From: Eledone cirrhosa
Taxonomy: Eukaryota
Length of the DNA stretch: 64,000 bases
NCBI GenBank assembly: GCA_964016885.1
Contig: OZ024742.1
Location: 82,212,001-82,276,000 of the forward strand
Reading direction: 5' to 3'
Shown: positions 1 to 64,000 of the stretch, one piece after another
Position numbering within the stretch: the first letter of the stretch is position 1
Layout of the letters: each line of letters starts with the position of its first letter
Translations under genes and position numbers: made by a program
Notes under the pieces: generated by a model
What the model saw: only the letters and a program-made list of their open reading frames with translations
Told to the model about the DNA's origin: nothing
Databases searched by the model: none

Positions 1-387
1 TACCTTCTTTGGGAAAACAAATTGCTATAAAAGATCAGATAGCCTAAAATATATTTTGAAACGATGAAATAAAACAAGAGATATATATATTCAGCAGAGC
101 AGGAGGTTACAAAGGACACAGAGAAAAGTCGTTTTTCGCTTTCTTTACATACTATTAATCTGGGTTATTATGTCTGAGGGACATTTAAAATTTGGTGTTG
201 TCCTCCAAAAAAATATTTCGTTTTTGGTTATCTGAGTTTGAAAATTATTCAATTCAAAGCTGTTTTAATAGTTCTACCAAAATTTACATTTTACCAGCCA
301 AATGTCTACTATTGATATATACAAAAGTTGGGAATGTGAAATATATATTGCTGTTATCGGTAAAAATTTGCACTTTACATATATACG

Positions 388-581
388 GAAAGAGTGAACA
401 CCCTACGGCTGAGATCCGGCCGTTTCGATAGCTAGATTCGATCAGTTCGGATCTAGCTGTCGAAACAGCCGGTGCCCAGCCGTCGGAGTTTGACTCTTTT
501 ACTATTATCCACTCTACTACACTAAGTATCGAGTAATCTGGTGCGCTATGGTCCATCCGGTATCTGACCACACCTTCTTTG

Positions 582-582
<1 letters not shown>
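388..582 (+). mobile_element. PLE 3'-terminal fragment (family A) with short inverted 5' arm
   Basis: Contains gtcGAAAcagccggtgcccagccgTCggag plus the same ~80-nt tail as 17313-17391. 388-443 is the inverted copy of 450-500. Ends at (TA)n. Confidence 0.75.
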
Positions 583-671
<89 letters not shown>

Positions 672-2657
672 GCGTATGTATGGGTGTGTGTGTGCGTGTG
701 TGTGTATATATGTATGTGTGTGTGGCCATAGTCGATAACAAGGGGGTAGCCATCAATTGTGTGTGCGTGTGTGTAATTTCCGTTTTCTGTTTTGTTTCTT
801 GACAAGGTAGTTTATATACAACCGTCATGGTTTCCCATTGTTGAATGAACGAATTTCGTATTGCTGCTCTCAATTTTATTTCTTGCCATGATGGAGCCTC
901 GGTTGGAATTTCGGAAAACAGAATGACAAGATGCTTCTTGAAAACATCGAATCTTCAGGGATATCTCATAAATGTGTCTGCTAAATGTTAACGCGATACG
1001 GGTTTAAATAAACTACTAGATTCCTATTCCAAATGGGTAGCCCAGGATAACTGGCATTATGGAGTGGCGAACTCTACCAATGTTGATGTAGTTCGCAATG
1101 TAACAACTTGTTTTTAATATTTCCATTACATTCCATGTACATCCCAGTTTATTTTAAACGTTTCTCGATCATATGGCAACGTTATATCGCTTCTAGATCG
1201 TAAGTTTATTTAAAAGGTGACATGGACCATCATAAAGCACCCCATCATTCTTATCTACATTGATTCCAGTTTCATGGCATGCGAATATAACGAGGGATCG
1301 TTGCTTATATCAATTAAGGCTTAACACATTTAATCTACTTTTGGTATGGAAAACCTTAGTAGTTATTGAAGAAGTAGTGTTAGCAGACTGATTTCTGTGA
1401 AAACTAGTCGGTATTAAATAATGTGCTGATTTATTAGGGATATTTGTATATTTCATTTACATCTTGTGGACGTAGAGAAAAATCAAGTTCATTTTTTGAT
1501 TTGCGTTGATACTTTTTACCGTCAGAATAATAAGTAGGAATCCCAGTCTGTTTAACTGAGATCATATCTGCAAAGGCAACTAGCAACAGCCTGGTTTCTC
1601 TATCTTTAAATGTTATGTTGCCAATATCCTAATTTATGAGTATGTAAATGAAGATAATCAGCCGAAGTATACTTTAGAAAATACTATATATTTTCAACAT
1701 TTCAAAGGAGTGGCAGAGGTGTAAACAGTCTTGACAAAGGGAAATAAGCCAGAAAAAAGTTTACTGCTAGGACCTCAATTTCATAAACTGCACAAATAGT
1801 CGAAGAATTTGAACATCGCAAGTTATTGAAGTGGTCTGACTTATCTGTTTTTCAATTCACAGACTGTTTTAGCTGTAGGGATTTAAATATCTTAAATATC
1901 TCTTTTCATTGAGATGTTATGTATATTCGTGACAAATTTTAATTATGTATAATTAATATAACTGCTCCTAATTAAAATTGAACTAACACGACCAGTTTGA
2001 CTGCTATTTCTAGTGGCATTTTAATCCTGTCTTCTTTTCCGTTCATACAAATGTATACTTGTTGATCTGTTCATACATGCATGCGTTAATATTATTATTT
2101 AATTTGATCGCACCATGCTGGATGGTAAAAGAATACAGTCTCTCTTAGCAGGTATCTCTCCTAAGACTAAACAGAAAACCCTCCCAAGACGAATCTGGTA
2201 CTGGTGACCATATTGAACTATTGATATGGTTTAATTGTTTTCTCCGTTACAGAATCTGTAGAAACAGTCAAAAAATTTGATGTAATGTCGCTTCTATACA
2301 AGTCTCTCTGCCATTGTTTCATTTGCGGAAGACTTCTTATTGGAACCATCAATAATTGAAATATCCGCAATATTCTCCAGGGCAATTTAATTCTTCAAAA
2401 GTTGACATAAATTGAACCACCAAAATCATACAATCTGTTTCATTTGTTGAGGAAACATGCTGAACCGAAACATGGGTTTTGTTACGTGACCAAACATCTC
2501 CTAACATATTAGGACTTAGTGATCCTTCTCATTCAGATGTTTAAGTATTACGGACTAATTAACATTTAATCAATATTAGACTGCTTCTTAAATTGCAGAG
2601 GTGTACCCGAAGATGGTTTAGCCGATTTTTCTAACGGTATTATAAGGCTGTCACAAA

Positions 2658-3388
2658 ATATGCTGTCTTCTGAAAATAGTTATATATTCTTACATTGCTT
2701 GATAAATTTTCATCCAGTTAATTCTTGATATATTTAAGTATATGTCAATCGTTTTTGTTTTTTTTATTATTTTATAATAAATGCCCTGATTTATTCCTCG
2801 AGTTGGAATTACAGGTGGTATGGCGCGTGTCTGAAAAAACATTTTTTAGACTAGAATTTCTTCTTATTAGTTATATGAATATGTTCCAAAATATATTTCA
2901 ATAGGGCTGATATAGTTGAATGATTTTGGCTGATATTTTAGCTATCAATATGTCTTTCACGTCACAGGGACAACGATTAGATGTAGTGATGTTAACTATG
3001 TGCGTCTATTCTTCTAATCCGGGTTGTAATTAGCGGTTGTGTGCTCATAGATCAATTACCCTTGCGCTGATGGTTCATTGATTGAATATTGAACTCAGCC
3101 TTTTAGTTGGTGAATATTAAGCAATAGCAGAATATGTCGGCAATGATATGAATAATTACTGAAATTTAGGTATTTACATTTTACATATGCTGTCTTTTAG
3201 AATCAGATATATATTCTTACACCGTTTTACAAATGTTCTCTTGTTAATACTTGATATATTAAAGTATATGTTAATCGTTTTAAATTTCATAATAAATGCT
3301 CGGACTTATTTCTAGAAATGGAATTACAGGTGATATGGCGCTTGTCTGAAAACAAATTTTTAGACTTGACATTCTTATTATTGTTAGT
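2658..3388. repeat. Degenerate ~210-bp direct repeat pair (2658-2873 and 3185-3388)
   Basis: Shared blocks atatgctgtctt, cttgatatatt.aagtatatgt.aatcgtttt and ggaattacaggtg.tatggcgc.tgtctgaaaa. Confidence 0.75.
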
Positions 3389-3509
3389 AATATATATATA
3401 TATATGCTCCGATAAAACCAGACTTCCCTACGGAAGAAACAATTGTCAGCAAATAAATGTTCTAAACTAAAATTTGATCGTTTTTAACACTTTGTATATA
3501 TATATATAA

Positions 3510-3593
<84 letters not shown>

Positions 3594-3640
3594 TAGGAAA
3601 GAAGAGTGATACGGTTTGCTATACAAAAAAGGTTTTTAAT

Positions 3641-3759
3641 CTCATTGCTGACAATTGTTTCTCTGAAATGGTAGGTCTAGAGATCGCTACCCGCTTATTT
3701 TCACGTTATTCGATCACCAATACAAAGTTATAACCAGTCGATTCATCGGAGCTTGTGAG
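3641..3759 (-). ncRNA. Type I hammerhead ribozyme, family B (C4 variant), inverted copy
   Basis: Minus strand reads gct-CCGATGA-long stem II-GAAA-caattg-TC-agc. Confidence 0.6.
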
Positions 3760-4346
3760 AATCAAAATAATATACAGACATGGCTACTATATATAGTAGT
3801 AATGGCATTCAATCAGAACAATAACAACGATACTAACAATGCTAGCAATAAATTATTTGAATTATATGTATGTATATATGTGTATGTATATATATATAAA
3901 TATATATGTTTGTGTGTATGTATGTATATATATATATACTGCCTCCTTAACCTCTGTATTAACTTGCCATTATATTGCTACTCTGTTAATGTTGTCTTAT
4001 ACATGTATGTTATTGATGATGAGAAAGCTTGACAAACCTTTCATCTAATATAGACCACACAAATCTCACTACAGTGATAAATTCTTCATCTGTCAGATAA
4101 TAAACAATTATTACGGCCACCAGACCTACATTGTTTAAAGACACCGGCTTATCTTTACACTAGATATAATACAACCCATGACAGCTTTTACATGCGAATT
4201 TTATACATCTGCCTCATGTCAGCTAGTTTTACACGCTAAAATCGTAGATATACTATACTTCCCACCTAGATTGATGTTGTGATTATTTCAAATAATTTAT
4301 TGCTAGCATTGTTAGTATTGTTGTTACTGTTCTGATTGAATGCCAT

Positions 4347-4527
4347 AATTGGCAGTATCGGTAGAGGGTCGGACGCCATGCTTTGACGCATAGAGTTACG
4401 GCCCTTGCCATTCTGAGTTCAAATCCCACCGAGGTTAACTTTGCCTTTCATCCTTACGGGGTCGATAAAATAAAGTACCAGTAATACACTGGACAATGCT
4501 GGCCTTGTGCCAAAAGTAGAAACAATT
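4347..4527 (+). mobile_element. tRNA-derived SINE (octopus OK/OR-like)
   Basis: A-box-like tggcagtatcggtaga, B-box gagttcaaatcc and body tttgcctttcatcc..ggggtcgataaaataaagtaccagt. It interrupts the right arm of family B. The 3' part recurs at 39853-39927. Confidence 0.75.
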
Positions 4528-4568
4528 ACTACTATATATAGTAGCCATGCCTGTATATTCTTTTCATT

Positions 4569-4684
4569 CTCACAAGCTCCGATGATTTGACTGGTTATAA
4601 CTTTGTATTGGTGAGTAACGTGAAATTAAGCGGGTAGCGATCTCCTAGCCCTACCAGTTCAGAGAAACAATTGTCAGCAATGAG
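4569..4684 (+). ncRNA. Type I hammerhead ribozyme, family B (C4 variant)
   Basis: ctca..gct-CCGATGA-tttgactggt...accagttcaga-GAAA-caattg-TC-agc..tgag. Stem III is the palindrome ACAATTGT. Confidence 0.65.
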
Positions 4685-5052
4685 ATTAAAAACCTTTTTT
4701 GTATAGCAAATCGTGTCACTCTTCTTTCCTGATTTCTCATTACTCCAAGTTTTTACACCATAGGAATTACAGCGTACTCGCAGCATCATTATGGAAACGC
4801 CTTGTTGAGTCAATCTTAACCAAGCGTTGATATCATCCACTACCCGGAGTACCATAACTGGACTACACTTAAGTGGACTACCTATAACAATAATTTGTTA
4901 CCCGTATATATATATATATATATATATTATTTCTTCATAGTTGCCTTTTAATCTTATGGCCTTGTTTAATTCGTCTTTTGTATGGTTGATTATGCTGATT
5001 GGGAGGGGGAATAATGTATATATTTTATCAAATGATTCTATGGACATACTTT

Positions 5053-5128
<76 letters not shown>

Positions 5129-5671
5129 TCTTACTATAATTTAAACATCTCCCTATTTATTAGTTATTATATGTACATATATGTTTTTACTTACTTCAAT
5201 CAAGATTTTAACTTGTAATTATTTTTATTTTTGATTTTTAATGTTTAGCTTTAATTTCTAATTCTCAATCATAATTTCCACAGTGAAACCATAATACCTA
5301 GAAATAAGTATATATTCTCTTAGCGGGGGGTGGTCAATTCTACTGTCCATACTTAATTTAGGGGTAGTATTGAGACCTATTGAAACTCATACTCTCCCAC
5401 TCCACTAGCTTTCGGCCGACTGCCACAGCAAGGGTGGCTAGCAGTAAACTATAACCGTGTCATATTACAGACCTGGTTAGGAGGGGGAACTCCCTAGGCG
5501 TGTTTCGTAGAACTTTGGGGTAGTTGATAGTCAACTTCCTTCGGACTTGCGCCTGCGCGGACCGGTGGGGTGAATTGTGACTCACAAGGGAACGGGCGAA
5601 GAATTCAAGAGCACACACTGTGTCCGATCCTTGGTCGATTCAATTTCGGAAAAAACCTTATTATGTAAGGA

Positions 5672-5746
5672 GCTGGCTGATGATGCCACAGCACTGGGCG
5701 CACCGAACCGTATGGTCACTGTCGTCATCGAAATATGTATCACAGC
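5672..5746 (+). ncRNA. Type I hammerhead ribozyme, family F
   Basis: gctg(g)-CTGATGA-tgccacag...ctgtcgtcatc-GAAA-tatgta-TC-(a)cagc, ~55 nt before a (TA)n tract. Confidence 0.6.
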
Positions 5747-5810
5747 ATTATCATTAAACGACTTTAACATCTGAAACTACTTAGCATTTTCTTATTCGGT
5801 ATATATATAA

Positions 5811-5870
<60 letters not shown>

Positions 5871-6000
5871 GTGAGGTTTATTTTACAAAATGAAAAATAA
5901 CCGAGGTATCCTACACGAGTGAAGGTATAAAGAAAAAGAGATGAAATCGAAAATGCAACTGGTGTCTTATTTTTTTTTAAATATATATATTTATTTGGTT

Positions 6001-6038
6001 CCTTTACCGGTTTCGCAGTTCTTCTGCTTTTCAAAAGG
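6001..6038 (-). ncRNA. Minimal type I hammerhead, family G (U3-A8 variant)
   Basis: cctt-TTGAAAA-gcag-aagaa-ctgc-GAAA-ccgg-TA-aagg on the minus strand. Confidence 0.75.
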
Positions 6039-7067
6039 TGAGTTGAGATGGAGGGTCTGTGGGTTTTCTCACATCTGGTTGGTCTCAGAATATTACTTGT
6101 TTTATATGGAAAAAGTGGCTCGAAATGCCAGGTTTTTCGAGAAGTAATTTGATTGGCTTGTCAATAATTATAATAAATTTCGTGCCAGTTCGCGTTACAA
6201 TTGTTCTTCAAATAAGAGGGGGGGGGGTGTCACAGGTTGTTTTTTTCATATATGAGTGTTTGAATTTCTTTTTACTTGAAAAAAGGGGCTCACGAAGGCT
6301 TTTTTTTCGTTGGTTATAAATGAAATTATGGCTGTCACGTGAACAAGTTTTCATTAAATTTCCGTGCCCTTATTTGGAAATCCATTCTGTAGCCTTTATA
6401 GAGAATGTTATGACAATGGAAAGATAGTGGTCAAGAGAAATGGGATTGGGAGAATTGTTCTGGTTCAGTGAATATGGTTGGTTCGCTGGGGTGTCAGAGT
6501 TCAGATTTTCTATTGAAGTAAAGATATGTATGTTTATTTGTGTGCTTGTGTGTGTGTGTGTGGGTGTGTGTGTGTGTGTGCGTGTGTGTGTGTGTATATG
6601 TGTGTGTATTGGAAGATGATTCTATTAGTAGAAATGGGTGAGGGAGATGTGTGTGTCTGTATATGGGTGTTATGTGTGTGTGTGCGAGTATGTTAAGATG
6701 GAGAGAATATATATTTTGTGTGTGTGTAGGAAAGTGGTTCTATTAGTAGAAATGGGGGAGGGGAGTTGTGGGTGTGGGTGTTGGTATGTGTGTGTATGGG
6801 TGTTATGTGTGTGGGAGTATGGTTAGCATGTTAAGATGAAGAGAATATATATATATATCGTGTGTGTGTGTGTGTGTGTAGGAAAATGATTCCTTTCGTA
6901 GGAATATTTTTGAGTGAACATATTTTCCTTACTTATTCGTATTTGTTCTGTTGTATTGTCAGTGCAAACGTATGTTAAGGTTTATTTAGTTCGGGTTTTT
7001 ATTTTCTAAAGTAGAAGGTGTTATGTGTGTGTGTGTATATCATATTATGGTGTTGACATAATGTATA

Positions 7068-7400
7068 TTAAACCATATTTAATGTTGGTGTATATTTTTG
7101 AATAAACATATTTTCCTTATTTATTCGTATTTGTTCTGTTGTATTGTTAGCGCAGAGGTAAAATGGGAAGTCTTGGAATTTGGGTGTCTTATTACTTGCG
7201 CAAATGTCTAGTGGTATCTGTCTCGTGGTTGGATCTCGTAATTGTTGGCGATGAACTGTCATTCTGTTTCTGAGTGTGAGTTTAGTTTGTCCTATATAAT
7301 CTTCATTGCATCCTTTACATTTAATGGCATAAATTAAATTGAAGAGCAAGTGAAGTGATTTTTTACAGTAAAATTTTGTCCTGATTTAAATGTATACGTG
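7068..7400 (-). pseudogene. PLE GIY-YIG endonuclease fragment
   Basis: LIY-x-I-x-C-x2-C-x3-YIGQT motif, conserved R and H, and C-terminal E..FI..P.LN. Confidence 0.85.
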
Positions 7401-7424
7401 TTGCCTTCAATATATATATATATA

Positions 7425-7490
7425 TAGGAACGAGTAGGACCCCGACGGCTGAGCTCAAGCCGTTTCGACGGCTAATTCTGGACTAATTCG
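7425..7490 (-). mobile_element. Family A inverted-arm fragment (half hammerhead)
   Basis: ggaacgagtaggaccccgacggctgagctcaagccgtttcgacggctaattctggacta, closely matching 13383-13441, between TA tracts. Confidence 0.8.
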
Positions 7491-7523
<33 letters not shown>

Positions 7524-7653
7524 TGTGTATAATGGTAGCTATGGTGCTTCCTTAGGCGGTATGCCAAAATTAGCACTCAATATTCTTACAGAGCAGATTG
7601 TGAATAGTATAAGATACGAAAAATCAGTGATGCATCTGGACTTAGTTTATTGC

Positions 7654-7742
7654 GTGTTACAATTGTTTCACCGGCAGGTAGCTCGAGACATGATCACAGT
7701 ATGGATCTGGTTGATTCTACCGCTGCAGGTTCCTTCGGACAC
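7654..7742 (-). ncRNA. Hammerhead, family H (C4 variant, 1-nt insertion in core)
   Basis: gtgt-CCGAAG(G)A-acctgcag...ctgccggt-GAAA-caattg-TA-acac. Homologous to 42492-42579. Confidence 0.55.
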
Positions 7743-8714
7743 ACGCAATTTTTTCGGACCAAATTTTCTCACTGGGGTATTATCGTAAAAAAACACCTTC
7801 AAAAAACATCTTCCACTCTTGTCAAGCCATTGGCTGTTGTTTTTCTACGTCATCATAAAATCTGGTCACTATTTACTGCCACACTGGTCATCAGCCATTT
7901 TTCGTCCGACACACTTCGACGGAGCCATGCTGGGTTTGGAATTTCACACGTCTGTTCACACTCCCGAGTATGTACCCACATATACACCGATACACATACA
8001 CACGCGCAGGCACACACACATGCATACGCATATGTACGCACGCATGTGTAGACATATATACCCCTATCTGCATATATATATACACACACACTCTCCTCCC
8101 CTTACACATACCCAAGGACATCCACACCCACATACAGACCACCACATGCCTATTGGCGCCTGCCTAAACAGCCCCTTACATCCGGTCTCACACGTACACA
8201 TACGCGCACACACGCGCAGACACACACGTACACGCATACAAAGACACATACATATATATATACATGCATATACACACATACACATACATACTTATACACA
8301 CATATGTCTATACGTGTACATACACACACACACATACACATATACACACACATACGCACGCACATATACCTACGCATATCCTTATATACATGTATATATA
8401 TATATATATATGCATACACATACATACAATATATAGACACATACACATACATACATACACACACACATACACACATATATATATAACTCTACATGCATAC
8501 ACATACCCACATATATATAAATATGCATATACATATATACATATACATATATATATGCATACACACACTGACACCCACATGCACACACATGCACATATGC
8601 ATATGTACTTACACACACATGCTTACACATAGACACATATAAACAAAACCGTAAAATAAATATACAATATACAATAAATATACAATATACAATAAAATAA
8701 CAATATAGTAAACA

Positions 8715-8831
<117 letters not shown>

Positions 8832-8851
8832 ATAGATATATGATAAAATAA

Positions 8852-9764
8852 TCTATATATATAAAACTGTGGTTGTCTGTCTGTCTATCGATTTTTGGCA
8901 CATATCTCCTCTTAGAATCTCTCACGGAATTGCACCGAAATTGCTATACTTGTACAGTGAGCCCTAGGGAAGACATCGGAAAACAAATATTTCAAATTGA
9001 CCCACCCTATGTGACGAAATCGAATATAATGTATCGATTTTTGAGCGTAAGTTATCAGTTATTTCCCTTTGTTCTGTTTACATTGAGCGTCTTACGTAAA
9101 AAATTACGCTGGCTTTCTCAGCGTCGAGCCAGCAAAATATTGACCTGCAAAATTCATCAGTTCGAACACTAAGCTGCCGTTTTGCTTCATTTCCATTTAA
9201 AAGCATTTTAAAACAATGTTTTTACTTGAAAACAAGTCTATTTAAAGACTACGTAAAACAAGCAAATATTTCGTCGTTAGGCGTGCAGACAGACAGTCGT
9301 GCAGACAGACAGTCGTGCAGAGAGGTGATATACGCGTGCAGACAGACAGTCGTGCAGAGAGGTGATATAGGCGTGCAGACAGACAGTCGTGCAGAGAGGT
9401 GATATAGGCGTGCAGACAGACAGTCGTGCAGAGAGGTGATATAGGCGTGCAGACAGACATAACTGATAATTTGGTTACGCTAATGTTTTTCTCTGCGTTG
9501 CAGTGTTTACATTTTCGATCTTTGTTAATAAATAACCAGTGCTGTTTTTATCCCCAGCATCCTCTTTTGTTATAACATTCGGGTTATCGTTATGTTTTCT
9601 TAACTTCATAAGGCATATTGTTGGTTGAGGGAATATTAATCAAAAACACCACATGCAAGTCTGTACAGTAGACACTACAGTTTTTAAGCCAAAAAAGAAA
9701 CTTAACATTGTAACTTTAACACAGCTACTGAGCGACCCCGAGCAACGCCGGGCTTTACTACTAG
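8852..9764 (+). mobile_element. Non-autonomous Helitron
   Basis: 5' TCTATATATATAAAA followed by a short (GTCT)n tract, 3' hairpin cccg-agcaacgc-cggg then CTAG, inserted between A and T with no TSD. Confidence 0.8.
9279..9458. repeat. ~37-bp minisatellite inside the Helitron
   Basis: Unit aggcgtgcagacagacagtcgtgcagagaggtgatat repeated about 4-5 times. Confidence 0.9.
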
Positions 9765-10639
9765 TACATAATAAAAGGGATATATAATCCATCCGTACAC
9801 CTTCCCGTGAGATGTACACATATATATATATATAAATATATATATAGACCCACATATACATATATATATACACACACATACATATATACGCATCCACATA
9901 CACACACATACTCTTACACAGCTATATATATATACACATATATACACCCCCCCACACCTGTAGATGAATGCACACACACACATATATAAACTCACGCATA
10001 TACGTACACACATACACCCTCACACACGCACGTATATATATATATATATATCTACATACACACACACATATACAGACGCACAGGTCTACACATAAACACA
10101 CATATAAAAACAATAAGATAATAAAAGAAAATAAATTTACAATATGCTAAAATACATTAAAATATGTATATAACTTCACAAAGAGATAAATAAAAAGGGG
10201 GGAGGTAGAGGCGAAAATGTGTGTATTCATGTGATATACTACACACAGGTAGTATGATGTGCAAACAACAATAACAATAATAACAATAATAGCGATAATA
10301 ATAATTGTTCCAAAGTGGAACATGTGGAGAGTATATATTCACGATTGACGCGGTACACATTCATGGGGACGCTTGGCCCGGTCACCTTGGGGTATGTCAA
10401 TATGGTTGAGGTTTGCTGTTCTATATGTTTGGGGTATTTGAGTGAACGACCGTGGACCCCGTGTCAGTCGATCCCGGCATACACTATGTAGCTGCCGAAC
10501 GTTGCATGCACGTCTGGTGTGCACCCAAGTTTACTTAGGTTTGGCACACGGGGCGTATAATGTCAGGTGCCTTAATCCGGTTGGGCCGCTCGTGATGTGC
10601 CCTTGGCCTCTGCTACCCGGAGGCTTCCATGCTGCAAAT

Positions 10640-12560
10640 GTGCATTTTCTCTCGTGTCTGCAGGTCATGACAATTTCAGACTTCAGGTTGACCGCGTCAT
10701 CTTTCAGTCTGACTAGCTCCATGGCCGCGTGTAGGTAAATTGGCACTTTCTATTTCCAACCGAGTATGCTCTCGCATGCCGAACGATATTCCATTCCAGG
10801 GCGTACGAAGTGCCTTGGTCTTTCAGGTTCCACACTAGGTCCGCTAACCTAGTGGAGTGCCTTTTGCTACAATCCCTGAAGGAATTCGTGTGATTATACA
10901 TCCGCGATTTAAAGGTCGTGGATGTTGCGCTGATGTAGGTGCGATGCGCATTTTGGGTTCGAAACACACTTGTATATCAGGTCCTTCGTCAGGCATTTTC
11001 CTTGTAGGGGGCACTGTGTGCGCGCTCTGCAGTTACAAGTTATGCCGCCTCGGGAGCCGGGTTGTCATTTGAGGGTGGTCCTCCTCGCTCCGATAGACGA
11101 TCATTCTGTCGCCGCTGTTGACGGCTAATGCTCGCCATCTTCACCGCGTTAGTTTTAGCCATGTAGCCAGCCATGTTAGGTGCTGTGGAGAAGGAAAACT
11201 TCACCGTGTGTCGGTTGAAGATTTTGTGGTACTTGATCGTCGGCGGAAAGCACTCATCCAACGCTCGGAAAAAAGTCTTGGCACGTTGGTGCGTACATGT
11301 TTGGAGTAAGGCGCATTAAAACAAGTAACGGCCATAGATCTGTTCCTTCGCGTACGTGGAGTCGTGCTGGTGTGTCCTGGATCCGATGTCCGTCCCGTGT
11401 CCTGCCCAGCCACAATTACATCTCCAGTTTTGTGTCTATCTATGTGCCCGCTGTGGGCATCAGGTTTATGCCCTTCAGTTATTAAGGTATTTCGTTCTAT
11501 GTTGTCGGCTATACATCTAGTCCCCTTAGGTCTATATGATGCTGCTGCCTGTGCTGTGCCACTACAACCAAGCAGGGTGTGTTCTCTGGCGGGTGCCACC
11601 GCCATACGTGTCGTTGTCTTGTCCCTTGTCCCAGTTGCCGCGAAGTATGCAGTGTGCGTGCCAGGCCCATCTCTCCGCGTACTGGGTGGTCTAGCTCCTA
11701 TGGGTGCCTTTGTCCTTCCTGCGGTCGGTCCTCTGTCATTAATGTTAGCTGTGTTGCTATTTGTGTTCCTAGAGACTGCTACCGGGTCATTTGTTCTACC
11801 TATGGAAGCGCCCCGGCTATTGCCGTTTCTGCACGCCTCATCGCTTGGCTCTTCCCTGTCCGGTATATACAGTATGTTGTCTGTGTAGCCGGCCCTGCGC
11901 AGTGCCTCATTGTAATATTCGGCGTGCTGTTTAAACACGTCTGCGTTCGCCGATAGTGTGGATACGCGTTTGGACACGCCTTTAACTATAGCTTCTATGA
12001 CTGCCTTAGGTTGATTCGATTGCCTGTTCACATATTTCAGGTTCTCCTTGGGCTGGTGAAACGGTCGGTGGATGCCCGTATTCATTTCCAAGGTAACGTC
12101 CAGGAAATTTACCGTCTATTGTCACGGATAAGCCGTGTTGTTTAAACAAATGCGATAGGCGCTACCTCATACGCTCCATCAGGCTGGGGTTTAGGAAACG
12201 GAAGGTGAAAAGTGCGTCGTCTATGTATATTCCACCGCCGATCCCCGGGATATCCTCCGTTAACCTATAGATGAGATATATCCCCACAAGGTCGGTCACC
12301 TGCGCCGAGTCGCTCGAACCCATGGTGATATCGAAACTGTCGGATCTTTCCCTCCTCTCCCATAACTTGTCTTCGAATCTAATTAGCGTCATTCTGGCTG
12401 CTACTATGAGGTTGGTCTCCACTCTAGTGAGGTTAGATCTGGCCATGGTGCTGATGAGCGCCTTATTGACTAGCATCGCAGATACTGACGCGTAATAATT
12501 ATCTATGTCTAAAATTTACTTGTTGCTTGTCACCTACTAACGAGAACCAGTCAATTACCT
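10640..12560 (-). pseudogene. Degenerate PLE RT plus GIY-YIG ORF
   Basis: DIDNYYASV, MGSSDSAQVTDLVG, IYIDD, VNFLDVTL, FNAPYS, TYISAT..FKSRMYNH, CRH. Paralogous to 14488-16071, with frameshifts and stops. Confidence 0.9.
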
Positions 12561-12624
12561 CCTTAGTGGCGGGACATAGACTGCGCGTGTGTGCGTGTGA
12601 GACCGGATGTAAGGGTATATGTCA

Positions 12625-12946
12625 TCTCAACAAGATGGCGTAGGACAGAACAAAGGAGAGGTACAAAAACAAAGAAAATAATCCCCACTCACTCAAGAGG
12701 TCACAGAATGTGTGACGAAAGAACTTTGACAATATATGAACAATCGTCTGGTTGTGGAACCAAACAACCAACCGGAAATTTATAAATTCTTAAATTTTTG
12801 AATTTAATTTATAATAAATTGGAGTGAAAGCAACTGGTGATCGTGTTTCTTATAGGCAACACGAACCTCCCAAAGCATAACAATATCGGTTTCAACACAC
12901 GTTTTCAGATAAATAACCTTGCTAAACAAATTCTGAAACGAAATAT
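12625..12946 (+). mobile_element. PLE pseudo-LTR, family C (decayed HHR at 12688-12730)
   Basis: Homologous to 26795-27420 and 41370-41797. Reads ctca-CTCAAGA-ggtcaca..tgtgac-GAAA-gaac-TT-tgac and ends ctgaaacgaaata|(TA)n. Confidence 0.8.
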
Positions 12947-12947
12947 G

Positions 12948-13028
<81 letters not shown>

Positions 13029-13032
<4 letters not shown>

Positions 13033-13147
13033 CTGAGCTACGGTCGTTTCGACAGCTACATCTAGACTTATTACCCTTTCTACTACCCTAAGTATCGAGT
13101 ACTCTGGTGCGTTATGGTCCACCTGGTTTCCTACCGCGCCTTCTTTG

Positions 13148-13149
<2 letters not shown>
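13029..13149 (+). mobile_element. Family A tail with tiny inverted arm
   Basis: tattaccc..ctaagtatcgagtactctggtgcgttatggtccacctgg between (TA)n tracts. Confidence 0.75.
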
Positions 13150-13195
<46 letters not shown>

Positions 13196-13394
13196 CTTGG
13201 GTCCAATCGGGGGTAACCACAGCAAGATAATGAGGTTCACAATACATAGTAGTGTATACATATTTAATATAGAGATGGGTTCTACAGGACTAGAACTGTT
13301 TCATTCGTATAGAAATCATCAATATATACATGCACAAACACAAACACGCACACACACGCACATATATATATATATATATATAGGAACCAGTAAG

Positions 13395-13488
13395 ACCCCG
13401 ACAGCTGAGCTCAAGCCGTTTCGACCGCTAATTCTGGACTAAATGAAAATTTATCCTGGTATTTAAATAGCCGATCTTCTCAAGGGGT
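13395..13488 (-). ncRNA. Type I hammerhead, family A (U3-A8), inverted arm
   Basis: acccc-TTGAGAA-gatcggcta...tagcggtc-GAAA-cggct..agctg-TC-ggggt. Confidence 0.7.
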
Positions 13489-14487
13489 AATTCCATATAT
13501 GGTCAAAGTGATTGTCAAAAATCAGTAGTAATTCTGTGGTTGCAAATTAGTAGGGGAGATGGTGGCTAAACCTGCCAGTAGGAGAAAGAGGGGAGGGGGT
13601 GGAGTAGCCCCAATCAAGCGTTTGTAGTGCCAGCTACAGCTGGGCATGAGGTCAAAGAAGATACAGGGGAGGGGGAGGGGGAGGAAGTCGGAACGGTAGG
13701 TAGAACAATGGGGGGTAGAAATATATAGGAAAGAAAAAATACTGAGAGTGAAGAAAAGCAAATAAGTGTAAAGAAAAACAAATGAGTGTAAAGAAAAAAG
13801 TAAAGTAAATTAAAATCTACGACCTAGGTCTCTAGCTATTGTTAGTCTAGAATAAATAAATAAAGAAAGAAAGAAAGAAGTAAAGAAAGAAATAAAGAAA
13901 TAACGAAATAAGTAAAAGAACTAGGTGGGACGGATTAGGCGAGGACCCTTTTAAGAGGTATAAGTACGTAAATGATACGGTGACGGGTCAACAAAAGGGG
14001 CCAAAATACTAATGAGACTACCACGAAATAAACAATAAAGGTTTCCATCCCGGGCACAATTCCAGCAAACACCCAGTGCAGCAAATTGAACTAATACGAG
14101 ATAATAATTCTGAGTCCCGAGAAAAATATATACTAATGCTAACTCTAAAAGATCTAAAACAAGCTACATGAAAGTTCGTACGAAGTAAAGGTAGAATACG
14201 GAAGAATAAATTCAGAATCCACCCCGCCCAAAAGAAAAGCGAAGAAAGAAATACTGAAACGAAAAAATAAGGCATAAGTGCCACTAAGAAATATAGAGGG
14301 CACAGAGAATAGTGGGAGCGGTCGGAAAAAGGGGACAAGTATCCGGTGTCTAAACCAACTGCTATAAAGGGCGGAGTCCGCCAAATCTATCCTAGACTAG
14401 GGGAGGGGGTGGGGGTACTAAGGCTACAAGGGGCCAAAGGGCAGCCTCGGGTGGGCGAGAAAAGACGCCGACAAAGGCTTATTAACC

Positions 14488-16071
14488 TCTATCAGGCTTA
14501 TTAACCCAACGAAGTCCGACATAGGGCGAATCAGCAAAAAAATCCTAGACCGCGTGATACCAAAAGTCAAGCAACACACCCGACTTAGCCTATGGATCAA
14601 CACCCAGGAAGTAATCTCCTGGTTCAGCAATATGGAGGATAAACGAGAAACTAAATTCATACAGTTCGACATAGAGAGCTACTATGCTTCAATCACCTTA
14701 CCGCTACTTACTGCCGCCTTGGACTTCGCCGAAACACTTGTGCCCATCACCGACCAGGAAAGAAAAATCATTCTCCACGCCAGGAACACAGTCTTACTCT
14801 TTGACGACTCTAAATGGATAAAAAGAGCTCCCTACTCACCCTTCGACGTCAGCATGGGCGCCACGGATTCGGCGGAGGTCACAGATCTTATAGGATTATT
14901 CCTAATAGCCAAACTCACTGATATGTTTCCTGCATTCAGTGGTGGATTGTACCGTGATGATGGGCTCCTTACCCTTAAAGGGTACAACCCCAGTAGTACA
15001 GATCGGGTCCGGAAACAATTAATCAGATTCTTCCGCGACTGGGGATTTAAAATAACCCTACAAACGTCCCTGACCAGAGTAAACTTCCTGGACGTGACCC
15101 TCGACCTCGAAAACGACCTGTACTACCCATACAGGAAACCTAATGACAATCTGCACTACATCCACCGCCGATCAAACCATCCTAGGAACATCACAAACAA
15201 CCTGGTCAAAAACATCTCCCTCCGCATATCCCGTTTGTCAGCTAATGAGCGGATATTCGATGAACATGCGCCTTATTACAACCAGGCCCTCAAGCGGAGT
15301 GGTTTCCGGGAGGAAATATCCTACTTTCCAGCTCCCATTAGCGGAACCAGCAGGAGACACCGCCGCTCACGCAATGTAACATGGTTCAATCCTCCCCACA
15401 ACGCAGAGGTGACAACTCCCATCGGGAAACTATTCTTTAGGCTCATTGAAAAACACTTCCCATTACAACACCGCCACCACAACATAATTAACAAAAATAC
15501 CATCAAACTCTCTTACAGCACTACACCAAACTTCGCACAAAACATCGTCTCCTCTAACAACAAAAAACTCAATCCCGATGGCAGAAATAACCTAAATAGC
15601 AGTGGAGAACCGACCAGGAGGTGTAACTGCCCGGATAGATCTATTTGCCCACTCGACAATAGATGCAGAGACCGTAATGTGATCTACCAGTGCAACGTGA
15701 GGACGGATACCTCCAACAAAGCCTATATAGGACTTACCGCATGTGACTTCAAGACCCGGCTATACCAACATAGACATAACTTCCGAAACCCGGCCCGGCG
15801 TCACGCCACTACACTTTAGGGCCACATATGGGACCTCAAGGACAACAACATCACCTATGATCTCACTTGGAGATTACTGTCCAGGGCCAATTCTTACACG
15901 GGAGGACGCCGTCCGTGCAATTTATGCTCGGAGGAAACTTTACAAATGATGTTTTCGACGGACCAACTCCTAAACAAGAAAGATGAACTGGTTACTGCAT
16001 GTAAACATAGATTGCGTAGGACTTACCTCGCCCTCAAACACCATAATGACCCGGGGGGGGGGGTAGACTAG
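14488..16071 (+). pseudogene. PLE reverse transcriptase plus GIY-YIG endonuclease (N-truncated, one premature stop)
   Basis: RLINPTKS, FDIESYYASI, GLYRDDGL, VNFLDVTL, WFNPP, CNC..CPL..C, VIYQC..YIGLT. TAG at 15817-15819, after which the frame continues GHIWDLK..CNLCSEE..LLNK..CKH. Confidence 0.95.
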
Positions 16072-17205
16072 GGCTATAACACCCCACTTGCCGATTTTGC
16101 AATGGGTAACCCCTGCTTGCCAAGGGAGACGTAAGATCTTCTTCGTATTCTTTTATCGCTTCCTTTATTTCCTTCCTTCCCCCCTCTCTCCTTAGTCCTT
16201 CTACCCCAGCTCTTCTCCTTTGTCGGCGTCTTTTCTCGCCCACCCGAGGCTGCCCTTTGGCCCCTTGTAGCCTTAGTACCCCCACCCCCTCCCCTAGTCT
16301 AGGATAGATTTGGCGGACTCCGCCCTTTATAGCAGTTGGTTTAGACCCCGGATACTTGTCCCCATTTTCCGACCGCTCCCACTATTCTCTGTGCCCTCTA
16401 TATTTCTTAGTGGCACTTATGCCTTATTTTTTCGTTTCAGTATTTCTTTCTTCGCTTTTCTTTTGGGCGGGGTGGATTCTGAATTTATTCTTCCGTATTC
16501 TACCTTTACTTCGTACGAACTGTCATGTAGCTTGTTTTAGATCTTTTAGAGTTAGCATTAGTATATATTTTTCTCGGGACTCAGAATTATTATCTCGTAT
16601 TAGTTCACTTTGCTGCACTGGGTGTTTGCTGGAATTGTGCCCGGGATGGAAACCTTTATTGTTTATTTCGTGGTAGTCTCTTTAGTATTTTGGCCCCTTT
16701 TGTTGACCCGTCACCGTATCATTTACGTACTTATACCTCTTAAAAGGGTCCTCGCCTAATCCGTCCCACCTAGTTCTTTTACTTATTTCGTTATTTCTTT
16801 ATTTCTTTCTTTACTTCTTTCTTTCTTTATTTATTTATTTATTCTAGACTAACAATAGCTAGAGACCTAGGTCGTAGATTTTAATTTACTTTACTTTTTT
16901 CTTTACACTCATTTGTTTTTCTTTACACTTATTTGCTTTTCTTCACTCTCAGTATTTTTTCTTTCCTTTATATTTCTACCCCCCATTGTTCTACCTACCG
17001 TTCCGACTTCCTCCCCCTCCCCCTCCCCTGTATCTTCTTTGACCTCATGCCCAGCTGTAGCTGGCACTACAAACGCTTGATTGGGGCTACTCCACCCCCT
17101 CCCCTCTTTCTCCTACTGGCAGGTTTAGCCACCATCTCCCCTACTAATTTGCAACCACAGAATTACTACTGATTTTTGACAATCACTTTGACCATATATG
17201 GAATT

Positions 17206-17299
17206 ACCCCTTGAGAAGATCGGTTATTTAAATACCAGGATAAATTTTCATTTAGTCCAGAATTAGCCGTCGAAACGGCTTGAGCTCAGCTGTCGGGGT
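17206..17299 (+). ncRNA. Type I hammerhead, family A (U3-A8)
   Basis: acccc-TTGAGAA-gatcggtta...tagccgtc-GAAA-cggct-tgagctc-agctg-TC-ggggt. Stem II is long and stem III is near-palindromic. Confidence 0.75.
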
Positions 17300-17390
17300 C
17301 TTACTGGTTCCTATTACCCACTCTACTACCTCAAGTATTGAGTACTTTGGTGCGTTATGGTCCACCTGGTTCCTTACCACATTTCCTTCG

Positions 17391-17455
<65 letters not shown>

Positions 17456-17458
<3 letters not shown>

Positions 17459-18110
17459 GAGGTTTGTCAGAAAAAAAACAGGACTGGCGTAACAACTAGA
17501 GATTAAACGAGTTCACCTTTACCCACCGTGTCTCACGCATGTTCCCATCCGTCGCCAGGTTCTATGCATATCTGGAAGGATTCTTCTGAGTTTCTTGATT
17601 GCTCTATTGAAGGCTTCCTCGTCTGGAAAATTAGTCCCCTTGATGGCTCACAGGTGATGCATTTCGGCGGCTGGTCTTGTTTGGTTTGTGGTTATCCTGA
17701 CATACATGCATGTGACGCTCATTCTGGTAATCGTTAGTCTACTTCGCCCCCCCCCCTCTTTATGAATATCTTCTGCATGCTTAATTATTCGGTAATAATC
17801 TTCCAAACACTGTCGTGGTTCATGCTCTGCTCACTTTCACTCAGTTGAACTATCACCTGTTGATCACTATGCACTAATTGCCTCACCCGTTCAACCTTGG
17901 CTTCAGACCTGTTCCTTGAAGGCCTACCTACATCTTCTGGGGGAGTCATTTGTCGTTCTTTAAACCTTAGATACTTCTCGAAAATCCGTGAGCAACACAA
18001 TGTTTCATCTCTCTCCCCTTGCTGTGTTATATCACGTGCTTTTGACGGATTTTCCCCAGCCGGAGAGAAACGTCAGGTTTGTTCGTTGCTCTGCACTCAT
18101 CTGGTGATGG
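17456..18110 (-). mobile_element. Mariner/Tc1 transposon relic
   Basis: TA-flanked TIR-like tacgaggtttgtcagaaaa. Minus-strand HTH GRPSRNRSEAKVERVRQLVHSD..SVWKIITE and a C-terminal WRR.M..CV..G remnant. Confidence 0.75.
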
Positions 18111-18550
18111 CCTAAAATTTAGGTGATGTTATCAAAATGAAATATGATAATGGGCTCTTGAAAATGGGTATATATAACAATATTTATGAATGCGGGTGAA
18201 TCAGATTAAAAAAAGGTTTAATTGATGAAGGATCAGGTAGTGTGCTGATTGCTGGAATTACGTCGTTTGAAGTCATAACCACTTCAACATATGACTAATT
18301 TGTCGGAATAACATTCCAATGAGATATTTTTGTTGATAATGATACTGTTGTATGAAACATTTCAAATGATTTTGTGAAATATCGCTCCAGGACGCATGTT
18401 ACATACACATCATTTCTGAAGTGTGTGTCTGGTTTACATGTACTGTTTATATCATGAAAAAGAAAAATCAGTATGTACATGATATTCAAATTATTTCCTA
18501 TTTATGTATGATGTAAAATTCTGTATGTTATTAGTGGCCCAATAGGTATG

Positions 18551-18551
<1 letters not shown>

Positions 18552-18581
<30 letters not shown>

Positions 18582-18696
18582 CTTCTTCTTCTTCTTCTTC
18601 TTCTTCTTCTTCTTCTTCTTCTTCTTCTTCTTCTTCTTCTTCTTCTTCTTCTTCTTCTTCTTCTTCTTCTTCTTCTTCTTCTTCTTCTTCTTCTTC
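18552..18696. repeat. (TTC)n microsatellite
   Basis: About 48 perfect CTT units. Confidence 0.98.
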
Positions 18697-18699
18697 ATG

Positions 18700-20440
18700 A
18701 TCTACGAAAAGAGACCCACCGATATGTCCCTTGCTTTGAATGAGTACAAGAAATCATATGACAATGTCTGCATTTTTATCTTCAACGTTTGTATAATTTA
18801 GATTATCAGATATCATCAAGATCCTTATAGAGAAATCAGTAGCTAAATGGAAAGTAGGATTGATATCAACTGGAAAAACATTTGATGAAGTGAAGATAAA
18901 GCGGGTCTTCTTCCAAGGAAACTGTTTATCTCCAATTCTGTTTGTTGTTGCAATGATTCCATTGTCTGTGTTCTTAGAAACGTGCCAATCAGATACAGTC
19001 TAGGGAAGGATAGGAACAACTCCATTCATTTATTATTTATGGATCACTTAAAACTATACAGTCGTAATGTAATCTCCGAAGATATGTGGATACAGTTTGG
19101 CATTTCAACGTGTGCAATGATAGAAGTGATGCATAACAACAACTTATAAGATGTGATGGAATGGAACTAACAAATGGCGAAAGAATCAAGGCACTGGAAA
19201 CTGACGAAACATATAAATATCTAGATGTGCTAAAAACCAATCACGTAAAAAGCATAACAGTAAAACATATTTTCAGAAATGAGTTCTTTGAAAGATTGAG
19301 AACGATCTTCATGTTCAGTTTGAGTGGTAGAAACATGGTGTAGGCAATAAACACCAGTCTTTTTATTAATTAGGTATGGCGTAGCTATAATAGAATCGAC
19401 AAAATTAGAGTTGATGGAAATAGGTCGTAGGACAAGGAAAATGCTCACTATCTATCACAGTGTCCACTCACAAATTGTATTGGAACCTAAAGTAGAGGTA
19501 CAGGTCTCCTGAGCATACATGAAGCAGGCAAAATAAATAAAATGACCTATGGTCTTCCACATGAAAAATGAGAAAGAATAGTTTATAGCTGGGGTTGTCA
19601 GGGAAAGCTTATTTCAGTAAATTGAAGACCAAGAAAACACAAAATTTCAGATTACTAAAGAGTTTTAACATGTATTTGGTGAAAGGCCTTAGCACTAGGC
19701 ATTACTTAAGGAAACAAGAAACGTGTGTGATAACAAAATGCTTGGTTATGGTTACGAAAGGCTACATTAAGAACGAAGAGTACAGACTTATATTAACAAC
19801 ACAAGATAAGGCCATAAGAAAACTATGTTAATGAAGATCATAGAGTAGAAAGATCTTCAAACTGAATGTAGAATTTACGGGGTGACAACAGAGACAGTTC
19901 CCCATATCGTTTCAGAATGTAAGCACTTAGTCCAGAATTATCATAAAAATGGCAGACATGATAATCTGGCTACCAGTTTGCACTGGAGCTGATGTAAAGA
20001 GTATGGATTGCTATGTACAGGAAAAAAATATAAACATGATGTCACAAATTATATGAGAATGATAGAAGACGACTTTCCAAATCGTACCAATATAGAGATC
20101 TTGAAATGCTGGAGTAATAAGGGGGGGGGGGGGGGGCGGTCACCATTGTTTCAGTGGTGATTGGTGCTCTGGGATGGTGACATAAACATTCAAAGCTACC
20201 TATTGATCATATAGTTTTTTGTAGAGTTTGAACGGATCTAGAGGGCCTGACTCTTAGGTACAGCTGATAATTTGAGAAATGTTATAGGTTTACACCAACA
20301 ATGAAAGGACAAGGAATGATATGTAACATTTGGAATTACCCTTGGTTACTAGTTATAGTCCGGTATTCCCTACAATAAAGGGCCAGACCCAACATCTAAG
20401 CTGGTCGTTATAAATAGTCAAATAATATTAATTATAATTA
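18700..20440 (+). mobile_element. Degenerate R4/Dong-like non-LTR retrotransposon (RT plus REL)
   Basis: Fragments YKKSYDNV, GLLPRK-LSP, HLLFMDHLKL, YKYLDV, KTRKMLT, ECRIYG..ETVPHIVSEC, RHDN, VVIGALG. Ends in a TAA-rich tract. Confidence 0.75.
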
Positions 20441-21177
20441 TGATTTCTACTCTAAGCACAAGTTGAGCAATCCGTGAGGATAGGAAAGATAAGTTCATGT
20501 ATGCAAACAATATGACGTGCATTTTTGAAACAGTGTGTATGCTTCATAAGGAAACAATAATTGGTACAAAAACAGAAACATGGAATGAAGCAGAAGAAAG
20601 AGCTGTCGCCTCTCTCAGTTTCGAAGTATGACACCCAGAAACTTGCAGTACATTTTTATCACACTAGAGAAGTTATATTCAGATCGTGTGATTTATTCAA
20701 AGCGATTTGTTTCAATCAGTCTTGTGGAACATATTTTTTCATATATTTTCACGTCAACAATAGATGCTCATGAATCGATCAGAATCACAGAGATATGTCA
20801 GCTAATCACCTCTTAATACTCCAACTCCACTACAAAGCATTACTCTCCACAATGTTGTTTTGCTCCTTCATAACTAACGCCTATTCATGCACAACTATGA
20901 TGATAAACGTATGTCTTGTATCGATCGGATAATCTCCTTTCAAGTATTAAATCAGTTCTTTTTGATCAATCATTTTTGAAGGTGTGAACAAATATAAAAT
21001 GTATAATATTCTCTAATTTGAACACTTACACTGACTAGTACAAACCATTACAACGTGTATATCTATATATATATATACAGGAACGATCGACTTTCGTCAA
21101 ATCGGACCGAGGGAACAATGTTTCCGTTGGTCTTTCCAATTGCTAATACTATCTATCGGTCGCAACTCCAGGTAGAA

Positions 21178-21296
21178 GGAGCAACGTGAAATAAAGTGTC
21201 TTGCTCAAGGACATAACGCATCGCCTGGTCCACGAATCAAACTCACAACCTTACGATTGCGAATCCAATTCTCTAACCACTCCGCCACACGCCTTC
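21178..21296 (-). mobile_element. tRNA-derived CORE-type SINE fragment
   Basis: Minus strand: tggcggagtggttagag (A box), gagtttgattc (B box), tgtccttgagcaagacactttatttcac core. Confidence 0.75.
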
Positions 21297-21326
21297 ACAC
21301 ACACACAAACACATATATATATATAC

Positions 21327-21555
<229 letters not shown>

Positions 21556-21625
21556 TTATGAAGAGAGAAGAAACATTTAGATATAATTAGTAATAAAATG
21601 TATCATACCTAAACTGTTCCTAAAT

Positions 21626-21713
21626 TCCTCGACTACGTAGTTTCGTGGCATAAACAAAAACAATATATCAAAGATATAGAGTTCTTGCGAGGTCTGCCGA
21701 CTTATCAAGAGGA
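21626..21713 (-). ncRNA. Type I hammerhead, family E (U3-A8)
   Basis: tcctc-TTGATAA-gtcggca...tgccac-GAAA-ctacgtag-TC-gagga, with palindromic stem III. Confidence 0.8.
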
Positions 21714-22224
21714 TACCTCATTTTACTAGTCTCAAGAACGCGTCTACACGACGTGAGAAAGAATCCCAAAAGGCGGAGGGGGAGATAGTCACGCGATATA
21801 ACGGTCGAGAAACAGAGCTAAGCCTCCTATAACCACGAAGAAAATACCACGGAGGCGGAGGGGGTATTCATATCGAGGCCGTAGAAGAGGTAGTGAAGAA
21901 GGCGAGAAGTATGAGTAATGGAAGCTTTCCAGTTGTCCCCACACTTCAAAGATTGCTCGACCAGAGGGAGTTATTAATATATTAAGAAACACACAGATAC
22001 ATGCGGACACACACATATATACATATATACATGAATGCATCCGCACCCAACTGTGAGTTAAGGGTGCCAACTTCACCGATGTTGCTCAATGAATGACTGG
22101 GACAGACCAATTCAGTTTGAACCAGACTGAACCAGTATCAGAGTTAAAAATACATTATGAAGAGAGAAGAAACATTTAGATATAATTAGTAATAAAATGT
22201 ATCATACCTAAACTGTTCCTAAAT

Positions 22225-22312
22225 TCCTCGACTACGTAGTTTCGTGGCATAAACAAAAACAATATATCAAAGATATAGAGTTCTTGCGAGGTCTGCCGAC
22301 TTATCAAGAGGA
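22225..22312 (-). ncRNA. Type I hammerhead, family E, second copy
   Basis: Identical to 21626-21713, offset 599 bp. Confidence 0.8.
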
Positions 22313-22614
22313 TACCTCATTTTACTAGTCTCAAGAACGCGTCTACACGACGTGAGAAAGAATCCCAAAAGGCGGAGGGGGAGATAGTCACGCGATATAA
22401 CGGTCGAGAAACAGAGCTAAGCCTCCTATAACCACGAAGAAAATACCACGGAGGCGGAGGGGGTATTCATATCGAGGCCGTAGAAGAGGAAACTGAATTG
22501 GTCTGTCCCAGTCATTCATTGAGCAACATCGGTGAAGTTGGCACCCTTAACTCACAGTTGGGTGCGGATGCATTCATGTATATATGTGTGTGTCCGCATG
22601 TATCTGTGTGTTTC

Positions 22615-22717
<103 letters not shown>

Positions 22718-22768
22718 GTATATATATGTATATATATATATATATGTATATATATGTATATATGTATA

Positions 22769-22799
<31 letters not shown>

Positions 22800-22800
<1 letters not shown>

Positions 22801-23300
22801 GTTAAAAGAATAGAGGTGTAACACACAAGTTATTATATATTGGTAAACGGAATAGAAAATGCTGACAAATTGTTCACAGTTGAAAAATGGTTTAATTAGG
22901 AATAAAAGAGTATTAATGATTGTATGGGTTAGTATTCAGTTGTGGTTTTAAGTTTTTAAGTTTTTACCGGTTGCGCATTTCTAAATGCTTTTCAAAAATA
23001 ATTTTGAGATAGAGTGTCCGTGATGTTTGCTCTGATCTGATTAGTTTTGGGAATTCTACCTGTTTTTATGTTAAAAAAGTGGCTCCAGCGTTATTTTTGT
23101 GTTGCAAAAATTCTTGTGGTCAAAACAATTTTGATTGGTCGGTAGAGGTCATGTGAATGTAAAAAGTTGATTTTGCGCCAAGACTGTTTTTATGTTAAAA
23201 AAGTGGCTCCAGCAAAAATTCTTGGTCAAAACAATTTTTATTGGTCGGTAGAGCTCAAGTGAATAAAAAATTGGTTTTGCGCCAAGATTGAGAAATGACT
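22800..23300 (-). mobile_element. PLE 3' end related to family G (decayed HHR 22962-22998)
   Basis: ttt-TTGAAAA-gcatt..aatgc-GCAA-ccgg-TA-aaa. Shares aaaaagtggctc and tttgattgg with 6110-6160 and has an internal duplication at 23060-23290. Confidence 0.6.
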
Positions 23301-23466
23301 CTTTCACAACAAATATGTGTGTGTGTGTGTATGTGTGTGTGTGTGTGTGTGTGCGCGTGTGTGTGTGTGTGTGTATGTGTGTGTGTGTGTGTAGTAGTAG
23401 TAGTAGTAAGGTGTTCGATGCTGCGACAATGGCCAGCAGCGATGTGTGTCAAATGGCTATTAAGAT

Positions 23467-23566
<100 letters not shown>

Positions 23567-23598
23567 AAACCACAACTGAATACTAACCCATACAATCA

Positions 23599-26500
23599 CT
23601 AATACTCTGTTATACATTTATTATCTATACATGAGTGTCTTTGAAACGGGTATGTCTTGCTAATAAGTGTTTTTACGGAGGTACCTGGTCTTTCTACTAT
23701 CTTAATATTGAGTTTATGTTTATTTAGGGCCCTTCTAAATTTGTAGGCTAGTTCGCCTCTAGGGGTTGTATCGATGAACATTACACTCTGGTATTTATTG
23801 CTATCATACCATGGGTTTATTCTATTAACATTATTCCTAGTTCTTTCTATTATATTCCAAAATTTGCTCCTATACAAGGGGCAGGTCCCATTTATGTCAT
23901 TATTTACCATTTTTTCCCATTTGGTTCTGGCTCCTCTATACATTCTGATTCTATCTCTCTGATTGTAGCCAGAGAACTGCATACGGTGGATGAAGTGTTG
24001 TATGTGTCTCTCTAGTTCTTCGGGGTTTCACATGCGGGACACATTTCTCATCACCCGTACCAAATCCGCAATCAGTATGTTGATTTTGGTATGGTCCGAA
24101 ATGGCCGAGTTTCGGTGGATCAGATGTTTGGAAGTCATGGGTTGGGCATAATGGGAATGGAGGATTTGTTTTTGGTTGTTAATGGTATCTAACCAGAGCT
24201 CTGTGTCTAGTACAGGTAATCGATGCTTAGGGTGTCTACTTGGGTAGTCTATAGTAACTCTAATGCTCTGGTGGATGGAGTTTGCTATTTGCTGGATGCT
24301 TTCCATTGTGTTTTTCTCTAGTTCCTGACTGTTCTCTAGTGGGGGTGTCTTAACTATGATGTTTATATCATCTTCGTAGCGGGAGTACATTATCAGGGTT
24401 AAGCTGTCTTCTAATTGTTCTTTAAGTTTAAGTTTAAGTCTACTGTCCCACCATACCATGAATAAGTTAGCTATGTCGCCTGCAATGTTAACACCAATGG
24501 CTGCTCCTTCCTCTTGGGCATATTTTTTTCCATTAAATTTGAACATATGTTGCTTAAGGGTTAATTTTATGCTGGCCCCTACCGCCTGTGCAATCATTTC
24601 CTTCAGTTCATCGTGGTTTTCTGTGTGGGTTTTCTTGGCCATTGAGGTAATGGTAGGTGGTCTGCCTCTTGCTGGTCTTGTAGGGCACAGGTTGCTAAGG
24701 TCATATGTGTCTAGGTAACTATTACTATGGGTAAGCTTAAGTAGAAGTCCCAGCTCACTGGTATCAATCCCACGGAACTCAACCTTGCTCTCGTTGATCA
24801 TTTCTACGCATTTCTCCACAGCAAAATCCACGTCAATAGATGGATACAGGAACACAACATCCATACTACCTATTATGCAGTTTGTTAGGTCCCCAGATCG
24901 GTTACTCACGCCGATTCTGCTGAGGAGCTCCTCCGTGCTGTCACATACATCTGGGGACATCTCAATGATGGGGCGTATGATCAGGGAGAGGAAGTAGGAC
25001 AGTCTGTAGTTACTAGCAATGTTAGCTCCACAGACCGGCCGTGTTGGTGGTCCCGCGACAGGGTCACAGTCCGTTTTATGGTCTTTTCGAAGCCCGTACA
25101 ACGCCGGCACGTCATTGTTCCAGGCCTGGAAGTTGTTGGCAGTCCTTTTGTTGGGCTGCATTATATTCGTCCACATCACCATATGGGCATTGAGGGCTTT
25201 TTCTCTATCCTCATGCTCCTGTGGTGTTACCTCTCTTGTGTTAGTGATGTGGGGTTGCATTGCCTGGATGTAGTTTGGCAGGCTGTCAATCGACATTCTG
25301 CCAGACTTGTCTGTTGGAAAGCATGCTATCTCTCCATTACGTGAGCGCTGCATGAGCTTACGCAAGCCATTTGCAGATTTTTATCCCAGTTGCTGGGCCT
25401 CTATTCTATTATGCTTCTTGCTATACTGTTCTATAATATTTCTAAGTTCGGATCTAGCTATACTAAATTGTGCTTCTGTTTGTTCATCGACCTGCGACGG
25501 CAACTGCGTGCGTTTGTTAAATGGTAAAGTCGTGGCGTGGACTCGTCGCAGGTCGAATGATTTATCGGAGGAATTATAAAACGGAGAGTTCCAGGCTGCT
25601 GCTTTATGTGTACTAGTGCTATTGTTATTGTTAGTTGTGTTGTTTCTATTTCTATTTCCACCAACAGCCTCATGGTTGTTTCTATGTCTCTCATAATTAC
25701 TCCTGTCTCTTTCCACTGGCTCAATGTTGTTATCTACCCTATTTTGTGTGTCTGTGTGTTCGTCTTGGTTATTCTCTTTGTCCTTAGTCTCCCTTCTCCT
25801 TTTAATCCTATTACTTTCCCTTATTTCTGTGATTTCTGTACTACTGTCATTACTTGTTTTCTGTGTCTGTGTGTTTGTTAAGATTGTGGTGGTGGTGAGA
25901 GGCATTGAATGCGTGTGTGTTGTTGTTGTTGATGTGTGCTATTGTTGATGTGTCTTGTTGTTGTCTATGTGTGTGTTATCGTTGTTGTGTGTGTTGTTAT
26001 TGTTGTTTGTGTCTGCGTGTCTGTTGCTGTTGTTTCTGGGTATGTTGTCATTGTTGATGTGTGTGTTGTTGTTATTGTTGTTTGTGTCTGTGTGTCTGTT
26101 GTTGTTGGGATGTGTGTTGTATATGTGTGTGCGTATATTGTTGCTTTTGTTTTTGATGCTCCAGCGTAGTTTTGTAAATGATTTTTCTATTTCTGACAGA
26201 CAACTAATCATATTTACCTTCTTGAATGTCGCAAATTTCGGGGGCAAACACAACACAAACATTTCGTCATTATCTATTTTTGCGTTCCCATATATATTGG
26301 TGTTTTTGTTGTTGAACTCTTCTGTTAATGAGGTGTCGGCCATGTTGATACCGTCAATTTTGTCGGGATATCTATTGGTATACTCTATACTATCCTGATT
26401 TAGCTTTACCTGTTTAAGCCACTTTAGTTTGTTAAAGTGCTTATCACATTCTTGAGTAATGTACTGTTCTTCAGGGCGTATAAGGCTTATAAATATTAGT

Positions 26501-27064
26501 TTCTCTCTTGGTGTGGTGATCCTAGCTATTTCTTGTATTAGGTTACGCTTTTGTTTTTCTTGATGACTTAATTCTCTATAGATCTTCTTTTTTATGTTTA
26601 GAATTAATGTTCGTTTTAGCCTATCTGCTTGTTTTTTGGTGAGTTGTAATCTTCTAACGTCGGTATTGATGGTGTTGGTGTAGATTCTGGACTAGGCACA
26701 CTGCTTTATGAAGTATAGTTGTCGAGATGTTATGGTTTTTCGTAGACAACAGAACATGGTGGTTTTCAGTATCTTGTTAGCCTGGCTAAGGCTTACGATA
26801 TTTCGTTTCTGAATTTGTTTAGCAAGATTCTTTATCTGAAATCGTGTGTTGAAACTGATATTGTTATACTTTGGGAGGGTCATGTTGCCAATAAGAAACA
26901 CACGCACCAGAAGCTTTCAATTCAATTTATTATATATTTATAAATTTATAAATTTACAAATCTACAAATTTATAAATTTCTGGTTGGTTGGTATTATAAT
27001 AAATTGAAGTGAAAGCATCTGGTGCATGTGTTTCCTATTGACAACATGACCCTCCCAAAGTATA

Positions 27065-27141
<77 letters not shown>

Positions 27142-27425
27142 ATACTTTGGGAGGGTCATGTTGCCAAGAAGAAACACACGCACCAGATGCTTTCACTTCA
27201 ATTTATTATAATAAATTTATAAATTTAGGAATTTATAAATTTCCGGTTGGTTGGTTGGTTGGTTCCACAACCAAATGGTTGTTTATATATTGTCGAAGTT
27301 CGTTCGTCACACATACTGTGACCTGTTCAGTGACTGGGGATTCTTTTCTTTGTGTTTGTGCCTCTCCTTTGTTCTGTCCTACGCCATCTTTTTTCTGTGT
27401 GTGTGTTGTGTGATCAGTCTGCGCT
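23599..27425 (-). mobile_element. Near full-length, 3'-truncated PLE of a second clade with family C 5' pseudo-LTRs
   Basis: ORF starts MTLPKYNN at ~26883. RT motifs TDKSG, LYGLRKDHK, RPVCG, MDVVFLYPSID, GAAIG, SRYEDD, LPVLD. Tandem and inverted family C repeats at 26860-27425. Confidence 0.9.
24028..25365 (-). pseudogene. PLE reverse transcriptase core
   Basis: 445-aa ORF with RT motifs. Continues after a frameshift in 23599-23982 (MQFSGY..KIVERPG..C..C). Confidence 0.9.
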
Positions 27426-27471
27426 TAACACATTCAGAAACGAAATATATATATGTATATATATATATATA

Positions 27472-27529
<58 letters not shown>

Positions 27530-27542
27530 TGTGTGTGTGTGT

Positions 27543-27587
<45 letters not shown>

Positions 27588-27654
27588 TGTGTGTCTGTGT
27601 ATGTGTGAGTGTTTGTGTGTGTGTGTGTCTGTGTGAGTATGTATATCTATATAA

Positions 27655-27737
<83 letters not shown>

Positions 27738-28206
27738 TTATATCTGACAAAGCCCGAAGTGTTGGGTTTTGGGAGCAATTATTGAAGCAGTATCTAAAAT
27801 AGCTACTGTCTCGCTCGGCCTCCTCAACGATATGTTTGCTGATTGGTTTGATGAATAAGATGATGACTTTAAACCAATATTTTACGAAAACCATAACCGC
27901 TGTCAATCTTTCAAAGTGCATACTATTTTGCTAGATTATACCACGGCACATATGCCATGTTAAAAAAGGAGTTGCAGCTGTTGAATGCCTAATGGTGTCA
28001 GCAGAATGCTGCTAAAGTTGAAGCACGTGATTCTCACAAGGTGAATACATTATCTACATGTCTGAGAGGATTATTGTCATCGAAAATGCTTCAAAATGCA
28101 CCAATAAAAAGGAAGTGAAAGTTTGATACTAAACTCGGACAAGATATATTGCTCGGCTATTCAGACAAAACCCAACTTAGTACCAATGTTCAGTTCTTCA
28201 GAAGGT

Positions 28207-29150
28207 CTACTTCTTCTTTCTTCATCTTTTCTTCGCCCATGTATTCCTGAGAGGGTCATGGGGGCAGAGTCCTCAAACACCCCTCCAAGAGTGTCCTGTC
28301 AGAAGCAACCGCCTGAAGTTGATCCGGCTGGATCCACAAGCTTGCCCAGCCAAGCTCATGGATGTTATCCAAACATTTTGCTCGGGATCTACTTGTTCGT
28401 TTGGCCCGTAAAATCTGTCCAGTGATTCTTTCCTCGGACATTTTAACCACATACCATAGCATAGGAGCTGTGATCTTTTTAATTCGCAGTAATAGTGGCT
28501 CTTCCTGGAGTTGATTTTCGAGCTACGCACTTTCTCGATAAAGGTTTCTCCAAAGACACTTTGAAGGAACTCCATTTCGGCCGTTGGTATTCGCTATTGT
28601 ATTTGTTCGGTCATTACTCAAGATTCATGACCATAGGTAAGAGTTGGCGCGTAAACCGAATTGAAGACAGCGGATTTGGCCATTACGCCTACCTTCCTTC
28701 TTCTGACTAATGAACGCTAAGGCTGGCGCATTACTGCACCAGCCTTTGTAATTATTGCACTTAATTCAATCTCCTGCCTTTAATATCTCGTGAACACAGC
28801 CCCGAGGTACTTGGACCTCTCTAGCTGCCCCAGTGGCATTCTATTTACATATAGCGTGCACTGCACAGACTTCCTTGAGATAGCGAATGTCTCAGTTTTC
28901 GCAGCAAGGATTTTAATTTCAGCCAGGTATCACTTCACCTCAAACCTATCAAGTGCAAGTCGAAGATCACCTTCTGTAGAGTTGAGTAACACCGTGTCAT
29001 CTGCAAATTCAAGCCGACTGATTTTACACCCACCAGTCTTGATACCACTTCCATCCCAGCTGCGCATGTCACACCTGTTTATGTACATAACACCTGTTTA
29101 TGTACATAATAAACAGGTGATGTGACGGTACGCACCATTTTCTAGTCCGA
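28207..29150 (-). mobile_element. Degenerate RTE-like LINE 3' portion
   Basis: Minus strand ISRLEFADDTVLL..KTE..SKYLG, and SQLLCYG(HV..M)..E. Ends in a (GAA)-rich tail at ~28210. Confidence 0.7.
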
Positions 29151-29681
29151 CTCCCTCATGACGGAATTTACAAAATTATCGCATACAAGATTTATCATCC
29201 CATCATCCGTTCACCTTAGATGCATTCCTCCTTTCTATCTGATATCATTCTTCCCATCTCTAGCCTTCCTCTAATTAAAAAAATTCGTATATCAGTAATA
29301 TATCTACACTATATAGTATTCATACAGATGGTTATATAAGTGTGCGAATGTGCATTACAGAGATACATGCCAGTGGGCGTATGTGAAATTGTATATTGAT
29401 ATGTATTGATAATAATCAGTATTATATATATATAACTAGTAGTCAGACTAGCTTTTGGTTTGTTGATATTTTATTTTTAAATAAATCTAAGGCCGGTTTG
29501 TTACCTCATGAAACCATTGGTTGCTAAGGGAATATCATGTATACGAATTACAAATAAATATTAGAACCCGACAATTTTGCTAATCACACACTCACATATG
29601 ACGTATGTACAAACATACACACATACACGCAAACAGACACACACACACACACACATATATTCATACATACACACATACACT

Positions 29682-31770
29682 ACAGGAAAGCTTTCGATTC
29701 TGTTCCCACTATTGGATGATAGAGGCCCTCCAACTTGCTAAAGTCCAAGACATTATTGTCAGAGCCATAGAGAGGCTGTCTTCCTCTTGGGCTACTATCC
29801 TAAGGTTAAAGACAGAAAGGGAGGACTCTATTTTCACTGATAAATTAAGATATCGCAGGGGTATATTTCAGGGGGACAGTATCTCTGTGATATTATTCAT
29901 CCTGTCATTAAACCACTCGTCCTTTCTGCTCAAGAAATGTGAGTGATACATCATTGGCTCACAGGAGGATAGAAATATGAACCTAACCCATAATTTCTTT
30001 GTGGAAGATCTGAAACTCTATGCCAAGAACATGGATGGGATGAAGAAAAATCTTGACCTGGTTACAACTTTCTCAAAGGATATAGGAATGGAGCTTGGCC
30101 AAGATAAATGCTCATACATAACTGTAAAGCGGGGAAAAACAACAGCCCTAATCTAGCAACATTGTCATCAATGGCCTAACTGTTTCACCGATATCAGATG
30201 AGGACTGCTACAGATACCTGAGGATAGATGAGAACATATCCTATAATGGTATATGTAAGAAGGAACGCGTAACCAGGGAATACTACACCCGATTAAGAAA
30301 GATCTTGTCATCGGAACTCTCTGCGCAAAGCAAAACAATGGCTCATAATGTGTTTGCTGTGCCTGTCCTAACACCAACTTTTGGAATACTCAATTGGACG
30401 ATAGACGAAATCCGAGCAATTGATGTTGGAACTCGAAAAATACTAAACAACACCGGAAACTTCCACATCAACTGTGACATAGACCGCTTTTACTTGAAAC
30501 GTAAGCAGGGAGGCAGAGGCCTAACATCAGTCCAGACAGCATTTGAATGTCGCATCATATCTCTCGGACAACATCTACGAACCTCGAAGCGTATGAGCCC
30601 GTCTCTTGAGCAAGTCTATCTGCATGAAATAGATAAGATCATGAGAGGTGGGAAGGAACTCCTCGAGAGATATTCCCTGTGTGATAATCAAAAATCCACA
30701 CTAGGGAAGTAGCTCAGCAGTATTGCAGTGAATGCATGGATGAACATCTGTATGCTTATCAGCAACAAATCATGCATGGATATGTTGCCAGGAAGCTCCA
30801 GAGTGAAAATAATATAGATAAGGAAAATAGTCTGTCTTGAACCAACAGCCGCTATATTGGCTCCCACTTTGAAGGATACGCTTTTGCAATCCAATAAACG
30901 AAGATCAACACGAAATACCTGAGTTATAAAAGAGATAGGGATGCAGGCAAAACACCTAGATGTGATAACAAGTGCATACTCTTCAGAACTAATATCGAGG
31001 ATATCACCCATGTCATCAGCAGCTGTCCAAAGATGTCATCGCGGTACTATCTACCTATGAGGCATGATGTAGGGGCCTGTACAATGCAGTTCTTAAAAAA
31101 GAAAACTCCGATAAAAAACACATTAAAAACTACAGCAATGTGGAAGACATCCATGTATATAATATGAAAGAGTACTGGTGGAATGTTCCATAATAAACCC
31201 CAATAAAATGCAGGCATAACAGACCAGATATTATGATATGGGACAGGGAGAAGAAAGCATGCACAGTAGTGGAAATTAGCCGCCCACCAGATGCCAATCT
31301 AATATCAAAGATTAGCAAAAAGGAGAATATTTATGCAGAACTGATGAATAATCTCAGAACTGCACCCTGATTACACCTTCAGATTTATGCCTGTTATTAT
31401 TGGGGCACTGGGGTATGTTAGTAACTGCCTCAATACAAATCTTATGAAGCTAGGCTTCACAAGAACAGAAAGAACACACCTAGTTAGCAAATTACAAGTA
31501 CAATACTGGAACAGTAAAAATATGTAAAACATTCCAAAGATGGTGCATCTAATAACTGCATATACACATGCACAGATACATGCACACATACAACTCAAAA
31601 CATCCACATCTACACGTACAATAACATCTATATCTTCACATGCATGCATGCATACATAATCTACCTAGTTGGTGTTTTGTAAATTCCAATGAGAGAGTAT
31701 TGTGTCTATGTTAGAAACCGACTCCCTCTCTATTGTGAAAAAAATTGTGAAATGATGAAACCAGAAGAAC
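29682..31770 (+). mobile_element. 5'-truncated R4/Dong-like LINE (RT plus CCHC plus REL endonuclease)
   Basis: RKAFDS, RGIFQGDSIS, HNFFVEDLKLYA, GGRGL, EDITHVISSC, RHD, HNRPDIMIWD..VEIS, PVIIGALG. Flanked by CA/TA microsatellite. Confidence 0.9.
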
Positions 31771-34700
31771 ATACATACACACATATATGTGGTGGCTGCC
31801 AACTCGTTTTCGAGTACGGCCACTACTTTATATCAATGTAGGAGAACGCCTATCGATGCGCTGAACGAGTGTGACTTTTTAGTCCAGCCAGCGACTTGAA
31901 AACTATTGTACAAACACTACACTTGTGACAATTATTGACACATAGTGCTGCGCCCATGGTACCATGTGACGACAAGTGCAGAGAGATCTCCAGATATAAA
32001 ACAATGCCTGTGCCGTCAAGCTTTTATAGTGAGCAAAGGCACTGCACAAAGCCAGTCCCACTCTCTTAACCAAGATGATATTTACCAAAAAGAAGAACAA
32101 GTCAACATCATTGGATACCATGGTCGGGTCGTTGGCGACTAAACTGGCAACGCCACCAAGGTTTCTTGGTGAGAAGGGTGACTTTGGACATCCTGCAGGA
32201 CTAAAAACAAAACCTGTCAAAGGGCAAAGAAGCTCTTAAGAGTCAATGGCCATCCAAATTCACCGGGAGAGATGACCCCTTAGCCTTTTTTCAAGGCAGA
32301 ATTCTAGGAGAATGAAAACACACATATATACATACATATATACATACATACAGACACATACACACACACATTCTGTGTATTTTGTTAGAAAAAATGTTTA
32401 ACATTTCTGGATTTATTCCAATTATAGGCACATTTCAGAAGCAATGTCATCAGACTCTTTTATATGTACTTTTATGCATAGCAATGGTGACGTGAAATAG
32501 TCTGCGTGTATATGGCATAGTTTATTGTGCAAATCGTTCTCTGGTTTATATATTGTAACGGATATTTTGGTGTGTCTCTGACCAAAGTATTTAAACAAAA
32601 TAGCTAGGCTCAAAATAATTAGCAGTTCAGCGTAGGATTAATTATTTTCATTATTTTGACCAGTCGATAAAGTTACCCAAACATTCGGACTTTTGCAATA
32701 CTGATTTAGATTATTCTTAGGAAATATATTTTGAATGCACAAAGTTAGTCACCATGCTTAATTCTTTCATCCTCCTACATTAATATAGTAAGATTATATT
32801 AGAACACAAGTTCTATGAATTTTTCTGATTCAGAAATTATAAACTATAAGCATGAAATGTATAATATATTTTATATCCCATTTCCAAATTTCGAATCTTT
32901 TGAAATTTCATGAATTAAAATTAGTTTACAGTTATGGGTCAAAGGGTGACAACTTGATCAGACTTTAATTACTTATGCATTGGTGAAACTAAATGTAATA
33001 AGAAAATAAATGTTCTTATTAAAAGTTCCACTGACTTGTATTTTTCTTTGATGGACAGGACATTTTATGACCCTAAATCATTCGATGAATATTCGATCAT
33101 TAATTATATTTAAACTCTTCAGACATATATTTCCCACCCTCATTGTATACAGCTATTCTGATATCGAAATCTAATTAGGAAATATGAATGGTTGATGATC
33201 AATATATTGACGTTTTAAAATGTGAGTTCATAATTGGGGTCTAGATGTAGCTTACAAGACTTAACAAGAGATAATTCCTTGTAAATTAGCTAATATTTCG
33301 CGTCGACAAACATATATGTGAAATTAAGGTAGAATACTCTGAACATTTATATAGATTTATACGACTCGCTAGTATATATATGTATAGCGTTCAACATTTT
33401 AATCACGCTCATTATTTTACAGGAAGTTTCTCATACTAAGGCTAATTTTCTAGCAACGCAAGTATGTTTACTTCGAACATTTGCTATGAATTCCAACTGA
33501 GTTGTTTCACTTCACATACATTTTCCTATTGTTTGACAATGTATATTAAAGTGTGTAAGATTCTTTACTTTTTCACATATTTGCCTAGTATACTGTTAAT
33601 ATGTACATATATTCAAAATGCACTATCAGGAACATCTATTAAATTTTTGTATATTTATGTAAATAGTTCTACACAAGGGTTATGTTTTTCAATAGTACAT
33701 ATGGTAATGATTTTGCTCTGACCTTTTGCTATGAATAATCTACAATCAAATAACACAGATTAACAATATGACTATAAAAATATTATTGTTTGGTCCACCT
33801 TTGTTTTTCAAGCATTATCAAATGTTGGCTTCCGTTATTTAAAATCGGTCGGAAGGAAATGCCTTCCATATAAATGTAACAACTCATTTGAATTGATCAA
33901 CAAAGAGCTTACTGGTTTCAAAGTTGGCCAGTACATTAGAATTATATTTTCTCTCGCATACACGAAGGGTTCTAACCGACTCCCCTTCTTCAGGGCAAAA
34001 TAAGTTTACTTTGATTATTTTTGCAGATTAAATCCATCTGTATATTTCGAGATTTAAGCAGATAAATTTCAATATGTTAGTTATATCTTCATTAAGTTGC
34101 TTACTGTCATTTTATGTTCTATTTTAGTTACTTTGTAATGGGATTTGTAAATATATTCCAGAACAAAACCTGTTAAATTTCACTATTCATGTCCTCATTC
34201 GAATGCCACACGACCGTAAATAAGTAACATCATTTCAAATAGTATACATAATAATTTGCACAGACCCTCAACACAATTAACGTGTATACTCAAGGCAGAA
34301 ATTAATTCAATTTATTTCCTATAATTTATTGCGCATCTATTTTTCTATGTTTAGTTTATATACAATTGAAGTTGAAACAATGCTGTAGATATAAATGAAC
34401 ATTTCAGTATATCTCTCGTCAATTTACAATATTTCTAAAATTATTTGTCTATTTTCCTTAGTAATGCAACGAAATAGAATAATGGAGTAAGAAGCAACAG
34501 GAGAAACATATCCTGATGTACATTTTATCTTAGAGTGTATAATATAAACAAATCAATATATCAAACTGAATACGACGGTACATACTCAAGCTGATATATC
34601 TGAAAATAGGGGTTGATTACAGTTAATGCAACAGCAATGAAGCTCTACAATAAGGTGACTAGCTGCATGATGTATCAGCCACCTGATACAAAGTGACCTC

Positions 34701-37700
34701 CGATGAGATGTACAAAACTTAAACAAGCCATAACAACATTTTTCATTGCATTCTAAACATATTATTGGTCATGGACAAATGTTTTTATCAACTTCTCAGG
34801 TAAACAGTTCAGTGGATTCTAGGAGTGTATTCGTTACATGGCCTCTATTGAAAATAAGTACGTCATTCGCTTCGTGTTGACGAATTCGTATCGCTATTGT
34901 ACACTGTCTCTGTAACGTAAGATTAATTTTCGATAAATATATGTGAAATGGGTACACTACATACATACACACATACATGCATGCATGCATACACGCATAT
35001 ATAAAAACATGCATACATATTTACATACATACATAAATAACCAGTTTCCAAGACTGGTTACAAATATGGCATGGGAGATTATTTATCCAATAGTACTGTC
35101 ACAAATTCCTTGGATGTTGCAGTGCTTATATTTATTGAAGAGACATTCTATACAAAATCCTATAGATAAATGTCTCCAATTTGCGAATGGGAAATATACT
35201 TTTTTAGTTTTAGTTACAGAAGAAACTGGAGCTAAATATCACTTTTCAAAAAGCGTTTCCCTAAAAAACAAATGATGTATTTGATTATAATAAATTGGTA
35301 AGAAAATATATTTTTATTGTCTACAAGAAAAGGATGAAATTAGACTGAGACGACATCACGCTGAGCTAAATTATTTCACGGCAAAACAATTACGCCAACA
35401 ATCAACGGAAAGATAACAATGATGAATTGGATGACGATTGTAACTTTATTTTCAAACATGTGATTCCTCCGCAACTAATAACACTCTACAAATACTCGAT
35501 CAGACACACAATCAAGACGTGCCTCAACAGAGTAATTTACCTAGCTGTCACACTGACCATCCACATTAAACTCCCTTACTATCGCCCGGGAAAATGCCTT
35601 CTTCATTCTTTCCACCGGGGCTGTGAGGCGACCAGCACGTGGGACAGCTTTTGATCACTTTACAGAGAGATGGGGAGGGAACAAGAGAATAGTCGAAATG
35701 GAAATACTTTATAAAAACTTCAGCTAAAATGTATCCTCAATTTATGAGATGCAAATCAATAAATGTCACTAATGTTCCGTCCCAGAGAGAAACGGATTCT
35801 CTCTGTCGGAAATATTAGGTAAGAAAAAGAAGTTTAACAAGGATGCAGTGCGCTTGAAATAAATCTGGGGGAACTAATGGCCCTGCATTATACGAAAGCA
35901 TAGAGTATCAACGTGATACCCCTGAGGCTGATAGAAATAAATCAGGGTAAGAAAGAACTAGAAATAGACTTAATGTTTATATTACACAACATCAACATTG
36001 TATATCATGAACCTATCAAGCTTTCGATGAAGATATAACTGTACCAAAACAAAGAAACTTACTTGCCAGAAGCGACCGACGGATAGCCACCCATAAATTA
36101 ATGTATAAAATGTATACAGCCTGATTGAAACTATTGCTAGTGTGTAATAGAGAAAATAGTAATTCTGTCATAGATGAGTAAACAGTTGAGAAGAAAAAAG
36201 TTCAGGGTTTGTCAAGCATCACGTAGTATGCATAACTTTCATATCAAATGTGTCGCTTCACAAATACACTCTTGAATTCTAGAGGCGCTTCGACACAGAA
36301 AACCTATTTACGTCCTGAGTCACTATCCAGTAGTAAAATGGATGCAAGTACCTTATTAACTGTACTACAAGTGTATCGCTGTGTCGAAATACCAGGTTTA
36401 TATGTGACCATATCTTTACTGTCAGTCATGTACTTGTCTTGTCTTTTAATATAAGGACATACGAAGGGTACATCACAGTTAGAGAATATAAAACACAAAG
36501 GGCCTCTTTTTGAACGAAGTGAAAATGTATCATAAATATTTAAAAGAAGTTATGAAACATAACCCAAGCCTGTCTCAAATGGATGAAGTTTGGCCTCCTA
36601 AAACTAACTCACTACAACCGAGCTATTTTAAAGAAAAATGGATCGTGATCACAGAATGACACTTAGTGTATGATATTGGAATTGATAGAAGCAATATGTC
36701 GTCTCATGTGCATATCATCAAGATGGTAGCAATATGCAGACGGCTTGACGGATACATTCTGAGACCATTCAGAACAAGTGACTCGGAAACTTTGTTGGCT
36801 TTTTGGGGCGTATTTCTTCAGAGGTGTTTAAATTATTGCTTATAACTATGGTCATCACAATGTGTGTACCTGACCGTAGATCTCGAATCAATACAACGAT
36901 TTAACAAAAGTTACATTACCTCAATGCTATCGGGTTTGTAGGCAATGATATATAAATACATAGGAAACGATGAATGTGGATGTTTTTGCCTCAAACTGTA
37001 ACACGTACCTGCGCATAAATATTGATATTGCAGATAATAATAAGGACGCATTCAATATCCAAGTATGGAACTGATACGTATCGTTATATTTTCTAAAAAT
37101 ATCGATTGATGCATATAATAACTGAATCTATTGTGACCATCATAATTATGTTATAAAATGACATTTTATTTCAGGTGTATATGATAATCTGAATGAATGC
37201 TCTCCTGACTAACAAATATGCTTATTTGTCTATACATAAGATCGTATATTGTTTACTTTATGTATGAAACAATAATTACTTTTTCGGATTAATTGCATGC
37301 GATTTCTTTCCTACATTGATCTAATATATTCGAGATATCAATAAAATGAGATTCATTCTAATATCATATATGAGTGATCCATACAAATATTGGATGTGGT
37401 GGATTTAGCAATCGTAGACATCAAGATGAATATTTTCATTGTATAAAACACAATTATTCCAGTCTAGAATGCTGGAAAATTGTTTTCCTCGAGTAACAAA
37501 GAAATATTTGCGAAACTAAAGCTTCATATCTTAAAAGCTAGTAGAAAAAGAGTTAGACGCGCTCTAATCACCCAGTACATTGCTTCTTCTTTACAGTAAC
37601 TTTTAAAACGCATTATTGTTCAATGAGACCTGAATGCCTAAGAAAGTCTGTTTTCGTTGTTGTAAAGCTGATCTTTATAACTTTACGTTATTTGAGGTTC

Positions 37701-38527
37701 AATTCATAATTATAGAAAGGGGAGATTTAGTTGCAATATGACGACATTTTAAGGCCTATTCTGAAATTAGTAACCATCACACTTTGTTTCCATATTCTAT
37801 ACACAGTTTTTCATTTTCCGAAAAATGTAATGATTCAAAGAATACAATATTAATGAATCACTTTGTTTTACATGGTAAATTGTGGACGTATTTCTTTTGA
37901 TCATCACTCTCCTACATTAACTAATGGAAAAGTGTCTCTAACTATTACAAAAGGCACATACTGACAATTATTAAAGCGTACATAAAGATAGTTTATATAA
38001 ACTATATATACGGAATGACAATATATTAATATATGGCAGTATATAGCATAAAATAGCCTGCAATTACCTGCTTCTATTCCTTCTGCTGTGTGATGCAATA
38101 TTTCCTGCGTTTGGTAATTTCATTTCAATTTATTATACTGCTTTACGCACAATCCAATAAACAGTATTTACAGAGTGAACAAAACTTTTACCTTTCACCT
38201 TTTATAGTGTAATTCGCAAAATGCAAATATCTACGGATTTCAATGAATAATATTTTGACACTAACAAACGTTGTCTTACCGATACTATTGTCGTCTGCCA
38301 GAGCAGTGATGCTCATTAGCTGTCTGATAGCTTGAATATGTTTCTCTCCATAACCAGCAATAACAACAATGTCGAAAGTGATATTATTTATTATTATCTG
38401 TATATTGGGCACCATATCCGATGTGTCGGATGCTCATTTACAAATTGGAGTACGCAACTAAATACAAAGTATATACATATGTGTGTGTGTGTATGTGTGT
38501 GTGTGTGTGTGTGTGTGCGTGCTTGTG

Positions 38528-38592
<65 letters not shown>

Positions 38593-38634
38593 TTATATAT
38601 ATATATATATATGTATACACATGCACGCACACAT

Positions 38635-38665
<31 letters not shown>

Positions 38666-38691
38666 AATATATACATATATATATAAATATA

Positions 38692-38809
<118 letters not shown>

Positions 38810-38882
38810 TATGTGTAGAAGTAAACACAGCAAGTCCGGTGTCTAAAATTACGAGGGTAGATTACACCACAACTGTTACATA

Positions 38883-39007
38883 TAATTAAACCTGAATCAT
38901 ATGGGATGTTACAAGATTTCTTATAAGATTTCTCATATATACTAATGGTATGTATGAGAAATCTTATAAGAAATCTTGTAACATCCCATATGATTCAGGT
39001 TAAATTA
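38883..39007. repeat. ~120-bp near-perfect palindrome
   Basis: aacctgaatcatatgggatgttacaagatttcttataagatttctcata...tatgagaaatcttataagaaatcttgtaacatcccatatgattcaggtt. Confidence 0.9.
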
Positions 39008-39009
39008 GT

Positions 39010-39852
39010 CACGGGCGCTCTATCTCAAAATTATTTTTCGTATTCATTTTTTCTTATATATCGTACGAGCATTTATGTAGTTTGCATTAGAATTTATGTA
39101 TTGTAGCGGCACTTTTATATCGTATTAGTATTCATTTTCTTTTCGGGATCTGAATTAATATTTCGTACTAGTTTAGGGTTCTGAATTATTATTTCGTATT
39201 AGGTTTTTTTTAGTATTTTGGCCCCCTACTTGTTGACCTGTCATTGTAAGATAGAGTATGCCGAGTACTACTAGCTCATAAAATTTGTTCACTACAATCT
39301 CGTATTTAGTATCCCGTCCCACCTATTAAACTTATCTATAGTCTAGTGAGAGATTTGATGATTGTGGTAGGGGAATAGTAACCAGAAATTGTGTTTTTTT
39401 ATATTTTTAACATTATTATTTTTCTATATAGATTTACTCCATATAGATCTACTTATTGTTTCGACTTCCTCCCGCCCTCTCCCCCTCTTGACATCTTATC
39501 CTTAGGATTCTGCTGTAGTCGACATTTTCAACGCACGACTGGGTTTCCTCCATTCCCTCTCCCTCTTTCTTCTACTGGCAAGTTCAGCTACCCCTTCCTT
39601 CCACAAAATGCCATGATAGAATTATGTGTCTCAACAACAAACTTTTAACCAATCCTTGTGACAATCACTTTTACCATATATGGAATATTACCCCCTGAGA
39701 AGCTTGGCTAATCATTTACCAGGATAAAAATGTTCATTTAGTCCAGAATTAGCCGTCGAAACGGCTTGAGCTCAGCCGTCGGGGTCCTACTCGTTCATGT
39801 TACCCACTCTACTACCCTAAGTATTGAGTAGTTTGGTGCCTTATGTTCCACA
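39010..39852 (+). mobile_element. Diverged family A PLE 3' UTR with hammerhead at 39690-39785
   Basis: Collinear with 16300-17365 (tagtattttggcccc, ccgtcccacct, cgacttcctccc). HHR core is CTGAGAA. Confidence 0.85.
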
Positions 39853-39924
39853 TTACGGGGTCGGTAAAATAAAGTACCAGTAATGCACTGGGTAATTGAT
39901 GGCCTTGTGCCTAAAGTAGAAACA

Positions 39925-39954
<30 letters not shown>

Positions 39955-39955
<1 letters not shown>

Positions 39956-40402
39956 AAATGTACATACATATATGTATACAGACGTACAGTAATATGTATA
40001 TATACATACATGCACACATATATATATGTACGTATGGATTCACCGAACATTTATTATAATGCTCGGTGTGTTTGTAAACAAACATTTCGAATTAAGCCTA
40101 CAGTGTCTAGCAACCATCGTTGCTCATTTCTTCAACACTGACAAACGAACGCTGTATTAGTTACAAGCTTATTAGCTATCGTCAGCAACGTATACCTTCC
40201 TGCCAGATGGTTGAACGTCTGAAAGTATATACTTTCCTTATGCATATTAACGGCTGAGCAGCCTAATTTGCATATCGAGTGAGTTAATTGACAGAGGTAC
40301 CGAAAACGATAAACGGAAAAAATGAAACGAAATTTCATTTCTATTGAAGTAACAGCCGTACTAAGAGTGAGAAATGAAGTTTCATTTCATTTTTTCCGTT
40401 TA
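39955..40402 (-). mobile_element. Family J non-coding HHR element, decayed copy
   Basis: Reverse complement of 44690-45130. HHR at 40149-40191 has GAAA changed to GTAA. Short inverted 5' arm at 40355-40402. Confidence 0.75.
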
Positions 40403-40490
40403 TATATATATATATGTGTGTATATATACGTATGTTTAGTTTATAATATACTTATGTATGTATGTATGTATGAATGTAGGTATGCATGCA

Positions 40491-40587
<97 letters not shown>

Positions 40588-41255
40588 ACATACATACATA
40601 CATTCATACATACATACATAAGTATATTATAAACTAAACATATGTGGCGGTTTGAGTAGGTAATGTAAGTGCGCATAGTCCGGGAGGTTGTAACGTAAAT
40701 GATGATTGAGCGTTGTGCTTGACGAGGGGTGGGTGAGCAATGGAGCGGTGGAATTTAAAATGGTAAAACGGTAAACGATTGTTTTATGTTCTAATGTTCT
40801 TCTGGATGAAATCAGGTGAAAATAAATTAAAAAGAAGTAAAACAAAAATAAAAATTAACATTAAATTTAAAAGACAAGAGACTGGTATGTTGACTAGGAT
40901 TAGTATCAGTTTACTATATTTACCGTGGACTGGATCGCGAGTCCTAATTACGAACGATGTTGATGGGGTAGGAAGAGGAGTTAGGTGTTTCGCATGTAAA
41001 ATCCTTCATCACATTCTAATCGTTATTTGAAATATTTACATGTCGGAGTATATGTATCGACGTTGCAAATGTTCAGGTCACTCTAGTTGTCAAGAATTGA
41101 TGCGTTCATAAAATGAAATGCATTTCAGTTATTCGGAGACTGACTGCTTATCTGTGTTCTGTTAGCACACATAACCATATACATACAATACACCATACCT
41201 ACTAACATGTTGGTTGAGATACACCAACGCATTATATTATATTATGGTGTAGTAT

Positions 41256-41369
<114 letters not shown>

Positions 41370-41797
41370 TTTATGCTTTGGGAGGGTCATGATGCCAATA
41401 AGAAACACACGCACCAATTGCTTTCACTCCAATTTATTATAAATTAAATTTATAAATTTAATAATTTATAAATTTACGGTTGGTTGGTTGGTTCCACAAC
41501 AGGACGGTTGTTCATATATTGTCAAAGTTTTTCGTCACACATTCTGTCAAAGGAGAGGCACAAAATCAAAAAAAAATCCCCAGTCACTGAAGAGGTCACA
41601 TAATGTGTGACGAAATAAGTTTGACAATATATGGAATCAACCAACCAAACGGTTAATGTATAATAAATAAATTGGAGTGAAAGCATGGGTGCGTGTGTTT
41701 GTTATTGGCAATATGACCCTCCCAAAGCATTAACAATATCGGTTTCAACACACGTTTTCAGATAAAGAATCTTGCTAAACAAATTCAGAAATGAAAT
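41370..41797 (+). mobile_element. Family C pseudo-LTR with inverted arm; HHR at 41583-41625
   Basis: 41372-41548 is inverted relative to 41600-41730. HHR reads gtca-CTGAAGA-ggtcaca-taatg-tgtgac-GAAA-taag-TT-tgac. Confidence 0.8.
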
Positions 41798-41821
41798 ATA
41801 TATATATATATATATATATAT

Positions 41822-42000
41822 AACGAAGGAAATGTGGTAAGGAACCAGGTGGACAATAACGCACCAAAGTACTCAATACTTAGGGTAGTAGAGTGGGTAA
41901 TAGGAACAAGTAAGACCCCGACGGCTGAGCTCAGGCCGTTTCGACGGAATTAGCCGTCGAAACGGCTTGAGCTCAGCCGTCGGGGTCTTACTTGTTCCTA
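41822..42000 (-). mobile_element. Family A mini-insertion (tail plus fold-back arm)
   Basis: 41900-41947 is inverted at 41954-42000. Same termini as the 13381-17391 element. Confidence 0.85.
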
Positions 42001-42007
42001 TATATAT

Positions 42008-42181
42008 ACGCGTGTGCGTGCGTGTGAGAGCTGATGTACGAGGGCATGTAGGCAGGCGCCTGTGGACGCGTATGTTGTTAGTTATATGGTCGTGGGCGTG
42101 TGTGTGTGTGTATACATATACACACACACTCTCATATACACACACACATGGGTGTGTATATGTACATATATGTACATCATG

Positions 42182-42226
<45 letters not shown>

Positions 42227-42625
42227 GTATATATGTATGTGTGTGTATGTATATATGTATATACATGTGTGTGTATGTGCGGGTATATGTGTGTCTGAGT
42301 GACTTGTGAAATACCAAACCCACCATGAACTCATTGAAGTGGACCGAGAGTAGCTGATGAACAGCATGGCAGCAATTATTGGTCGGAATGTATGATGACG
42401 TAGAAAAACAACAGCCAACAGCAGGACAAGCGAAGAAGATGTTTTTTTAAGCTAAAATCCAGTGATAAAATTTGTTCCGAAATTATTTCAAGTGTCCGAC
42501 GAACCTGCAGTTCTAGAATCAGACAGATCCATACAATGATCGTGACTCGAGCTGTCTGCCTGCGAAACACTTGTAACACACAATAAATTGAGTCCAGATG
42601 CATCAGTGATTTTTCGTTTTATATT
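42008..42625 (+). mobile_element. Family H PLE 3' end; HHR at 42492-42579
   Basis: Reverse-complement homolog of 7605-8210. HHR reads gtgt-CCGACGA-acctgcag..ctgcctgc-GAAA-cacttg-TA-acac. Confidence 0.75.
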
Positions 42626-43017
42626 ATATATATATATGCATTTTTCAGTTGTGCCTATTCTGAGGTCATGTGATGAAAACTATTGTATCAATTGCGCCTT
42701 TCAAAATATATAAAATTGACTTCTTGTGCCAAGATTTACAAATAAATGACGATGAGGTTTTAAAGCTAAATAGGTTTATTGTAAGGATATTATGTGTAAG
42801 AATCTATTACCTGTGCCAAATTACGTAATATCTACTGATATTACATAACTATTGTGAGTAAGGGTTCCAGTTGGAAGAATAGTTGATATACAAGATCAAA
42901 GTAACTGATTGTTCAGTCAGGGCTATTTGATATACTAGTATCAATATCGAAAGATACTTGTTTCAATTACGGTTTAACGTATGCGTGCAATCTGCTTACA
43001 TATGTATATATATTTAT

Positions 43018-44165
43018 ATAACGGCGATGAATTAGTTCTGCGAGGTTTTTTATATGAAATCGTGTGTCGAAACAAATATTTTTTATACTTGGGGAGGGTC
43101 ATATTTGTGTAATATTGCCAGAATTAATAACAGAACACATTCACTGTTTGGTTGGTTTTCGCTTTTCGCTTCTGTGTCTTTTATATCGGTAATCTAATTT
43201 ATTCGGTCCTCAATGTTGCCATTGACTGACCAACCGTCAAAAATAATACAGATACAATATAGACACAAACACATATATATAGTTTATCAAAGTTCTTTCG
43301 TTGCACATCTGCAACATCGTCAGTGGTGCTATTGTTTCCTCCCGTTACATTGTATGTCTACACCATCTTTATTTAGTCTGTTTATATATTTATTTATTTG
43401 CTTGTTTGTTTATTTTATTTTTTCTTCTTTGCGCATGCGTTTGCGTGTGTGTATAGTGTTTTGTTTGATGTGTGTTCGTGATTGGGTGACTGTGTATTGG
43501 TTAATGTATTCTATCCTTACTAGTGTGTGTTTATATGTGTTTGTTGTTATTGTGCTTGTGTATGTATTTATTTATTTATTTATCTATTTATTTATTTATA
43601 CTTCTCTTAGGTCAGTGTTGTTTGTTTGGGTGTTGTTGTTATTCCATTCATTCTTTCTGTTTCGTCTTGGCCTTCTAAGTTCTATTTCACTGGCGTCTCT
43701 GATTTGCCTATCTGCTGGGTCATTTCTATGTTTAGATATTATTCTAATTTCTATATTGTCTATGTTACCGTCGTGTTGTTGTCTGGCATGTTCGCATAGT
43801 ACTGACCCGTTTTTTTTTAGTTCCCCACAGTGTTGGTCTATCCTTTCACCTATGCTACGAGCTGTTGTACAGCTTGTAGCATACAATGTAACATACAATG
43901 TAACGGGAGGAAACAATAGCACCACTGATGATGTTGAAGATGTGCAACGAAAGAACTTTGATAAACTATATATATGTGTTTGTGTCTATATTGTATCTGT
44001 ATTATTTTTGACCGTTGGTCAGTCAATGGCAACATTGAGGACCGAATAAATTAGATTACCGATATAAAACACACAGAAGCGAAAAGCGAAAACCAACCAA
44101 ACAGTGAGTGTGTTCTGTTATTAATTCTGGCAATATTACACACATATAACCCTCCCCAAGTATAA
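43018..44165 (-). mobile_element. Short PLE: GIY-YIG C-terminus plus family D pseudo-LTR with inverted arm
   Basis: ORF 43596-43870 reads TARSIGERIDQH..SVLCEH..H..RQIRDASEI..P..N..NEW. 43084-43355 is inverted at 43893-44165. Confidence 0.85.
43286..43327 (-). ncRNA. Minimal hammerhead, family D
   Basis: acca-CTGACGA-tgttgca-gatg-tgcaac-GAAA-gaac-TT-tgat. Mirror copy on the plus strand at 43921-43962. Confidence 0.65.
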
Positions 44166-44200
44166 TTATATTTATATATATATAAACAGATTATATATAT

Positions 44201-44467
44201 AGAAATGGTTACACAACAGTTAGTTCACCATACCGAGAACAATTGTTTCACCTGAGCGGATCCTCAGCTCGTAATGGACAGTTATCCCCCTTACACCTCT
44301 CGCATGCATTTTAGTATTGCCTGTGTGAAGTGATCGTTTCTGCGCATTCGCGTTTGTATGGTTGTCCTTCCTGTTCCGTATAACCATGTCCATTACAAGC
44401 TGAGGATCCGCTAAGGTGAAACAATTGTTCTCGGTGTGGTCAACTAACTGTTGTGTAACCACTTCTA
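44201..44467. mobile_element. Fold-back element with a hammerhead in each arm (family I)
   Basis: 44201-44285 is inverted at 44380-44467. HHR cgag-CTGAGGA-tcc-gctca-ggt-GAAA-caattg-TT-ctcg at 44234-44271 (-) and 44396-44433 (+). Confidence 0.7.
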
Positions 44468-44552
44468 CCTAACTTGTCCCCTGGACTGAGTGCTCTACCA
44501 CTACAGATATTACCTTCCAGTGTTCTACCACTATATATATATATATATATAT

Positions 44553-45130
44553 ACAAACCGAGCATTATAATAAATGTTCGGTAAACCGATACGTGCATAT
44601 ATGTGTGCATGTATGTATATATATACATACTATTGTACGTTTGTATACATATATGTATGTACGTATACATACATACTTACATATAAGTAAGTGCCGTACT
44701 AAGACTGGGAAATGAAATTCCGTTTCATTCTATTCCATTTATCGTTTTCGGTGCGCCCGGCCGACTGAACTCACTCGATATGCAAATTAGGCTGCTCAGT
44801 CGTTAATATGCATAAGGAAAATATATACCTTTAGACGTTCAACCATCTGGCAGGAAGGTATACGATGCTGACGATAGCTAATAAGTTTGAAACTAGTACA
44901 TCGTTCCTGTGTCAGTGTTGAACAAAAAGGTGACGTTGTTGCCTAAACACTGTATGGCGTAATTCGGGCTGGTTGTTTGTTTACAAACAAACAAACAAAC
45001 CGAGCATTATAATAAATGTTCGGTAAACCGATACGTGCATATATATATGTGTGCATGTATGTATATATATACATACTACTGTACGTCTGTATACATATGT
45101 ATGTACGTATACATACATCCATACTTACAT
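44553..45130 (+). mobile_element. Family J non-coding HHR element, ~1.3 tandem units (~445-bp period)
   Basis: 44553-44682 is repeated at 44995-45130. No ORF; TA-flanked. Confidence 0.8.
44862..44904 (+). ncRNA. Minimal type I hammerhead, family J
   Basis: acgatg-CTGACGA-tagct-aata-agttt-GAAA-ctag-TA-catcgt, with palindromic stem III ACTAGT. Confidence 0.8.
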
Positions 45131-45318
45131 TTATATATTTATATAATATATATCTATATATATATATATATATAATATATGTATATATATATATATATAT
45201 AATATATGTATATATATATATACATATATATATATACATATATATATTATATATATATATGTATATATACATATATATATGGATATATATATATGTATAT
45301 GTATATATATATATATGT

Positions 45319-45349
<31 letters not shown>

Positions 45350-45354
<5 letters not shown>

Positions 45355-45675
45355 TATGAAGAGAGAAGAAACATTTAGATATAATTAGTAATAAAATGTA
45401 TCATACCTAAACTGTTCCTAAATTCCTCGACTACGTAGTTTCGTGGCATAAACAAAAACAATATATCAAAGATATAGAGTCCTTGCGAGGTCTGCCGACT
45501 TATCAAGAGGATACCTCATTTTACTAGTCTCAAGAACGCGTCTACACGACGTGAGAAAGAATCCCAAAAGGCGGAGGGAGAGATAGTCACGCGATATAAC
45601 GGTCGAGAAACAGAGCTAAGCCTCTTATAACCACGAAGAAAATACCACGGAGGCGGAGGGGGTATTTATATCGAG
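45350..45675 (-). mobile_element. Family E solo copy with hammerhead at 45424-45511
   Basis: Near-identical to 21552-21877, with the same 3' terminus at (TA)n. Confidence 0.9.
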
Positions 45676-45723
45676 GGTGTTTTAGTTCTCAAAATTAATA
45701 GGTTTAATATTCTTAAGGTTATA

Positions 45724-45756
<33 letters not shown>

Positions 45757-46333
45757 CAAGACACACACACATATATATATATAGACGCACACACACATAT
45801 ATATATATATATACACATACATATACATATGTGTATACGTATGTATATATATATATACATCTACGTGTGTGTGTGTGTGTTTTTGTGTGTGTGTGTGTGT
45901 GGGTGTGTGTATATGCGTGTGTGTGTGTGTGCATATAAGAAATTTAAGAATATTAAACCTATTAATGTTAACAAATATAACAAACAAAACACAGAACTCC
46001 TGATAGATCGGCCCTTAATTTCGACTCCTATTAACGGTAGCACTACTCCGACCGGTTTCACAGCGTATGACACATGCCAAAAGCTGTTGAGTGGCGAAAC
46101 AGACGAGCTAAAATGCATTAAGCTATAACAATTAAGCAACATCTGGTACAAATCAAATTTTATGTGACATCAAGTAAAATGTTTAATTTCTCTTGTACTA
46201 CGAGAGTCATAATTGAGAAAGAAAAAAAAATGAAGAAACAAGCGAGATGAAGAAAGTTAGATATCGACTTAAAAATGTATAAGCCATTGCAACCTTCATC
46301 CTCCCAATTCATTATTTTATTCTCTCACACCCG

Positions 46334-46369
<36 letters not shown>

Positions 46370-46671
46370 ATCTATCTATCTCCCTCTCTCCCTCTCTCTC
46401 TCTATCTCTCTCTCCCCCTCTCTCTCACTTTATAACTACGCCTATAATCAAGGAGCCTGAGAAGAATACTATTATATATATATATATTTATCATTACACA
46501 AGTACGATGAGCATTTGCTTCCAGAAAAGAGCCGGGCCAGATCGAATCTTGAGCTGATCAATCGCAAAACGTGATATAAACGTAACACTTCGTCATCTTT
46601 ATTAGTACGTATATATATGTATGTGTGTTTGCATGTGTGTGTGTGTACGTGTGTGTGAGTATGTGCGTGTG

Positions 46672-46728
<57 letters not shown>

Positions 46729-47409
46729 GTGATATAGAACAAAACGTATAGTGAGAGGGCCTGAGATAGAATGCGAATGTGTTGGGAAGGCGATGGTAGA
46801 GATACAAAACATCAGAGTGATATTTATAAAGCGAAGGGCATCTTTCATGTTTTGTATTTGATTATGTTATCTGTATAATATATGGCGAACTAAAAAAGAA
46901 TGATTTGTCATTAAAAATGCTCAAAGGAAGTGAACATAAATGATTCCGTTTCTGCGCATGTATGTATGCTGAATATAAACTTCTAAAATATTATATCAAA
47001 GTCAATTCATAATTTTCATTTCAAAATTGACTTTGCTAGGGCGATAATCCTACTATTTTTAATGACAGACTTAAATTATCATAATCGATAATTTCTTTTG
47101 AATACATACGGTTTGTACTTCATTGAAAAACGATAACAACACAAAATGTTGGCCATTATGCATCCTGTGTAACGCGATTAAAAAATTAAGATTCATACGC
47201 ACAGATACCTCTATTTGCACCATAAATATGTAAAAAAGGAAATACTTAAAATAAGTTATGTTGAATGAAGCTAATGTTGCACTAAAGCTAATAGGTTAAT
47301 GTGAAGAATGCATGAATTATAATTAACTAATTACTATTTCATCTATTTAATCGCGTTTTTAAATAGTAAACTACATATATCTAATAACAATTTATAACTA
47401 CGTATCATC

Positions 47410-48130
47410 AGTGAGGAAAATATTCCCTGGTTCGTCTGTGTGGAAAAACGGGATATTTAAACATTTTGCACTCCGATAGAAAATGCTAAACCACAGGATC
47501 ACCATGATGACAACATCAGGACCTCAACAGCGACAAAAAAATCAACAACGAGCAACAACGGCAGATGCGGGTTCAACAACAAAATTAGCAGCAATGACAA
47601 TAGCCAAAAGACCAAGAACACCACCAAAAGCAGTAAATCACTTACCACCAACAACATCACCATACACCCATAAATCTGGCTCTCTCTCTTCACTAGCTCA
47701 AAACGCACACTCACTCAAAGCCACAATCATATATGGCTCCACCATTATCAGTGGCATGCCCCCCCCCCCGTCTCCCTGTGAAGAAGATGAAGAAAAACAC
47801 AAATACAAATAAAAAAAAATAAACATATCACATACTCAGAGATAGACACAGTATCCACTGCAGAAAGCACAAAACAAGCTCAATACCAAACACAAACACA
47901 TATGAAATAACATCCCCTCTATTCTGTAACACAACAACATTTGCCTCCACTATCATTCCTACCACAACCACAGCCAAAAAAAAAAGAAAACACACACACA
48001 CACAAGCAACCACACACACCCCATCTTTCCTACTAGTAAGAAGAACCAACAAAGTACAGATAGCCCGCATAGCTCAAAGTAGAGATTTTGAAGGAGAAGG
48101 GATGACCGTGCCACCAGCAACCTCAGAGTT
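47410..48130 (+). mobile_element. Probable relic of a Tx1-like ORF1
   Basis: Degenerate knuckle-like RLCGKTGYL followed by T/P/A-rich low-complexity coding resembling 55070-55800. Confidence 0.4.
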
Positions 48131-48407
48131 TCAGACACTCATGAATGCGGGAATGGCACACTAGTTAGCAACCAGCATGACATTTATCTATTGTATGAGT
48201 TACCTGTAGGCTTTCAAAGGGGGTCCTTAAAGGAGAGCTCATTAATCATAGATGTCGAACGTCTAAATAACTGATCTCCAGGAGCACCCGGAGGGTTAGT
48301 AAGTTCCCATTTTGTTTCATCCTTAACTAAACATTCAACATGGCAAATATTCGTTCTCGAAACAAGGTGACTTGCTGAACAAACTCAGGTCGCATACAAA
48401 TTGTAAT

Positions 48408-48478
48408 TATAACATATTTTACATGATGATATTACAGTTGTTGAACAACTGTAATATCATCATGTAAAATATGTTATA
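48408..48478. repeat. Perfect palindrome, 35-bp arms, 1-nt spacer
   Basis: tataacatattttacatgatgatattacagttgtt-g-aacaactgtaatatcatcatgtaaaatatgttata. Confidence 0.95.
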
Positions 48479-49076
48479 CTATTTTCCACTCAAAGGAATG
48501 AAATATATGTTTCAGGGTATAGTGACATTTTAGCAATGAAAATGGAACGAAAATTACAGCAATACTGCAGAAAAATAATATTATCGCGCACATATATATG
48601 TCATGCTACGTCGGTAATTGGTGAGTCAAAGAAATAATTTAGAAGGAATATAACAAAGATACAAACATAATTACAAATACCATAACCTCAATTCAACATT
48701 GCATTTTATTTTGTACTGTACAATGTAAATTGTACAATGAAACTAACTTCAGTAATATAATTCACATCTTGTAGATATATTGACAGGAGAAACATCAAAT
48801 GCTCAGTCACACACATACAACAGAGAGACACACACATATACATACCCCCTATATATTTAAATATATATAAAGAGCAGGATGGGGGGGTGTAGCATCAAAG
48901 TCAGTGCTGCTACATATGTACATTCTATATTGGCATATTACAATTGTTTCAATATCTGTTAGCTCAGCGTACAATCGTAATGATCGCGGCTCGAGTCTTC
49001 GACATATTCTTACTTAAGTGAGTTTACATGAGCCTGAAAATGTAGTTACCCACGCTCACACACAAACACACACACA

Positions 49077-49119
<43 letters not shown>

Positions 49120-49274
49120 TTTAGAGTATGAGTGTGCTAATCACTGACACTTATGTATGCATGGTAGAGCACTCGATGAAGTACACATTTGGGTCTGTTT
49201 AGCCCGGATTGTACTAAAACATCGTGAAGTCAACGAGTTATAATTGACACTTCGTTTATTCATAATCCTTGTTT

Positions 49275-49336
<62 letters not shown>

Positions 49337-51863
49337 ATAACCAGTATGCAACAGTTATGAACTCATCAGAAAGCTAGAAGTTGAAGAGAAAAAATGAAGA
49401 AGAAATAAAACATTCTTTCTTATGTTTTTCCGTCTTTTCCGTTTTACTTCTAGCTGTCACCTGGGGTTTTGACTGCTGCATAACGATTTTCTGAGAAAAA
49501 TAAATATAACAGTGATTATGAATAAACCAAATGAATTATAGCCCGTTGACTTGTACTTCATGAATATATATAGTTAAACTTTTGAAAAATGGATTCAATT
49601 AATTCGATTATGATCAGAAAGATTGTTATAATTTAATAAGCACAAAGCTGAACGAACTAAGAAAACATCCGAAAACAATCAAGAGAATGAATAAATATAA
49701 GATCGAAACTGTTTAGTGAGGAAAAATCAGAAAAAGAATAAATGATTGTAGCAAAGATGACAAAGATGTGAGGCATCATACGTTGCGTAGAACTCGCCTA
49801 TGAATCATGAAAAACAACTAATGATAACGAACGAAAACTAACAAGAAAATATATGTAATTAGATACATTTATTGAAGAAATATTTTACATTCAATGCATG
49901 GAGAGGTAATTGAATAAAGATGTGGCATCTCGTTTCGTTACAGCGAAATCAGAATCAGATTTAAAAGCCCCATAAGAATATAGAGGTTCGTTATGTTTTT
50001 TCTGTTAATTGTCTTTCTTTTACTTGAGGTAGATTGTTTTCGTTACTGCGCATAGTTTTTGTATTGTTAAATAAATTATTGTTAAACTTTCATGTCAATG
50101 GTATCGTGACAAATAAAATGTTGCGGAAATGGAGCAGAGAATAGATGACTATGGTGAAGTAAAACAGTAGGGAGTATTAAGATGAATGTAATAATTATTG
50201 TAATGCTACAGACACTATTCACGATAATTTTGGTGAAGAAAATCATCTTGATTATGAACATGATTAGTTAGCATGTTATGATAACAACAGAGATAATCCA
50301 GATAGCCAAGATGAGAATCATACTAAATTGTCTTTCATATATATATTTTAAAAATCAATTTGCAAAAACGTGAGCTCACAGAAACTCTACCGAGTTAACA
50401 CAGGGCTTCCAACATGATCGATTGGTTTGCTAGAAATAATAACTAGTTATTCTTATCACATCTGGAACAAAACGACTGTTTAACAAGCACAAAAAGAATC
50501 ATTATTTTTTTTACTTCATACATTCTATAATATAGATTTAATAGAAAATTCAAATATTGAAGCAAAAGTTAATTCTACATCGTTGAAACTTAAATGATAG
50601 AAAAATGATGCTACGAATAACAGTAGCTCAGATTTATCCAGAAGCTTTGATAGATGGCACAAGTGACAATTTTCAAAGAATTTTCCTAGATAAATATACG
50701 TAAGAAGCGTTCAACTTTGTTCACCTACTATATATAGCAGGGCAATATACGAAATTCTCCCAATGTTAAATATTGAATAAATATCTGAGCAATCTAAGAA
50801 GAGAGAAAACAGGAGAGATACCGTGTGGATATTTTATCTTATATTTAATTGTCAAATTGACGCATGGACATTAAACTACCGGTAACTGGAGAACAGAGAC
50901 AATGTCATAAATACCAAATATATAGCACTAACATATTTAAATATCTATATTGATGCTCAGATAAAACGTCATGGATCATGTGAATATAATTTTAATAATT
51001 TGATATGCCTTACTTGATACATCTTAATATTTTCGATATCCAAACGAAAGAGGAAACTGATAAATAAGCAAAATCTGAAAGCAAACAGTTTTGAAAAACT
51101 GAATGCTTCGGGATATATTCAAAGCGTCACGACATGTTTGTTGCATCATGCGTTAGAATGGATGAAGAATACTGTACATGTCTTAGTAAAATTACAAATG
51201 TACATGAAAAATGTATTTATATATATACCATGTACTCAGCATGACGGTGCATTATCGAAACATATACAACTATTATGTGATCATGATAACTATTAACATT
51301 CTTATTATTAATAGTATTACTTCTATGGTTTTTATTTTTATTCGTACATAGCAAATCGACACAGTCTCAGAGAAAATGGCTGCAGTACTGTTAAGATTGT
51401 TTATATTTTGAGTTCAAATCATGCCAAGGAACACTAGCCTTTCATTTTACCTATGTTTGTTCCATTTTAACCTACATTATTGAGCATTTGTTAACCGCTT
51501 GCATTTAAAGTACCAGTTTATTCTGGAGCTGGTTAGCTTATCTCGACCTGTAGTCTTTCACTGCTAAACCTACGATTGTTTACTAAACACACACCTCGTT
51601 TTTTTTTTTGTTGAAATTGAGATGGTGGGCAAAACCTTTGCGTCCACTAGAGAGAACATCGGCCTGAATATAGAATGAAACAGCCAAAGTCAACATAGCA
51701 ATGAAAGCAGCAGCAGTAGCAAAAGCAACAACATCATCATTAGTAACAGTTGCAGTACCAACAACAATGAGTAGCCGCGAAAGAATTAAGTCTTCCAGCA
51801 ATGTCAATATCTAACAGCTTCAACACCGCAGGCCCTGCCGTAACATCATTAAGTACTGCCAAA

Positions 51864-53722
51864 ACAGACACCTAGCGGCAGTCCTGAGGGCGGCTGGTTT
51901 TGGGCGCGTCTTCAGAGGCTGGATCGCTGCCATACACAGCGACATCTGCTCTGTGGTGAGAGTGAACGGTCATCTTTCGGAACCGTTCAACATAATGTGC
52001 TCGGTCCACCAAGGATGTCCCCTCTCCTCCCTCTTGTACGTATTGACTCTCGAGCCATTACTGCACAAACTGGAGACGTTGAGGGGGGTCCCGCGCGAAC
52101 TAGGATGCGGAAGATCCGTGTCAGCATATGCGGACGATGTCACCGTAGTGGTGTCGAACGCCAAACACATCGAGGCGATCGGCACTACACTAAGAGAATA
52201 AATACGAAGCGGTGACAGGAGCAATGATCAACCAGGAAAAGTCAGTGGGCCTGCAGCTCGCCACCTGGAGAGGCAGGTCCATGCGGTCCAACAGCGTCGT
52301 CGGGCGCTGGACGGACGGACCGGTTAAATTGCTAGGTGTCTGGTTCGGTCCAGGCCTCCAGACGGACAAACACTGGGACGAGGTGACGAGCAGGGTGGCT
52401 TCTCTCACCCAGAAATGGACCGAGAGGAAGCTATCCCTGAAAGGTCGAGCGGAGGTGGCTAACGCGTACATCGCCTCCGTCATATACTACCGCCTGACCG
52501 TCGTACCTTGTCCTAAGCCCCGCCTGACTGCGCTGGAGCGTTTGCTCATTCGCTTTGTGTGGAAGATACGCGCTCCGATGGTCCATCTGCTGACAACACC
52601 CGCTACGTGGAGGGCTGGGCATGCCGTGGCTGATGATGCGCAGACACGCGGTCAGGCTACGATATGTCCACCTCTTCCTCGCCGGTGATCAGGTGTGTTC
52701 GCCGTTTGTTAGACACGTCTTTCCCCAGTTCGTCTCCTTGACGGAGCTGCAGACCTGGGTCAAGCGAAGACCGAGAGGGAGCGCTTGGAGACTGGAATGT
52801 CTTCAGGCGCTCACAGCCCTCGACCAATCGGGCAATATGATCGGTGGAAACTCCAACTTGGCGTTCTATAGAGGATTAGTGGAGGGGAAGAGCGACGACG
52901 TACTTGGAGAAACTCTAGGCGTCGACGAAAATCAACTAGCCAATCTCTTCGGAAGGACTTTCGGGCCGGGGCCTATGGACAACTTCCAGAAATCCCTGGC
53001 CTGGCAGTGCTACCGAGGAACTTTGCCAGTTCGAGATAAACTCTATAGGCATGGAGGTGCCGTCAGCCGGGCATATCCGAGATGCGCGCAGGGCGACGAA
53101 ACCGTCCTGCACGCACTCGTCCAGTGTACGAGCATTGCTGACTTGTGGATTTATGTCGAACACCTGCTGTCACGTGTTGGACGGATCCAGCTATCAGCTG
53201 AGTCCATCGTGAGGATGCCCCGCCCTCTTCCTTTAGCCGGGAAGGGCAGGCAGTTTTTATGACCATGGCGAAAGAGATAGTATGGTGGACACGTTTGAAA
53301 GTGCTGAAGACGAGCACTTACCTCTTCGGTGATGCCCTGATTACCTTTTTCAAATTTCATTTGAAAAGGAAAATCAGGGTAGAGAGGGAAGTGCTCTCTT
53401 CCCAGCATGTTGTTGAAAGATGGGTGAGAGAAGCAAGTATGGCCCGAGTGAATGGGCCTACTCTGAGTATGTGTCTGTAAACTAAAGGTGGAAAACTGGG
53501 AGAGGGCACTTGGCCTGGTGGTCAGGGTCACTGTGGTCTTTTAATGGGCTTTCTCCACAAATGTCTCTCGGAAGTCTCCCCCCTATTGGGAAATTTTTCA
53601 TTGTTATTTTTTATTACATCCTATTTTTTTACACGCAGAAATGCCCATTTATACCATCCTGTATTGTCTTGTACTGTCCTTAATGTCTACTTTATGTAAA
53701 CCCTTGTGGTTAATAAAGAATC

Positions 53723-53755
<33 letters not shown>
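51864..53755 (+). mobile_element. Tx1/L1-like LINE, 3' half (RT motifs 4-7, zinc-finger region, 3' UTR, (TTA)n tail)
   Basis: SVHQGCPLS, AYADDVTV, INQEKS, KLLGVWFG, LSLKGR, LPVRDKL..CAQGDETVLHALVQC, then AATAAA and (TTA)n. Confidence 0.92.
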
Positions 53756-56700
53756 GGCGACCTACGTAGTAAATCGTATCATCGTGAGCTCCGCAAAGGT
53801 TTGTTATTTCCGTTTGTTAAAAATTGCCATTCATGGACAATTTTTATTGTTAACTATACATAAGTGCACATACATTGTTTTCCGAAAAGGACACCCAAAA
53901 AGATTGGGGCCTTGTGCCCAAAATTTAAACTTTCATGATTATCAAAAAGTTTCTTTCAAAATAAAAATGGCTAATTCACCTCTGCACCAAGCAGCTGAAA
54001 GCCTTCCTCACAAATTACCACCTCACACCGACACCACCATCGTAAATGTTACTACGTTTGCCAACACTAAAAAAATATAAGCAGTAGCAATATTTTAAAT
54101 TTGTCTCAGGCAGACATTCATTTCCCGCCATTAACAATGACTGCAGGTGTTAAAGCCTGAACCACCACCACCACCACCGCGACAACCACCACCCCCACCA
54201 CCAACGCGACAACAGAAACAAAAGGAAAAAATAAATCAACTCGTGATGTCGAAATAATTTCAACCAAAATGGACTCTTCCACTTCCAACCGAACACCACT
54301 GACGTCACCACCACCACAACTGAAACTAAAATTAATAATAACAAAAATAACGATAACAACAGCAACAATGACATTAAAAGAACCAACCTGATTTTTGCCA
54401 GAGTAGCAAAACAGTGCGAAGCATTTACGGTAACTCAGGAGGAATTAGAAAATGCCAAAAAAAATGATAAAGAAAGATGGGTACAGGGTCAGCCTCACCC
54501 GCCCAACCCCCACCTAATAAAATGGAGCATCGGCGCCTATGCACCGTGTCGTATCGAATAATTAATGTAAAATCGCGCCGAGTGGAACGGGCATCCGAGT
54601 CTCAAATCCGAAAAGCTTTGGGACATGTGTGGGCAAGAAAAACCCACATCAGACGTGGGCAGATGTATGGAACCGTGGACGTGTTCTTTGAAACACCACA
54701 GGAGGCTAGAGAACACTCCATGGTCCCATTAAGAAGTGACGACTTTTCACTCGTCCCAAGCTATTGTGGTCCGAGACTCGTAAAGATTAGGGTGACCCAC
54801 GTTCCACCGGCCATCGAAATTCCCTGGCTAATAGCGGCCGTCCTCGCCGGCATCGAAGCCAACACAAAGATAATAGCAATAGCAAAAGAAAAGCAGGAGA
54901 ACTGGTCCGGATCTGGGATGGAGCTCCTGATCCAAGCGGACCAAAAGAGCATTGAGGAGATCCCAAATGTAATAGACCTCACTGACGGCAGCCACATCAC
55001 CGTAATTGTCGAGGGCAGAAGGCCTAGGTGTGTCGTTTGTGGTGAAGGAACACACCTAAGGGCTTTCTGACCTCAGGCTAAAAGGTTGAGGCCACCTCTC
55101 CTACCCACCCCAGTGACTCAACCATCAACACTACCTGCAGCAGAGATGGCAGTAACAACTGTAGCAGCAACAACAGAAGCAACTGTAACAGCAACAACCC
55201 CAGCAACTGTAGCAAAACCAACACCACCACCACACAACGTGCAAGAAGTAGCACCAGCGCCTACACCATCCACCACGCCACAACCAAAACTAACGGCCTG
55301 TAGAGGATTTTCCACTTCCCGGCTTATCACAACTGGAGACAGATTGTGACGACGAGGAGTGGGAAACGGAATCAGGAAAAAAAAAAGAAACCAAAAAAGA
55401 ACAAAATTCTCTTCCTTCGCCCTCCAAAAACAAAATACAGAGGGAAAAAATAAATTAACAAACAAAAAAGTTAGGACAGATATGCCACCATCCACACCAG
55501 CATCACCAACCGCATCACCCCAAACACCAACACCGTCACCATCATTAACCCCAACACCACCATCACCTACACCACAAAAGTCACCAAAATGTGAAACAGA
55601 AAAAACCCCACAACAAACGCAAACAAAATAAAAATAAAAACGATACACACTACACAGCATTAAATTTGAACATAACCAATTATTACACTACACCCAACAC
55701 AACACCAGCATCACAGAAAAAGACTACACAACAACCCAAAAAACACCTCCACACATACAAATCATTCGCATCACACAGAAAACGTACATGACACTAAAAC
55801 AAAAATTCCCCAAAGACATCGGAAACTGCCGACAAGCACTCTCCAGGAGGATTTATAAGGACATCCTTCCTGAGGAAGTCACACGCAGTGAAAAGGATGG
55901 AAAACCGTCCTTCCTCTACGAGATGTAAGGTAAGTGGTATTTCCCATCTTTTCCACTCCCATTCAACATGACCTCACTAAGAATAGGCAGCATAAATGCG
56001 CATGGCTTGGGGTCGTCATGGAAGCAGGGCCACCTGCTCAACGACCTCAGCTCACTAAACATAGATGTAGTGGCCATCAGCGAGAGAAGAATCTCCGAAG
56101 CTCGGGCCTTCGCACCGATCTTCGGCGGCTACGATGTGTACGCATCTCCCAGCCGTCCGGGATCGGGGTGAGGAGTTGCTATGCTTTTTCGGAGAGGTTT
56201 GGATCTTGCCATACGGGCCATCTTCCTGAACCCAGAATGTAAGTTGGTGGTACTGGACGTGACCAGCGGAGACGGGAAAGCTTTCAGGTTAGTGGCCGTC
56301 TATGCCCCGACAGGAGCTGGGCGGCCTGATTTCTTCCGGCGTCTGGAGACCTTTCTTGGAACGTCCCACTCTTTAGTGTTAGTGGGCGACTGGAACGGGA
56401 TCTTAGATGCACGCTGGGATTGTGTGGGATTAGTGGATAGGGGAGGAGGGTGCAAAAGTCTCACCAGCCTGCTCAGGCGTTTTGAACTGTCTGACAGGTA
56501 CCGATTGGATTTCCCGAATGTACCAATGTGGACTTGGACAAATTGCATAGGGTCATCCAGATCATATCTAGATAGAGTATTTTGTAGGGAAATAGATAGG
56601 TCTAGCATAGGCTGTCCACAATTCAAAATAGTCAACTACACAGACCAAAAATTCGTGATCTGTGTGCTTGACTTAGATAGTCTTCATAGACGAGGACCCG

Positions 56701-58132
56701 GCTACTGGAAGCTAAACGCGTCCTTACCAGCGCGCAAGGCCTACAGAGACCGGATTAGCGAACTAGTTAAGCGGGCGTTGACGGGGGCCATCGTCAACAA
56801 CAAGTGGTGGTTTCCTCTGAAAAGAGCAATTAGAATAGAGTCCATTAGGTTTAGTAAGGCTTTAGCAATAGAGAAAAGTAGAGCAGAAGGAGAATTGGTG
56901 AGAAAATTAGACGAGGCACTTAGCAAAGGCATCGCGACCGACGTACTTGCGGCGAAATTGGCCCTTGACCAATTCTTCAATACAAAGCACGAAGGCTGCG
57001 TTGTCAGAGCTAGGGTGCGTGCTCGCAGACACAAGGGGACGAAAGCCGTTCAACGGGCCCGAGTGGCGGAGGCGCGTCCTGGCAACAAAGCCACGATCCG
57101 GTCTTTGGTGGACCACGACGGGCGCATGCTACTCGATCTCGGGCAAATGTGTGAAGCTTTTCAGCGACACTTCGCACAACTGTTCGCGGCCAGCGGCGGG
57201 CAGGATCGAGGGATGAACTTTAGTGTCTACCTCGACGGACTGCTGCGGCTCTCGGCCACTGAGGCGGAGTGTTGCGAAAAGCCGATAACAGCCGCTGAAA
57301 TACAGGAGGCAATGACTGGATGCACAAGGGGTAAATCGTCTGGTTTGGATGGTCTGCCCTATGAACTTTACGTACAAATGCCAGACTTGTTCGGGGGCCT
57401 CTTGGCGGACGTCTACTGCAACTGGCAACAGAACGGGAGAATTCCCAGCTCTGTGAGCTGAGGAGAGGTGGCGCTGCTGAGAATGGATCCGAACAAGAGG
57501 TTAACATAGATAACTTTAGGCCCATAACTCTGCTAAACTCAGAGTTCAAGATTTTGACCAAGGTGCTAGCAAAGAGGTTGGCGCTTGTCGTTGGTGGTCT
57601 GGTGGGAGAGGCGCAGACATGCGCCATTCCCGACAGATCCATCCACGACAACCTCCACCTCATGCGATACATCGTAGAAAGGGTAGCTAGGGAAACTGGC
57701 ACGGGTGGGCCCTTCATCAATTTAGATCAGTCGAAAGCTTTCGATAGGGTCGAAAGGGAAGTGCTCTCTTCCCAGCATTTTGTTGAAAGATAGGTAAGAG
57801 AGGCAAGAATGGCCCGAGTGAATGGGCCTACTCTGAGTATGTGTCTATAAATTAAAGGTGGAAAACTGGGAGAGGGCACTTGCCCTGGTGGTCAAGGTCA
57901 CTGTGGCTTTTTAATGAGCTTTCTCCACGAATGTCCCTCGGAAATCTCCCCCCTATTGGGGAATTTTTTCATTGTTCTATTATTACATCCTCTGTTTCTT
58001 GTTTTTTTTACACGCAGAAATACCCATTTGTACCGCCCTGTATTGTCCTGTACTGTCCTTAATGTCTTAATATGTAAACCCTTCTGGTTAATAAAGAAAT
58101 CATTATTATTATCATTATTATTATTATTATTA
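53756..58132 (+). mobile_element. Tx1/L1-like LINE with ORF1, APE endonuclease and internally deleted RT
   Basis: ORF1 at 54477-55630 (RCVVCGEGTH knuckle). ORF2 from 55968: SINAHGL, VYAP, GDWN, SYLDR, GYWKLN, KSSGLDGLP, FRPITLLN, DQSKAFDRV. Same 3' UTR as 53480-53720, then a (TTA)n tail. Confidence 0.92.
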
Positions 58133-58139
58133 ATGACAA

Positions 58140-59081
58140 ACCCTGTGATACGAGAACGATTAGTGTTATTATTATTATTATTATTTTTGTCATATATATA
58201 TATATACATAAAAACAAATGCGAAAATAAAAAAACAGAAATACTTTATACACCTACGGACACCAAACAATACCTCCCCTTCACATCGAGTCACCCCAAAC
58301 ATACAAAACTTGACATTCCTTTTAACTTAAACAAACGTATATACACCACAGTATCAGATCCAACTAAACGATAACAAAATCTAAATTAACTAAAAAGCAC
58401 CTTAAGAACCTTCCTACTTGACATAATTAATAACGGAATAGACAGAGCAAAACACGTAAAGTTTCATCAACTTAACAATGAAAAATACCTTACCATATGT
58501 ATCCCCCTTCCATCTCCGAAACCGCGAAATGTTCGACCACCTACACAAAATACTCCTGATTGTATTTTAAGATGAAAACATGAAAAAAATCCTAGAAACA
58601 CACAAGATGGATAAAAGTGAAAGGCAACCCAAAAGTCTAAAACACATTCTCCAACATCAACCAATCCCCAACACTACGGTAACAAAGTGCGGTAGAACCA
58701 AGTGTGGCACATCGCTATAATTAATTGAAGGAGAAATATTTACATTTAAAGATGGCCAAAACTTTACAGTGAAAAACAACTACACCTGCAGCTCAGAGAA
58801 CCTGATCTACGTAATCAACTGCGGTGTCTGACGACATTACTTAATGAGACATACGCGTGTGTCATTACGCAAATGAATAGCCATCTATCACCAACAAATC
58901 CGAGACGTAAACACAAGAAAAATACCCTTAAGTAGGCACATTGCAGATTGTGCAGGAATGACCTTACCCAACATTAATATCTTCCCTCCTTTATAAATGC
59001 TCTAATTATTTCACACAACAATAAAGAATAAATACAGAAAAACTATTCGTTAACAAATTTAAAGCAAAATTAAATGTGTAA
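58140..59081 (+). pseudogene. Decayed PLE thumb/GIY-YIG region related to 7068-7400
   Basis: KCGRTKCG, FTFKDGQNFTVKNNYTCSSENLIYVINC, HQQIRD..RKIPLSRHIADC, FKAKLNV. Confidence 0.75.
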
Positions 59082-59171
59082 CCTACGTCATTGATTATTC
59101 ATAATGATTTATTTTATCAGCACATACACATCTACAGACAGATCGATACATCTGCTCATACACGCGTGTGT

Positions 59172-59237
<66 letters not shown>

Positions 59238-59377
59238 TAACAGATTAAAGTTTAAGCAAAGAATCGCTGCTTTAATAAATATTTGCTCTACGGTTCTTAT
59301 ACATTTGATATATATTTTCCTTATCGAGCCCTCTTTGGATTTTAGTCTTCAATTTTATTATTATTACTATATATATA

Positions 59378-59617
59378 TATATATTAATAAAAGGAATTCC
59401 AACTGTGTCTGATTTACTTGTTTTATTTACAATCCTTTAAAATTTATAATGGTATTAGAATGAAATAGTATGGTAGAATATTAAGTGTTAAGTGTTAATT
59501 GACACTTAACATTTAATATTCTGCCATACTATGTCATTCTAATACCATTATAAATGTTAAAGGATTGTAAATAAAACGAGTAAATCCGACAAAGTTGGAA
59601 TTCCTTTTATTAATATA
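59378..59617. repeat. ~240-bp imperfect palindrome
   Basis: attaataaaaggaattccaact...gtgttaagtgttaattgacacttaacat...agttggaattccttttattaat, centred near 59497. Confidence 0.9.
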
Positions 59618-62336
59618 ATCTTCTATACACAATCATACACACCCGTGTATATTTATATATATATATATATATATGCTGGCTTTAAAATCACCTCTGACCT
59701 CAAAATCCTGGACCGGAACGAACCTCTGGACCCTATTTCTCCCCACTTTACCCTGAAGGATCACAAATCCTATTTCCCGAACAACACCTCTATTCGGCTT
59801 ATTAACCCTACGAAATCCGATTTAGGTAGACTTAGTAAAAGGATTTTAGATATAATTATTCCTGGAATTAGAAGTTTGGGCCGTCTTGCACTGTGGAACA
59901 ATTCTTTCGCGGTGATTGATTGGTTCAACGGCATATGCAACAAGGAACATTGCCGTTTTATCCAATTCGACATCAATAATTACTACTCCTCCATTATTTT
60001 ATCACTTCTTCTTAGAGCTATCACTTTCGCTAAAACACTCACAGTGGTTAAGGATTTCGATGTTGATGTCATCCTCAATGCCCTTAAGTCGGTGATTAAT
60101 TTCGACGACTCTATTTGAATTAAAAAATCTAATGGTACTGTATTCCACGTGAGTATGGGCGCCAGCGATCCTGCGGAGGTTACTGATCTTATTGGCCTTT
60201 TCCGTCTTTTCTCTATCAAGGAAGACTTCCCCAACGTGGGCTTAGGTTTGTACCGTGATGACGGTCCTTTGACTATGAAAAAGTGCGGCCCACGTGCTTG
60301 CGACAGGTTCAGAAAAGAATTCACAGCATTCTTTAAAGGCTTCAACCTCTATTTACAGGTTGAGGCCAACCTCTCGGTCGTTAATTACCTCGTCGTTACC
60401 CTCAGTTTGTCGAATGGCTTGTACTACCCGTATAGAAAGCCGAATGATACGTTTAATTACATAATAAGCATTCTAACCATCCTGCGAGCATAACCAAGGA
60501 TCTGGTGAGAAACGTTTCTACAAACGAGCATATTTTCAACGACCATTCCACATATTACAATGAAGCTCTTGCTCGGAGTGGATTTGTCGATAAGATAGCT
60601 TATACAGAGTACGAGAATAGACCTAGGAAAAATCCCGACGCATTTGTTGGTATAACCCACCATATAATATGGAGGTGGCCACACCATTAGCTAAGATCTT
60701 TCTCTCCCTTATTCTCAAGCATTTCCCACCAGCCCATAAATATAGTAAAATTGTTAATAGAAATACCATTAAAATGTCTTACTCTACGACTCCTAACCTT
60801 GCACATAACATCACAGCTTCAAAATTAGCGAAATTACCTAGCCGTAGGAACACGTGCAACCTTGTAGCTAGTACTAACTGTAATTGTAAAAATCGGGTTG
60901 ATTGCCTCCTATCCGGGAAATGCCTCTCTAGTAACATTGTCTAGAAATGTAAGGCTGAAACACCCACGTCTCGTAGGGCCTACATAAGGATAACCGCCAA
61001 TAGATTCAAGCAGCGTCTTTACATGCATACCTATTCTTTTTTTAACCCTTTAAGAAGGAATATGACGTCACATTAAGCTTATATCTGTAGTCTAAAAGAC
61101 AACAACACGCAATATAAGTTACACTGGGAGAGCCTAGCTAGGACTAGATCGTATAGCGGAAATAAAAGACCATGTGACCTCTGCGCCGCTGAGGCCCTGG
61201 AATTACTCTACGCTAAAGACCACATCTTAAACCAAAAAATCTGAGGCAATTTCGGGCTGTAAGCATAAATTGCACAAAACTTTCCTGTATTACAGCCCCA
61301 CATTATACCCTAACAGATAGTACGAACTATACGCTGATATTTTACGTCTTCATGTGGTAACTAAGTATATGTTATGTTAATACCATTACTTATTCGTATA
61401 GGTTAGTATATATTACCTGTATGCTTTGTGAAGATACGTATACTTTCTCGTACGTATATTTGCTTGTATATGTTATGGCGTATATATTTTATATGCTGGT
61501 ACATGTGCATTTGGCTATGTGTATACGTGAGTTTTGCGTCTGTGTTAGTATGCGGGTTCGTACATGTGTGTATATGTGTACTTTGTGTTTTTGTTGGCGT
61601 ACGTCCGCGAACATTTATGTATTTACATGTAGGTATGTGTGTGCATATACGTATTTATGTGTGTATATTTATATATATTATGTATACACGCGCACACACA
61701 CATAGATATATTTTTTTTATATATATTTTTATGTGTATTTGGTGTATACGTTCGTATGTGTGCGGGTACAGGCGTTGCGTGGGTTCTGTATGTGCGTGCG
61801 TGTGTTTTGTTTTGTGTGTGTACGTGCTTGTATTTGCATACCCATGGCGAGTGTTTTCTTGTAAGCTTGTGTATTTACGTATATGGATGCGTGTATGTAT
61901 ATATTTAATTTCAATTACCTTTGTAATATATTTACTTTATTCTTAACTCTGAAGCCGAGAATTATTCGGTTTCCTAAATACAATTGTTATCTATGACTTC
62001 AGTTATACCATTTACGTGGTTTTGTCATTGCGTGTAATTGCTCTCAGCGATGCACATAATGACGTATTATTTTCGTTTTTTTCGTTCATTGCCAGAGAAC
62101 GTCTCCATCAAGCACCTAATAGAATATTAGTCTATGACTTCATTTATCCCATAAATGTGGTTTTGTCTTTGCGTGTAATTGTTTTCATAGTGCCAAATAA
62201 TGCCGTATTATCTTCATTTTTTTTTTCAGTTATTTGCCAGGGAACGTTTCACGAACCAACGTATCGTCTTCCTGTCTTCCGTCGGTTGCAACATTTTTTG
62301 AAATATTTACTTCTGCGTTCACAGATTGACCTTTTT

Positions 62337-62387
62337 AGCTTTAGAAGATCCCGTTAAGGGTGAAAGCAGCGATTCTTTGCTTAAACT
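62337..62387 (+). ncRNA. Decayed hammerhead at a PLE 3' end (family L)
   Basis: agctt-TAGAAGA-tccc-gttaa-gggt-GAAA-gca..tgc-TT-aaact. Core positions 3-4 are mutated. Confidence 0.45.
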
Positions 62388-62442
62388 TTAATGTGTTATT
62401 TTAATAAATATAAATATATATATATATATACACATACATACA

Positions 62443-62550
<108 letters not shown>

Positions 62551-62950
62551 CGCTCGCACACACACACACACAAACACGCGCACCTCGAAATAAAAAAGAA
62601 ATCATTTCCGGAAATAAACACCTGCCAAATACTTGATTAAAAGCCATCACTAATACTATACTCTGTTTTTTCTAATTACCCAGCACAAAAGAACTGTGAC
62701 AAAGAAAGAAACTAAAACACACATATACCACACTACAAAAAACAAACAAACACATATATATACAATATACCTTAAAACCTTTTTTTTCTTTACCCCAAAA
62801 TTATTTCTCTAAGTTTTGATCGAATCACACTTACAATACGACACACACGCACACACGCCCCACCCCCCCATATATATATATATATATATGTATATGGACT
62901 AAGCACATACACATATACAGAGAGATCGGTACCTTTGCAGACATACACAC

Positions 62951-62981
<31 letters not shown>

Positions 62982-63141
62982 AATTGGAATAAATGCTCTG
63001 AAATAGCGATACATATGTGAATATAGACATAGAATATTCGAAAATATTCTGTATGTTTATAATAAACATTTTGAAGACCTAATCGCTATAGAATAGAATA
63101 CGTCACGTATTACAATTAGATTCTCGATAAAAGCAAGGGAA

Positions 63142-63184
63142 GTAATCTACGCGTTTCATTCTCGTTAGAAATCATCAGGACTAC
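63142..63184 (-). ncRNA. Type I hammerhead ribozyme, family K copy 1
   Basis: gtagtc-CTGATGA-tttct-aacg-agaat-GAAA-cgcg-TA-gattac. Canonical core, palindromic stem III ACGCGT. Confidence 0.88.
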
Positions 63185-63451
63185 ATATCCAGTGCTTTTA
63201 TCGAGAATGACACAGCTAGAGACTTATAGAATACTTAGCTGTGTACAGGAACTGGTTTGAAAGAGCGGTTGCCGGTCCGGCAGAAATTAGAAATTGGAAT
63301 AAATGCTCTGAAATAGCGATACATATGTGAATATAGACATAGAATATTCGAAAATATTCTGTATGTTTATAATAAACATTTTGAAGACCTAATCGCTATA
63401 GAATAGAATACGTCACGTATTACAATTAGATTCTCGATAAAAGCAAGGGAA

Positions 63452-63494
63452 GTAATCTACGCGTTTCATTCTCGTTAGAAATCATCAGGACTAC
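63452..63494 (-). ncRNA. Type I hammerhead ribozyme, family K copy 2
   Basis: Identical to copy 1, +310 bp. Confidence 0.88.
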
Positions 63495-63761
63495 ATATCC
63501 AGTGCTTTTATCGAGAATGACACAGCTAGAGACTTATAGAATACTTAGCTGTGTACAGGAACTGGTTTGAAAGAGCGGTTGCCGGTCCGGCAGAAATTAG
63601 AAATTGGAATAAATGCTCTGAAATAGCGATACATATGTGAATATAGACATAGAATATTCGAAAATATTCTGTATGTTTATAATAAACATTTTGAAGACCT
63701 AATCGCTATAGAATAGAATACGTCACGTATTACAATTAGATTCTCGATAAAAGCAAGGGAA

Positions 63762-63804
63762 GTAATCTACGCGTTTCATTCTCGTTAGAAATCATCAGGA
63801 CTAC
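63762..63804 (-). ncRNA. Type I hammerhead ribozyme, family K copy 3
   Basis: Identical to copy 1, +620 bp. Confidence 0.88.
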
Positions 63805-64000
63805 ATATCCAGTGCTTTTATCGAGAATGACACAGCTAGAGACTTATAGAATACTTAGCTGTGTACAGGAACTGGTTTGAAAGAGCGGTTGCCGGTCCGG
63901 CAGAAATTAGAAATTGGAATAAATGCTCTGAAATAGCGATACATATGTGAATATAGACATAGAATATTCGAAAATATTCTGTATGTTTATAATAAACATT

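Follow-up and report, generated by a model that had tools for sequence, protein, structure and literature searches.

The last kilobase of the 64,000-nt stretch of DNA analysed here (the window, G000:C3:82212001-82276000) holds a 310-bp repeat beside a (TA)n tract, with a hammerhead ribozyme (HHR) motif in every unit. How such an array is built, and from which template and by which enzyme, is the question raised by this locus. For animal retrozymes, movement by way of an RNA circle and the reverse transcriptase (RT) of a Penelope-like element (PLE) has long been a proposal, and PLE insertions themselves have inverted arms and a tail on one side that call for an explanation. The 310-bp family carries both of these signatures, and because it is young and has thousands of loci with readable variants, it allows a circle to be tested against a multimer as template, and twin priming against fold-back.

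The array at the window edge and its ribozyme

The array at the end of the window consists of three identical 310-bp units (starting at 62981, 63291 and 63601) followed by 90 bp, and these last 90 bases of the window are the same as the beginning of the unit. TRF run on the window returned a period of 310 with 3.3 copies at 100%. No ORF of at least 120 aa was found within the array, and it thus holds no RT plus GIY-YIG ORF of the kind that marks an autonomous PLE. The letter-for-letter match bore out the original prediction of at least 3.3 identical non-coding units, and the (TA)n expected beside the 3' end of the ribozyme strand was present as a tract at about 62956-62981 (annotated without strand at 62956..62980 as the microsatellite target that flanks the left arm on its outer side). 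The predicted tandem array stood as far as the identity of the units was concerned but not as a plain head-to-tail run, as the array runs on past the window edge and inverts there. The part inside the window (62981..64000, 3.3 units, ribozyme on the minus strand) belongs to a left arm that continues to G000:C3:82276206 and has 3.95 units in plus orientation; it is followed by the inversion, a right arm of 3.7 units in minus orientation and a second (TA)n. The window therefore displays half of a locus that is, as a whole, a head-to-head palindrome. Its arms meet at unit positions 296/257, where they overlap by 1 nt. On its outer side the left arm has an end of the type termed long (unit position 1-5, 62981..62985, plus strand; putative RT start site 1), and the right arm ends outside the window in a short outer end at unit position 41. 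The site of the short end, unit position 29-41, lies at 63009..63021 (plus strand) in the first unit and is the putative start site 2. The earlier reading had neither the palindrome nor the pair of putative internal start sites.

Each unit contained, on the minus strand, all the named elements of the predicted type I hammerhead. The three copies in the window lie at 63142..63184, 63452..63494 and 63762..63804, with predicted cuts at 63148/63147, 63458/63457 and 63768/63767. Stem I (GUAGUC/GAUUAC, 63184-63179 with 63147-63142) has 6 bp including one G-U pair, and the CUGAUGA core begins at 63178, 63488 and 63798. Stem II (UUCU/AGAA) carries an AACG loop and a U-U at 10.1-11.1 and is followed by GAAA. 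Stem III is the palindrome ACGCGU (63154-63149 in copy 1), followed by U16.1-A17 and the predicted cut between 63148 and 63147. The sequence thus has C3UGAN7GA9, G12AAA15 and U16H17 with helices I-III, open at helix I, as type I requires. A perfect 16-bp helix (63208-63193 with 63135-63120, together 63120..63208, minus strand) lengthens stem I. The original prediction looked to Rfam for confirmation and none came, as no Rfam hammerhead family was matched in the array at E=1 or at E=10. This is a miss of the library; a match to an Rfam model is no defining catalytic feature. As Rfam was silent, chance was gauged instead by running our own descriptor on shuffles: in dinucleotide shuffles of the unit, taken as a circle and scanned on both strands, a minimal type I descriptor matched 1 of 50,000, and a stricter one (6-bp stem I plus palindromic stem III) matched none of 50,000.

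The predicted cut-to-cut monomer RNA (63148..63457, minus strand, 310 nt) would be linear, or circular after ligation. In its predicted fold stem I closes the ends (z = -3.95, none of 100 shuffles equally stable), and the hammerhead appears free to fold, with an internal loop after the 6-bp stem I. Co-folding of two copies predicted pairing of ACGCGU between the molecules, and a dimer mode of action has been described for hammerheads with such palindromic stems III (PMC4209133, PMC7229834).

A dispersed family and its older sisters

The core pattern of the hammerhead of this family, family A, had 17,872 exact matches genome-wide, and a 17-mer from the module common to the families described below occurred 21,542 times; the reversed controls gave 0 in both cases. 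The first 100 core matches formed 17 clusters across 31 Mb of C1, which extrapolates to about 1,600-2,900 loci, so we estimate that mirror-image arrays number a few thousand genome-wide. At 310 bp each, the 17,872 units would add up to about 5.5 Mb of perfect palindromes, which is close to 0.18% of the assembly. Most family-A arrays were 97-100% identical to each other. The units are non-coding tandem repeats within 150-450 bp, with GC under 50% and one hammerhead each, and they occur as dimers to multimers at many loci, as non-LTR retrozymes do. Genome-wide BLAST returned many dispersed TA-flanked arrays, so the array is not confined to a single locus, and the proposal of a young, dispersed, TA-targeted non-LTR retrozyme was upheld.

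Older sister families were found alongside family A, comprising A2 (about 95% alike), B (about 317-320 bp; L033, L034, L040, L042 and L049), C (about 330 bp; L119-L133) and remnants of others. They have the start module and the palindrome build in common and different hammerhead stems, many with a U3-A8 core. At the loci of families B and C that were examined, arrays were just about 1-3 units long and showed the same two end classes as judged by eye. The segment best conserved with B and C (unit 243-310 plus 1-114, 63223..63404, minus strand) contains a hairpin, the AT-rich short start, a CAGAGC stem around the loop with the long start, and a GC hairpin. This segment is a candidate PLE-binding and start module.

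Covariation was assessed in an alignment of 11 hand-picked copies of families A-D, aligned through the hammerhead. C3-G8 was present in 6 of the 11 rows and U3-A8 in the other 5. Stems I and II changed on both sides, with 22 double-sided changes and none of 500 shuffles as high; this is an undercount in that the rows of families B-D are one column off in stems I/III, and related rows inflate the shuffle test. Stem III was palindromic or nearly so in every family. Within family A (28 arrays), none of 24 array-wide variants fell in the catalytic core and 8 fell at permissive hammerhead positions. This pattern of change indicates that the hammerhead is under selection.

Several further observations were made on these families. 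Older sister retrozyme copies were also present at L155:6380-6500 and L158:9300-9650, and at L046:4450-6060 an entire family-B palindrome with its (TA)n stands in tandem three times with a period of about 495. Capture of a host promoter, suggested by L047 as the origin of the module, was rejected, since the sequence there is a fragment of the older family C. At L047, L048 and L114-L118 (G000:C1:211.9-213.0 Mb) this family-C fragment is followed, after a few hundred bases, by a putative exon that would encode a short N-terminal membrane anchor, and the arrangement is present in five duplicated copies. Sequencing runs X1-X6, filed under four organism labels, contained 75-84% of the sampled words of the unit at 99% identity where compared, which may reflect close relatives, mixed samples or cross-contamination. 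No RNA run was listed among these six, which speaks neither for nor against expression. Runs X1 and X2 each gave one closed 340-nt contig (310+30) of one haplotype, for which circle and tandem are indistinguishable; run X3 gave 571 variant contigs with (TA)n joins and run X6 four low-depth pieces.

Array architecture and the template for insertion

Array structure was examined in 37 non-redundant family-A arrays, comprising 18 from a best-match list (biased to the haplotype of the window), 18 taken in coordinate order (C1 0-31 Mb) and 1 met by chance. Two arms were present in 31 of the 37, all head-to-head with the RNA 3' ends outward; the other 6 were one-armed, and one of these abuts an assembly gap. 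Among the 30 gap-free two-armed arrays, 29 had one long and one short (TA)n-flanked end (counting L061, whose 29-bp arm scored as long at the threshold used), 1 was unclassified and none was long-long or short-short. The coordinate-ordered sample by itself gave long plus short in 13 of 14. Exact end positions, determined for 21 arrays, put the long end at unit position about -4 to 5 and the short end at about 29-42, some 30-40 nt apart. Both classes lie 130-165 nt downstream of the hammerhead cut site and neither end coincides with the cut. The long-end site falls within a single-stranded C/U/A loop of the predicted RNA fold, a fold kept in families A, B and C, and the short-end site is AT-alternating and could pair with a (TA)n primer. 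A C at unit position 32 in short ends, considered for a time, proved to be a selection effect of the best-match list. The outer flanks were of (TA)n type, an AT-rich microsatellite target, and they mask any target-site duplication. An inverted, 5'-truncated arm plus a 30-40 bp tail at one end (29 of 30) is the build of a PLE insertion, and the inverted arms with a one-sided tail match the PLE tail described previously (PMC11167929, PMC3846280, PMC8557442). This footprint supports the mobilisation by PLEs that had been predicted.

The centre junction, in contrast to the fixed ends, was locus-specific. Across 21 arrays, 12 junctions had a 0-6 nt overlap, 6 had unassigned bases (some of these being only short unit pieces skipped by BLAST) and 3 were longer complex joins. 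Locus-specific centres together with fixed end classes argue that the palindrome was built at insertion. Junction alignments supplied 48 inner arm ends, two of them adjusted by eye; 2 of the 48 lay near the cut site against 2.5 expected, and 11 lay on the long helix (unit 139-163), on its 3' strand, against 3.9 expected.

Full units (212 units from 21 arrays, leaving out A2 arrays and arrays with fewer than two full units) differed by 0.22 changes if they came from one arm, by 0.23 if from opposite arms and by 2.8 if from different arrays. Haplotypes typed at 22 diagnostic sites were concordant between the two arms in 27 of 27 informative arrays (4 were uninformative). Typing of 32 arrays gave 17 haplotypes, 11 of them private to one array and some held across 30 units, and the chance of two arrays having a common haplotype was 0.07. 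The haplotype of the window array is private, with C at position 32 in both arms. Arm lengths were correlated (rho 0.63, n=29; 0.71, n=14 in the ordered sample). The longest arms reached 26 units and the longer arm was the long-end arm in 15 of 29, with L054 being lopsided at 26.4 and 4.1 units. In the right arm of the window locus two adjacent units have one private change in common, and in L059 units 7 and 11 have two changes in common. Changes common to separate units are unobtainable in one pass round a monomer circle, which argues that arrays are also reshaped as DNA.

Given the observed features, namely the hammerhead motif and its covariation, the dispersal, the long and short head-to-head arms, the one haplotype per array and the locus-specific junctions, we think it rather probable that a PLE enzyme primed both (TA)n strands and rolled round a circular retrozyme RNA, building the palindromic array. 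A multimeric transcript would be cut by hammerheads acting as dimers via ACGCGU, and the monomer would be ligated to a circle by a host ligase. The PLE GIY-YIG would nick both (TA)n strands, and from the two 3' ends reverse transcription would start inside the RNA, at a pair of sites about 34 nt apart that lie 130-165 nt downstream of the hammerhead cut. Each cDNA would run past the cut site and go on through as many as 26 rounds, after which the cDNA ends may be joined through short microhomology with host fill-in, and units in the arms could later be gained or lost at the DNA level. One circle copied repeatedly accounts for the haplotype, arm-length and junction data, and the rolling reverse transcription of a circle put forward in the original prediction is supported, though unproven, by the single haplotype of each array and by the indifference of arm ends to the cut site. 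Several points speak against this model, among them the shared changes in the right arm of the window locus and in L059, the lopsidedness of L054, the 6 of 37 arrays with one arm, the lack of a module-bearing autonomous PLE among the families sampled and the failure of Rfam to register the hammerhead. In vitro, moreover, the anole PLE used mainly uncleaved RNA and its hammerhead mutants inserted normally (PMC11167929), and 8 of 9 Xenopus retrozyme dimers did not cleave (bioRxiv 10.64898/2026.07.22.740005). With a dominant source locus in a cell, matching arms also need not stem from one molecule.

The main alternative is that a linear uncleaved multimer (or short copies) was the PLE template, with later DNA amplification and conversion between arms, the hammerhead being a passenger of the pLTR. 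The preference for uncleaved RNA in vitro (PMC11167929) favours it, and a 2026 preprint (bioRxiv 10.64898/2026.07.22.740005) has a pLTR amplify locally in its model. Changes common to neighbouring units or units four apart also suit a linear template, and ends that ignore the cut site fit it equally well. For the 11 private haplotypes, however, it would require passage through a single monomer and a fresh expansion of both arms; the older families B and C, with only about 1-3 units seen per locus, show the opposite of growth with age; and the hammerhead core has been kept via compensatory changes. We regard a linear template as unlikely.

Self-priming of a single cDNA, with the second arm a fold-back copy of the first, has been proposed for PLE palindromes (PMC3846280). 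It would account for the identical haplotypes of the arms and for the gathering of junctions on a self-complementary helix (11 of 48 against 3.9). It sits poorly with arms of which either may be longer (the long-end arm in 15 of 29), with outer ends that are each at their own fixed site and with junction positions that differ (296 and 257 at the window locus). Re-annealing of tandem cDNA could still permit such differences in arm length and junction, and we judge fold-back copying to be quite improbable. Inverted repeats with TA flanks also recall a fold-back DNA transposon or MITE with TA duplication, and palindromes are a recognised artefact of long-read assembly. The ends here are unequal and the centre is locus-specific, where a MITE would have equal ends and a conserved centre. 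The sequences outside the two ends do not mirror each other, the build recurs in older diverged copies, and in contigs from an independent run (TA)n is joined to the unit at positions -3, 14 and 29. A transposon or artefact origin is thus barely credible and already largely refuted.

A stricter form of the rolling-circle reading can be put forward only tentatively, with the odds somewhat against it: each array may be the frozen record of a single twin-primed rolling-circle event, in which a dimeric PLE RT started from both strands of one (TA)n break at two fixed sites about 34 nt apart and its two enzymes moved in step for up to kilobases. The template would be a single 310-nt circle, or two circles in kissing contact via ACGCGU. 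If this is true, the arrays are direct genomic evidence that animal ribozyme circRNAs act as transposition templates, and the inverted repeats and the tail of PLEs are explained together. An RNA module of about 180 nt would then turn a circle into PLE cargo, thousands of spacer-less palindromes would have been seeded that could yield double-stranded RNA, and so compact a module might find use in PLE-based insertion tools.

Related systems and candidate PLE partners

Metazoan non-LTR retrozymes are likewise low-GC non-coding tandem repeats of 150-450 bp with a type I hammerhead and thousands of copies, examples being axolotl Rtz331/Rtz353, newt satellite 2, mussel and coral (PMC7229834). The hammerhead described here resembles HHR_Amex1 in having a one-pair stem III plus palindromic tetraloop, and HHR_Amex2 in the U-U at the base of stem II. 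Retrozymes with similar hammerheads yield circles in axolotl, mussel and coral, and PLEs were named as candidate mobilisers in the same study (PMC7229834). RNA and cleavage were demonstrated for those retrozymes; for the 310-bp family both are predicted. The arrays differ from them in being head-to-head with a PLE tail, and the main text of that paper does not contain the word 'inverted' (PMC7229834). Vertebrate retrozymes (Li, Clavereau, Pollet, bioRxiv 10.64898/2026.07.22.740005) also have units of about 300 bp, co-occurrence with PLEs and monomer-to-multimer loci. That preprint argues from such co-occurrence together with homology to pLTRs and prefers amplification in place, as DNA; the text examined presents no palindromes, tails or per-array haplotypes. 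Here an insertion footprint was seen while pLTR homology to a partner was not found among the sampled PLEs; the preprint has such homology. The non-LTR retrozyme type is known, and in the literature searched, supplements aside, no description was found of palindromic, tailed retrozyme arrays; compared with that literature the twin-arm tail footprint and the per-array haplotypes appear to be new. The repeat landscape of the genome resembles that of an octopod, and the main text of an Octopus vulgaris repeat annotation contains no 'retrozyme', 'ribozyme' or 'satellite'.

PLE insertions likewise have 5'-to-5' inverted arms with a 30-40 bp tail at one end (PMC3846280, PMC8557442). In the anole PLE (PAc/Poseidon) there are two internal RNA starts downstream of the hammerhead, with a spacing equal to the 30-40 bp tail; the purified enzyme, a predicted dimer, cuts and extends both strands of AT-rich DNA (PMC11167929). 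The 310-bp family resembles it in its AT-rich/(TA)n targets and in starts downstream of the hammerhead and away from the cut (PMC11167929). Unlike PLEs, its arms carry no ORF and are multi-unit tandems in which one small RNA is repeated as many as 26 times, and its hammerhead is canonical with a long stem I, where that of PLEs is minimal. Non-autonomous Chlamys elements such as MRC1 are likewise PLE passengers with multicopy head-to-tail insertions, but they mostly lack hammerheads and have 3' sequence in common with known autonomous partners (PMC8557442).

Candidate partners were sought in the genome with three PLE proteins plus PF01541, scoring 131-150 of 10,597-44,054 candidates in each search, and a fourth PLE family was obtained through the hammerhead pattern. 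Young PLEs with open frames were abundant, several with hammerheads and two (TA)n-flanked ends. No autonomous PLE with module or pLTR sequence in common was found among the PLE families sampled, and a profile built from 12 module copies matched, at PLE loci, only retrozyme copies or remnants. A Neptune-like 1176-aa family, named by its CxxxxCxxC linker, has two TA ends with a spacing of about 37 nt as judged by eye, a U3-A8 hammerhead core and a 6-nt palindromic stem III, with no sequence or fold in common with the module. By tail length and hammerhead type it would fit best as the partner.

This Neptune-like PLE is represented at L160 and L161 (G000:C4:310.48 Mb and 355.61 Mb), has many copies at 99-100% and is very young, and its 3' UTR is rich in (GT/TA)n. 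At L098:2986-3400, and also at L085, a family-B arm runs directly into an inverted piece and then the full pLTR of a Neptune-like PLE. This may be a nested insertion that has suffered a deletion, or else a hybrid insertion, in which case it would identify the partner. Another PLE family (L062:5500-5650, L105, L186-L215 and L226) had 4,214 exact hammerhead matches, a tail of about 67 nt and often tiny pLTR-only palindromes. Its hammerhead core and stem II are a near-match to family A, which may reflect common ancestry or module exchange. The window itself is PLE-dense, with copies of different clades at 59232-62400, 14422-15819, 23599-26691 (minus), 5800-7340 (minus) and 43300-44900 that carry hammerhead-like motifs and TA-flanked inverted ends. 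At 59383-59650 a pLTR-only palindrome lies between (TA)n runs with one short and one long end; its family is Neptune-like and has further copies in L157 and L257.
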